Program-made: the position numbers and the translations under genes | In this document: positions 1-64,000 of the stretch, one piece after another | Layout: each line of letters opens with the position of its first letter | How positions within the stretch are numbered: the stretch's first letter is position 1 | The notes under the pieces: model-generated | The model's input: the letters and a program-made list of their open reading frames with translations, nothing else | Database searches by the model: none | Told to the model about the DNA's origin: nothing | Assembly (NCBI GenBank): GCA_964016885.1 | Contig: OZ024758.1 | Location: 26,474,001 to 26,538,000, forward strand | Origin: Eledone cirrhosa | Lineage: Eukaryota | DNA: 64,000 bases | Direction: 5' to 3'

Positions 1-644
1 CTACAAAAATACAATAGTAGATATAGAGTAATGTAAATGCTAAGTGTTAAAACTCTTTCATCATAATTTTATGTGAACCTATATTTAGTTATGCCCCAAA
101 CACCATCATGGTGATGAGAAAGTTAGTTAGATTATTTGAAAATATTATGGGAATGTCTTTCATTAGAAATATGGTAACAAAGGGGGTTAAAATTATACAG
201 TCTTACCCCTCTCCCTTCTTGCTCACTTTCCTTCTCTGTCCCCTTTTGTGGCTTTTCGTGAGATGACATGAATGCTGAGCAAGTCTCTCTTAACATAAAG
301 TTGAACAGGCATTGCAGTAAGCAATATGTTTACAAATAACGATACAAAAATTTGATAAGCAAAATAATAGAAAAATGCAAATGAAATAATAAAGGAAAAA
401 CAGTAGAATTGCAAGAGGAAAATGAAGATTAGTGGAAAACAGCTTGAAAATATGATAAAAGCCTCTGTATTACAATACCATATTTTATAGATTCTACAGT
501 GCTAAGTGTATCTGCTATAGTGACAACAGTGTGTGTGTGGGGAGGGGGTCTGTATGAGCAGGTGTGTCTCTGAATGCCTGTGTGTGCATATCTCTGTGTG
601 TGTCTGTGCATATGTGTGTGTGTGTCTCTCTCTCGGTGTATGTC

Positions 645-677
<33 letters not shown>

Positions 678-1327
678 CTGTATGTGTGTGTATGCACATG
701 CATCTCTAATGAAAGCAAGAATCCAGCTTTAGATAAATACATTAAGCAACAGAATATTTCAATGAAATGCAGTTGGTAGAATAGGATGAATGGATCTTGT
801 TTTTGCAGAGTGACTTTAATGGCACTATAGATATATATGTCACTTGTGTAGACTTATAGATGTTTATTGCATACTGATCTCTAATGGTTTCTTTCAACTG
901 TCTTAGTTTCCTATTTAGCGGCATGCATATGGTGTCCTATGATGTTGGTTTGTTCCTGATGATATCAAAGAAACTATACAGTAACAGGTCTTTTATTCAA
1001 CAATAGCCTTACTATGTAACACTTTCAGAATATGGTTAGGCTTCATATAGATCAGAGGTTCTCAAAGTGGGTGCTCTACCCACCCACTGCCTGGGGGGGG
1101 GGGGGTGTTGAGAAGGTATATGGGGGACGGTAGAGATGAAGTAATAGTATACAGCTAAAATTCCGTTATAACGAATACCATTATAACATTTTTCAGTATA
1201 ACATTTTTTTCAATCCCCGACACTTGATTTGTTTTGGTCGATCTCATTATAAAGAATGTTTTTTTTTATCTCCCAAGCTTAATGAATCCCAAACCACATT
1301 GTTTGATTTGTCCCTTTTTTTTTAAAT

Positions 1328-1540
1328 TTAACCCTTTAGCATTTAAACTGGCCATATCCAGCCAGAATTCTCTCACCATTTTCTGTTCAAACCAGCTGTA
1401 ACTAGCTACTCATACTTATTTTAAGGTATTGTTCTCAAAATAAATATCAAAATCTCGTAGATTCAATATTATGTGAGATAAAGCCTTTACTGTGAAAATA
1501 TAATGGTAAATATAGGGTAATGTAAATGGTAAAGGGTTAA
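1328..1540. mobile_element. piggyBac-type MITE (~210 bp; further copies 28550-28752, 40527-40732, 59466-60073, 59781-59983, 62819-63046, 63043-63262)
   Basis: TTAA|CCCTTTAGCATTTA ... TAAATG(C/G)TAAAGGG|TTAA termini. Confidence 0.85.
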
Positions 1541-1884
1541 AGACTGTAAGTAATGTGTGGCCAGTGGAATAACAAAAAATACTCCAGTGTCCAGGAGTAA
1601 AAACACTTTTGGTTCCCACCTTAATTTAACACATAAGCCAGAGAAAGTTTTGTACCTCATGATTTGTGCACCTGGGAGCAACTGCCCCACCCCTCCAGAC
1701 CTCATTGCTATACCCACTATGTAGTAAAATATCCCTGTCAGGTTGTCTTTAATTATTTTACAAGGGAATTTATTTACATTGCATTTTTAAATGCAGACCC
1801 AGATCACACAAGAAAACATAGGATATATGCTTAGTACATACATATGTGGTATCTATCTATATGCAAGTGTCACTGCTGTAGATC

Positions 1885-2680
1885 ATCATTTTACGTCTGC
1901 TTTTCCCTGCTTGCAAGGGTGGGACGGCAACTGATTCTGGCTTGATTTCTACAGCTGGATGCCCTTCCTAACACCAACCTCATTTACAGTGAGTGCTGGG
2001 TGCTTTTTTGCCGTAGCACCTCCATGATCACTTTACAGTGAGTGCTGGGTGCTTTTTTGCCGTGGCACCTCCATGATCACTTTACACTGAGTGCTGGGTG
2101 CTTTTTTGCCGTGGCACCTCCACGACCACTTTGCAGTGGAATGATAGGGACCCCAGTCCCTATCATCTCATTTCTAAAGCTGAGTAAACTGGAGCAATAT
2201 GCTTAGTACATACATATGTGGTATCTATCTATATGCAAGTGTCACTGCTGTAGATCATCATTTTACGTCTGCTTTTCCCTGCTTGCAAGGGTGGGACGGC
2301 AACTGATTCTGGCTTGATTTCTACAGCTGGATGCCCTTCCTAACACCAACCTCATTTACAGTGAGTGCTGGGTGCTTTTTTGCCGTAGCACCTCCATGAT
2401 CACTTTACAGTGAGTGCTGGGTGCTTTTTTGCCGTGGCACCTCCATGATCACTTTACACTGAGTGCTGGGTGCTTTTTTGCCGTGGCACCTCCACGACCA
2501 CTTTGCAGTGGAATGATAGGGACCCCCAGTCCCTATCATCTCATTTCTAAAGCTGAGTAAACTGGAGCAATGTGAAATAAAGTCTTGCTCAAGGAAACAA
2601 CACATCACCCGGTCTGAGAATTGAACTCACAACCTTTCGATTGCAAGCCCAATGCTCTAACCACTAAGCCATGTGCCTCC
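1885..2680 (-). mobile_element. SINE family A (tRNA head + CORE-like domain + RTE tail) within a 372-bp tandem duplication
   Basis: Head GGAGGCACATGGCTTAGTGGTTAGAGC (A box) and GAGTTCAATTCTC (B box). Block 1826-2197 is repeated at 2198-2570. Confidence 0.85.
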
Positions 2681-2715
2681 AGCACATACACTTACATATA
2701 GATAGATGGCACAAA

Positions 2716-2795
2716 TACAGAGTGTCCCCCAAAAAATGTATACACTTCAACAGCATTATAATCAAGGTGTGTATACATTTTTGGGGACAGCCTGT
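2716..2795. mobile_element. Tc1/mariner-type MITE (related copy 7566-7677)
   Basis: TA|CAGAGTGTCCCC..AAAATGTATACAC ... GTGTATACATTTTTGGGGACAGCCTG|TA. Confidence 0.7.
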
Positions 2796-2929
2796 ATGTC
2801 ACATAATACAGCTACATTATATAACTAGGGGTAGATATTTCATTATCCAATATAGCATGTCAAGATTCCATATTGCTAAAGTTGTGAAATTGATTGGATC
2901 AGTAGTTGCTAGAAAATCAGTGATGTACC

Positions 2930-3275
2930 TGTTTGTGTGTGTTTGTTTTTGTGTTTCTGAGTGTGTGTGTGTCTCTGTGTGTTTGTCTGTCTTTGTTTGT
3001 GTGTGTGTATGCCTGTCTATCTATGTCTGTTTGTGTGTGTATGCCTGTCTGTATGTGTGTGTTTGTTTGTGTTTATGTCTGTATGTGTGTTTGTTTGTGT
3101 GTATGTCTGTATGTGTGTCTGTATGTGTGTTTGTTTGTGTGTATGTCTGTATGTGTGCTTGTTTGTCTGTGTGTGTGTGTATTCATGTGTCTGTCTGTCT
3201 GTGTTTGTTTGTTTGTGTGTGTATATGTATGTGTCTGTCTGGCTGTGTGTGTGTATGTATGTGTGTTTGTGTGTA

Positions 3276-3306
<31 letters not shown>

Positions 3307-3362
3307 ATGTGTGTATGTATGTGTTTGTCTGTCTGTCTATGTGTGTTTGTGTGTGTCTGTGT
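2930..3362. repeat. Degenerate (GT/GTCT/GTAT)n microsatellite
   Basis: Direct reading. It is the source of the spurious Cys/Val ORFs. Confidence 0.95.
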
Positions 3363-3581
3363 AGTGCAATAACAAGAAATGGGAAAGTTCTATATCGGTA
3401 GAAGAGCTACTATGTATTTACATAACGGTGACAACACATTATGATGATTTCAAATGAATGAAACAGTTCTAGTCCTGTAAAAGTAAGTCATTTTCATGAA
3501 ATGAATTTGTAGCTTCCCTACTAATGTGATGGGTGTTATTAAACTGTTTTTTTCTGTTCCTTTTAGGAAAGCCATTCTTGA

Positions 3582-3615
<34 letters not shown>

Positions 3616-3654
3616 TTGGAAATCCAACAAATATAAATCATCATCATCATCATC

Positions 3655-3981
3655 ATCATTTTACGTCCGCTTTTCCCTGCTTGCAAGGGTGGGACGGGAA
3701 TTGATTCTGGCTTGATTTCTACAGCTGGATGCCCTTCCTAACACCAACCTCATTTACAGTGAGTGCTGGGTGCTTTTTTGCCGTGGCACCTCCACGACCA
3801 CTTTACAGTGGAATGATAGGGATCCCAGTCCCTATCATCTCATTTCTACAGCTGAGTAAACTGGAGCAATGTGAAATAAAGTGTCTTGCTCAAGGAAACA
3901 ACACATCACTCGGTCTGAGAATTGAACTCACAACCTTTCTATTGCAAGGCCAATGCTCTAACCACTGAGCCATGTGCCTCC
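3655..3981 (-). mobile_element. SINE family A copy
   Basis: Full ~325-bp copy with (TCA)n tail on the plus strand. Confidence 0.9.
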
Positions 3982-4057
3982 ATCCCACCATAACCAATCA
4001 GTTATACATGTTTATAACTGATTTAGAGCACTCAACAGACTGGAGTAAAAATTCAAT

Positions 4058-4400
4058 GATATTAAATAAATGGAAACTATAGTTATAAAACCATATTTAT
4101 TTTATTATATATATTTCAAGGGTACCAAAAGACTTTGGTATGCTTTCTTCAGATAAAATACAAAATTTGTTTTATAAATAGAGACATACCCAGGAAAGTC
4201 ATACCTTATCAGTTGGATATTCTCTGAATATCTCTCCAGAGAATATCCAACTGATAAGGTATGATTTTCTTGGGTATGTCTCTATTTATAAAACAAATTT
4301 TGTATTTTATCTCAAGAAAGCGTACCAAAGTCCTTGAAGTATATATAATAAAATAAATATGGTTTTATAAATATAGTTTCCATTTATTTAATATCATTAT
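4058..4400. repeat. Fold-back inverted repeat (~170-bp arms)
   Basis: Arms centred near 4231 (..GGATATTCTCTG / CAGAGAATATCC..), with a few substitutions and a small deletion in the right arm. Confidence 0.9.
4098..4160 (-). ncRNA. Minimal type I hammerhead ribozyme motif
   Basis: tattttat-CTGAAGA-aagcataccaaagtcttttggtaccctt-GAAA-tatata-TA-ataaaata, with a perfect 8-bp stem I. Confidence 0.75.
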
Positions 4401-4918
4401 ATATATATTGTTATACTTGGGGAGGGTCATATTTGTGTAATATTGCCAGAATTAATAACAGAACACACTCACGGTTTGGTTGGTTTTCGCTTTTCGATTC
4501 TGTCTCTTTTATATCGGTTAATTTAATTTATTCAGTCCTCAATGTTGCCATTGACTGACCAACGGTCAAAAATACAGATACAATATAGACACAAACACAT
4601 ATATAAAGTTCTTTCGTTGCACATCTGCAACATCGTCAGTGGTGCTATTGTTTCCTCCCATTGCATTGTATTTTCTACGCCATCTTTATTTAGTCTGTTT
4701 ATATATTTATTTATTTGTTTATTTTGTCTTCTTTGCGCATGCGTTTGCGTGTGTGTATAGTGTTTTGTTTGATGTGTGTTCGTGATTGGGTGACTGTGTA
4801 TTGGTTAATGTATTCTATCTTTACTAGTGTGTGTTTATGTTTGTTGTTATTGTGCTTGTGTATGTATTTATTTATCTATTTATTTATACTTCTCTTAGGT
4901 CAGTGTTGTTTGTTTTGG

Positions 4919-4950
<32 letters not shown>

Positions 4951-4951
<1 letters not shown>

Positions 4952-5145
4952 ACAAAGGAAAAGTGGTAAGGAACCAGGTGGACCATAACGCACCAAAGTA
5001 CTCAATACTTAGGGTAGTAGAGTGGGTAATAGGAACGAGTAGGACCCCGACGGCTGAGCTCAAGCCGTTTCGACGGCTAATTCTGAATTAATTCAGAATT
5101 AGCCGTCGAAACGGTTTGAGCTCAGCCGCCGGAGTCCTACTCGTT

Positions 5146-5150
<5 letters not shown>
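4951..5150. mobile_element. Short interspersed TA-flanked repeat with terminal fold-back (further copies 9480-9620, 10358-10515, 10530-10647, 14030-14183, 15026-15120)
   Basis: Shared GTGGTAAGGAACCAG.TGGACCATAACGCACCA.AGTACTCAATA..GACCCCGACGGC.GAGCTCAAGCCGTTTCGACGGCTA. Palindromic end at 5032-5148. Probably PLE-tail derived. Confidence 0.65.
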
Positions 5151-5182
<32 letters not shown>

Positions 5183-5590
5183 TGTAAATGAAGTTGGCAT
5201 TAGGAAGAGCATCCAGCTGTAGAAACCAAGCCAAAATGAGTTCTGTATGAGCAAGATATGGTCTCCTGATCTAGCATTGCATTGCTCACAATAGGACACC
5301 TTGTCTAACCCATGCTAGTGTAGAAAATGGATGTAAAACGATGATGATAGAATAGGTGAAGGCACAGTATGTGATTACCATTTGAAACTATATGGTTCTA
5401 TGTTAAATCTACTGACTGTCACTTTAGGCAAGTATCTTCTACTGTATCCTTGAGGTGACAAATGCCTTATGGGGGGAATTTGGAAGACAAAAGACGTATA
5501 GTAGCTCATTGTGCATGTGTATCATTGTCATCTCATCATCACTGTTTAACGTCCATTTTCCACTCTAGCATGGGTTAGACAAGTTGTCCC

Positions 5591-5821
5591 TAGAGTGGGA
5601 TTTACGTATAAGCTAAACAAGCTATAGCTTAGGGCCCCCTCTTTCTTGGGGCCCCGAAAAAATTGAAAAAAAAACGGTGTGTACATTTCCAAAATATAAG
5701 ATAAAGAACTAAAATAATGCAATAGTTTTAAACAGTTTAACGTTTTGCAGTTTTTATAACATATAAAGGGCCCCATTATCTCAAATAGCTTAGGACATCA
5801 TCAAATCTAAATCTGGCCCTG
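5591..5821. mobile_element. hAT-type MITE
   Basis: 8-bp TSD GTTGTCCC (5583-5590, 5822-5829) and imperfect TIRs TAGAGTGGGATTTA / TAAATCTGGCCCTG. Confidence 0.7.
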
Positions 5822-7177
5822 GTTGTCCCATTGGGAAGCAAGTCAGATCAAGAGACTATGCCTTGCTCATACAGAGCTGTTTCTTGCTTTGTTTCTATGG
5901 CTGGACGCCCTTCCTAATGTCAACCACATTCACAGTGTGGACTGGGTGCTTTTTATCGTGGCACCAAAACAACCATCTGACAGGCTGGACTGGATACTTT
6001 TTCATCGTGTCACCAGCATGACGATTTTGCAGGGTGCACTGGGTACTATCATTGTCACTAACACGATCACTTCACAGTGTGGACTAACTAGGTGCTTTTT
6101 TGTCTTGTCACCAACACGACCACCTTACAGAGTGGACAAGGTACTTTTTGTTGTGTATTTATCATTTCTTTTTTTGTTGACTGAGGGGACAGCCAGGTGG
6201 TTCAAAAATTTGCTTCAAAATTGTCTCCAGTTCAGTCACACTGCATGGCAACTTTAGGAAAGTGTCTTTTAACATAGCCTCAGGTGTTTAGATGGAAATT
6301 CATCGAATGTATTGTATCTATAATTGAGAGGTGGTCTTGAAACCCTTGCTTACCAATACAGTGAATCGGTTCAGTTGATCAAACAATTGGGTGATTGATA
6401 CATTGTTCCTAACAGGTCAGGTTACTTTAAATCACACCCTACCATTTATTCCTAGGTATACTGTGTTAAATAACAAATACATGGATATATTAGATAAGGA
6501 AGGACTGCAAAGATAAACTAATAATTTTAAAAAATACAACTAACAGATTGCCTTTGGCCATAGGTCTGCTTGATCAGGGTTAATCTGGGGCTAATAAATA
6601 ATATCTAAACCTTCCATTTTCATAACTATTGGAGTCTGGAACACTTTCATGTTAAACATCCACTTAAAGGGTTCGAACCCAAACTCATTTTAAACGCACA
6701 TCCTTTGCCCCCTTCGAACATAATAGCAGACCTGTCAACTCTCCCCGTCTGACAGGGAGATCTCACCCACTTTGGGGTGGTTGAGAGATGTTTTCTCTGG
6801 TGAAAATGGATATAACTCTCGTTATGTAAAATCTCCCCATTTGGAGGCACCTTTTTTTAATGGTGCTCCCTCGTTTGCGTTTTTAGAGGTTGGCAGGTCT
6901 GCAAATAGCGAGAAAGCAGAAGTCTTTCTGTTCCACCAGCGAATAAATGATAAACATGGTAATGTTTTCTTCCTGATACGACAAAGCTAACGTTATGAAG
7001 GGAAGTGAAAGAGCAGATGAATTAACAATGGTTCTCTGTCTATTTGTGAATACGTGTCTATAGCTTTCTTCAATGTGAAAACCACACTTACTCACACTAA
7101 TGAAAATAAGTTTATGTATGTGCAACTTATCGTGGTTTGGAGAAAAGGTTTATCACTAAATATTCGTAATCATTATG

Positions 7178-7553
7178 TGTGGATTGGCAGTATCGGTAGA
7201 GGGTCGGACGCCATGCTTTCCAGCATAGTTACGTCCCTTTACGATCTGAGTTCAAATCCCGCCGAGGTTGACTTTGCCTTTCATCCTTACGGGGTCGATA
7301 AAATAAAGTACCAGTAATGCACTGGGATAATTGCTGGCCTTGTGCCTAAAGTAGAAACAATTATGTGTGAATTGGCAGTATCGGTAGAGGGTCGGACACC
7401 ATGCTTTGCAACACAGAGTTACGGTCCTTTACGGTCTGAGTTCAAATTCCGCCGAGGTTGACTTTGCCTTTCATCCTTACGGGGTCGATAAAATAAAGTA
7501 CCAGTAATGCATTGGGATAATTGCTGGCCTTGTGCCTAAAGTAGAAACAATTA
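7178..7553 (+). mobile_element. Two tandem SINE family B copies (tRNA head + Meta-like domain, ~190 bp)
   Basis: TGGCAGTATCGGTAGAG (A box), GAGTTCAAATCCC (B box), GCCTTTCATCCTTACGGGGTCGATAAAATAAAGTACCAG, tail GCTGGCCTTGTGCCTAAAGTAGAAAC. Confidence 0.85.
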
Positions 7554-8069
7554 TGTGCGCATATATACAGTGTCCCCCCCCAAAAAAAAAATGTATACAC
7601 ACTTCAACAGCATTCTAATAAATATTGCCTGTACAGGTAATGAACTTGTGAATACATACTTGGAGGGACACCCTGTATTTATGACACACACGCATATATA
7701 TATACATATATAGACAGACATATATATATATATGCGCACGCTCACACATACACACTTTGTTGGACCTCCGTGGGTTCCGACGAGTGTTCTAGCTGAAGTA
7801 ATCAACCGAGCGCCCTGTTCATGAAATTAAGTGGCTGAGCATTCTACAGACACGAGCGCCCTTAAGCCAATGTGCGACGAAACCAACCCCTCTGAATTTT
7901 TTCCAGCTGTGTGGACTGGAGCAAAGTGAAGTAGTTCTTGCTTAAGGACATAACGCTCCACCCAGTCCGGGAATCGAACTCACGATCATGAGTCCAGCAC
8001 CCTAACCACTACGACACGCGTCTGAACAATACATATATAGGCATATATTTAAAAAGTACACACACGCAC

Positions 8070-8104
<35 letters not shown>

Positions 8105-9248
8105 CAAAAAGAGATCGATATATAATATAACGATCATGCGGTTCTATGACCGTTCAACTGAAGCTAAAAATCCAACACCTCGGAGCGCTTGCACACTGCC
8201 AATATCATAGGAGAGCCCCCCTCCCACACACACACACACATACACATATATATATGCATACAGATACATATAGGCATACATTATATAATATGCACACCCT
8301 TTCCATTCTGAGTTCAAATCCCGTCGAGGTTAACTTTGCCTTTCATCCTTACGGGGTCGATAAAATAAAGTACCAGTAATGCACTGGATAATTGCTGGCC
8401 TTGTGCGCACACAACACACACATATATAAACAATTATATATCATGCACACACACACACGCACACATATATAGAAACATCCATACATATACATGCATTCAT
8501 GCATACACACACAAACACGCACGAAATCTATGTGTATATGCATGCATTGCTTGTATTAAGATAGCAAGTGGTTGTTAGCAGGTGGCCGAGAAAACTATTT
8601 GTTACTAAGATTTTTTTTCTTTTATTATTATATTTAAGTGTCGTATAATATATATATCAAGGGCGGTGCCCCAGCATGGCCTCAGCCGGATGGCTGGTAA
8701 AAGTAAAAGAATATACATTTATATACGCATGAACACAGAAATTATTATGGCAGTGATTGTGAAAGTGTATGTCTGTTGTTTAAATGTACACATGTTTTAG
8801 AATCTGTATGATGCACGTAAAAAAAAAAAATTTTTAAAAAAAGTAAATGTATATACCATATCTCCAATGTTTTAAAACATTATGTGAACACACGTACATA
8901 TATACACACGTACATTGAGGTGGACGGGGTCATATCAGACCCACCAAAGATTGTACTGTTTGTTGTGCGGGAGCTCGTTGCCTATATATCAGTGGGTGGC
9001 CCCGAGTAGCTCTGGTGTCGCGGTGAAAGGGGCTAAAACACCTACAGTTACTTCACCGCCTGACAAGATATCGGTTCAAGCATTTCGGATTCGGAGTACA
9101 GCTGCACCCTCAACTCAGATATGTGTCTACCAAGCGTACACACACATAATTATATGTATATATATATATGTATGTATATATATATGTATATATATATATA
9201 TATATATACGATATTAACAAATGGAAACTATATTTATAAAACCATATT

Positions 9249-9313
9249 TATTTCATTATACATATTTCAAGGACACCAAGTTAAATTATGGTGTGCTTTC
9301 ATCAGACAAAATA
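9249..9313 (-). ncRNA. Minimal type I hammerhead ribozyme motif
   Basis: tattttgt-CTGATGA-aagcacacc..ggtgtcctt-GAAA-tatgta-TA-atgaaata. Confidence 0.7.
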
Positions 9314-9620
9314 TAATATAGATCAGTTTTATAAATAAATATTGACATACCCTTAAAAAATGCAACCATTACTGTTGGAAGCTCCCGGATAGTGGAGTTG
9401 TTTACTTATATTATTATTAGTAGTGGATATTTTTATTTTTTAAATAAGCCGTTGGGTTAGATATATATATATATATAATCAGTCAGGACCCCGACGGCTG
9501 AGCTCTTGCCGTTTCAACAGCTAAGTTCCTGATTCATTCTTATAACCATACTCTACTACTCCAAGTATTGAGTACTCTGGTAAACCTACAGTAACTGGAC
9601 GTTACAATTCTTCTCTATCG

Positions 9621-9664
<44 letters not shown>

Positions 9665-9756
9665 CAAAGATTAGTATGGTTCGTTGATTATTCAACGAAT
9701 ACAGTTTTACAATAGATTAGAAGCACTCGACAGTAAAAGTTTTCCTGGAGTTTTTA

Positions 9757-10045
9757 ATATTATTCGAAATGTTAACAAATGAAAAATATTCGCATAATCA
9801 AAATATATACTTTATTATATATATTTCAAAGGTAGTGTGTTGTTTTTTCAGTACGTCCTCATCAGACAAAATACTGTACGTCCTCATCACACTGCCAATA
9901 CTGGAATTGTATAATCAAGATCGTAGCGGTATGTCGTATATCAAATCATATATTTTGTCTGATGAGGACCTACTGAAAAAACAACACAGTACCTTTGAAA
10001 TATATATTTTGATTATGCGAATATTTTTCATTTGTTAACATTTCG

Positions 10046-10050
<5 letters not shown>
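9757..10050. repeat. Fold-back inverted repeat (~100-bp arms, ~75-bp spacer)
   Basis: TATTATTCGAAATGTTAACAAATG... is mirrored at 9951-10050. Confidence 0.85.
9808..9873 (-). ncRNA. Minimal type I hammerhead ribozyme motif (partner at 9951-10008 has lost the stem I 3' strand)
   Basis: tattttgt-CTGATGA-ggacgtactg..cactaccttt-GAAA-tatata-TA-ataaagta. Confidence 0.65.
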
Positions 10051-10113
<63 letters not shown>

Positions 10114-10163
10114 GATATTAAACGATATTAAATAAATGGAAACTATATTTATAAAACCATATT

Positions 10164-10229
10164 TATTTCATTATATATATTTCAGGGATATCATATTAAA
10201 AATATGGTATGCCTTCTTCAGACAAAATA
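10164..10229 (-). ncRNA. Minimal type I hammerhead ribozyme motif
   Basis: tattttgt-CTGAAGA-aggcataccatatt..aatatgatatccct-GAAA-tatata-TA-atgaaata. Confidence 0.7.
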
Positions 10230-10711
10230 CAATATAAACAGTCTTATAAATAGATAGATTTGACATACCTTTCAACTTCAACTTCCATTTAAAAAGTTGA
10301 TTTGGTAGTGAAAAAATATATATTCCTCCGTTTTATATATATATATATATATATATATAACGAAGGAATTGTGGTAAGGAACCAGATGGACCATAACGCA
10401 CCAGAGTACTCAATAATTAGGGTAGTAATAGGAAAAAGAATGACCCCGACGGCTATTTCCAGAAATAGCCGTCGAAACGGCTTGAGCTCTGCCGTCGGGG
10501 TCATACTTTTTCCTATATATATATATATAACAAAGAAAGTGTGGTAAGAAACTAGGTTGACCATAACGCACCAGTGTACTCGATACGTTCGGATCTAGCT
10601 GTCGAAACGACCGGAGCTCAGCCGTCGGGGTCCTGATTCTTTTCCTATATATATATATATATATATATACAATATTAAATAAATGGAAAACTATATTTAT
10701 AAAACCATATT

Positions 10712-10777
10712 TATTTCATTATATATATTTCGGGGATATCATATTAACAATATGCTATGCCTTCATCAGACAAAATA
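10712..10777 (-). ncRNA. Minimal type I hammerhead motif, left arm of perfect fold-back
   Basis: Exact reverse complement of 10933-10998. Confidence 0.72.
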
Positions 10778-10932
10778 CAATATAAACAGTTTTATAGATA
10801 AATATATTCGACATACCGTAATAAACATCAACTTCATTTGAAGAGGTTTACTGCTAGCGTAAACCTCTTCAAATGAAGTTGATGTTTATTACGGTATGTC
10901 GAATATATTTATCTATAAAACTGTTTATATTG

Positions 10933-10998
10933 TATTTTGTCTGATGAAGGCATAGCATATTGTTAATATGATATCCCCGAAATATATATAATGAAATA
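10933..10998 (+). ncRNA. Minimal type I hammerhead motif, right arm of perfect fold-back
   Basis: tattttgt-CTGATGA-aggcatagcatatt..aatatgatatcccc-GAAA-tatata-TA-atgaaata. Confidence 0.72.
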
Positions 10999-11126
10999 AA
11001 TATGGTTTTATAAATATAGTTTTCCATTTATTTAATATTGTAAATATACTCCAAATATTTGTCGAGTGCTTTTATATCAGTTATAAATATTTACTAGTTG
11101 TAACCCAACAATTTTAAATATAACTT

Positions 11127-11169
<43 letters not shown>

Positions 11170-11183
11170 CTCGTGACAACGAG

Positions 11184-11218
<35 letters not shown>

Positions 11219-11287
11219 GGAAAAAATGAAACGAAATTTCATTTCCCACTCTTAGTACGGCTGTTACTTAAATATCAGTATGTATAC

Positions 11288-11775
11288 GTACATACATATA
11301 TGTATACAGACGTACAGTAGTATGTATATATATATATACATACATGCACACACATGTATATATGTACGTATGGATTCACCGAACATTTATTATAATGCTC
11401 GGTGTGTTTGTAAACAAACATCCCGTATTAAGCCGTAGTGTCGATATGCAAATTGGGCTACTCGGCCGTTAATATGCATAAGGTCAGTATATACGTTCAA
11501 CAATCTGGCAGGAAGGTATACGTTGCTGACGATAGCTAATAAGCTTGAAACTAGTATAGCGTTCCTTTGTCAGTGTTGAACAAACGAGCAGCGATGGTTG
11601 CTGGACACTGTACGGCTTAATACGGGATGTTTGTTTACAAACACACCGAGCATTATAATAAATGTTCGGTGAATCCATACGTACATATATATATGTGTGC
11701 ATGCATGTATGTATGTATGTATGTATGTATGTATGTACATACTACTGTACGTCTGTATACATATATGTATGTACG
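11288..11775. repeat. Inverted repeat flanking a unique ~170-bp spacer
   Basis: TATGTACGTATGGATTCACCGAAC...TTAAGCCGTA is mirrored at about 11610-11690, and the microsatellite-like flanks are also mirrored. Confidence 0.85.
11520..11562 (+). ncRNA. Compact type I hammerhead motif
   Basis: acgttg-CTGACGA-tagctaataagctt-GAAA-ctag-TA-tagcgt. Stem II is agct/agct and stem III is the palindrome ACTAGT. Confidence 0.65.
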
Positions 11776-11783
11776 TGTACATA

Positions 11784-11822
<39 letters not shown>

Positions 11823-11975
11823 GCAACAGTGATGTTTAGGCAAAGCGAATTGTAAGTTCATTAAGCTACTTGAGAGAAATACTCTGAAGATGGTTTTAGA
11901 GAATTATAAACTTATGTATATTTACTTTATTATCAATATTGAGGTGTTCCGCCTTGTGGATTACCAATAGTGATA

Positions 11976-11978
<3 letters not shown>

Positions 11979-12053
<75 letters not shown>

Positions 12054-12071
12054 CGTATATGATATATAAGC

Positions 12072-12136
<65 letters not shown>

Positions 12137-12154
12137 CGTATATGATATATAAGC

Positions 12155-12219
<65 letters not shown>

Positions 12220-12237
12220 CGTATATGATATATAAGC

Positions 12238-12278
<41 letters not shown>

Positions 12279-12312
12279 CGTATATGATATATAAGCCTGT
12301 GTATATATATAT

Positions 12313-12343
<31 letters not shown>

Positions 12344-12381
12344 CATACGTATATGATATATAAGCCTGTGTATATATATAT

Positions 12382-12412
<31 letters not shown>

Positions 12413-12504
12413 CATACGTATATGATATATAAGCCTGTGTATATATATATGTATGTGTGTATATATATATATATATACATACGTATATGATATATAAGCC
12501 TGTG

Positions 12505-12535
<31 letters not shown>

Positions 12536-12593
12536 ATGTATGTGTGTATATATATATATATATACATACGTATATGATATATAAGCCTGTGTG

Positions 12594-12659
<66 letters not shown>

Positions 12660-12779
12660 CATACGTATATGATATATAAGCCTGTGTATATATATATATA
12701 TATGTGTGTGTATATATATATATATATATACATACATACGTATATGATATATAAGCCTGTGTATATATATATATATGTA

Positions 12780-12827
<48 letters not shown>

Positions 12828-12853
12828 CGTATATGATATACATTTATATAAGC

Positions 12854-12901
<48 letters not shown>

Positions 12902-12916
12902 GCATATGATATATAC

Positions 12917-12962
<46 letters not shown>
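11979..12962. repeat. Compound minisatellite: CATACGTATATGATATATAAGCCTGTG + variable (TA)n, ~11 units
   Basis: Constant 27-nt core separated by TA/TG runs of variable length. Confidence 0.92.
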
Positions 12963-13221
12963 TGTTATGCTTTGGGAGGGTCATGTTGCCAATAAAGAAT
13001 CTTGCTAAACAAATTCAGAAACGAAATATATATATATACACACACATACATACGTATGATATATACATTTATATAAGTGTGTGTGTGTGTGTGTATGCAC
13101 GCATATACGCACAAATAATTGTCAATGAGCGATATAGCGCATACATGTAATTTATATATATATATATATATATATAAACACACAATTCGTATATAACATG
13201 GGGGGGGGGGGAGTACTTTTA

Positions 13222-13252
<31 letters not shown>

Positions 13253-13946
13253 TGTGTGAGAGAGCGCGCGAACAGATTCTTAAATGTTCTTTTCAGTTGT
13301 AATAAGCGCACGTAGTTTTATACGCCGAATACATGTGTATAGCTAAATAATTGTTTATACTTTTGGCACGAGGCCAGCAATTATCCCAGAGCATTACTGG
13401 TATTTTATATTTTATCGACCCCCCCCCACTCCACCCCCGCGCCCGGTAAGGATGAAAGGCAAAGTTAACCTCGGCGGGATTTGAACTCAGAACGTAAAGG
13501 GCCATACCTCTGTGCTGTAAAGCATGGTGTCTGACGCTCTACCGAGCTAATAATATCAATGAGAAATACGGCAAACGTCGTGTCTGTCAAGATTTGTGGT
13601 TGTAAGCTAGCTGTAAGGGTTTAAATTCAGATATGAGGTTTGTTGTGTGTACCCAAGATACGTGATGTTCGTGAAATAAATTAACATGGGCAGACGCAAG
13701 CATGTTTATACTATAAAATGCATTTATATATATATATATATATAAACATATATATTATTATACACACTATATGCAACTATGGAAAAGGTGTCACGTATAT
13801 AAATCTATAAAAATTGTATGCAATATATAATATTTATATAAGCAGGAACACAGAAACATAATACTTATATAGGGCATTTTTGTGAGTAAAATTGTTGTAG
13901 GTTGGAGGAAAGGGTTTTCATTAAATGTTCACATTCTAAGTGCGCT

Positions 13947-14012
<66 letters not shown>

Positions 14013-14985
14013 GAGAGAGAGAGAGTGAGATTTCTGGACGCGGCGTCCAGAAATAGCCGTCAAAAAAGCTTGAGCTCTGCCGTCGGGGTCATACTTTTTC
14101 CTATTACCCACTCTACTACCCTAAGTATTGAGTACTCTGGTGCGTTATGGTCCATTTGGTTCCTTACCACAATTCCTTCGTTATATATATATATATGAGT
14201 CGAGCAACCAAATCACCCCCTACTGTCTTAAATAAGGAAATGACAGTAAATAATTGTTTCTACTTAAGGCACAAGGCCAGCAATTTATTCAGTGCATTAC
14301 TGGTACTTTGCCTTTCATCCTTACGGGGTCGATAAAATAAAGTTAACCACGGAGGGATTTGAACTCAGAATGACATTAGATAATGTAGTCGTAGACATGT
14401 CCCTAAAAGTGTTGATGGTCATGGTTGGAATGCCTTTAACCATAGTTAAGTTTAATTAGTGTTGACCTAGGAGAGATAAACAACAGTGTGATAGAGATAG
14501 AAGATATGTGTAATTATTTATGGGTTTTGCTCCCTGAAACCGGAAAAATCATTTGCGTGTGGCGTGGATAATTTCATGTTTTAAGTATAGAATATATATA
14601 TATGTATATATGTATATATGTATATATGTATATATTGCCAAAGACGAAATATTCACTTCCACCAACGGAGAATCGAAACCGAGTCGTAGATTTTAAATAC
14701 CTACACCACTGCATTGCATCTATACCTAAGAGAGCACATACATATTTGTGTTTATGAAACAAAACAAGTAAGCCAGATATTGTAGACACACGCTGGCATT
14801 CTAAATTATAACTCTAAAGTTCTCTGAAATAGTTCCCCCCCATAACATATAAGATACAGCAGGGATAGAGGTTTTTAATGATATAAGGACGAGCAATTTT
14901 GTCACGTATACCTTGTATTATATAAAAATACTATCGTTATATATTTTTCTAGGCACCGCCACACACAGTGCTCTCTGTACAGAAG

Positions 14986-15028
<43 letters not shown>

Positions 15029-15149
15029 AACAAGTATGACTCCGACGGCAGAGCTCAAGCCGTATTGAGTACTTTGGTGCGTTATGGTCCATCTGGTTCT
15101 TTACCACATTTCCTTCGTTATATATATATATAACGGAATATATTAGGGA

Positions 15150-15349
15150 NNNNNNNNNNNNNNNNNNNNNNNNNNNNNNNNNNNNNNNNNNNNNNNNNNN
15201 NNNNNNNNNNNNNNNNNNNNNNNNNNNNNNNNNNNNNNNNNNNNNNNNNNNNNNNNNNNNNNNNNNNNNNNNNNNNNNNNNNNNNNNNNNNNNNNNNNNN
15301 NNNNNNNNNNNNNNNNNNNNNNNNNNNNNNNNNNNNNNNNNNNNNNNNN
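15150..15349. other. Assembly gap (200 N)
   Basis: Run of n. Confidence 1.
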
Positions 15350-15437
15350 GACTCTACCCCTACTTTTGCTCTTTACTCTCTCTACCCTTTGTTCTTGGGA
15401 GTTTGGTTGGTAGAGTCCATAACACCAATCAAACCCC

Positions 15438-15499
15438 TTTTATAGCTCTGATGAATCTTACGGTTACACGTAAGGAAGAAACATTGTTAGCCAATAAAA
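15438..15499 (+). ncRNA. Type I hammerhead motif
   Basis: ttttatagct-CTGATGA-atcttacg gttaca cgtaaggaa-GAAA-cattg-TT-agccaataaaa. Confidence 0.55.
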
Positions 15500-15637
15500 C
15501 TCTTTTGATGTTGTAGACGCTCTTGTGTTCTTTTTCATATATACGGCTCTGCTCCAAAGCATAGAGCTAATTATTATGCTGCCAATACCTTAACGGGACA
15601 CGGGTATATAATACCTAACTCCTACTAACCTAAGTAC

Positions 15638-15770
15638 TTTATATATAAATATATATATAAATATATATATATACATATAAATATATATTTATATAAATAT
15701 ATATATAAATATATATATTTATATATATATATTATATATATATATTTATATATATTTATATATTTATATT

Positions 15771-15801
<31 letters not shown>

Positions 15802-15857
15802 TTATATTTATATATATATTTATATATATATATTTATATATTTATATTATATATATT

Positions 15858-15889
<32 letters not shown>

Positions 15890-15936
15890 TATATTTATAT
15901 ATATATTTATATATATATATTTATATTATATATATT

Positions 15937-15967
<31 letters not shown>

Positions 15968-16065
15968 ATATATTATTTATATTTATATATATATATTTAT
16001 TATATATATTTATATATATATATTTATATATATATTATTTATATATATATATTTATATATATATT

Positions 16066-16096
<31 letters not shown>

Positions 16097-16097
16097 T

Positions 16098-16133
<36 letters not shown>

Positions 16134-16221
16134 TATATATATATATTTATATATATATTTATATATATATTTATATATATATATTTATATATATATTTAT
16201 ATATATATTTATATATATATT

Positions 16222-16252
<31 letters not shown>

Positions 16253-16253
16253 T

Positions 16254-16287
<34 letters not shown>

Positions 16288-16299
16288 TATATATATATT

Positions 16300-16377
<78 letters not shown>

Positions 16378-16663
16378 TATATATATATATTTATATATAT
16401 ATATTTATATATATATATTTATATATATATATTTATATATATATATTTATATTTATATATATTTATATATATATATTTATATATTTATATATATATATTT
16501 ATATATATATATTTATATTTATATATATTTATATATATATATTTATATATATATATTTATATATATATATTTATATATATATATTTATATATATATATTT
16601 ATATATATATATTTATATTTATATATATATTTATATATATATATATTTATATTTATATATATA

Positions 16664-16709
<46 letters not shown>

Positions 16710-16751
16710 TATATATATATATTTATATATATATATTTATATATATATATT

Positions 16752-16782
<31 letters not shown>

Positions 16783-16891
16783 ATTTATATATATATATAT
16801 TTATATATATATATATTTATATATATATATATTTATATATATTTATATTTATATATATATATTTATATATATATATTTATATATTTATATT

Positions 16892-16926
<35 letters not shown>

Positions 16927-16967
16927 TTATATATATTTATATTTATATATATATATTTATATTTATT

Positions 16968-17043
<76 letters not shown>

Positions 17044-17067
17044 TTTATATATTTATATATATATATT

Positions 17068-17137
<70 letters not shown>

Positions 17138-17173
17138 TTTATATATTTATATATATATATTTATATATATATT

Positions 17174-17212
<39 letters not shown>

Positions 17213-17491
17213 ATATTTATATATTTATATATATATATATATTTATATATATACATTTATATATATATATACATTTATATTTATATTTATATATATATTT
17301 ATATATATTTATTTATATATATATTTATATATATATTTATATATATTTATTTATATTTATATATATATTTATATATATTTATTTATATATATATATTTAT
17401 ATATATTTATTTATATATATATATTTATATATATTTATTTATATATATTTATATTTATATATATATTTATATTTATATATATATTTATATA
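15638..17491. repeat. ~1.85-kb (TA)n/TTTA low-complexity tract
   Basis: Almost pure A/T. Confidence 0.98.
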
Positions 17492-18261
17492 GTTAGAGAA
17501 GCAAAAAATTGCTTATTGTGATCCAGTTTTTGGTTAAGAAAGCCAGTTTCATGGATGGTTTCAACGTACGGTTAGGAGTAACTCCACAAGTTTGTAAGAA
17601 TTCCGTTCAATCTTGGAGTATAAAGTATAAAAGAGAAAACATAGGTAAGCATTAAGAGAAGGATTTTATCCAGGTATTTACGACCGTTTCATTGGTAAGT
17701 GCAACCTTATATTGCTATACTGCAAATAGCAACCACTCGATTATAATTGTTGTTCACAGTCCAAATTTTCAAAATAGTAAGTTACTCTTGAAATAATTCT
17801 TAATATATAGAGAAAAACATTTATTTGGAATTGTATTTACTAGTATAGAGAGAGGAATCAGGAGGTGAGGGGACAGACGGAATAGTATAGAGAGAGCGGA
17901 AGGGGGAAGAGGTAGGAAGTAGAATGACAAACTGGGATGGAGGGAGGGGTAGAGGTGGAAGGATTACTTCGTCAGTTTTAATAATATTAACCTAAATTGA
18001 ATATATATATGACCAGGAATGCTTTTTGTGAAAATCAGTCATATGGAACTATTGTCATCTTTCCTGACAATACAAACTTTACAACATCACCTGCCTCTTT
18101 GAGCTCAAATACCAACCCTACTAGCATCTACAAACTGACCAATGAGAATCAAGACTATTCCTGCTGACAACATTAAATTATTCCTAACAAGCTCATATGT
18201 CCCAAGGCTCTGATACCATCAACACTATAAACACAGAGCTGGCATATCTAAGAACTGACTA

Positions 18262-18317
18262 ACTGCCTGATGAGGTCATAGCCATTCAATGGCTTACATC
18301 GAAATATATATAGCAGT
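18262..18317 (+). ncRNA. Minimal type I hammerhead motif
   Basis: actgc-CTGATGA-ggtcatagccat tca atggcttacatc-GAAA-tatata-TA-gcagt. Confidence 0.75.
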
Positions 18318-18391
18318 AAATAAAAGCTTATGTGTTCATGCAATTGACTTATGTTTCGTCACTATATATATATATATAATATATATATATA

Positions 18392-18796
18392 TATATAGAA
18401 ATTACATGAATCAAAGTTCTGTTCAAACCATTTATTAGCTTACAATTGTTTCGTCCAAACCGAGGTTTGGAGTCTTCGGAGCAATTTTTCAATGATTGTT
18501 TACATACATGACCTCCTTTCCAACACAAGAGACATACAGAAACATATGTATATATCGATGCACAGTGGGTTGACATCCATTATAATAATACAGCATGGCG
18601 TATTTTAATGGATGTCAACCCACTGTGCATCGATATATACATGTGTTTCTGTATGTCTCTTGTGTTGGAAAGGAGGTCATGTATGTAAACAATCATTGAA
18701 AAATTGCTCCGAAGACTCCAAACCTCGGTTTGGAAGAAACAATTGTAAGCAAATAAATGGTTTGAACAGAACTTTGATTCATGTAATTTCTATATA
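18392..18796. repeat. Fold-back inverted repeat (~190-bp arms, 23-nt spacer)
   Basis: Arms 18392-18582 and 18606-18796, with about 3 mismatches. Confidence 0.93.
18704..18752 (+). ncRNA. Hammerhead-like motif with variant core CCGAAGA (inverted partner at 18436-18484)
   Basis: ttgct-CCGAAGA-ctccaaacc tc ggtttggaa-GAAA-caattg-TA-agcaa, with palindromic stem III ACAATTGT. Confidence 0.55.
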
Positions 18797-18951
18797 ACTG
18801 CTCTGTAGAGCAACTGATGTTATTACATTGAGCTATTTATCTTACTGGTAATAAGGTAGTAATAAATTACTGTCTTTCACTGTTTAGGGTTTAAAATATA
18901 TATAACTATAAAAGGTTTTAGTATATACATAACCATAAATAGTATCCTTAA

Positions 18952-19026
<75 letters not shown>

Positions 19027-19181
19027 TGAGAGAGAGAGAGGTAAAAGCTCATGACTTTTTACCTTCCTCTATACCCACTCTGCTTCTTCTTGTGCATAGA
19101 GTACTCCCTTGATTTGTGATCTCTCCAGTCTCAGCACTGCAGTCTCTCTCTCTCTCTTTTTCTCTCTCTCTCTCTATACAT

Positions 19182-19510
19182 GGAGGCACATGGCTTAGTG
19201 GTTAGAGCATTGGCCTTGCAATCGAAAGGTTGTGAGTTCAATTCTCAGACCGGGTGATGTGTTGTGTCCTTGAGCAAGACACTTTATTTCACATTGCTCC
19301 AGTTTACTCAGCTGTAGAAATGAGATGATTGGACTGGGGTCCATATCATTCCACTGCAAAGTGGTCGTGGAGGTGCCACGGCAAAAAAGCACCCAGCACT
19401 CACTGTAAATGAGGTTGGTGTTAGGAAGGGCATCCAGCTGTAGAAATCAAGCCAGAATCAGTTCCCGTCCCACCCTTGCCAGCAGGGAAAAGCGGACGTA
19501 AAATGAAATG
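19182..19510 (+). mobile_element. SINE family A copy
   Basis: Full copy. The central CCTTGAGCAAGACACTT..CAGTTTACTCAGCTGTAGAAATGAG resembles the MIR/CORE domain. Confidence 0.9.
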
Positions 19511-20444
19511 AAAATGAAAAAAATATATATATATCTTGAACCCTCTTCCACTTCCTCTAAGCATGAATCTCATATAACTTTGTATTTTGCATCCTTGTTT
19601 GTTTTGGTTCATTTATCAACTATATAAGAGATGAGCTGGCAACATGAATGGACCTGTTATTTTTCTCCAATTCCACCCCACCCGTCCCTTCAATCAAGCT
19701 TATTACTCATTCTTTCTTCTGATGGACTAGCGTCCAAAACGTTAAGACCCTCTTCCTGCTATTTCAAGCGTTAACCTAATACATTCCTTCCATATACTGT
19801 ACCGATTGTATTGTTATTTCTGTTTACCTTTTATATATATATATACATATATTAAATAGGGTAAGAAGAGATGTTGTGTTTCTCTACTTAACCCTAACTT
19901 CTTACAATTCAAAGCCATATATCATGCTGTTTTGATGATATTGTTTTCTTTGTGGTTAACACTCATGTTGTAAATTACTAGAGCAGTCAGTAATTGAATA
20001 GAGTTAAACTATTACTAATTTCTCTCAGTACAATACAATGGATCTCTTGTTTGTTATCTATTTTGCCAGTCTTACTATATTTGCTATTTGTGGCTATTAT
20101 ATTCCAAACAACTTTGTTTTTTTGACATTAGTAGTATTCTTAGGACCAAATATTTGACATAAATGTTTTTTTTTAACATTCCAGAATATATTAGAAAATA
20201 AAGCAGCAAGCATCATAACTGAGGTTAACAATTCAATTTCATGAGACCAGCTACACGTGTACACCTTCCCCTGTATATTCAGCTAGAGATTTTTTAAACA
20301 GTTTCACCAACTCAACTATTGTGTTCTTAGCCACCTGTTATTATCTCTGATTTCATCTTTAAATATACAAGGTGTGTGTGTATATGTATACCTGCTCTAA
20401 GAAGATAAATTTAATATATGTAATAGTAGTCATGTGGGAGACAC

Positions 20445-21335
20445 GACAAAAAGCATCCAGCCCACACTGTAAAGTAGTTGTGTAGGTGACATGGCTAAAA
20501 GCACCCAGCCCACACTGTAAAGTAGTTGTGTAGGTGACATGGCTAAAAGCACCCAGCCCACACTGTAAAGTAGTTGTGTAGGTGACATGGCTAAAAGCAC
20601 CCAGTCCACACTGTAAAGTAGTTGTGTAGGTGACATGGCTAAAAGCACCCAGCCCACACTGTAAAGTAGTTGTGTAGGTGACATGGCTAAAAGCACCCAG
20701 CCCACACTGTAAAGTAGTTGTGTAGGTGACATGGCTAAAAGCACCCAGCCCACACTGTAAAGTAGTTGTGTAGGTGACATGGCTAAAAGCACCCAGCCCA
20801 CACTGTAAAGTAGTTGTGTAGGTGACATGGCTAAAAGCACCCAGCCCACACTGTAAAGTAGTTGTGTAGGTGACATGGCTAAAAGCACCCAGCCCACACT
20901 GTAAAGTAGTTGTGTAGGTGACATGGCTAAAAGCACCCAGCCCACACTGTAAAGTAGTTGTGTAGGTGACATGGCTAAAAGCACCCAGCCCACACTGTAA
21001 AGTAGTTGTGTAGGTGACATGGCTAAAAGCACCCAGCCCACACTGTAAAGTAGTTGTGTAGGTGACATGGCTAAAAGCACCCAGCCCACACTGTAAAGTA
21101 GTTGTGTAGGTGACATGGCTAAAAGCACCCAGCCCACACTGTAAAGTAGTTGTGTAGGTGACATGGCTAAAAGCACCCAGCTCACACTGTAAAGTAGTTG
21201 TGTAGGTAACATGGCTAAAAGCACCCAGCCCACACTGTAAATTGGTTGTGTAGCAGTCACAGGAAAAAGCACCCAGCTCACACTGTAAAGTGGTCGTGTT
21301 GGTGTCACAACAAGAAAGCACCCAGCCTACACCGT
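20445..21335. repeat. 48-bp minisatellite (~18 units) derived from a SINE A-like internal module
   Basis: Unit AAAAGCACCCAGCCCACACTGTAAAGTAGTTGTGTAGGTGACATGGCT, running into the SINE 3' half at 21340-21445. Confidence 0.93.
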
Positions 21336-22212
21336 AAACGTGGTAGGTGTTAGGAAGAGCATCCAGCTGTAGAAACCAAGCCCAAAACAACCCATCTAAC
21401 TCATGCTAGAGTGAAAAGTGGACATTAAACAACGATGATGATGATGAGTCAATTCCAATCAATGGTAAAACTAGGCCATGGTTTTCATTTGCAAAGTTCA
21501 CCACAAAAAAGAAAAGACAACAAAAAGCATTGTTCCCATAATTATGTTTTCTTACAATGGCATTAGACCAAAACATTGTCGAGGGAAGAGTAGAGTTCAT
21601 TTGATTAACTGCAGGCTAACTACAAATACTAATTTTCTTCATTCAAAAGGAATAAATATGATATATAAGTTGGCCTAGATAGATTTTGAACTCAGAATAT
21701 AGCTCCCTCGCTCTGATCAATTGACAAGATCCCAGACCTCATTCACTTGCCGAGTGGGGTGGCCCTTGTCAAGACAGACCAAGGAAACAATGTTTCCATT
21801 GGTCTTTCCTTTGCTGATACCATCTACCAGTCACAACATATCACCCGGTCCAAGAATTAAACTCACAACCTCACAATTGTGAATCCAACTCTCTAACCAC
21901 TCAGCCATGCATCTTCACACTATATGGAAACAAACCTAAATACCAAAATGTATATATTTAATTTATTGACTTTACTCATCATTATCATCATCTGGTGGAT
22001 TGGCAGTATTGGTAGTGTTGGCCATGCTTTACAGCATAGAGTTATGACCCTTTGCGATCTGAGTTCAAATTCTGCCAAGGTTAGCTTTGCCTTTCATCCT
22101 TACAAGGTCGATAAAATAAAGTACCAGTAATACACTGGGATCAATTTCATCGACTTTCCCCACCCACCAAAAAAAAATTGCTGGCCTTGTGCTTATAGCG
22201 GAAACCATTGTT

Positions 22213-23999
22213 ATCATCATCACCAGTGACTGCAATAGACTGCCATCATCATCACCAGTGACTGCAATAGACTGTCATCATCATCACCAGTGACTGCAAT
22301 AGACTGCCATCATCATCACCAGTGACTGCAATAGACTGCCATCATCATCACCAGTGACTGCAATAGACTGCCATCATCATCACCAGTGACTGCAATAGAC
22401 TGTCATCATCATCACCAGTGACTGCAATAGACTGCCATCATCATCACCAGTGACTGCAATAGACTGCCATCATCATCACCAGTGACTGCAATAGACTGTC
22501 ATCATCATCACCAGTGACTGCAATAGACTGTCATCATCATCACCAGTGACTGCAATAGACCGTCATCATCATCACCAGTGACTGCAATAGACCGCCATCA
22601 TCATCACCAGTGACTGCAATAGACCGTCATCATCATCACCAGTGACTGCAATAGACTGTCATCATCATCACCAGTGACTGCAATAGACCGTCATCATCAT
22701 CACCAGTGACTGCAATAGACTGTCATCATCATCACCAGTGACTGCAATAGACTGTCATCATCATCACCAGTGACTGCAATAGACTGTCATCATCATCACC
22801 AGTGACTGCAATAGACTGCCATCATCATCACCAGTAACTGCAATAGACTGTCATCATCATCACCAGTGACTGCAATAGACTGTCATCATCATCACCAGTG
22901 ACTGCAATAGACCGCCATCATCATCACCAGTGACTGCAATAGACCGTCATCATCATCACCAGTGACTGCAATAGACCGTCATCATCATCACCAGTGACTG
23001 CAATAGACCGTCATCATCATCACCAGTGACTGCAATAGACTGCCATCATCATCACCAGTGACTGCAATAGACCGTCATCATCATCACCAGTGACTGCAAT
23101 AGACTGCCATCATCATCACCAGTGACTGCAATAGACCGCCATCATCATCACCAGTGACTGCAATAGACCGTCATCATCATCACCAGTGACTGCAATAGAC
23201 CGTCATCATCATCACCAGTGACTGCAATAGACCGTCATCATCATCACCAGTGACTGCAATAGACCGTCATCATCATCACCAGTGACTGCAATAGACCGTC
23301 ATCATCATCACCAGTGACTGCAATAGACCGTCATCATCATCACCAGTGACTGCAATAGACTGCCATCATCATCACCAGTGACTGCAATAGACTGCCATCA
23401 TCATCACCAGTAACTGCAATAGACTGTCATCATCATCACCAGTGACTGCAATAGACTGTCATCATCATCACCAGTGACTGCAATAGACTGCCATCATCAT
23501 CACCAGTGACTGCAATAGACCGTCATCATCATCACCAGTGACTGCAATAGACCGTCATCATCATCACCAGTGACTGCAATAGACCGTCATCATCATCACC
23601 AGTGACTGCAATAGACCGTCATCATCATCACCAGTAACTGCAATAGACTGTCATCATCATCACCAGTGACTGCAATAGACTGTCATCATCATCACCAGTG
23701 ACTGCAATAGACCGCCATCATCATCACCAGTGACTGCAATAGACCGCCATCATCATCACCAGTGACTGCAATAGACTGTCATCATCATCACCAGTAACTG
23801 CAATAGACTGCCATCATCATCACCAGTGACTGCAATAGACCGCCATCATCATCACCAGTGACTGCAATAGACCGCCATCATCATCACCAGTGACTGCAAT
23901 AGACTGCCATCATCATCACCAGTGACTGCAATAGACTGTCATCATCATCACCAGTGACTGCAATAGACTGTCATCATCATCACCAGTGACTGCAATAGA
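22213..23999. repeat. 32-bp minisatellite (~56 units)
   Basis: Unit CCAGTGACTGCAATAGAC(T/C)G(T/C)CATCATCATCA. Confidence 0.97.
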
Positions 24000-24385
24000 G
24001 TGGAGAGAAATGAAGCAGCCATGCTTCATTGGATGTGCAATGTAAATGTGAGAGAAATGTAGAGCTTGGATGAACTGAGGGAGAAACTGGGTTTAAGAGG
24101 ATCTGAAGTGGTGTGCATGAAAGAAGACTGTGTTGGTAGAGACATGTGATGTGCATGGATGATGACTGATGGGTGAAGAAGTGCCAGGAAATCCCAGTGG
24201 AAGGAAGCCACAGTAGAGGAAGACCAAGGAAGACCTGGGCAGAGGTGATAAGAGCTGATCTCAAATCACTGAAACTCACAGAAATGATGATGAAGGAATG
24301 CAATGAATGGAGAGATCTGTGGTGAAAAGGACCCATCCAACCCATGCAAGTGGGAAATAAATGGACATAAAAACATAGATGATGA
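23995..24385 (+). mobile_element. Degenerate RTE LINE 3' fragment
   Basis: Similar to 58716-59100 (NEAAMLHWMC.., RGRPRKTW), with a GAT tail. Confidence 0.75.
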
Positions 24386-24628
24386 TCATCATCATTTAAA
24401 CCCTGGCAAGGGTTAGATGGCCTGTCATGTTCTTAGGTTTGACAGGTCAAGTATCTTGTTCATATGTTCAGTTTTTGGCTTAGTTTTCTCTTACTGGATG
24501 CCCTTCCAAACACTAACCACTTTCCAGCATATACTGAATGCAATATTTAAATGTTATATATATATATATATATATATAGCATTTAAATATATATATATAT
24601 AGTGAAGGCACATGGCTTAGTGGTTAGA

Positions 24629-24678
<50 letters not shown>

Positions 24679-24740
24679 GTATATAGTGAAGGCACATGGC
24701 TTAGTGGTTAGAGCATATATTTATATACATACATACATAT

Positions 24741-26366
24741 GGAGGCACATGGCTTAGTGGTTAGAGCATTGGCCTTGCAATAGAAAGGTTGTGAGTTCAA
24801 TTCTCAGACCGGGTGATGTGTTGTGTCCTTGAGCAAGACACTTTATTTCACATTGCTCCAGTTTACTCAGCTGTAGAAATGAGATGATAGGGACTGGGGT
24901 CCCTATCATTCCACTGGAAAGTGGTCGTGGAGGTGCCACGGTTAAAAAGCACCCAGCACTCACTGTAAATGAGGTTGGTGTTAGGAAGGGCATCCAGCTG
25001 TAGAAATCAAGCCAGAATCAGTTCCCGTCCCACCCTTGCAAGCAGGGAAAAGCAGACGTAAAATGAAATAATGATGATGATATATATATCATCATCATCA
25101 TCATCATCATTTTACGTCCGCTTTTCCCTGCTTGCAAGGAAATATATGAGAAGGATTGAGTGCTGTGTGGTTGCACATGGGTTACATATGAATAAAATTA
25201 GTCCTTCATCAGTGATTTTCCAACCTTCATTGGTATTTCATCACTTCAAAAATCATATACCTCCAGTTGGTGCGAGAAATAGCTAAATAAAGCTATTGGG
25301 ACAAGTAATATAGCGTAAAGCGAGCGAGACAAGTAAACAAACAAAGATGGTATAGCAACGGAAAGGTAGGAAGAAACAAGCACATGATATCTATTCAGCT
25401 TAAGCTGGGTGAATTTCATGGGCGAGAGATATATACAGACCATCCGACATGGGTGAGGTGTGAGTGAGAAAGTACCCCACACAGGCCAAACGGGAGGAAG
25501 TGAGAGGGGGAGAAGCAGAGAGTGAGTGAGTGGAAGTGCGAGGAAGAGGCCAGTCGAGAGAAAGTGTGACTGACAGAGGGGACGAAAGAAGGTGAGAGAT
25601 ACAGAGAGAGGGGGCAAGTAGTAAGAAAGAAACAGACAAATGCATCACTCACACCTCACCATTGTTCGATGGTCTGTATATATCTCTCTCGCCCATGAAA
25701 TTCACCCAGCTTAAGCTGAATAGATATCATGTGCTTGTTTCTTCCTACCTTTCCGTTGCTATACCATCTTTGTTTGTTTACTTGTCTCGCTCGCTTTACG
25801 CTATATTACTTGTCCCAATAGCTTTATTTAGCTATTTCTCGCACCAACTGGAGGTATATGATTTTTGAAGTGATGAAATACCAATGAAGGTTGGAAAATC
25901 ACTGATGAAGGACTAATTTTATTCATATGTAACCCATGTGCAACCACACAGCACTCAATCCTTCTCATATATTTCCTTGCAAGCAGGGAAAAGCGGACGT
26001 AAAATGATGATGATGATGATATATATATCATCATCATTATTTCATTTTACGTCTGCTTTTCCCTGCTTGCAAGGGTGGGACGGGAACTGATTCTGGCTTG
26101 ATTTCTACAGCTGGATGCCCTTCCTAACACCAACCTCATTTACAGTGAGTGCTGGGTGCTTTTTAACCGTGGCATCTCCACGACCACTTTCCAGTGGAAT
26201 GATAGGGACCCCAGTCCCTATCATCTCATTTCTACAGCTGAGTAAACTGGAGCAATGTGAAATAAAGTGTCTTGCTCAAGGACACAACACATCACCCGGT
26301 CTGAGAATTGAACTCACAACCTTTCTATTGCAAGGCCATGCTCTAACCACTAAGCCATGTGCCTCC
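24741..26366. repeat. Large inverted duplication (~725-bp arms, 177-bp spacer) including a SINE
   Basis: Arms 24741-25467 and 25645-26366 are near-identical. Paired ORFs 25071+/26037- confirm this. Confidence 0.93.
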
Positions 26367-26852
26367 ATTATATGTATGTATATATATATATTGGTAAACG
26401 GAAAAGAAAATGCTGACAAATTGTTCACAGTTGAAAAATGGTTTAATTAGGAATAAAAGAGTATTAGTGATTGTATGGGTTAGTATTCAGTTGTGGTTTT
26501 AAGTTTTTACCGGTTGCGCATTTCTAAATGCTTTTCAAAAATAATTTTGAGATAGAGTGTCCGTGCTGTTTGCTCTGATCTGATTAGTTTTGGGAATTCT
26601 ACCTGTTTTTATGTTAAAAAAGTGGCTCCAGCGTTATTTTTGTGTTGCTAAAATGCTTGTGGTCAAAACAATTTTGATTGGTCGGTAAAGGTCATGTGAA
26701 TGTAAAAAGTTGATTTTGCGCCAAGACTGTTTTTATGTTAAAAAAGTGGCTCCAGCAAAAATTCTTGGTCAAAACAATTTTGATTGGCCGGTAGAGGTCA
26801 TGTGGATAAAAAATTGGATTTGCGCCAAGATTGAGAAATGACTCTTTCACAA

Positions 26853-26899
<47 letters not shown>

Positions 26900-27526
26900 T
26901 AGTAGTAGTAGTAGTAGTAGTAAGGTGTTCGATGCTGCGACAATGGCCAGCAGCGATGTGTGTCAAATGGCTATTAAGATAAGTGTGTGTGTGTGTGTGT
27001 ATAGCAGAGTAATTCGATGGTCAGTAAGAATTTGTCTGAAAGCAATGGGGGGTATTTTAGCATGTCAAAAGATATTTTTCAGCTTTTGTCTTATACGGAG
27101 AAGTGTGTGTGTGTGTGTGTGTGTATAAGTCTCTTTGTATGTTGATGTACGCGTGTGTATGTGTTTGTGTATATATGTGTGTATGTGTGTGTGTGTGTGT
27201 GTGGGTGGACCAGTATTTTTTTCCTCCCTGGTAAAATGGTGTACATTATTCGATTTTTTTTCAGTAAAATCGGTTCTCTTAATAGAACATCAAAAATCTT
27301 AACAATAAAAGGTGTGAAATGATATTCACTATATATATATACACATACATATATTCATTACATATATATATATATATACACATATACATACATATATATG
27401 CACATATATTTTTTTGTATTGCACCATAGAGCATGTGTGTTTACGTGTGTCATTGTGTTTATATGTGGGTAGAGATGTGTGCTGATGTAGGTATGTATGT
27501 TGACGTGTGTATGTTGTGGGTTCGTC

Positions 27527-27975
27527 TTAGGGAGAAGTGTTTAGACGGGGTCCGTATTTGTTAATGAAGTAAGATTCCTTGCTGATGCGCTGGGTGTGGG
27601 TGGCATTATCTTTAAATTTGTAGAGGGGAAAGATTCTGAAGTTGGGATGATTTTGGGCGGCACAGGTATCAATGTGTTCACTCAGTGGTATTTTCCTGTA
27701 TTCCCGTATTTTAATTTGGGATCTATGGACAGTCATGCGTTGGCGGAGGCTGTTTTTGGTCTGGCCTATGTATTGTTCTCGACAACCTGAACAAGTTAAT
27801 ACATATATTAGATTTTCCGATGCACATGTGAAATTGTGTTTTACTATAAAACGTTGTCCATCTTTGAAATAGAATTCTGAACCCTCTATTAGGTTGATGC
27901 AAATGCCACAGTTGGGTCTATCGCATTTTTTTACTGTGGGTTTCGTTGTTGTGGTTGGCAGTACTTTGGCATATA
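27527..27975 (-). pseudogene. Penelope-like element GIY-YIG endonuclease remnant
   Basis: [47 protein letters not shown]...LN is a GIY-YIG domain with the Cys-rich linker typical of PLEs. 5' truncated at a microsatellite. Confidence 0.88.
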
Positions 27976-28052
27976 TACATATAACGGTGATGATGATGAT
28001 GATGATGATATACATACATACATATATACATACATACATATATACATACATG

Positions 28053-28096
<44 letters not shown>

Positions 28097-28136
28097 CATA
28101 CATACATACATACTTATATATACATACATACATACA

Positions 28137-28209
<73 letters not shown>

Positions 28210-28211
28210 GT

Positions 28212-28543
28212 GAAGGCACATGGCTTAGTGGTTAGAGCATTGGGCTTGCAATCGAAAGGTTGTTAGTTCAATTCTCAGACCGGGTGATGTGTTGTTTCCT
28301 TGAGCAAGACACTTTATTTCACATTGCTCCAGTTTACTCAGCTGTAGAAATGAGATGATAGGGACTGGGGTCCCTATCATTCCACTGCAAAGTGGTCGTG
28401 TAGGCACCACAGGAAAAAAGCACCCAACACTCACTGTAAATGAGGTTGGTGTTAGGAAGGGCATCCAGCTGTAGAAATCAAACCAGAATCATTTCCCGTC
28501 CCACCCTTGCAAGCTGGGAAAAGCAGACGTAAAATGATGATGT
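28212..28543 (+). mobile_element. SINE family A copy (another with a variant tail at 28930-29325)
   Basis: Same head, core and tail as other copies. Confidence 0.88.
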
Positions 28544-30239
28544 TGATATTTAAACCTTCAGCATATAAATCGGCCATTCTCTCATCTCTTTCTATTCAAA
28601 CTGGCCATAACTGGCCGCTCATACTGATGTTAAGGTATTGTTCTCAAAATGAACAATATCAAAATCTCGTAAATTCGATATTATGTGTGATAAAGCCTTT
28701 ACTGCAGAAATACAATAGTAAATATAGAGTAATGTAAATGCTAAAGGGTTAAACATTCATAGAATTTATCCAAGTTTATAGGAAACATTCATTACTTCCT
28801 TGGTACTTTAATTTGAAATTAGAACAGCAAAATTACGAACAAAAGTATTCCTACCAAAACCATCCTATCTTTTCATATATCAAGTTTGTCCTATGTGGGT
28901 TGTTTAAGACAGTAATTGTGGTTGACATAAGGCGCATGGCTTAGTGGTTAGAGCATTGAGCTTGCAATCGAAAGGTTGTGAGTTCAATACTTGGACCAGG
29001 TGATGTGTTGTTTCCTTGAGCAAGACACTTTATTCCACATTGCTCCAGTTTACTCAGCTGTAGAAATGAGATGATAGGGACTAGGGTCCCTATCGTTCCA
29101 CTGTAAAGTGGACATGTAGGCACCATGGCAAAAAAAGCACCCAGCACTCACTGTAAATGAGGTTGGTGTTAGGAAGAGCATCCTGCTGTAGAAATCAAGC
29201 CAGAATCAGTTCCCGTATGAGCAAGACAAGGTCAGCCAACCGGACACTGCCCACAACAGGACAACCCGTCTAACCCATGCTAGCGCAGAAGAACGGACAT
29301 AAAACGGTGATGATGATGATGATGATCCAGCTGTAGAAACCAAGCGTAAATCAACTCCGGGTGAGCAAAACGCGGTCCTCTTATCTGATTCTCTCCCAAA
29401 GGGTTAGCCCATCCTACCCATGCTAGCGTGGAAAATGGACTTTGAACGATGATAATGATGATGATGATGATGATGATAGTAGGGTATGATTTGAGATTTG
29501 GCTGCTATGTTTAGTAGGTCAAGTGACAATGTAGAAGAGCTCTCTCATTTGTTAATTAGGGTTGATGTTGAGCTAAATAACAATAACTAATGGAACACAG
29601 GAAACTGAACTCGTGATTATTGTTCCTATTTAGTTAAAGTATTATGAAATTTTTTAATAATACATTCCTTGCAGACAACCAAAAGTTATGTTATTATAAT
29701 TCTCTTGGTGGTGGGTTGGCAGCAATCGGTAAAGGGTCGGACAGCATGCTTTGGCTTCAAATCCCGCCAAGGTTAGCTTTGCCTTTCATCCTACGGGGTT
29801 GATAAAGTAAAATACCAGTAATACACTGGGGTGGATTTAATAGACTTTCCCTTCTCCCCAAATTGCTGGCCTTGTGCCTAAAGTAGAAATTATTGTTATT
29901 CATTCAAGGGCGGTGGATTGGCAGTATCGGTAGAGGGTCTGACGCCATGCTCTACATGTCGGACTACAGCAGATTTCTTCCAGAGGAAATTAGAAAGAGA
30001 TATAGAGGAAGAATCCACCCCAGTACTTGACTGGTACTTTTTTTTATCGACCACGAAAGGTTAAAAGGCAAAGTTGACCTCGGCGGGATTTGAACTCAGA
30101 GAGCAGAAACGAATACCATAAAGTGTTCTAACGGCTCTGCCAATTTGCCACCCAGTAGAAGGAAGACGCAGTAGAGGTAGACCACGAAAAACATGGCCGG
30201 AGGTGGTGAGAGCAGACCTCATCATCATCATCATCATCA

Positions 30240-30617
30240 TCATCATTTTATGTCCGCTTTTCCCTGCTTGCAAGGGTGGGACGGGAACTGATTCTGGCTT
30301 GATCTCTACAGCTGGATGGCCTTCCTAACACCAACCTCATTTACAGCGAGTGCTGGATGCTTTTTAACCGTGGCACCTCCACGACCACTTTACAGTGAGA
30401 GCTGGGTGCTTTTTAACCGTGGCACCTCCACGACCACTTTCCAGTGGAATCATAGGGATCCCAGTCCCTATCATCTCATTTCTACAGCTGAGTAAACTGA
30501 AGCAATGTGAAATAAAGTGTCTTGCTCAAGGAAACAACACATCACCCGGTCTGAGAATTGAACTCACAACCTTTCGATTGCCAGGCCAATGCTCTAACCA
30601 CTAAGCCATGTGCCTCC
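30240..30617 (-). mobile_element. SINE family A copy with duplicated internal module
   Basis: Same consensus, with the CACTTTACAGTGAG..GGCACCTCCACGAC module present twice. Confidence 0.88.
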
Positions 30618-30729
30618 ATATTATGTATATGTATATTTATGTATATATCTAAAAACCCAAACAGAGAGTGCCATGAAAAAAAGGGCTTCAAAGCAGGAAG
30701 AAATGAGGCAAAATGGGGAGATTTTACAT

Positions 30730-31801
30730 AATTGTTTCTACCTTTGGCACAAGGCCAGCAATTACCCAGTACATTACTGGTACTTTATTTTATCGACCCC
30801 GCAAGGATGAAAGGCAAAGTCAACCTCGGCGGGATTTGAACTCAGATCGCAAAGGGACGTAACTATGCTGGAAAGCATGGCGTCCGACCCTCTACCGATA
30901 CTGCCAATCCACCACATAATGAAAGCTAAACCCATTTTCACAAGAGAAGACATCTCTCACTCACCCTAAAGGCTATTGCAAATCTCCCCCATCAGACAGG
31001 GAGGGTTAACAGATGTGTGTATATGTCTTCAAGTTGATAACACATAAAATATGTTGCTGATTCTTAATGTCCCACAGCTTGATGGTTCAATGGTTGAAGA
31101 TCAGTGGCAAAGTACGAGGGGCAGCTGAAGAATCCATACACGGACCAAGATACTCTCATGGAATGACTAAATGAGGTTTATTTTTCAACATAGTCCCAGG
31201 AAAAAAAAATGCTGTCATTAATAAGAAGAGTTGAAATTAATTGTTTCTACGTTTGGCACAAGGCCAGCAATTATCCCAGTACATTAACCTCGGTGGGATT
31301 TGAACTCAGAATGGAAAGGGCCGTAACTCTATGCGTTAAAGCAAGGCGTCCGACCCTCTACCAATACTGCCATTGTTAATAATTGTTTCTACGTTTGGCA
31401 CAAGGCCAGCAATAACCCAGTACATTACTGGTACTTTATTTTATCGATCCCGTAAGGATGAAAGGCAAAGTTAATCTCGGCGGGATTTGAACTCAGAATG
31501 GCAAGGGCCGTAACTCTATGCGTCAAAGCAAGGCGTCCGACCCTCTACCAATTCTGCCATTGTTAATAATATCAAATACAATAAAAAATAAAATAATTTC
31601 AATCTCATAATAATTGTTTCTACGTTTGGCACAAGGCCAGCAATTACCCCAGTGCATTACTGGTACTTTATTTCATTGACCCCGTAAGGATGAAGAACAA
31701 AGTTAACCTCGGCAGGATTTGAACTCAGAACGTAAAGAGCCATAACTCTATGCTGCAAAGCATGGTGTCTGACGCTCCACCGATACTGCCAATCCACCGC
31801 C
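30730..31801 (-). mobile_element. Cluster of four SINE family B copies
   Basis: Copies at about 30730-30913, 31238-31372, 31380-31560 and 31611-31801. Confidence 0.85.
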
Positions 31802-31824
31802 CGAACAATCATAATAATATATTA

Positions 31825-32451
31825 TCTCTATATATAAAACTGAAGATGTCTGTGTTTGTGTCTGAGTTTGAATCCCTAAAACTCGAGAAGTACCCAACCG
31901 ATCTTTTTCAAACTTTACATGTGTATTACTTATGTTTCAGGGAGTGTTATACACATAAAACAATTTAACTTTTTGATCCCCTAGGGCCCGCATTAGGTGA
32001 AAAACTGCGTTTTTTCAGCTTCTTAGGGGTTTTTTGAGGCGTTACATCAGTCTGATTTCCTTTAAATTGTAACTATGTCTCTTCATCATTTCTTGAGCAA
32101 AGAAAATCCAACTTTTTTATGGACTAGGCCCCGCATTAGGTGAAAAACTTCATTTTTTCAGCTTTTTAGGGCCTTTTTGAGGCGTTACGTCTAGCCGATT
32201 TTCCCGAAATTTCAAGGCATATTATGCACATAAAAAAAATTCCTTTTCTTGATCCCCTAGGGCCCACATTAGGTGAAAAACCTGCATTTTTCCTACTTCA
32301 TCGAGGAAAATCTTAGATTATCCAGCCATCAGAGTATTCGGTTTATTTTCTTTACATATTGTCCAGGCATTCAATTTTTCCACGATTAGGTCTGTTGGCG
32401 GCCCGCGTTCCAAAATACCTTATCCCGTGCAACGCCGGGTACAACTGCTAG
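31825..32451 (+). mobile_element. Non-autonomous Helitron
   Basis: A|TCTCTATATATAAAA 5' end. 3' hairpin CCCGTGCAACGCCGGG then CTAG|T. Three internal copies of TAGGGCCC.CATTAGGTGAAAAA. Confidence 0.85.
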
Positions 32452-33261
32452 TACTTTATATATATATATAGAAAGATACAAAACTACAAAGTAGGCTTTG
32501 TTTATAAAGAGTGAAGATTTGAAAAATAGCTAGTAAATAGTGCTTACAGTAGCACATTGGTCCAGCAAAGATGTGGGGTTTGTATCCCATGTACGTCAAT
32601 GCTCATCCCTTTTTTTCCATTCTGAGAATATTTTAAAATCCCAACTAATAGACTAATTTACTCAGTCAAATATGGCGTGAGCACTATTTATTAGCTGTGT
32701 TACTGTACTTATGTTTAAGTACAATAAAGTTAAATCCTATTAGCATACGCCCACCCGGATATAAAATGATGATGATGATGATGGAAAAAGATATCTTGCT
32801 TTAGTCTAATCATCTGATGGTCATAACAAATGCTTTCTCTTTTAAGTGTTGCCCTTATAAAATATGAACCCAATTGAAAAAGGTTTGTAATTGCAGGACA
32901 TACATTCCATTATAATTACAGAGTATACACCCATTGGATTATTGGGTGTTCTCTGCCAAAAATAGCATCAAAAGCCAGCTGTATGACTCAGGTCTCTTTA
33001 AGAGATATTCAACTCTTCTTATCTTAATAACATCTGAGTAAACATTCATAAAAAGAATATTCTCCACTGGGATTTACATATATGAAGGTCAAAAGTTAAG
33101 GATGTGCTATGCTTTTCATTAACGACATCCATACCAACCCATTTTCGTTTTAAAACCTCCCAACATAATTTTACTTCAGAAACTTTTGTTAAATTATTCT
33201 CCAAAGATAATTTTAAAATGAAGAAAAAATTTTTTTTAAGCCCCTCAAAGTCTTCATTATT

Positions 33262-33662
33262 GTGGATTGGCAGTATCGGTAGAGGGTCAGACGCCATGCT
33301 TTCCAGCATAGTTACGTCCCTTTACGATCTGAGTTCAAATCCCGCCGAGGTTAACTTTGCCTTTCATCCTTACGGGGTCGATAAAATAAAGTACCAGTAA
33401 TGTACTGGGTAATTGCTGGCCTTGTGCCTAAAATAGAAACAATTATTAAAAGTCTTCATTATTAAAAAAAGGGTGGTGGGTTGGCAGTATCGGTAGAGAG
33501 TCGGACGCCATGCTTTGCAGCAAAGAGTTACGGCCCTTTACGGACTGAGTTCAAATCCCGCCAAGGTTAACTTTGCCTTTCATCCTTACAGGGTCGATAA
33601 AATAAACTACCAGTAATACACTGGGATAATTGCTAGCCTTGTGCCAAAAGTAGAAACAATTA
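33262..33662 (+). mobile_element. Two SINE family B copies (others at 13348-13550, 22014-22205, 29708-29890, 39677-39895, 45078-45267, 54520-54750)
   Basis: Same consensus as 7178-7553. Confidence 0.85.
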
Positions 33663-33698
33663 TATTCAAAGCCTCCTGTCACTTTCAACTATAAATCA

Positions 33699-33731
<33 letters not shown>

Positions 33732-33940
33732 GGCGACCTACGTAGTAAATCGTATCATCGTGAGCTCTGCAAAGGTTTGTTATTTCCGTTTGTTAAAAAT
33801 TGTCATTTATGGAAAAATTTATTGTTAACTGTTTATAAGCGCACATACATTGTTTTCCGAAAAGGACACCCAAAAAGATTGGGGCCTTGTGCCCAAAATT
33901 TAAACTTTTATTATTATCAAAAAATTTCTTTGAAAAAAAA

Positions 33941-35960
33941 ATGGCTAATTCACCTCTGCACGAAGCAGCTGAAAGCCTTTCTCACAAATTAACACCTCAC
34001 ACCGACACCACCATTGTAAATGTTACTACGTTTGCCAACACAAAAAAATATATAAGCACTAGCAATATTTTAAATTTGTCTCAGGCAGACATTCATTTCC
34101 CGCCATTACCAATGACTGCAGGTGTTAAAGCCTCCACCACCACCACCACCGCGACAACCACCACCCCACCACCACCGCGACAACCACCACCCCACCACCA
34201 CCGCGACAACAGAAACAAAAGAAGAAAAAAATAAATTAACTCGTGATGTCGAAATGAAATCAAGCAAAATGGACTCTTCCCCACCAAAGACGACTGACGT
34301 CACCACCACCACAACTGAAACTAAAATTAATATTAACGATAGCAACAACAACAATGACATTATAACCCCCCCCCCCTCAGTTTCGCCAGAGTAGCAAAAC
34401 AATTCGAAGCATTTACCGTAACTCAGGAAGATTTAGAAAATGCCAAACAAATGGTAAAGAAAGATGGGTACAGGGTCAGCCCCCCACCCCCACCCCACCC
34501 CACCTAATAAAATGGAGCATGGGCGCCTATGCACCGTGTTGTATAGAACAATAAATGTAAAATCGCGCCGAGTGGAACGGGCATCCGAGTCCCAAATCCA
34601 AAAAGCTTTGGGACATGTGTGGGCAAGAAAAACCCACATCAGACGTGGGCAAAAGTATGGAACCGTGGACGTGTTCTTTGAAACACCAGAGGAGGCTAGA
34701 GAACACTCCATGGCCCCATTAAAAAGTGACGACTTCACACTCGTCCCAAGCTATTGTGGCCAGAGACTCGTAAAGATCAGGGTGACCCACGTTCCACCGG
34801 CCATCGAAATTCCCTGGCTAATAGCGGCCGTCCTCGCCGGCATCGAAGCCAACACGAAAATAATAGCAATAGCAAAAGAAAAGCAGGAAAACTGGTCCGG
34901 ATCTGGGATGGAGCTCCTGATCCAAGCGGACCAAAAAAGCATTGAGGAGATCCCAGAGGTAATAGACCTCACTGACGGCAGCCACCTCACGGTAATTGTC
35001 GAGGGCAGAAAACCTAGGTGTGTCGTTTGTGGTGAAGGAACCCACCTAAGGGCTTTCTGCCCTCAGGCTAAAAGGTTGAGGCCACCTCTCCTACCCACCC
35101 CAGTGACACAACCATCAACACCACCAGTAGCAGAGATGGCAGCAACAACTGTAGCAGCAACAACAGAAGCAACTATAACAGCAACAACCCAGCAACAGTA
35201 GCAAAACCAACACCACCACCACCAGCAGCAAAACCAACACCACCACCACCCAACGCTTCAGAACTAGCACCAGCGCCTACACCATCCACCACGCCACAAC
35301 CAAAACTAACGGCTGTGGAGGATTTTCCACTCCCCGGCCTATCACAACTGGAGACAGATTGTGACGACGAGGAGTGGGAAACGATATCCGGAAAAAAAAA
35401 AAAAAGAAACCAAAAAAGAAAAAATTCTCTTCCTTCCCCCTCCAAAAACAAAATACAGAGGGAAACAAATAAATTAAGAAACAAAAAAGTTAGGACAGAT
35501 ATGCCACCATCCACACCAGCATCACCAACCCCATCAACCCAAACACCAACACCATCACCATCATTAACCCCAACACCACCATCACCTACACCACAAAAGT
35601 CACCAAAATGCGAAACAGAAACAAACCCACAACAAACGCAAACAAAACAAAACAACCAAAACGATACACACTACACAGCATTAAATTTGAACAACAAGCA
35701 ATTATTACACTACATCCAACACAACACCAGCATCACAGAAAAAGACTACACAACAACCCCAAAATTCACACCACCTCCACACATATAAATCACTCGCACC
35801 ACACAGAAAACGTACATGACACTAAAACAAAAATTCCCCAAAGACATCGGAGACTTCCGACAAGCACTCTCCAGGAGGATTTATAAGGACATCCTTCCTG
35901 AGGAGGCCACAAGCAGTGAAAAGGATGGAAAAACCGTCCTTCCCCTACGAGAAGTAAGGT
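33941..35960 (+). pseudogene. Frameshifted ORF1 (gag-like) of the Tx1-like LINE
   Basis: ATG at 33941. Fragments 33887-34234, 34122-34394, 34464-35201 and 35315-35788 lie in different frames. CCHC knuckle CVVCGEGTHLRAFC and Pro/Thr-rich linkers. Confidence 0.8.
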
Positions 35961-35996
35961 AAGTGGTCTTTCCCATCTTTTCCACTCCTTTTCAAC

Positions 35997-38900
35997 ATGA
36001 CCTCACTCAGAATAGGCAGCATAAATGCGCGTGGTTTGGGGTCGTCATGGAAGCAGGGCCACCTGCTCAACGACCTCAGGTCACTAAACATAGATGTAGT
36101 GGCCATCAGCGAGACCAGAATCTCCGAAGCACAGGCTTTCGCACCGATCTTCGGCGGCTACGATGTGTACGCATCTCCCAGCCGTCCGGGATCGGGGGGA
36201 GGAGTTGCTGTGCTTTTTCGGAGAGGTTTGGATCTTGCCATACTGGCCATCTTCCTGGACCCAGAAGGTAAGTTGGTGGTGCTGGACGTGACCAGCGGAG
36301 ATGGGAAAGCTTTCAGGTTAGTGGCCGTCTATGCCCCGACAGGAGCAGGGCGGCCTGATTTCTTCCGGCGTCTGGAGACCTTTCTTGGAACGTCCCGCTC
36401 TTTAGTGTTAGTGGGCGACTGGAACGGGATCTTAGATGCACGCTGGGATTGTGTGGGATTAGTGGATAAGGAAGGAGGGTGCAAGAGTCTCACCAACCTG
36501 CTCAGACGTTTTGAACTGTCTGACAGGTACCGAATGGATTTCCCGAATGTACCAATGTGGACTTGGACAAATCGCATAGGGTCATCCAGATCATATCTAG
36601 ATAGAGTATTTTGTAGGGAAATAGATAGGTCTAGCATAGGCTGTCCACAATTCAAGATAGTCAGCTACACGGACCACAAATTCGTGATCTGTGTGCTTGA
36701 CTTAGATAGGCTTCATAGACAAGGACCCGGCTACTGGAAGCTAAACGCGTCCTTACCAGCGCGCAAGGCCTACAGAGACCGGATTAGCGAACTAGTTAAG
36801 CGGGCGTTGACGGGGGCCATCGTCAACAAGTGGTGGTTTGCTCTGAAAAGAGCAATTAGAATAGAGTCCATTAGGTTTAGTAAGACTTTAGCAATAGAGA
36901 AAAATAGAGCAAAGGGAGAAATAGTTAGAAAATTAGATGAGGCGCTTAGCAAAGGCATCGCGACCGACGTACTTGCGGCGAAATTGGCCCTTGACCAATT
37001 CTTCAATGCAAAGCACGAAGGCTGCGTTGTCAGAGCTAGGGTGCGTGCTCTCAGACACGAGGGGACGAAAGCCGTTCAATGGGCCCGAGTGGCGGAGGCG
37101 CGTCGTGGCAACAAAGCCACGATCCGGTCTTTGGTGGACCACGACGGGCGCATGCTACTCGATCCCGGGCAAATGTGTGAAGCTTTTCAGCGACGCTTCG
37201 CTCAACTGTTCGGGGGCAGTGGCGGGCCGGATCGAGGGATGGACTTTAGTGTCTACCTCGACGGACTGCCGCGGCTTTCGGCCACTGAGGCGGAGTGTTG
37301 CGAAAAGCCGATAACAACCGCTGAAGTACGGGATGCAATGACTAGTTGCACAAGGGGTAAATCGCCTGGTTTGGATGGTCTGCCCTATGAACTTTACGTA
37401 CAAATGCCAAACTTGTTCGGAGGCCTCTTGGCGGACGTCTACTGCAACTGGCAACAGAACGGGAGAATTCCCAGCTCTGTGAGCCGAGGAGCGGTGGCGC
37501 TGCTGAGAAAGGATCCGAACAAGGGGGATAACATAGATAATTTTAGGCCCATAACTCTGCTAAACACAGAGTTCAAGATTTTGGCCAAGGTGCTAGCAAA
37601 GAGGTTGGCGCTTGTCGTTGGTGGTCTGGTGGGAGAGGCACAGACATGCGCCATTCCCGACAGATCCATCCACGACAACCTCCACCTCATGCGATACATC
37701 GTAGAGAGGGTAGCTAGGGAACCTGGCACGGGTGGGTCTTTGATCAATTTAGATCAGTCGAAAGCCTTCGATAGGGTCGACCATCGTTACCTAGCGGCAG
37801 TCCTGAGGGCGGCTGGCTTTGGGCTCGTCTTCAGAGGCTGGATCGCTGCCATGCACAGCGACATCTGCTCTGTAGTGAGAGTGAACGGTCACCTTTCGGA
37901 ACCGTTCAACATCATGCGCTCGGTCCGCCAAGGATGTCCCCTCTCGTCCCTGTTGTACGTATTGACTCTCGAGCCATTACTGCACAAACTGGAGACGTTG
38001 AGGGGGGTCCCGCGCGAACTAGGATGCGGAAGATCCGTGTCAGCATATGCCGACGATGTCACCGTAGTGGTGTCAAACGCCAAACACATCGAGGCGATCG
38101 GCACTACACTAAGAGAATACGAAGCGGTGACAGGAGCAATGATCAACCAGGAAAAGTCAGTGGGCCTGCAGCTCGGCACCTGGAGAGGCAGGTCCATGCC
38201 GTCCAACAGCGTCGTCGGGCGCTGGACGGACGGACCGGTTAAATTGCTAGGGGTCTGGTTCGGTCCAGACCTCCAGACGGACAAAAACTGGGACGAGGTG
38301 ACGAGCAGGGTGGCTTCCCTCACCCAGAAATGGGCCGAGAGGAAGCTATCCCTGAAAGGTCGAGCGGAGGTGGCGAATGCGTACATCGCATCCGTCATCT
38401 ACTACCGCCTGACCGTCGTACCTTGTCCTAAGCCCCGCCTGACTGCGCTGGAGCGTTTGCTCTTTTGCTTCTTGTGGAAGGGACGCGCTCCGATGGTCAG
38501 GCGGTCCATCTGCTGTCAACACCCGCTACGTGGAGGGCTGGGCATGCCGTGGCTGATGATGCGCAGACACGCGCTCAGGCTACGACATCTCCACCTCTTC
38601 CTCGACGGTGATCAGGTGTGGTCGCCGTTTGCGAGACACGTTTTTCCCCAGCTCGTCTCCTTGACGGAGCTGCAGTCCTGGGTCAAGCGAAGACCGAGAG
38701 GGAGCGCTTGGAGACTGGAATGTCTTCAGGCGCTCACAGCCCTCGACCAATCGGACAATGTGATCGGTGGAAACTCCACCTTGGCGTTCTATAGGGGATT
38801 AGTGTAGGGGAAGAGCGACGACGTACTTGGAGAAACTCTAGGCGTCGACGAAAATCAACTAGCCAATCTCTTCGGAAGGACTTTCGGGCCGGGGCCTATG

Positions 38901-39413
38901 GACAACTTCCAGAAATCCCTGGCCTGGCAGTGCTACCGAGGAGCTTTGCCAGTTCGGGATAAACTCTACAGGCATGGAGGTGCCGTCAGCCGGGCATGTC
39001 CGAGATGCGCGCAGGGCGACGAAACCGTCCTGCACGCACTCGTCCAGTGTCCGAGCATTGCTGACTTGTGGGTTTATGTCGAACACCTGCTGTCACGTGT
39101 AGGACGGATCCAGCTATCAGCTGAGTCCATCGTGAGGATTGCCCCGCCCCCTTCCTTTATCCGGGAAGGGCAGCCAGTTTTTATCTGTCTGGTGGCCATG
39201 GCGAAAGAGATAGTATGGTGGACACGTTTGAAAGGGCTGAAGACGAGCACTTACCTCTTCGGTGATGCCCTGATTAACTTTTTCAAATTTCATTTGAAAA
39301 GGAAAATCAGGGTAGAGAGGGAAGTGCTCTCTTCCCAGCATTTTGTTGAAAGATGGGTGAGAGAAGCAAGTATGGCCCGAATGAATGGGCCTTCTCTGAG
39401 TATGTGTCTGTAA
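35997..39413 (+). pseudogene. ORF2 (APE endonuclease + reverse transcriptase + C-terminal CCHC) with one in-frame TAG at 38805-38807
   Basis: APE motifs SINARG, SET, GDWN, SYLDR, TDH. RT motifs KSPGLDG, FRPITLLN, DQSKAFDRV, RQGCPLS, YADD. ORF 38898-39413 is in the same frame and carries CPRC..ETVLHALVQC. Confidence 0.95.
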
Positions 39414-40992
39414 ATTAAAGGTGGAAAACTGGGAGAGGGCACTTGCCCTGGTGGTCAGGGCCACTGTGGTCTTTTAATGGGCTTTCTCCACAAATGTCCC
39501 TCGGAAGTCTCCCCCCTATTGGGGAATTTTTCTTTGTTATTTTATTTCAACCTCCGTTTTTTTTACACGCAGAAATGCCCATTTGTACCGTCCTGTATTG
39601 TCCTGTACTGTCCTTAATGTCTACTTTATGTAAACCCTTGTGGTTAATAAAGAAAACATTATTATTATTATTATTAGGGTGGTGGATCTGCAGAATCAGT
39701 AGAGCGTCGTCCACCATGCTGTGCAGCATAGAGTTATGGCCCTTTATGTTCTGAGTTCAAATCCTGCCGAGGTTAACTTTGCCTTTCATCCTTACCGGGT
39801 CGATAAAATAAAGTACCAGCAGTGCACTGGGGTCGATTTCATTGACTTTCTCCTCCCCTAAAATTGCTGACCTTGTGCTTAAATCAGAAATCATTATTAA
39901 AAAAATTAAATGACACACATCATCATCATCATCATCATTTTACGTCCGCTTTTCCCTGCTTGCAAGGGTGGGACAATATGTTGTGAAAAAGCTTAAATAA
40001 ATATATATATACGGTAAAAACCTCCCAGACCCACACTGTAAATGTGGTTGGTGTTAGGAAGGGCATCCAACTGTAGAAAACCTGCCAGACAGTCCTATGC
40101 GAGCAAGACAATCACTCTTGCCTCAAGTGGGACTACCCCCGTCCAAACCCATGCAAGCGTGGAACACGGACGTTAAACGTTGATGATGATGATGATATAT
40201 ATTTTATTTTCATCTGCCCATCAAAATAGTTTTTGGTTTAGGCACAAGGTCAACCATTTTGTGGGAAGGGAAAGTTAATTAAATCGAACCTAGTGTGTTA
40301 CTGGGATTTGAACTCAGAACGTAAATAGACATAACTCTATGCCTCAAAGCATGTTGTCCAATGTTCTGCCAATCCACCACCATCATTTATTGATAAATGA
40401 TACAATCAGTTTACAATTTGAACTCTACTACCTCAGAGAATTATAATTAATGGTGTTATTTTATCAAGAAAATTATCAAGAGAATTATAATTAATGGTGT
40501 TATTTTATCAAAAAAATAGAATCACATTAACCCTTTAGCATTTAAACCAGCCGCATCCGGCCAGAATTCTCTCATCTCTTTCTATTCAAACCAGCTGTAA
40601 CCAGCTTCTCATACTGATGTTAAAGTATTATTCTCAAAATAAACAATATAAAAGTCTAAAAGATTTGATATTATGTGAGATAATTATGTGAATAATTACC
40701 ATGAAAATATAATAGTATATAAAAAGGGTTAAATGGCTAATTTGAGCCAGTCTATGATGTAAAAAGGAGCAACTGTTGAGGCATCAATTTAAGGACTCAA
40801 GTTGTCAAAGTAACAGAAATGGTTTTCCCAATGACTGATAGAAAAACTTAGATGGGATATAATTTGGATTTGTGCCAGGAAAAGGTATTACCGATTCCCT
40901 CTTTTTCCTAGCTTAGTCTAAGCCACTATACTCATTGTGCATTGGGCTGGAAAAAGCTTTGACAAAGTATCATGCTTTATAGTTTCTGATCT

Positions 40993-41640
40993 TTAACCCT
41001 TTAGCATTTACATTACTCTATATATACTATTGTATTTTCACAGTAAAGGCTTTACCTCACATAATATCTCGCATAACATTTACATTACTGTATATATACC
41101 ATTATATTTTCACAGTAAAGGCTTTACCTCACATAATATCTCACATAACATTTACATTACTGTATATAACTATTGTATTTTCACAGTAAAGGCTTTACGT
41201 CACATAATATCTCACATAACATTTACATTACTGTATATATACCATTATATTTTCACAGTAAAGGCTTTACCTCACATAATATCTCGCATAACATTTACAT
41301 TACTGTATATATACCATTATATTTTCACCCTAAAGGCTTTACCTCACATAATATCTCACATAACATTCACATTACTCTATATATACTATTGTATTTTCAC
41401 AGTAAAGGCTTTACCTCACATAATATCTCACATAACATTCACATTACTCTACATATACTATTATATTTTCACAGTAAAGGCTTTACCTTACATAATTATC
41501 TCGCATAATATTGAATCTATGAGATTTTGATATTTATTTTGAGAACAATACCTTAACATAAGTATGAGCAGCCAGTTACAGCTGGTTTGAACAGAAAGAG
41601 GTGAGATAATTCTGGCCTGATATGGCCAGTTTAAATGCTA
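40993..41640. repeat. piggyBac-type MITE with internal ~71-72-bp tandem array (~7 units)
   Basis: Starts TTAACCCTTTAGCATTTAC. Unit CATTTACATTACTGTATATATAC..CACATAATATCTCACATAA. Confidence 0.9.
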
Positions 41641-41885
41641 GCAATATACAGTGATTCTATCCATAAAATGAGAATAGGCATTAAGCCACCACATCCTATT
41701 GTTGTCCTCCAGGCAGTAACAGGGCAATATAAAACCAGTTTAGGGGAACTTATGTAAGCTGATAATCTAGGACTTAAGGCTGAGTCTGTGGAAGATTTAG
41801 AGAAGAAATACTAGACAATAATACTTTTGAAAGGCCCCAAAATAAACTTTGTAATTAGGAAAGAAGATAGAACTCTGCTGCCGTC

Positions 41886-42540
41886 ATGATGATGGTGCTG
41901 GTGATAGTGATGGTGGTGGTGGTGGTGATGTTGGTGGTGGTGGGAGTGTTGTTGGTGATAGTGATGTTGGTGGTGGTGGGAGTGTTGTTGGTGGTAGTGA
42001 TGTTAGTGGTGGTGGTGGTGGTGTTGGTGGTAGTGCTACTGTTGTTGGTGATAGTGATGTTAGTGGTGGTGGTGGTGGTGATGATGGTGCTGGTGATAGT
42101 GATGTTAGTGGTGGTGATGGTGGTGGTGGTGGTGTTGGTGGTAGTGGTGGTGATGTTAGTGATAGTGATGTTAGTGGTGGTGGTGGTGGTGGTGGTAGTG
42201 TTGTTGGTGATAGTGATGTTAGTGGTGGTGGTGGTGGTAGTGGTAGTCTTGTTGGTGATAGTGATGTTAGTGGTGGTGGTGGTGATGATGGTGTTGTTTA
42301 CCAACAACACCATCATCATAGTAGTGGTGGTGCTGGTGGTAGTAGTGGTGGTGGTGGTGATGGTGATGCTGATGGTGGTGGTGGTGATGATGGTGCTGGT
42401 GATAGTGATGTTAGTGGTGATGTTAGGGGTGGGGTTGGTGGTAGTAGTGGTGATGGTGTTGGTGGTGGTGGTAGTAGTGGTGGTGCTGGTGTTGGTAGTG
42501 GTGCTGATGGTGGTGCTGGTAGTGATGATGATGATGATGA
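41886..42540. repeat. (GGT/GAT/GTT)n trinucleotide low-complexity tract
   Basis: Direct reading. Yields poly-Val/poly-Thr ORFs. Confidence 0.95.
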
Positions 42541-42834
42541 ATATCTTACAAACCAACTACACCCAAATATGAAAAAGAAACTGGAGTCTAAGAAAACTAT
42601 GCAGACATAGTTTATTCATAAATAAGAAAATTAATGCCCCATGAAGAGAGGTGCAGGGCCATTCTAGAAAGTGTGTTGGCAGGTTATAAATGATGTTGAA
42701 GAATGTAAAGAAAAGAGAAGATCATCAGTAGGTATTAAGTAGGTGGTGTGTCAATCTCTAAAGTGATGAAGTGAAAACTAGATGGAAAGATGGCCAAGAT
42801 AAAATGTAGAAGGTTAAAAGAATTTATATATATC

Positions 42835-43167
42835 ATCATTTCATTTTACGTCCACTTTTCCCTGCTTGCAAGGGTGGGACGGGAACTGATTCTGGCTTGA
42901 TTTCTACAGCTGGATGCCCTTCCTAACACCAACCTCATTTACAGTGAGTGCTGGGTGCTTTTTTTGCCGTGGCACCTCCACGACCACTTTGCAGTGGAAT
43001 GATATGGACTCCAGTGCCTATCATCTCATTTCTACAGCTGAGTAAACTGGAGCAATGTGAAATAAAGTGTCTTGCTCAAGGAAACAACACATCACCCGGT
43101 CTGAGAATTGAACTCACAACCTTTCGATTGCAAACCCAATGCTCTAACCACTAAGCCATGTGCCTCC
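42835..43167 (-). mobile_element. SINE family A copy
   Basis: Full copy. Confidence 0.9.
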
Positions 43168-43283
43168 ATATATATATATATATTTTTTGAGTATATGTTG
43201 GTTGTATACCAACACCTCAGATTGCAGATTGGAGCACTCGACGAAGTGCGCAGGTTGGTTTGGTTACTCCGGAGTAATGTAAA

Positions 43284-43570
43284 ATAAACTAAAATAAATA
43301 AGTCAAATGTTTAAAATTTGACTTCGTTTATATATTTCGGTGCTATATATATTTCGGTGACAGCCATCTTTGGCTGTGACCTCTTCAGGAACTGGGCATA
43401 TCAGAGTATTGACAAAGTTAAACACCTCAACAACATGTGTAATCGTCTCTACCACACTAATTCGGACTGCCTGAAGAGGTCACAGCCAAAGATGGCTGTC
43501 ACCGAAATATATATAGCAGTAATAAACGAAGCCAAATTTTAAACATTTAACTTATTTATTTTAGTTTATT
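43284..43570. repeat. Fold-back inverted repeat (~100-bp arms, ~80-bp spacer)
   Basis: ATAAACTAAAATAAATAAG..CTCTTCAGG is mirrored at 43470-43570. Confidence 0.88.
43466..43520 (+). ncRNA. Minimal type I hammerhead motif (inverted partner core at 43344-43388)
   Basis: actgc-CTGAAGA-ggtcacagcca aaga tggctgtcacc-GAAA-tatata-TA-gcagt. Confidence 0.8.
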
Positions 43571-43964
43571 AAAGTTATGTTGGTGCCACAACATCCAGGC
43601 CGAAACAAATGAGATCGTGTAGACACAGTCCACGCTGTAATGTGGCCGTGTAGGCAACACGGTAAAAACCTCCCAGCCCCACACTGTAAATGTGGTTGGT
43701 GTTAGGAAGGGCATCCAGCTGTAGAAAACCTGCCAGACAGTCCATGCTGTAATGTGGCCGTGTAGGCAACACGGTAAAAACCTCCCAGCCCCACACTGTA
43801 AATGTGGTTGGTGTTAGGAAGGGCATCCAGCTGTAGAAAACCCGCCAGACAGTCCTATGCGAGCAAGATAATCACTCTTGCCTCAAGTGGGAAAACCCCC
43901 GTCCAAACCCATGCAAGCGTGGAACACGGACGTTAAACGTTGATGATGATGATGATATATATAT

Positions 43965-44522
43965 TTAATGTGGAGAGCCATCCTCAGCATTCTCGTGTAG
44001 CACCCATCAACCATCTGAGTGAGTTTCTTGGTCAGTGTCCAAGTCTCAGACCCATACAGCAGCACAGACTCCACTACAGCAATGAAGAGGCGGATTTTCA
44101 GGTCTCTATGAAGGTCCGACTTCCACACCGATCACAAGCTGTGGCACGCCGCCCAGGCCTTGCTCTTCCTCTCAACCACATCATCTTCCATATTCCCAAT
44201 CTTTGCTCCCAAATATAGGAAGTCCTGAGAAAAACTCAGCTGTATGGGAGCATCCCAAAAGTCAGCTCAAAAGTGACAAAGAGGAGACTGAGGTTGGCTG
44301 GACATGCTCGCCGACATCCAGAGTTGACGTTGCACTCAATGCTCCTTTGGGAGCCCCTACATGGACACACTAGAAGAGGAAGACCAAGGTTAACGTATGT
44401 TGATGCCCTAAGGACAGACACTGGTCTGTTGGAGACGCAGGACATGGCAGCGATAATGAGGGACAGAGATCGCTGGAGAGAACTCGTCCATGGATCTCGG
44501 GAATTTTACCCGCCTTAGATAG
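43965..44522. mobile_element. Second RTE-like LINE 3' fragment with 5' inversion
   Basis: The minus piece YLGA...SVLLYGSETW...RMLRMALHI and the plus piece EVLRKTQLYG...RRLRLAGH...GRPR...RDRWR are consecutive parts of one RT C-terminus. Confidence 0.8.
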
Positions 44523-45600
44523 ATATATATATATATATATAATACAAAATTTAGTACAGCATCAACGAAGCCATGGTTGCAGCCAAGCTAACGAATGCAG
44601 TTTCGGTGTGCAGCTAAGCACTCAATAGGGTATAACCCTAGAGTTATAACATTACGTTTAGACAGCTTTGCAAAATGAAGACAGCGACCGATAGAAGGGC
44701 CACAGTGACCATAGCCACGAAAAAGACTGAACTCAGGAAAAATTTGACTAACCTGGACCATCACGTCGACATCATACATAACACATAATACATTTAATAT
44801 AATATATACCATATAATATACATCACATGTAATCCACAATATCTCCACTAGGTTTCTGTAAATCCGAAATCAACAAAATCCACTTGCAAGGGTGTGCAAG
44901 TTAATGGTTTTTGAAGATAGAACAATGGAGTTTTACTTCGTCAACAAGTTTTTCGTTCTGGTCTGCTCGGGTTTTTTATGCTAGAGTAAGCGCTGCTAGC
45001 AAACACATGGTTTTCCCAAAAGGAAGTAACACCCAATTTTGGCGGTCAATTCAAAATTTAGAACAAAGAGAAATAATAATTGTTTCTACTTTTGGCACAA
45101 GGCCAGCAATTCACCAGTACATTACTGGTACCTTATTTTATCGACCCTGTAAGGATGAAAAGTAAAGTTGACCTCGGCGGGATTTGAACTCAGAATGGCA
45201 AGGGCCGTAACTCTATACGTCAAAGCATGGCGTCTTACCCCCTACCGATACTGCCAATCCACCGCCCTATATTAAATATTCTAACTCAATATTAAATAAT
45301 ATACCCAATTTCTATATTCTAGACCTCTAATATTTGTAATATTAGTACATACACCTCAATTTATTTATTTTTTTTTTTTAGGCTTTATTTACAGCTGTTT
45401 TTCATTTTTGACAGCATTCCTGATCAAAAGTCTCTTTCTCTTTCCGCCTTTCTTTCTTTTTTCCTCTCTCCTCTCTTCTATTTCTTTTTCCTTTCCTTTT
45501 CTTCATTTTTCCTATTTTTCTCTTCTCTTATATTTTTGTCATATGTAGACTGGACACTTTTTTGTTCACAAGTGTTTTTAGGCCTCATATCATGTTACCT

Positions 45601-45670
45601 TATTTTATCTGATGAGAAGACAATTTTTGTCCCAGGATGATGTTGTTTTCGAAATGCGCATAATAAAATA
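45601..45670 (+). ncRNA. Minimal type I hammerhead motif
   Basis: tattttat-CTGATGA-gaagacaat...gttgttttc-GAAA-tgcgca-TA-ataaaata. Perfect stem I, 9-bp stem II, palindromic stem III ATGCGCAT. Confidence 0.8.
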
Positions 45671-45865
45671 TATGGAACTTTTTTAACCATCTTTTAATTT
45701 CTTCTTTATATATACTCCAGTTCTACCAACTGTTGAGTGCTACTTATCTGATATATGCATAGTTTTATTGTTCTGCAATATTACTCATTTCCTACATATA
45801 TATATATATATATAAGCAAAGGGATATTTAATTTGTAAGTTTTGGTACCCTTGAAATATATATAA

Positions 45866-49529
<3,664 letters not shown>

Positions 49530-49588
49530 TAATATATATAATATGGTTTTATAAATATAGTTTTCCATTTATTAATATCATTGATATA

Positions 49589-50877
49589 CGAGGAAGGATC
49601 AAAAAGTTCGCGGAATTTTATCGTAGCAAGAAAAAAATCAGGTTAAAACAATATTAAACATGTCAGAACGTTGTCACTGGGTGTTTACCTTGCTATTAGT
49701 CACATGCAGTCAGTCATGCGCGGACTATTGTACAGTACTGACACTCTTGAAAAAACCTCTTTTTGGAGCAATGGAAAATAGTTATTTTGAGATAAGATCG
49801 AATATCAAGTTTCTGGTGAAACTCAAATGGAAAGGAACACAGATTATGGAGGCTTTAGTTAAAGTTTACAGTACTACTGCTCCAAAGAAAACTGCTGTCT
49901 ACAAATGGATTCAGTGATTCAAACAAGGGAAAGACGACCTTGAAGACGACCATCGCAGTGGAAGACCAGGAACATCAAACAATGACCAAAACGTTGAGGC
50001 TGCTCAGACTTTAATTGAAGAAGATCGAAGAATAACAGTTAATCAGTTAGCTAAGTCCCTAGACATTTCATATGGTTCGGCAAATTCAATTCTGCACGAT
50101 AATTTGGGACTAAGCAAGCTTTCAGCGCGATGGGTCCCAAAAGCGTTGCGCTCTGATCAGCTGATTCTTCCAAGTGATCTGTCTTTGGCGATATTAAACA
50201 AAATTGAAGTTGATGAAGAGCATTTCCTGACCAGAATCATCACCGGAGATGAAACCTGGATCTACCAGTATAATCCTGAATCCAAACAGCAGTCAAAACA
50301 GTGGCTTCCACATGGATCATCGGGGCCAATCAAGTTCAAATTAAGAAGTGATGGCCACCATTTTCTGGGATTCAGATGGGGTGATACTAATAGATTATCT
50401 TGAAGGTCAAAGAACTGTGACAGGAGCTTACTATGCAAAGGTTTTAGGGAAGCTGAAAGAGGCATTAGTCAAGAAATGAAAAGGGAAACTTCATGGTGGG
50501 ATCTTGTTTGACAATGCACCAGCACATTCTGCGTGGGTTGCAAAAGAAGTTCTTCGAGAATTTCGATGGGAAGTGCTTCCTCACCCGCCTTATAGTCCAG
50601 ATTTAGCCCCATCAGACTTTTTCCTCTTTCCAAAACAAAAAGAAATGCTAAAAGGAACCCGTTTTAGTGGTGTTGAAGAAGCTAAAAACACTGCCAACAC
50701 ATAGCTTCGAACAAGGCCTTCAACTTTCTTTAGAGACGGCTTACGAAGCTGGAAGCATCGCCTTGTCAAGTGGATTGACCTGGATGGCAACTATGTAGAA
50801 AAATAAATCGAAGGTAAATCATATTTTTTGAAAAATAGATTATTTTCTTTAAAATTCTGCGAACTTTTTGATCCCCC

Positions 50878-50881
<4 letters not shown>
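49589..50881 (+). mobile_element. Decayed mariner (DD34D) transposon
   Basis: About 30-bp TIRs (CGAGGAAGGATCAAAAAGTTCGCGGAATTT / AAATTCTGCGAACTTTTTGATCCCCCCTCA) with TA flanks. Transposase fragments from ATG 49771 carry WVPKAL, TGDETW, DNAPAH and YSPDLAPSDF, with stops and frameshifts. Confidence 0.93.
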
Positions 50882-50932
<51 letters not shown>

Positions 50933-51159
50933 TTGATATAGTAGAATAATCGAGAATCGGAAAAACAGCTCACGAATTAACGATAAACAGTATCCGATAT
51001 GTGTGGCAGAGGGCTCAATAATTTGGATAAATCAGAGCTATAACCATCGTTAAATTACCAACACATAGAGATCATGCCTAAAATCACCCGTGCATCCGAA
51101 AAAGAACGACCAGGAAGATTCGGGTCACTCAAATAAAATATCAATAAATCAATAAATTG

Positions 51160-51190
<31 letters not shown>

Positions 51191-51592
51191 TAAGCAGAAA
51201 ATTGGCAGTCATTAGAACGTCAGATAGAATGTTTTGTAGTGTTTGGTCTGGTTCTCTGCTTTCTGAGTTCAAATCCTGCTGAGGTCAATTTTGCCATTCA
51301 CCCATTTAATGTCAATAAAAAAAGTACCAGTCAAGTACTGGAGTCGATTCTTCCTCTGTATCTTTTTCTTACTTTTTCTCCTTCTCTGGAAGAAATTTGG
51401 AGAGATGTGTGCCGCCAGGTTTATAAATGACCTAGAAATGCCATTTGCTACAACGGTGTCCCTACGAATCTATCAGGAGGTATGGAACCATGCATGCCCT
51501 GGATGTTACATTTGATTTTAACAGTCATAACACTACTATTGAGTTAGTGAGTTAGAGACATGACCAAAGGCACAACTAGTTCAAATTTACGT

Positions 51593-52452
51593 AACCTTTT
51601 AGCATTTAAACCAACCATATCTGGCCAGAATTCTCTCCCCTCTTTCTGTTCAAACCAACTATAACCTGCGGCTCATACTTATGTTAAGGTATTGTTCTCA
51701 AAATAAATATCAAAATCTCATAGCTTCGATATTATGTGTGGTAAAGCCTTTACCATGAAAATATAATAGTATATATAGAGTAATGTGAATGTTATGTGAG
51801 ATAATTATGTGAAGTAAAGCCTTTACCATGAAAATATAATAGTATATATAGAGTAATGTGAATGTTATGTGAGATATTATGTGAGGTAAAGACTTTACCA
51901 TGAAAATACAATAGTATATATAGAGTAATGTGAATGTTATGTGAGATATTATGTGAGGTAAAGCCTTTACCATGAAAATACAATAGTATATATAGAGTAA
52001 TGTGAATGTTATGTGAGATATTATGTGAGGTAAAACCTTTACCATGAAAATACAATAGTATATATAGAGTAATGTGAATGTTATGTGAGATATTATGTGA
52101 GGTAAAGCCTTTACCATGAAAATACAATAGTATATATAGAGTAATGTGAATGTTATGTGAGATATTATGTGAGGTAAAGCCTTTACCATGAAAATACAAT
52201 AGTATATATAGAGTAATGTGAATGTTATGTGAGATATTATGTGAGGTAAAGCCTTTACCATGAAAATACAATAGTATATATAGAGTAATGTGAATGTTAT
52301 GTGAGATATTATGTGAGGTAAAACCTTTACCATGAAAATACAATAGTATATATAGAGTAATGTGAATGTTATGTGAGATATTATGTGAGGTAAAGCCTTT
52401 ACCATGAAAATACAATAGTATATATAGAGTAATGTGAATAGTAAAGAGTTAA
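51593..52452. repeat. piggyBac-type MITE with internal 72-bp tandem array (~10 units)
   Basis: Same MITE segment expanded, in the opposite orientation. The ORF track shows 24-aa periodicity. Confidence 0.9.
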
Positions 52453-52989
52453 CAGAAATAAAACTATTATTGAGTTACTACGAGGTGAAATTTACTCAAG
52501 GAGCATCAACATCATCACCATCTTCGTTATTTTACATCTGCTTTCCTTGCTAGCATGAGTTGAATGGCTTTTCATGGCCTAGAATACCTAAAATAACATG
52601 TGTAACTACAATGAAGCACATTAAACCATCTGCTGACATGGTTGAGAGTTTTTAAGTTTATTCCTGCTCTACTAACACAGGGCACAGGATGTAACTTCCT
52701 AGAAGGCAGTTATCTATAAATATTCCAAGCTAATACATGTCTACCTTCATATATATATTTGCTAGCAGGGAAAGCAGGTGTTGCAGGTGTTAGATGGTTA
52801 AGCTATGATGATGATGATATATACAAATGTAAATATATATATATGTGTGTGTATATATATATATATCATCATCATCATAATTTTACGTCCGCTTTTCCCT
52901 GCTTGCAAGGGTTGGACGGGTCCTATTCAGCACAGCATCTCTCCACTTGTCCTGGTCCTTCGTCATCTCCTCGGTGAGTTTCAGCGATG

Positions 52990-53320
52990 GGAGCACATGG
53001 CTTAGTGGTTAGAGCATTGACCTTGCAATCGATAGGTTGTGAGTTGAATTCTCAGACTGGGTGATGTGTTGTTTCCTTGAGCAGGACACTTTATTTCACA
53101 TTGCTCCAATTTACTCAGCTGTAGAAATGAGATGATAGGACTGGGGTTCCTATCATTCCACTGTAAAGTGGACGTGGAGGTGTCACGGCAAAAAAGCACC
53201 CAGCACTCACTGTAAATGAGGTTGGTGTTAGGAAGGACATCCAGCTGTAGAGATCAAGCCAGAATCAGTTCCCGTCCCACCCTTGCAAGCAGGGAAAAGC
53301 GGACGTAAAATGATGTTAAT
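52990..53320 (+). mobile_element. SINE family A copy
   Basis: Full copy. Confidence 0.88.
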
Positions 53321-53767
53321 GATGACGAGGTCTGCGCTCACCACCTCCGCCCATGTTTTTCGTGGTCTACCTCTACTGCGTTTTCCTTCTACTGGGTGGC
53401 AAATTGGCAGAGTCGTTAGAATACTTTATGGTATTCGTTTCTGCTCTCTGAGTTCAAATCCCGCCGAGGTCAACTTTGCCTTTTAATCTTTTGTGGTCGA
53501 TAAAAAAAAAAGTACCAGTCAAGTACTGGGGTGGATTCTTCCTCTATATCTCTTTTTCATTTCCTCTGGAAGAAATCTGCTGTAGTCAGGCCTGGAAAGG
53601 GGGTGCGCTCCACCAGGCTTAAAATGAAATGCTGTATGTCAGTACGGCGCCCCTTCGCCTCTATCAGGAGTCACGGCACCATATATACCATATATATATC
53701 ATCTTCGTCAATCATTGTCATTTTACATCGACCTTCCATCCTTATATATGCATGCATGCATACATGT

Positions 53768-53955
53768 ATTGAAGGGTCAGCTGAAAAGCTCATAGGCTGA
53801 CTATGAAGGAGTGATGCTCGAGCTGTGAAATCTTACATGCATTAATTTCAACTCTTCTTATCAATAACTACATTATTTCATGTTGAAAAATAAACCTCAT
53901 TGTCATTCCATGAGAGTATCTTGGTCAGCCTATGAACTTTTCAGCTGTCCTTTAT
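53768..53955. mobile_element. mariner-type MITE (related fragment 31112-31240)
   Basis: TIRs GGTCAGCTGAAAAGCTCATAGGCTGAC / GTCAGCCTATGAACTTTTCAGCTGTCC. Confidence 0.7.
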
Positions 53956-54024
53956 ACATACATACATACATACACGTATGTGTGTATATATATATATATA
54001 TATATGTGTACGTACATACATCAT

Positions 54025-54358
54025 CATCATTTCATTTTACGTCTGCTTTTTCCCTGCTTGCAAGGGTGGGACGGGAACTGATTCTGGCTTGATTTCTACA
54101 GCTGGATGCCCTTCCTAACACCAACCTCATTTACAGTGAGTGCTGGGTGCTTTTTTGCCGTGGCATCTCCACGACCACTTTACAGTGGAATCATAGGGAC
54201 CCCAGTCTCTATCATCTCATTTCTACAGCTGAGTAAACTGCAGCAATGGGAAATAAAGTGTCCTGCTCAAGGAAACAACACATCACCCAGTCTGAGAATT
54301 GAACTCACCACCTTTCGATTGCAAGGCCAATGCTCTAACCACTAAGCCATGTGCCTCC
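54025..54358 (-). mobile_element. SINE family A copy
   Basis: Full copy. Confidence 0.9.
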
Positions 54359-54999
54359 ATACATACATAAACTACATACATACATAAACTAGAATGTGAC
54401 TCATCAAATGACAAGTTATTTTGGGAGTATACTCTTACCACTGGATAACATCAGGTTTTATAGGTTAAATAATTATAGTTATACTTTTTTTCAAATTTGT
54501 TGGTGTTTCTACGAAATAATTTCTACAATAGGGACAAGGCCAGCAATTTGGGGAGAAGGGAAAGTCGATTAAATCGGCCCCAGTGCATTACTGGTACCAT
54601 TTTTTTTTTTTATTTATTTTTTTTTTTTTATCGATCCTGTAGGGATGAAAGACAAAGTTAACCTCAGCAGGATTTGAACTCAGATTATAAAGGGGCATAA
54701 ACCTATGCCATAAAGCATGTTGTCCGACGCTCTACCAATTCTGCCAATCCATGCTTATTCTTGAGAGAGCTGTGGGTGCAGAGTCCTCAAATACTCCTTG
54801 CAGTGGGCCCTGTCAGAAGCAACCATCTCCAAGTGATTTGACTAGATCCCCAGGTGACACCAACCAAGTTCATGGATGTTATCCAACCATCTTGCTTGAG
54901 GTCTACTCCTCGGTCTCTTACCAGTTGGTTTTTCCCATAAAATCTGTTCAGTGATTCTTTATAAATGAATACTAATTTTGAAAATAAAAAGTTATTGTA

Positions 55000-55546
55000 G
55001 AGAAATGAGGCAAGCATGCTCCGTTGGATGTGCAATGTCAATGTATGTGAACGACCCAGCATGAATGTGTTGAGAGAGAAACTGTGTCTGAGAGGGATAG
55101 AATGTAGTGTGCGAGAGAGGAGACTGAGGTGGTATGGACATGTGATGTGTTGAGAGAGAAACTGTGTCTGAGAGGGATAGAATGTAGTGTGCGAGAGAGG
55201 AGACTGAGATGGTATGGACATGTGATGTGTTGAGAGAGAAACTGTGTCTGAGAGGGATAGAATGTAGTGTGCGAGAGAGGAGACTGAGGTGGTATGGAGA
55301 TGTGATGCGCATGGAGGATGACCGATGGGTGAAGAAGTGCCAGGAAATGCCAGTTGAAGGAAGACGTGGTAGAGGTAGACCATGAAAAACATGGGCGGAG
55401 GTGGTAAGAACAGACCTCAAATCGCTGAAGCTCATGGTGGAGATGACGAAGGACCGTGACAAGTGAAGAGATGCTGTGCTGAATAAGACGCGTCCCACCC
55501 TTGCAAGCAGGGAAAAGCGGACGTAAAATGATGCTGATGATGATGA
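55000..55546 (+). mobile_element. RTE LINE 3' fragment with internal ~80-bp triplication
   Basis: Near-identical to 58720-59100. The segment ATGTGTTGAGAGAGAAACTG...GGACATGTG occurs three times. Confidence 0.85.
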
Positions 55547-55719
55547 TTGTGTCAAATAAAATAATTAAATATAAATAAAAACACACAAATAAATACATCC
55601 TTCATAATTCACTACAGCTGCATTTGGTTAAAATGACTCATAATATAATTCAAACAGAAACACTAAATACATTTTCTCTGCATTTATAACTTCCCAGATT
55701 AAAAAAAATATATAAAAAT

Positions 55720-56050
55720 GGAGGCACATGGCTTAGTGGTTAGAGCATTGGCTTTGCAATCGAAAGGTTGTGAGTTCAATTCTCAGACCGGGTGATGTGT
55801 TGTTTCCTTGAGCAAGACACTTTATTTCACATTGCTCCAGTTTACTCAGCTGTAGAAATGAGATGATAGGGACTGGGGTCCCTATCATTCCACTGCAAAG
55901 TGGTCGTGGAGGTGCCACGGAAAAAAAGCACCTAGCACTCACTGTAAATGAGGTTGGTGTAAGGAAGGGCATCCAGCTGTAGAAATCAAGCCAGAATCAG
56001 TTCCTGTCCCACCCTTGCAAGCAGGGAAAAGCGGACGTAAAATGAAATGG
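55720..56050 (+). mobile_element. SINE family A copy
   Basis: Full copy. Confidence 0.9.
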
Positions 56051-56052
56051 TG

Positions 56053-56083
<31 letters not shown>

Positions 56084-56328
56084 TAGAAGGACTAGCGTCC
56101 AAAACATTAAGACCCTCTTCCTGCTATATCAAGTGTTAACCTAATATATTCCTTTCATATACTGTACCGATTGTGTTGTTATTTATGGCCAGATGCCCTT
56201 CCTAATGCCAACCACCTTACAAAAATAATAGGTAGTTTTCCAGCATGGTTGCAGTCCAATGACTGAAACCAGTAAAAGAAGAAAAAAATAAAGAAAATCA
56301 AAGTAAATTTAAATAAAAAAAAAACAAT

Positions 56329-56334
56329 TTTATT
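56329..56334 (-). promoter_or_regulatory. Candidate polyadenylation signal (AATAAA) of MRPL18
   Basis: AATAAA on the minus strand about 40 nt after the stop codon, followed by T-rich sequence. Confidence 0.4.
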
Positions 56335-56374
56335 AACTGATTTAATTATAATAACTTATTTTTTAAAAAAAGAA

Positions 56375-56521
56375 TCAATGTTGAATATCATCGCTCCATT
56401 TGTTATCTGCAATACGATGATAATTATCATAGTCAATGCCACAAACTAAGGGAAAATACTTTTGAGTAGGTTCTTTCAATATCAGATTGTTTTCCTCTAC
56501 TGCTGTTAAAAATGCTTGAAT
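56375..56521 (-). CDS. MRPL18: MRPL18 last coding exon (IQAFLTAVEENNLILKEPTQKYFPLVCGIDYDNYHRIADNKWSDDIQH*)
   Basis: Strong acceptor ctcttttcttcttttcAG, phase 0, open for 48 codons to TGA. LILKEP aligns with the uL18m C-terminal VVLREP. Confidence 0.85.
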   Translation of the reverse strand: MQAFLTAVEENNLILKEPTQKYFPLVCGIDYDNYHRIADNKWSDDIQH

Positions 56522-57078
56522 CTGAAAAGAAGAAAAGAGTTAATTTAATCTTTGCTTCATCTATTAAATTGTTTAGAAGGAAAATTTGTTAAAAGTATTA
56601 CAATTTAGACTAAAATTTTCATCAGGATTATATATCATTTCATTTTACGATCTATCTCTTATTGAAACATGTCGTGATTAAATGATTGGAATTCTACCTT
56701 GCCTTCGGATTTTCATTTTGATACTTATACTCCGTTTTACATCATCTAGCTGCTCCCTTGAATGGAATTGGAGATATACAAAAGCATGGAGAACTTAATA
56801 TTGCTAACATAAAGTTATTGGACCATTTTACACAACCAATAATACACCTTACTTTATAACAACTATATATATATAGGAGGAGGTTATAGTTCACTTGAAG
56901 CATTGCGTAATGAGGTATCAACGTTTGTATATGTATAATAAAGCTGTATGAACAAGGCACGGTTACCTGACCTGGCATTGTCCACAACAGGACAACCCGT
57001 CTAGCCCATGCTAGCGTGGAAGAATGGATGTAAAATGGTGATGATGATGAACACAAGTAACTGATGAAACAACTGTAC

Positions 57079-57196
57079 CTTTTTTGAATCTTCATCATGT
57101 GACATCTCATCATAAAAGACACGAGTTATTCCAGCTTCAAGACACCGCAGAGCCAAGATGGATCCAATACATTTTGCTGCTGTGATGTCACGGCAA
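57079..57196 (-). CDS. MRPL18: MRPL18 internal coding exon (CRDITAAKCIGSILALRCLEAGITRVFYDEMSHDEDSKK)
   Basis: Acceptor taattttctAG, donor AAG|GTac. The 118 nt are phase-compatible with both neighbouring exons. IGSILALRCLEAGI matches the uL18m motif IGRVLAQRCLEAGI. Confidence 0.92.
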
Positions 57197-57304
57197 CTAG
57201 AAAATTATATAAACACATTTTTTGTCAATATATATCGGGTTTTAATTCAAATATATATATATTTAAATAACAACACAAGCACTTTAAGCCTTTAGCATTT
57301 ACAT

Positions 57305-59100
57305 CACGAATGATCAGAAAAAGGAGGCCTGGAAATGTCATAATGAGAGACTGATGAATGTGGAGAATGAATGGGAGAGAGAGAAATTACCCTCAGTAGA
57401 TCTGACAGAGGGACCAGCTATTGAGATTGACGAATATAGGGTCCAAGAGGCGATTAAGGAAATGAAAAATGGTAAGGCTGCTGGACCATCGGGAATAGTT
57501 GCTGAGATGCTGAAGGCATCAGGGGACGTAGGCACTAAACTGGCTGCACGCATCATCAATCAGGCTATATATGGTGGTGTCATACCCAAAGACTGGTGCA
57601 GCAGTATTCTCATAAATTGCTACAAAGGTAAAGGGGATGCTCTGGATAGGAGCAATTATAGGGGTATAAAACTGATAGATCAGGTTATGAAAGTGGCAGA
57701 AAGGATATTAGCACAACTAATTAGAGAAAGGGTCAAACTAGATGAGATGCAGTTTGGTTTTGTGCCTGGGAAGAGTACAACAGATGCCCTCTTCTTGGTG
57801 AGACAATTGCAAGAGAGGTTCTTAGAGAAAAATAAGCCACTATACTTAGCCTTTGTTGACCTAGAGAAGGTCTTTGATAGGGTACCTCGATCTGTCATCT
57901 GGTGGTCCCTAAGGAAACTAGGTGTTGAGGAATGGCTTGTGAGGACAGTGCAAACTTTGTACAGAGGTACTGTCAGTAAAGTCAGGGTAGGAATGGAGTT
58001 TAGTGAGGAATTCCAGATACAAGTAGGAGTACATCAAGGTTCGGTCCTCAGCCCGCTCTTGCTCATTATAGTCCTCCAAGCCATAACAGAGGAGTTTAAG
58101 ACTGGCTGTCCATGGGAACTTCTCTATGCTGACGATCTGGTTCTTATAGCAGAATCAGTAGAGGAGCTAGAAAATAAATTCTGGCTATGGAAACAGCAGT
58201 TGGAAGCAAGAGGACTGAGAATGAATCTAGCTAAGACAAAAGTGTTGATGAGTAGAAAAGAGGACAAAACCCTGATTCCGTCAGGGAAATGGCCATGTTC
58301 GATATGCAGAAAAGGAACTGGCATAAATTCTATAAAATGCACACAATGCAGATCCTGGGTACACAAGAGATGTAGCGGGATAGCAGGCAAACTAACAGGT
58401 AGGGAGAAATATGTATGCAGTACAGGGAAATTAGACAGTAGAAGTCGCATTGATAGACACATTTTTCAAATGCAGGCGGGTGCTATAGAAGTGGTAGATA
58501 GCTTCCGGTACCTAGGAGATCAGATTAGCATGGGAGGGGGGGGGGGTCCGAGGCCATAGTATCGAGAATAAGGACGGGTTGGAAGAAGTTTAGGGAGCTG
58601 CTGACGAAGGGTTTCTCCCTGCGTATGAAAGGCCAGTTATATGATGCCTGCGTGAGGAGCGCGATGCTGCATGGTAGTGAGACATTTGCAGCAACTGCAG
58701 ATGATAAGCAACGGCTGGAGGGAAATGAGGCAAGCATGCTCCGTTGGATGTGCAGTGTCAATGTGCGTGAACGACCCAGCATAAATGTGTTGAGAGAGAA
58801 ACTGTGTCTGAGAGGGATAGAATGTAGTGTACGGGAGGGGAGACTGAGGTGGTATGGACATGTGAAGCGCATGGGGATGACCGATGGGTAAAGAAGTGTC
58901 AGGAAATGCCAGTTGAAGGAAGACGTGGTAGAAGTAGACCACGAAAAACATGGGCGGAGGTGGTGAGAACAGACCTCAGATCATTGAAGCTCACGGTGGA
59001 GATGATGAAGGACCGTGATGAGTGAAGAGACGCTGTGCTGAATAAGACCCGTCCCACCCTTGCGAGCAGGGAAGAGCGGGCGTAAAATGATGATGATGAT
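57305..59100 (+). mobile_element. 5'-truncated RTE-clade LINE in an MRPL18 intron (antisense to the gene)
   Basis: RT motifs GKAAGPSG, NYRGI, QFGF, FVDLEKVFDRV, GVHQGSVLSP, YADD. Cys-rich PHD-like insert CSIC..CTQC..WVHKRC. Frameshift at the poly-G near 58540. RLRWYGHV and a (GAT)n tail. Confidence 0.9.
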
Positions 59101-59571
59101 TACTCTATATATACTATTGTATTTTCATGGTAGAAGCTTTATTGTACATAATTATCTCACATAATATCAAATCTATGAGATGTTCCTTTTGAGAAGAATA
59201 TGAGCAGCCAGAGTTGAGAGAATTCTGGCTGGTTTAAATGCTAAAGGGTTAAGACCACATTCTTTACTGAATCAAGAGTTTGACTAGTGGGACTTATGGC
59301 TGGTTTTGTATTGATTATGGTGTCTTTTTTTAGGGCAATGTTTTAAAGATAGGTGCCCTTCCTAGCACCAACTCTTTTAGTCACCTTTTACATGGTATAC
59401 CTATTCTAAACCAGATATACACTTCTCTAATAATCCCTTTAACACTCACTAGTGAATCTTCTCTATTAACCCTTTATCATTTACATTACTCTATATTTAC
59501 TATTGTATTTTCATGATAAAGGCTTTTTCTCACATAATATTGAATCTATGAGATAGTCATATTATCTATTT

Positions 59572-59756
59572 AGGCGGTGGATTGGCAGTATCGGTAGAGG
59601 GTCGGACGCCATCCTTTCCAGCATAGTTACGTCCCTTTACGATCTGAGTTCAAATCCCGCCGAGGTTAACTTTGCCTTTCATCCTTATGGGGTCGATAAA
59701 ATAAAGTACCAGTAATGCACTGGGTAATTGCTGGCCTTGTGCCTAAAGTAGAAACA
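59572..59756 (+). mobile_element. SINE family B copy with 11-bp target-site duplication
   Basis: ATTATCTATTT at 59561-59571 and 59757-59767. Confidence 0.9.
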
Positions 59757-60202
59757 ATTATCTATTTTGAGAACAATACCTTAACCCTTTAATGTTTAAA
59801 CCGGCCAAAACTGGCCAGAATTCTCTACCTCTTTCTGTTGAAACTGGCTGTAACTGGTCACTCAAACTGATGTTAAGGTATTGTTCTCAAAATAAATACT
59901 TTCAAAATCTCACAGATTCGACATTATGTGAGGTAAAGCCTTTACCATGAATATATAAGATAATGTGAATGCTAAAGGGTTAACATCAGTACAAGTGACT
60001 AGTTACAGCCGGTTTGAACAGAAAGTGAGAGAATTCTGGCTGGATATGGCCGGTTTACATGCTAAAGGGTTAAACTTACCACTTTCTGTAGCAACAACAG
60101 AAATTACTTTCTCACTTCATATACATGGTATTCATTTTTAAAATGTCCAACTTTCCCAAAATGATGGAATTGACCATTCCTAGTAATTCTTTTTGAGAAA
60201 CT

Positions 60203-60540
60203 GGAGGCACATGGCTTAGTGATTAGAGCAATGACCTTGCAATCGAAAGGTTGTGAGTTCAATTCTCAGACCGGGTGATGTGTTGTTTCCTTGAGCAAGA
60301 CACTTTATTTCACATTGCTCCAGTTTACTCAGCTGTAGAAATGAGATGATAGGGACTGAGGGTCCCTATCACTCCACTGCAAAGTGGTCGTGGGGGTGCC
60401 ACGGCAAAAAAGCACCCAGCACTCACTGTAAATGAGGTTGGTGTTAGGAAGGGCATCCAGCTGTAGAAATCAAGCCAGAATCAGTTCCCGTCCCACCCTT
60501 GCAAGCAGGGAAAAGCGGACGTAAAATGAAATGATGATGA
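60203..60540 (+). mobile_element. SINE family A copy (MRPL18 intron)
   Basis: Full copy. An oppositely oriented, near-identical copy lies at 62375-62702. Confidence 0.9.
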
Positions 60541-60687
60541 AACCCATTTCTTCCACATAGAGAACCTATACTGAGAATGTTGGAATTTTTTTTTTTCTCT
60601 TTCAAGTTTAAACAAAAACCCCAGAAATTCTGTATTCCACAATTATCTAGTTATTACAAAATCCAGATATTCTCTTCCATGAAACAA

Positions 60688-61620
60688 TGGTTTCTGATTT
60701 AGGCACAAGGTCAGCAATTTTAGAGGAGGGGAAGTCGATTAAATCAACCCCAGTGCATTACTGCTGCTTTATTTTATTAACCCCCGTAAGGATGAAAGGC
60801 AAAACTAACCTCGGCGGGATTTGAACTCAGATTGTAAAGGGACGTAACTCTATGCCACGAAGCCTGGTGTCCAATGCTCTACCAATACAGCCAATCCACC
60901 TAATGGTTTCTGATTTAGGCACAAGACCAACAATTTTAGAGGAAGGGAAAATCGATTATATCGACCCCAGTGCGTGACTGGTACTTTATTTTACCAACCC
61001 CTTAAGGATGAAAGGCAAAGTTAACTTTGGCAGGATTTGAACTCAGAACATAAAGGAGTGTAATTCTATGCTATGAAGCAGGGTGTCCAACCCTCTGCCA
61101 ATCCACCATCCTCAATGTAATAATAGTCTCTACTTTAGGCACAAGGCCAGCAATTATCCAGTGTATTACTGGTACTTTATTTTATCGACCCCGTAAGGAT
61201 GAAAGGCAAAGTCAACCTCGGCGGGATTTGAACTCGGATCGTAAAGGGACGTAACTATGCTGGAAAGCATGGCGTCCGACTCTCTACCGATACTGCCAAT
61301 CCACCGACGTAATAATAATAATTGTTTCTACTTTTGGCACAAGACCAGCAAATACCCCAGTGCATTACTGGTACTTTATTTTATCAACCCAGTAAGGATG
61401 AAAGGCAAAGCTAACCTCGATACGATTTGTAATAATAATTGTTTCTACTTTTGGCACAAGGCCAGCAAATACCCAGTGCATTACTGGTACTTTTTTTTAT
61501 CGAGGCCGTAAGGATGAAAGGCAAAGTTAACCTTGGCGGGATTTGAACTCAGAATTGAAAGGGCCGTAACTCAATGCGTCAAAGCATGGCGTCTGACCTT
61601 CTACCGATACTGCCAATCGA
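60688..61620 (-). mobile_element. Head-to-tail cluster of five SINE family B copies
   Basis: Repeated GGCACAAGG.CAGCAA..GGATGAAAGGCAAAG..GGATTTGAACTC units. Confidence 0.85.
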
Positions 61621-61674
61621 ACAGGATTTGTAATAATAATATGAAGTAAGAAGAAGAATTCCAGAAATATTTAC

Positions 61675-61788
61675 CTGTAAAGAAACTTTTTAATTGCCCA
61701 TTCTTTGGTCGATGCAGATACAATGACCTCTCCAGAACAATGCAGGATATAAGACTCAAGATTCCATTTCCTCTTCTCAAAAACTATT
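61675..61788 (-). CDS. MRPL18: MRPL18 internal coding exon ((R)IVFEKRKWNLESYILHCSGEVIVSASTKEWAIKKFLY(S))
   Basis: Hand-translated. Acceptor ttttctattattttcAG, donor GTaa. The 114 nt end in AG, which joins the T of the next exon to give Ser. VIVSASTKEWAIKKFLYS matches the recalled metazoan uL18m motif VVVSASTREWAIKKHLYS. Confidence 0.9.
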
Positions 61789-62374
61789 CTGAAAATAATA
61801 GAAAAATATTACTTATTAAAATATCTAATTTACATTCATACAATTTAGCATTTTAGACATTTAATGTTCTACAAAGAGATTATTCAAATATCTACACCCA
61901 CAACTAATTATCTTTTATTTGTTTCTATACTGTACAATCCTGTGTTACAGAATACTGTTTAGCTGGTGTGTTAGTGCCAGCTAGTGTGTGAGAGAGGAAT
62001 ATTTTGCAGTTTAGATGAGTAGTAAAAGCATTAGCTGCATATTTTATAAATCTATTCTTTTAATAAATGACTGACAAGTATTTCAGAAAGCTGGTACAAT
62101 GCAGTAGAAATATATAAAGGGCAAAGGATGACAAATAAAATAAAACAAAACAAAAATAATGTTGTTTTTTTTTTATCCGGTATATTTTTATCCGGTATAT
62201 TTCAGGGTTATACCATCTTGTCAAATGCAAAAACAAAAATGCCTCTGGCTTGGGATGACTAATGGCTTAGTAGTGGAATTTGGTGGATGAAATAAAATAC
62301 TCTGGAAGCCTATTGCACATGTGTGTGTGTGTGTGTGTGGATGGATAGTCAGACAGATACATATCATCATTTTC

Positions 62375-62702
62375 ATCATTTTACGTCCGCTTTTCCCTGC
62401 TTGCAAAGGTGGGACAGGAACTGACTCTGGCTTGATTTCTACAGCTGGATGTCCTTCCTAACACCAACCTCATTTACAGTGAGTGCTGGGTGCTTTTTTG
62501 CCGTGGCACCTCCACGACCACTTTGCAGTGGAATGATAGGGACCCTCAGTCCCTATCATCTCATTTCTACAGCTGAGTAAACTGGAGCAATGTGAAATAA
62601 AGTGTCTTGCTCAAGGAAACAACACATCACCCGGTCTGAGAATTGAACTCACAACCTTTCGATTGCAAGGTCAATGCTCTAACCACTAAGCCATGTGTCT
62701 CC
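62375..62702 (-). mobile_element. SINE family A copy (MRPL18 intron)
   Basis: Full copy. Confidence 0.9.
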
Positions 62703-63636
62703 ATATGTCTATGTATATAAATGTCCTTTGTTTGTGTCTATATTTACCAGTGTAAACCAGTGGGTCGAGTCATGTCCCTTCAGTCAAAACAGTAACTTAG
62801 CAATTTCATAAATACAGATTATCCCTTTAATGTTCAAACCGGCCAAAACCGGCCAGAATTCTCTACCTCTTTCTGTTGAAACTGGCTGTAACTGGTCACT
62901 CAAACTGATGTTAAGGTATTGTTCTCAAAATAAATACTTTCAAAATCTCATAGATTCGATATTATGTGAGATAATTATGCGAGGTAAAGCCTTTACCATG
63001 AAAATATAATAATATATATAGAGTAATGTGAATGCTAAAGGGTTAACCCTTTAACATTTACATTACTCTATATATATTATTATATTTTCATGGTAAATTA
63101 CATAATTATCTCAAATTGTATCGAATCTATGAGATTTTGATATTATTTACTTTGAGAACAATACCTTAACATCAGTATGAGTGGCTAGTTACAGCTAGTA
63201 TGAACAGAAAGAGGCGAGAGAATTCTGGTTAGATGCAGTCAGTTTAAATGCTAAAGGGTTAATAAGATTGGTATCGGATTAAAATACTGGGCTCAATATA
63301 GACTGACTGAAATTCCTTAAAGGTTGTGCCCCAGCATGGCCATAGGCCAATGTCTTAAACCAGAAAAAAATAAAGGATAAAAGAATTATGAACATGAGTA
63401 GACAAAGAAGGATTTCTGATTTAACAAGATATCCATTTAACATATCTAGCAATTTGAAAGAAAAATATTGCTTGTTTTCTCTCTACAATCACCTAATTAG
63501 CTATATCTTAACTTTTTCATCAAGCACTAATTAGTCGTAATTAATTGTTTCTACTTTAGGCACAAGGCCAGCAATTACCCAGTGCATTACTGGTACTTTA
63601 TTTTATCGACCCCGTAAGGATGAAAGGCAAAGTCAA

Positions 63637-64000
63637 CCACTTAACAGGGTGGGCTGGGTGTATTTTGTTACTACCACTTAACAGGGTGGGCTGGATGTAT
63701 TTTGTTGTAGCACCAGCACTACCACTTAACAGGGTGGGCTGGATGTGTTTTGTTGTAGCACCAGCACTACCACTTAACAGGGTGGGCTGGGTGTATTTTG
63801 TTGTAGCACCAACACTACCACTTAACAGGGTGGGCTGGATGTGTTTTATCATGGCACCAGCACTACTACTTAACAGGGTGGGCTGGGTGTATTTTGTTGT
63901 AGGAACAGCACTACCACTTAACAGGGTGGGCTGGGTGTGTTTTGTTGTAGCACCAGCACTACCACTTAACAGGGTGGGCTGGATGTGTTTTGTTGTAGCA
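63637..64000. repeat. 48-bp minisatellite running off the window
   Basis: Unit CTACCACTTAACAGGGTGGGCTGG(G/A)TGT.TTTTGTTGTAGCACCAGCA. Confidence 0.92.

Follow-up and report, generated by a model that had tools for sequence, protein, structure and literature searches.

Inverted pLTRs and short extensions are routine in Penelope-like elements (PLEs) (PMC8969392). Craig et al. (2021) describe an inverted, 5'-truncated copy of the pLTR at the 5' end (Fig. 2 legend), a tail at one end, and a bias towards microsatellites; they treat the way in which PLEs form such ends and tails as unsettled and propose an EN-mediated resolution of the tail (PMC8557442). Arkhipova et al. (2013) described palindromes at the inverted junctions, mostly head-to-head, and proposed self-priming (PMC3846280). 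Cervera and de la Pena (2014) described the min-HHRs of metazoan PLEs, which have a palindromic helix III and cleave poorly in vitro; they noted pairs of min-HHRs on opposite strands, at spacings of about 100-700 bp, and tied dispersed motifs to truncated PLEs (PMC4209133). For the Anolis Poseidon PLE, Frangieh et al. (2024) reported that both strands are cut and extended in vitro and that two RT start sites bound the tail (PMC11167929).

The window analyzed here, a stretch of 64,000 nt of Eledone cirrhosa DNA, contains a palindrome at 10668-11130 that was most likely left by the insertion of a PLE, with a layout that is already known and families that were themselves uncharacterised before. 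The preliminary description had ascribed the palindrome to a PLE-type insertion; truncated pLTR ends in head-to-head arrangement are supported, and such ends have already been described (PMC8557442, PMC3846280, PMC4209133). As in the inverted pLTRs of EN+ PLEs, as given in PMC8557442 and PMC3846280, the focal insert has a head-to-head 5' copy, a junction palindrome, a tail at one end, (TA)n flanks that would fit a microsatellite bias, and a pLTR hammerhead. In contrast to those elements, it has no ORF body, its tail measures 87 nt rather than the 30-40 nt given in PMC8557442, and the tail starts with a bulged hairpin that does not appear in the descriptions compared from these two sources. Being a known PLE footprint, the focal structure alone matters little; what is new are the uncharacterised families and two mechanistic hints. 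The tail hairpin just past the short end and the polarity of arm length go beyond the cited literature, and may already be in print.

Non-LTR retrozymes are likewise short, non-coding, and PLE-related and carry a type I hammerhead, as described in PMC7229834 and bioRxiv 10.64898/2026.07.22.740005. This assignment was rejected, as retrozymes are head-to-tail tandem repeats in the account of PMC7229834, whereas the focal unit is a head-to-head pair.

Geometry of the focal palindrome and its hammerhead motifs

The two arms of the focal palindrome are 184 nt each and identical at 184/184 positions, and they flank the 7-nt loop TGCTAGC (10852-10858), a 6-nt palindrome plus one extra base (Table 1). 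The claim of 184-nt arms with 100% identity, a 7-nt loop, divergent hammerhead motifs, and a tail on the right arm only was confirmed in full. Both ends of the unit abut (TA)n, which is consistent with a microsatellite target bias, but the tract masks any target-site duplication. No long ORF was found in the three plus frames of the tail, which were read by hand, and no ORF lies in or beside the focal unit.

Table 1. Features of the focal insert and its flanks, in window positions.
Feature	Position	Strand	Remark
(TA)12 target tract, left	10646..10669	.	Final TA common to tract and arm
Tail-less arm	10668..10851	-	Terminates at short boundary conserved in family
Left minimal type I hammerhead motif	10712..10777	-	Core at 10769; structural descriptor
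Head-to-head junction	10850..10860	+	7-nt spacer native to right arm; closed by 2-nt AC/GT microhomology
Tail-bearing arm	10859..11042	+	Exact inverted repeat
GGTATGT, splice-donor-like motif	10893..10899	+	47 nt ahead of hammerhead core; sequence resemblance
Right minimal type I hammerhead motif	10933..10998	+	Structural descriptor
Parts of right hammerhead	Stem I 10933-10940/10991-10998; core 10941-10947; GAAA 10979-10982	+	Helix III a palindrome; predicted cleavage 3' of 10990
One-sided tail, 87 nt	11043..11129	+	On right arm only
Bulged hairpin at tail start	11047..11068	+	ACTC / upper stem / TY bulge / GAGT; common to other window families
(AT)n target tract, right	11130..11162	.	Sequence

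The cores CTGATGA...GAAA at 10941 (+) and 10769 (-) both match the structural descriptor, which had ten matches in the window, whereas 30 block shuffles gave 0.1 on average. Each focal arm contains the minimal set of type I elements, i.e., the core CUGANGA, GAAA, UH, helices I and II, and a palindromic helix III. Stem I has 8 bp including two G-U pairs, stem II has 8 pairs, and helix III reads ATATATAT; helix III covaries while staying palindromic (ATATATAT, ACAATTGT, and ATGCGCAT). None of the Rfam hammerhead models reached the gathering threshold within the window, where only two tRNA-like SINE heads did so. The minimum-energy fold of the focal monomer is not a hammerhead (z -0.56), and a dimer hammerhead was not obtained when the co-folding of two copies was predicted without constraints. 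The focal motif shares with the min-HHRs, as described in PMC4209133, the type I core, a long helix II, and a palindromic helix III suited to dimer folding. In contrast, focal helix I comprises 8 bp of A-U and G-U pairs, compared with 4-5 bp in the min-HHRs, the focal helix III palindrome spans 8 nt, and stem II of this putative ribozyme lacks a clean G10.1-C11.1 start.

GTATG was present 28-58 nt 5' of the core in 6/9 hammerheads examined, and some tails contain an acceptor-like CCAG; a pLTR intron surrounding the ribozyme is possible, judging from these resemblances. A contig joint in sequencing run X1 leads from 10990, the predicted cleavage site, back to 10933, the start of stem I (depth 629). 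It could represent a 58-nt hammerhead tandem elsewhere in the focal family, and TA microhomology could also account for the joint.

Head-to-head inserts in the window and in sequencing runs

Two directly joined arms were found at 4055, 4950, 9484, 9757, 10358, 10528, 10668, 15024, 18392, and 43283 (n=10), and these inserts fall into five families (A-E), the focal one being family A. By hand classification, all ten are head-to-head with exactly one tail, and there is no tail-to-tail direct join among them. Tail-to-tail neighbours exist and are always separated by a (TA)n tract (e.g., 10053/10114 and 10648/10667); the stretch 9200-11130 is a series of separate inserts with (TA)n between neighbours. 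Single-arm copies are also present at 9205, 10114, 14045, 18201, and 45563, together with two fragments. A tail-only inverted arm hidden beside the single-arm copies was unsupported: fewer than 10 of 500 shuffles reached the observed score in just 1 of 24 comparisons, and the alignment was poor.

The outward-facing layout had been claimed to recur, in different sequence families, at 4058-4400, 9757-10050, 18392-18796, and 43284-43570. All four are true inverted pairs, their arms being identical at 156/162, 101/103, 192/196, and 99/101 aligned positions, respectively, with indels in three. At each of these loci, however, the descriptor accepts one hammerhead and not its partner, and the families are not all different, since 4058-4400 belongs to the focal family (87-88% identity) and 9757-10050 is related to it (83.5%). 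Five further family-A arms of the window share 81-91% identity with the focal arm, and family B shares 83.5%; a profile search of the window with family A returned 13 matches, which represent families A, B, and partly D. Family C consists of six very short (TA)n inserts (4950-5150, 9484-9620, 10358-10516, 10528-10648, 14045-14183, and 15024-15120), five of which are head-to-head. Its copies retain only the 3' half of the hammerhead, with a stable helix III and a GUC site, and their junctions tend to lie in or near stem II.

At the start of the tails lies a bulged hairpin made of RCTC, an upper stem, a TY bulge, and GAGY. This motif had ten matches in the window versus a mean of 0.43 in 100 shuffles, and a stricter form had nine versus 0.07 in 200; as the motif was derived from the window copies themselves, the comparison measures recurrence and not function. 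The upper stem covaries between families, family E has GCTC/GAGC in place of ACTC/GAGT as its lower stem, and the tail-less arm ends 4-9 nt ahead of the hairpin in families A-E. Inserts adjoining (TA)n, with the tail hairpin on the minus strand (44644 and 51038) and no mirrored arm, were also seen at 44520-44830 and 50930-51160; they are possibly tail-only arms of further families.

Contigs or reads from 4 of 23 sequencing runs were aligned to 10815-11130 only, with run X5 contributing just 11 contigs that cover the 3' part. No RNA run was among the 23 listed, which has no bearing on expression. The focal unit belongs, as a single copy, to a 5'-truncated repeat family, which was matched at at least 88% by 3,543 contigs in run X1, a figure that is not a copy number. 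In X1, X4, and X21, depth declines sharply towards the 5' side, a gradient to which subfamily divergence at the 88% cut-off contributes, and the depth on left-arm letters is explicable by contigs that fit two places. The tail end is joined to (TA)n in X1 and X4 contigs. The short boundary of the tail-less arm recurs in single-arm copies that terminate close to 9208, 10114, and 49590 and in X21, which consists of RAD reads from another study under the same species label; 7,954/30,081 aligned X21 reads pass through the short end into (TA)n, a count that indicates presence only, as these reads represent few loci.

In run X4, five contigs run on 5' of 10850 into other, pyrimidine-rich sequence, indicating that 10850 onward is native to the right arm and leaving a 2-nt AC/GT microhomology at the junction. 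This native 5' continuation places an initiator-like TCACT at the focal junction (10845-10852), and both focal arms may end at the 5' end of the RNA, as far as this motif can tell.

Because its arms are 100% identical, and because none of the contigs or reads listed spans the centre at 10852-10858 with both arms, the palindrome could be suspected of being a fold-back chimera of the assembly or the library. Against this, the mirror is local and halts at a biologically conserved family boundary, and the arms of the sister inserts have diverged by substitutions and indels. In addition, one X1 contig and the raw reads of X21, from a separate study (14 reads, two starts), switch strand at an identical base, 10926. 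An assembly chimera is an unlikely source of the focal palindrome, and we consider a fold-back artefact of either kind extremely improbable.

Proposed two-site priming and copy-back

The focal palindrome is probably the product of one PLE insertion, in which two severely 5'-truncated pLTR cDNAs were likely primed from the two nicked (TA)n strands and joined head-to-head. We hold with moderate confidence that these are PLE ends made by two primers. A PLE RT-endonuclease bound to a pLTR-bearing RNA would cut both strands of (TA)n; cDNA synthesis would start from one cut at the distal end of the tail and from the other at a constant position 4-9 nt ahead of the tail hairpin. Each cDNA would stop independently, at the focal locus within 7-9 nt of each other, and the two 3' ends would anneal via microhomology (AC/GT at the focal locus) before fill-in. 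The outward-facing hammerheads would be passengers of the pLTR, and the focal insert itself is most likely functionless. In support of two primers, all ten directly joined inserts are head-to-head with a single tail, the tail-less arm ends 4-9 nt ahead of the tail hairpin in families A-E, and the short boundary also abuts (TA)n in single-arm copies and X21 reads. Priming at two fixed RNA sites would account for a constant short end, for single-arm copies that terminate at one end or the other, for arms without overlap, and for complete palindromes, and it agrees with the cutting and extension of both strands by the Poseidon protein (PMC11167929).

L1 twin priming also uses two target-strand primers and leaves an inverted 5' segment joined by microhomology, but its second priming site is variable and its segments barely overlap. 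The proposed process shares the two primers and the microhomology and differs in that the second site would be fixed and the arms can overlap fully. Poseidon, as described in PMC11167929, has the same two fixed 3' ends bounding the tail, a stem-loop at the start sites, and an AT-rich target. In contrast, the Poseidon tail sits in the start of the ORF, whereas the focal tail shows no ORF and the window's closest PLE protein is of the Neptune type; head-to-head inserts are not explained in the parts of the Poseidon study used here (PMC11167929). No account of PLE twin priming was found in a literature search judged by titles and abstract openings, nor did a search of the same limited scope find work on octopus hammerhead ribozymes that describes such inserts; most subscription papers, Repbase, and supplements lay outside that scope.

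The same PLE origin could also involve copy-back, in which, at a short inverted repeat, the tail-first cDNA folds on itself, primes its own synthesis, or jumps template and is copied back, the new strand is resolved by the endonuclease at the tail boundary, and the arms are eroded by later deletions. The focal locus alone, with its identical arms, tail-arm spacer, and 2-nt microhomology, fits copy-back and two primers equally well. A hairpin closed by AC/GT around the 7-nt loop would yield the focal junction, and the arms within one insert are 95-100% identical at aligned positions, compared with 81-91% between family copies. Self-priming was proposed in PMC3846280 and EN-mediated tail resolution in PMC8557442.

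A genome dense in very short two-arm inserts makes it possible to count spacer polarity and the fixed short end, and thereby to separate two primers from copy-back. The tail-bearing arm is more truncated at 9484, 9757, 10358, 10528, 15024, and 43283, which are the clearly asymmetric inserts (n=6). At 10528 and 15024, the tail-bearing arm starts inside the tail and the two arms share no sequence. A family-A contig of X1 with a joint from 10852 to 11034 likewise has the more truncated tail-bearing arm. The opposite polarity is shown by the focal insert, by 7-9 nt, and possibly by 14045; 4950 is symmetric, and 4055 and 18392 are not classifiable. A two-sided sign test calculated by hand gave p=0.03 for 6 vs 0, p=0.125 for 6 vs 1, and p=0.29 for 6 vs 2, on a small count in which four of the six asymmetric inserts belong to one family. 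Copy-back predicts a spacer on the tail-bearing arm, and the six clear cases are the opposite. Moreover, the non-overlapping arms of two inserts would be impossible under copy-back without later deletion, and single-arm copies likewise terminate at the short boundary. Palindromes are known to erode through central deletion, and the same arm asymmetry could therefore form later. On these small numbers, the arm asymmetry favours priming from both target strands over copy-back, which we regard as a possible but rather doubtful explanation. The inverted copy made by template switching, as put forward in the preliminary description, accordingly fits the focal locus and fits the window less well, given the six asymmetric inserts and the two without arm overlap.

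Apart from priming from both strands and copy-back, the palindrome might be a non-autonomous unit that moves or acts as a whole, either MITE-like or as a selected dsRNA source. Its arms are perfect, and an X1 joint at 10852 (depth 49.9) has the focal centre letters, so this centre may be multicopy. However, junction position and arm length vary between inserts of one family, there is a further strand-switch joint at 10926, and the one-sided tail and single-arm copies are unlike an element with terminal inverted repeats; this reading is very improbable. A MITE or TIR DNA transposon was rejected as a candidate, since one-sided tails, variable centres, and single-arm copies were found in place of a symmetric, uniform unit. 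Equally improbable is a fold-back duplication produced by host DNA repair or replication after the insertion of a single arm. The window does contain inverted duplications without a clear PLE end, such as the one at 24715-26391, which has arms of about 750 nt and a SINE in both. The mirror of the hammerhead-bearing inserts and their relatives, however, halts at the conserved short boundary in all five families and not in flanking DNA.

Probable PLE membership, predicted hairpins and surrounding DNA

The head-to-head inserts are very probably PLE ends. They display a hammerhead in a terminal repeat, an inverted 5'-truncated head-to-head copy, a one-sided tail, 5' truncation, and dispersed copies; membership rests on this architecture, as the partner ORF was not found. 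The end of a Neptune-type ORF at 27527-27982(-) (PF01541, E 2.4e-7) is the sole PLE coding remnant of the window; it is unlinked to family A and has full-length, 750-aa RT+EN relatives at 63-64% identity. The Neptune label follows the clade description in PMC8557442 and not a tree. This piece is a 5'-truncated ORF end with a CxxC linker and a GIY-YIG domain, open to the stop codon, and no hammerhead was found after it. The CxxC-type zinc-finger linker, expected between RT and EN in a Neptune partner protein, is present in the unlinked fragment P0001 and invariant in 11/11 aligned proteins.

Relatives of the Neptune-type protein are encoded by 27 metagenome loci, and the strict descriptor placed a hammerhead 3' of the RT-GIY-YIG ORF in 3/27. 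A looser scan, judged by eye, found one 3' of the ORF in 7/16 loci with an ORF end, three of the seven being one family. The family-A DNA profile showed no homology to the 27 loci (best E 0.87), and the tail hairpin had 0 matches in their 89 kb; stem I of one locus (L005) resembles that of family A without DNA homology. No inverted partners were found beside the Neptune ORFs in the 12 of 27 loci scanned. Exact-pattern scans for the focal family gave 0 matches in metagenome contigs and 0 in viral contigs, and 0/30 candidates in viral contigs were PLE protein relatives.

Both strands of the focal palindrome are predicted to fold as a single 184-bp hairpin (-293 and -296 kcal/mol). The suggestion that this hairpin masks its own ribozyme holds in silico, where the predicted fold of either strand buries the hammerhead. 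In Octopus bimaculoides, an unusually high share of loci is able to form near-perfect dsRNA; the repeat-level analysis of the same study left octopus out, and Penelope is reported there as a heavily edited repeat in lizard (PMC5625713). In an octopod host, inserts of the focal type are a candidate for the high share of near-perfect dsRNA reported for O. bimaculoides in that source. The preliminary description proposed that such a hairpin could feed ADAR or Dicer; ADAR acting on putative hairpin transcripts of these inserts is plausible by analogy. It is rather unlikely, in our judgement, that fixed-site twin priming is set by the conserved hairpin, that most inserts are born as hairpins, and that thousands of them are the main dsRNA source behind extreme A-to-I hyper-editing in the host. 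No literature linking octopus dsRNA to PLE ends was found in a search that had most subscription papers and supplements outside its scope.

The window consists of animal repeat DNA and includes a 200-N gap, SINEs of tRNA origin, L1-like and RTE-like LINEs, and Helitron and mariner-like remnants. Of 29 protein search hits, one, a short 69% match in an Octopus bimaculoides gene model, gave a weak lead to an octopod host, and the SINEs resemble those of octopus. A near-intact L1/Tx1-like LINE occupies 34458-39413, and an RTE-like LINE fragment lies at 57288-59080. Remnants of a Helitron with a PIF1 helicase (47144-49225) and, by eye, of a mariner-like element (49575-50880) were also present. In the inverted duplication at 24715-26391, 738/745 aligned positions are identical between the arms, which are separated by a 177-nt spacer, and a tail-like TTGAGTGC motif points inward. 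Just right of the focal element, at 11269-11793, there are inverted arms of about 170 nt with a 161-nt spacer, in which the descriptor detects no hammerhead. A distinct short repeat, bounded by terminal inverted repeats and MITE-like on visual inspection, occurs at 1320-1540, 28545-28765, 59780-60075, and 62850-63230, with internal tandem expansions in some copies.

Follow-up and report, generated by a model that had tools for sequence, protein, structure and literature searches.

A short sequence predicted to fold as a bulged RNA hairpin stands at a constant place relative to hammerhead motifs and element ends in remnants that are likely Hydra-clade Penelope-like elements (PLEs), and it is apparently a conserved, unpublished cis signal of this known retroelement clade. 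Because the hairpin occurs twice in full-length relatives and most copies end just before one of the two, it likely tells the reverse transcriptase (RT) where copying starts; we place a probability of roughly 0.6 on the reading that it is an RT docking site, with one hairpin positioning each start. The window analysed here is a 64,000-nt stretch of Eledone cirrhosa DNA (GCA_964016885.1, contig OZ024758.1, 26,474,001-26,538,000, forward strand), which is AT-rich and microsatellite-rich animal DNA; coordinates below are positions within it. The original prediction for this window was of a cis-acting 3' hairpin at a fixed position behind hammerheads. Enrichment, a fixed place and covariation agree with that description, and none of the outcomes named as refuting it arose, whereas the hairpin is not 3'-terminal: it stands at the front of the optional Penelope tail, and that tail is where the 5' UTR of the next unit begins.

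The focal insertion carries a predicted minimal type I hammerhead motif at 10933..10998(+), read by eye, in which stem I pairs 10933-10940 with 10991-10998 and the core consists of CTGATGA at 10941 and GAAA at 10979-10982, with a palindromic stem III. Minimal hammerheads of this kind have been described for Penelope-like elements in the part of PMC4209133 used here. Cleavage is predicted after 10990, 57 nt before the bulged hairpin at 11048..11070(+). In the predicted fold of the latter, the lower stem pairs 11048-11051 with 11064-11067 and the upper stem pairs 11052-11054 with 11059-11061, followed by a UC bulge (11062-11063) and a 3' GCU (11068-11070). The insertion is head to head, with one arm at 10860..11042(+) continuing into the tail and an inverted tail-less arm at 10668..10850(-) bearing the same hammerhead at 10777-10712. 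The tail-less arm enters (TA)n 5 nt before the hairpin position, at a junction that is blurred over ~8 nt, the element itself being TA-like at this point. The one-sided tail at 11043..11129(+) consists of the hairpin and 59 nt, and then gives way to (TA)n. More generally, the window copies are inserted in (TA)n and carry the tail on one arm only, with a length of 77-101 nt in the window versus 30-40 bp in the literature. An adjacent inverted, 5'-truncated partner arm is present at four of the five originally predicted sites, the exception being 45714. Non-LTR retrozymes are described in the available text of PMC7229834 as tandem monomers of ~170-400 nt with a canonical hammerhead; no such tandem arrays were seen in the window, where copies are single or inverted. 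An Rfam search of the window gave no hammerhead and no hairpin match among the matches listed at either threshold. At the gathering threshold it returned only two tRNA-like matches, elsewhere in the window, and its microRNA matches were rejected as TA-repeat noise.

The five places and strands at which the motif TACTCC..GTYGAGTGCT had been reported are correct, since GTYGAGTGCT occurs exactly five times in the whole window and always at these sites: 11061-11070(+), 45732-45741(+), 43242-43233(-), 9731-9722(-) and 4036-4027(-). This 3' half is conserved in all five copies, but the leading T is not (the 9752 copy begins AACTCC). All five motifs lie on the same strand as a CTGANGA...GAAA core, 59-76 nt behind it, and outside the hammerhead core as had been proposed. 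Measured from the last letter of GAAA to the first of ACTC, the distance is 65 nt at 11048, 59 nt at 45714, 76 nt at 43275, 72 nt at 9751 and 67 nt at 4046, the 72-nt spacing having been counted by hand and the other four by script. Besides the focal copy, the hairpins occupy 4027..4046(-), a member of the focal family with the least stable fold of the five and a hammerhead core at 4152-4114(-); 9722..9751(-), with a core starting at 9865(-); 43233..43275(-), with a long upper stem-loop and a core at 43388-43352(-); and 45714..45741(+), with a 5-bp upper stem, a core at 45609-45654(+) and no partner arm in the window. The description of these sites as otherwise unrelated families holds for the flanks of 43275 and 45714, which have no clear likeness, but the five sites represent at most four families because 4046(-) and 11048(+) belong to one (77% identity over 187 nt; spacer z 7.4). 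In addition, 9751(-) has a weak relationship to 11048 (tail z 3.7).

The motif is enriched, as the prediction entailed. A loose pattern, TACTCN{1,25}GAGT, has 18 matches in the window versus 7.6 expected, and a strict pairing-aware pattern, written post hoc after the data had been seen, has 11 matches, whereas 100 block shuffles averaged 0.06 and never exceeded 1. Eight window copies lie beyond the first five, three of them with a G-C first pair (15546, 18800 and 51038). A related sequence had been placed at about 9557 in the 4951-type family; it is present, but in another register, the pairing ACTC being at 9550-9553 rather than 9558, which puts this subfamily's hairpin at 9550..9576(+). Other 4951-type hairpins are at 4997..5023(-), which has a U-A upper pair, an ACU end and the 3' half of the hammerhead only, and at 14110..14136(+). 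The 4951-type stubs are very abundant (4950-5150, 9480-9625, 10358-10640, 14048-14183, 15024-15120); they have the 3' half of the hammerhead only, with a long palindromic stem III, and the 5' core is found in no window copy. Five copies had been overlooked. Of these, 15546..15570(+) has a G-C first pair (GCTC/GAGC) and lies behind a hammerhead core at 15448-15481(+), 18800..18836(+) also has a G-C first pair and lies behind a CCGAAGA-core hammerhead at 18709(+), and 19077..19105(+) belongs to a 5'-truncated remnant without a hammerhead. The hammerheads at 18709(+) and 18479(-) form an inverted pair in which both arms have CCGAAGA in place of CTGAAGA. The remaining two, 44617..44644(-) and 51010..51038(-), the latter of G-C type, lie 75 and 79 nt before (TA)n, respectively, with no canonical hammerhead upstream. 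These two copies, in the stretches 44617-44750(-) and 51010-51150(-), have longer tails, and both have CCTG..TCTTTTTCG ~70-90 nt upstream; they possibly represent another ribozyme or another element group with the same hairpin.

Metagenome contigs were scanned for relatives using a Hydra-nuclease peptide motif, a query without any hairpin content. This yielded 113 loci (L numbers below), most of them with a Hydra-like C terminus and about a dozen clearly unrelated, and a hammerhead-like core lies downstream in 43 of the 113. Three distinct full frames of 722-724 residues contain RWK/RWR, DKT/DKS, LYRDD and CxCX5C, and Pfam gave nothing above cut-off for these Hydra-like frames. When judged by eye against the part of the description by Craig et al. 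2021 (PMC8557442) used here, L010, L022/L080 and L037 have the marks of the Hydra clade, namely a single short ORF, a C-terminal nuclease without CCHH and a hammerhead in the UTR. The same fold lies behind the hammerhead in ORF-linked Hydra-clade elements of these contigs, with 39-53 nt between predicted cut and hairpin in the contig loci versus 51-59 nt in the script-scored window copies. Moreover, L010, L011, L022/L080, L064, L066 and L037 have twin hairpins 57-72 nt apart before the ATG, the first copy in L037 being damaged. In ORF-bearing relatives, the hammerhead is followed after 39-53 nt by end point 1 and hairpin 1, then after a further 57-72 nt by end point 2 and hairpin 2, and the ATG comes 18-40 nt later. 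The motif, which was to be looked for at the 3' tails of full-length PLEs, is present in these contig relatives twice per element, in the 5' UTR before the ATG.

Among six published Hydra consensus sequences in the accessible material, inspected by eye, the hairpin is clear in three (Hydra-2_Amil, Hydra-1_Ajap, where it occurs twice, and Hydra-2_Ajap) and imperfect in one (Hydra-1_Crog, twice); Hydra-1_Amil could not be assessed, and Hydra-1_Obim has no clear copy. The consensus sequences in which the hairpin recurs come from coral, sea cucumber and copepod, and the Hydra-1_Ajap one starts 2 nt before hairpin 1. Six 9-mers of the hairpin 3' half gave 7 matches in the supplement of PMC8557442, where line breaks may hide others; 4 are in Hydra UTRs and 3 in coding-like stretches of other files, and the hairpin did not turn up in Naiad or Chlamys in this search. 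Viral and prokaryotic sequence collections gave 0 matches. When a covariance model was built from 20 contig copies, each of G-C type, it recovered 0/5 of the originally predicted sites at E values up to 10. In these sites the first pair is A-U and the 3' end is GCU, which was seen in no ORF-linked copy here. The model finds 51046, 14102, 5031 and 15538 weakly (E 0.012-1.9), and its top window match is the copy at 51010..51038(-). Within the window, tblastn with 17 Hydra-type queries gave no Hydra ORF remnant among the matches listed (best E 0.3), and reads and contigs gave no second hairpin for the window families among the best-supported loose ends listed; as a result, both the ORF and the second hairpin are carried over from relatives.

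The predicted consensus fold is RCUC-(variable upper stem-loop)-UH-GAGY-RCU, in which a 4-bp lower stem is topped by an upper stem of at least 1-6 pairs, with a 2-nt bulge (first letter U) on the 3' side and a trinucleotide at the 3' end. ACTC and GAGT are predicted to pair round a variable loop, as had been suggested, but in a structure of two stems and a 2-nt bulge rather than a single stem. At 4/5 of the originally predicted sites the hairpin is the top structure from folding programs, its stability is not unusual (z -2.1 to 0.0 across the five), and the focal copy has predicted lower-stem pair probabilities of 0.93-0.95 and a z of -2.1. Over 31 instances, a chosen set of 11 window and 20 contig copies most of which were picked by a pattern demanding the scored pairs, the first pair is A-U in 8, G-C in 23 and mixed in 0, and the first upper pair is C-G in 14, U-A in 15 and U-G in 2. 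Because the pattern demanded pairs, the count for the first upper pair was repeated on 21 rows for which only the 3' half and an upstream hammerhead had been required, leaving out L070 (no CTC) and L012(+) (whose match at 1057 resembles a tRNA-derived repeat). The remaining 19 rows, read with the nearest fitting CTC, have C-G in 12, U-A in 6, U-G in 1 and C-A in 0 (Fisher p 0.0003, with kinship not corrected for). L029 has a mismatch at pair 1, and the lower stem is broken in L029 and L070. The third upper pair, which the pattern does not demand, is paired in 24/28 versus 11.6 by permutation. Pairs 7-9 include 10 G-U versus 1 A-C, which favours the sense strand. Raw reads of the focal family have letters differing in 5% or more only in the loop and bulge, and 4951-type reads vary at 1/16 stem positions, with a G-U pair kept, versus 25/109 outside, a difference that is not significant (p 0.19). 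Five letters on the lower-stem side are nearly invariant.

The covariation expected of a paired element across families with non-aligning flanks is found at two pairs (A-U/G-C and C-G/U-A). Plain shared ancestry, in which the motif would be a slowly changing stretch without a function of its own, draws on the kinship among the five sites, two of which belong to one family and a third of which has a weak relationship. Most family pairs, however, have flanks that do not align, and the fold is kept through double changes, twice per element, in the coral, sea cucumber and copepod sequences, all of which make this explanation highly improbable.

The ends of the element copies cluster at the hairpins. 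In 5/5 inverted pairs of the window whose tailed arm has a full hammerhead core, the tail-less partner ends 3-8 nt short of the hairpin. The offsets at four of the originally predicted sites are 8 nt (4027..4046 copy, partner ending at 4398), 5 nt (9722..9751 copy, partner ending at 10053), 5 nt (the focal copy) and 7 nt (43233..43275 copy, partner ending at 43570); the fifth is 3 nt at 18800, where the inverted partner ends at 18392. Three 4951-type arms stop 5 nt before the hairpin, the partner arm of the 4997..5023 copy ending at 5150, and 3563 raw reads have TA repeats joined at the same 4951-type junction. In the metagenome contigs, 12/18 rows stop 2-7 nt before hairpin 1, after five rows ending with the contig were left out and the L029 anchor was corrected by hand (3 nt). 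The six misses at end point 1 are L027, L076, the near-identical L015/L048/L056 and the second unit in L060. L015, L022, L029 and L040 also contain a second small hairpin-like motif, ACTC..GAGTAGT, behind the hammerhead and before end point 1, which occurs in one Hydra subgroup and is retained in tail-less copies. Tailed ends lie 4-8 nt before hairpin 2 at 4/6 informative contig ends, with offsets of 4 nt in L022, 4 nt in L012 (-16 under stricter trimming), 8 nt in L016 (only 78% like the reference) and 5 nt in L034; the two misses are L080 at -27 and L094 at -11, near a contig end. The window copies behave like Hydra ends and are likely, though not certain, to be such ends.

Many of these end points fall on short TA-like patches. 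The hairpins might then be 5' UTR protein-binding sites for packaging or translation, in which case pairing of neighbouring AU-rich patches with the (TA)n primer would set the ends, and their nearness to the hairpins would be a by-product. The patches themselves speak for this explanation, as does the position of hairpin 2 only 18-40 nt from the ATG; yet spacers and tails are AU-rich throughout, and the ends nevertheless cluster 2-8 nt from hairpins in many families. We regard it as unlikely. The motif could also work as DNA, with the endonuclease recognizing a cDNA or integration intermediate and cutting ~5 nt upstream, so that the ends would be resolution cuts. Craig et al. considered the tail most likely to be the result of endonuclease-mediated resolution (PMC8557442, in the text available), and PMC11167929 cites the D. 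virilis endonuclease as having depended on the tail for recognition; the near invariance of the five lower-stem letters points the same way. Length-variable covarying stems and the G-U bias, on the other hand, fit a folded sense strand and do not fit duplex DNA or first-strand cDNA, and according to the available part of PMC11167929 the ends of Poseidon_Ac coincide with RT start sites in vitro. On balance, cutting at the DNA level seems to us improbable. Finally, hairpins that direct RNA cleavage or termination ~5 nt upstream, followed by ordinary priming at the new RNA 3' ends, would predict the same genomic ends, and Poseidon_Ac RNA-seq reads do end on start sites. The Poseidon_Ac RT, however, began internally on uncut RNA in vitro (both observations from the accessible part of PMC11167929), and this route is quite improbable.

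If the hairpin is instead an RT docking site, as we favour, the RT-endonuclease would bind each hairpin on the sense RNA and would nick both strands of a (TA)n tract. Priming of cDNA from each DNA 3' end would then take place ~5 nt before one of the hairpins, in many cases at an AU-rich patch able to pair with the primer. A start at hairpin 1 would give the tail-less arm and a start at hairpin 2 the tailed arm, still containing hairpin 1, and the two 5'-truncated cDNAs would be joined head to head. The directing hairpin would never be copied, because the start lies ~5 nt upstream of it, and the tailed arm would retain hairpin 1 because it was started at hairpin 2. We further consider it possible, if only tentatively, that the twin hairpins together form a two-part landing site for an RT-endonuclease dimer, each subunit of which takes one hairpin, both on the same RNA, and one (TA)n strand. 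If so, one RNA would start two cDNAs at once, the Penelope tail and the head-to-head insertions would be explained together, and a portable signal of ~100 nt would cause any RNA upstream of it to be copied into TA repeats by a telomerase-related RT.

Several other readings and window features were considered. A C-terminal GIY-YIG nuclease remnant (Pfam PF01541) at 27527-27950(-), with an upstream CxxC linker and CCHH, is Neptune-like by the part of the PMC8557442 description used here because of these two features; as a parent element it was rejected, since it has CCHH and no hammerhead behind it. A long 32-bp tandem array of ~97% identity occupies 22050-24100. By eye, we take the open frame at 35958-38807(+), of 949 residues, to be of LINE endonuclease-RT type, that at 57288-58559(+) to be another RT-like frame, that at 47910-49225(-) to be Helitron-type helicase-like, and that at 49918-50403(-) to be a piece of mariner-type transposase. 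Mimicry of a tRNA D arm was considered, since GCUC..UA GAGC ACU resembles one, but was set aside because a D loop accommodates neither the A-U form nor the paired upper stem. Heads of tRNA-like repeats lie at 2614-2671, 43101-43158(-) and 19191-19248(+), their D-arm-like part resembling the hairpin 3' half, and two tailed copies run straight into a tRNA-like repeat. SECIS and kink-turn readings were set aside by eye for want of tandem G-A pairs, and a telomerase template-boundary reading was set aside with the hairpin lying 3' of the copied part.

Penelope-like elements are the closest mobile relatives of telomerase, and the hairpin may bear on how they choose their RNA and their start points. 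A covarying hairpin that stands once behind each end point offers an exact and cheap test of start choice, and, for the annotation of repeat-rich animal genomes, it can mark where elements end. Earlier work has described the tail, the inverted arm, the hammerhead and internal initiation. We found no description of the hairpin or of its twin arrangement in searches of the open literature. With the Hydra clade as treated in part of Craig et al. (PMC8557442), the elements share the type I hammerhead with short stem III, the (TA)n insertion, the inverted truncated partner and the one-sided tail, and the hairpin has no mention in that account of the clade as available. They also share head-to-head arms, an inverted pLTR and a one-arm tail with the Adineta vaga Penelope (PMC3846280), and a palindromic minimal stem III with minimal PLE hammerheads (PMC4209133); the portions of these two papers drawn on name no downstream RNA signal. 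The antisense-template idea of PMC3846280, as given there in part, is disfavoured by the G-U bias seen here.

The closest comparison is with Poseidon_Ac, for which a single in vitro study located two internal starts and, in the part available, gave no binding motif (Frangieh et al. 2024, PMC11167929). According to that text, synthesis by the RT is initiated at two internal sites, with the tail corresponding to the sequence that separates them; cutting and extension affect both target strands, and a dimer is predicted for the protein. By analogy, our two-end pattern fits two such start sites. Likewise, in both cases there is a hammerhead in the pLTR, with two downstream end points, an optional tail between them and a protein-binding region inferred in the same RNA stretch. 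That region is coding in Poseidon_Ac and the tail is 30-40 bp, whereas here it is 5' UTR and the spacing in relatives is 57-72 nt; the Poseidon_Ac start site is not homologous to the target, whereas TA-like patches here could pair with the primer (PMC11167929, in part). The binding region of Poseidon_Ac is given only as "within the first 172 nt of the ORF", with no motif defined in the text available, whereas each end point here has its own hairpin, unlike in that description (PMC11167929). A search of the supplement text of PMC11167929 for the hairpin gave no matches; figures S1-S2, which are outside that text, show a start-site stem-loop that may bear on the comparison. More distantly, the docking-site reading resembles the situation in other retroelements. 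With LINE or R2 proteins, a small 3' RNA stem-loop recruits the RT and fixes the start of priming. Those stem-loops lie upstream of the start and are copied, whereas the hairpin described here, which is present in two copies, would be situated downstream of the start and escape copying.
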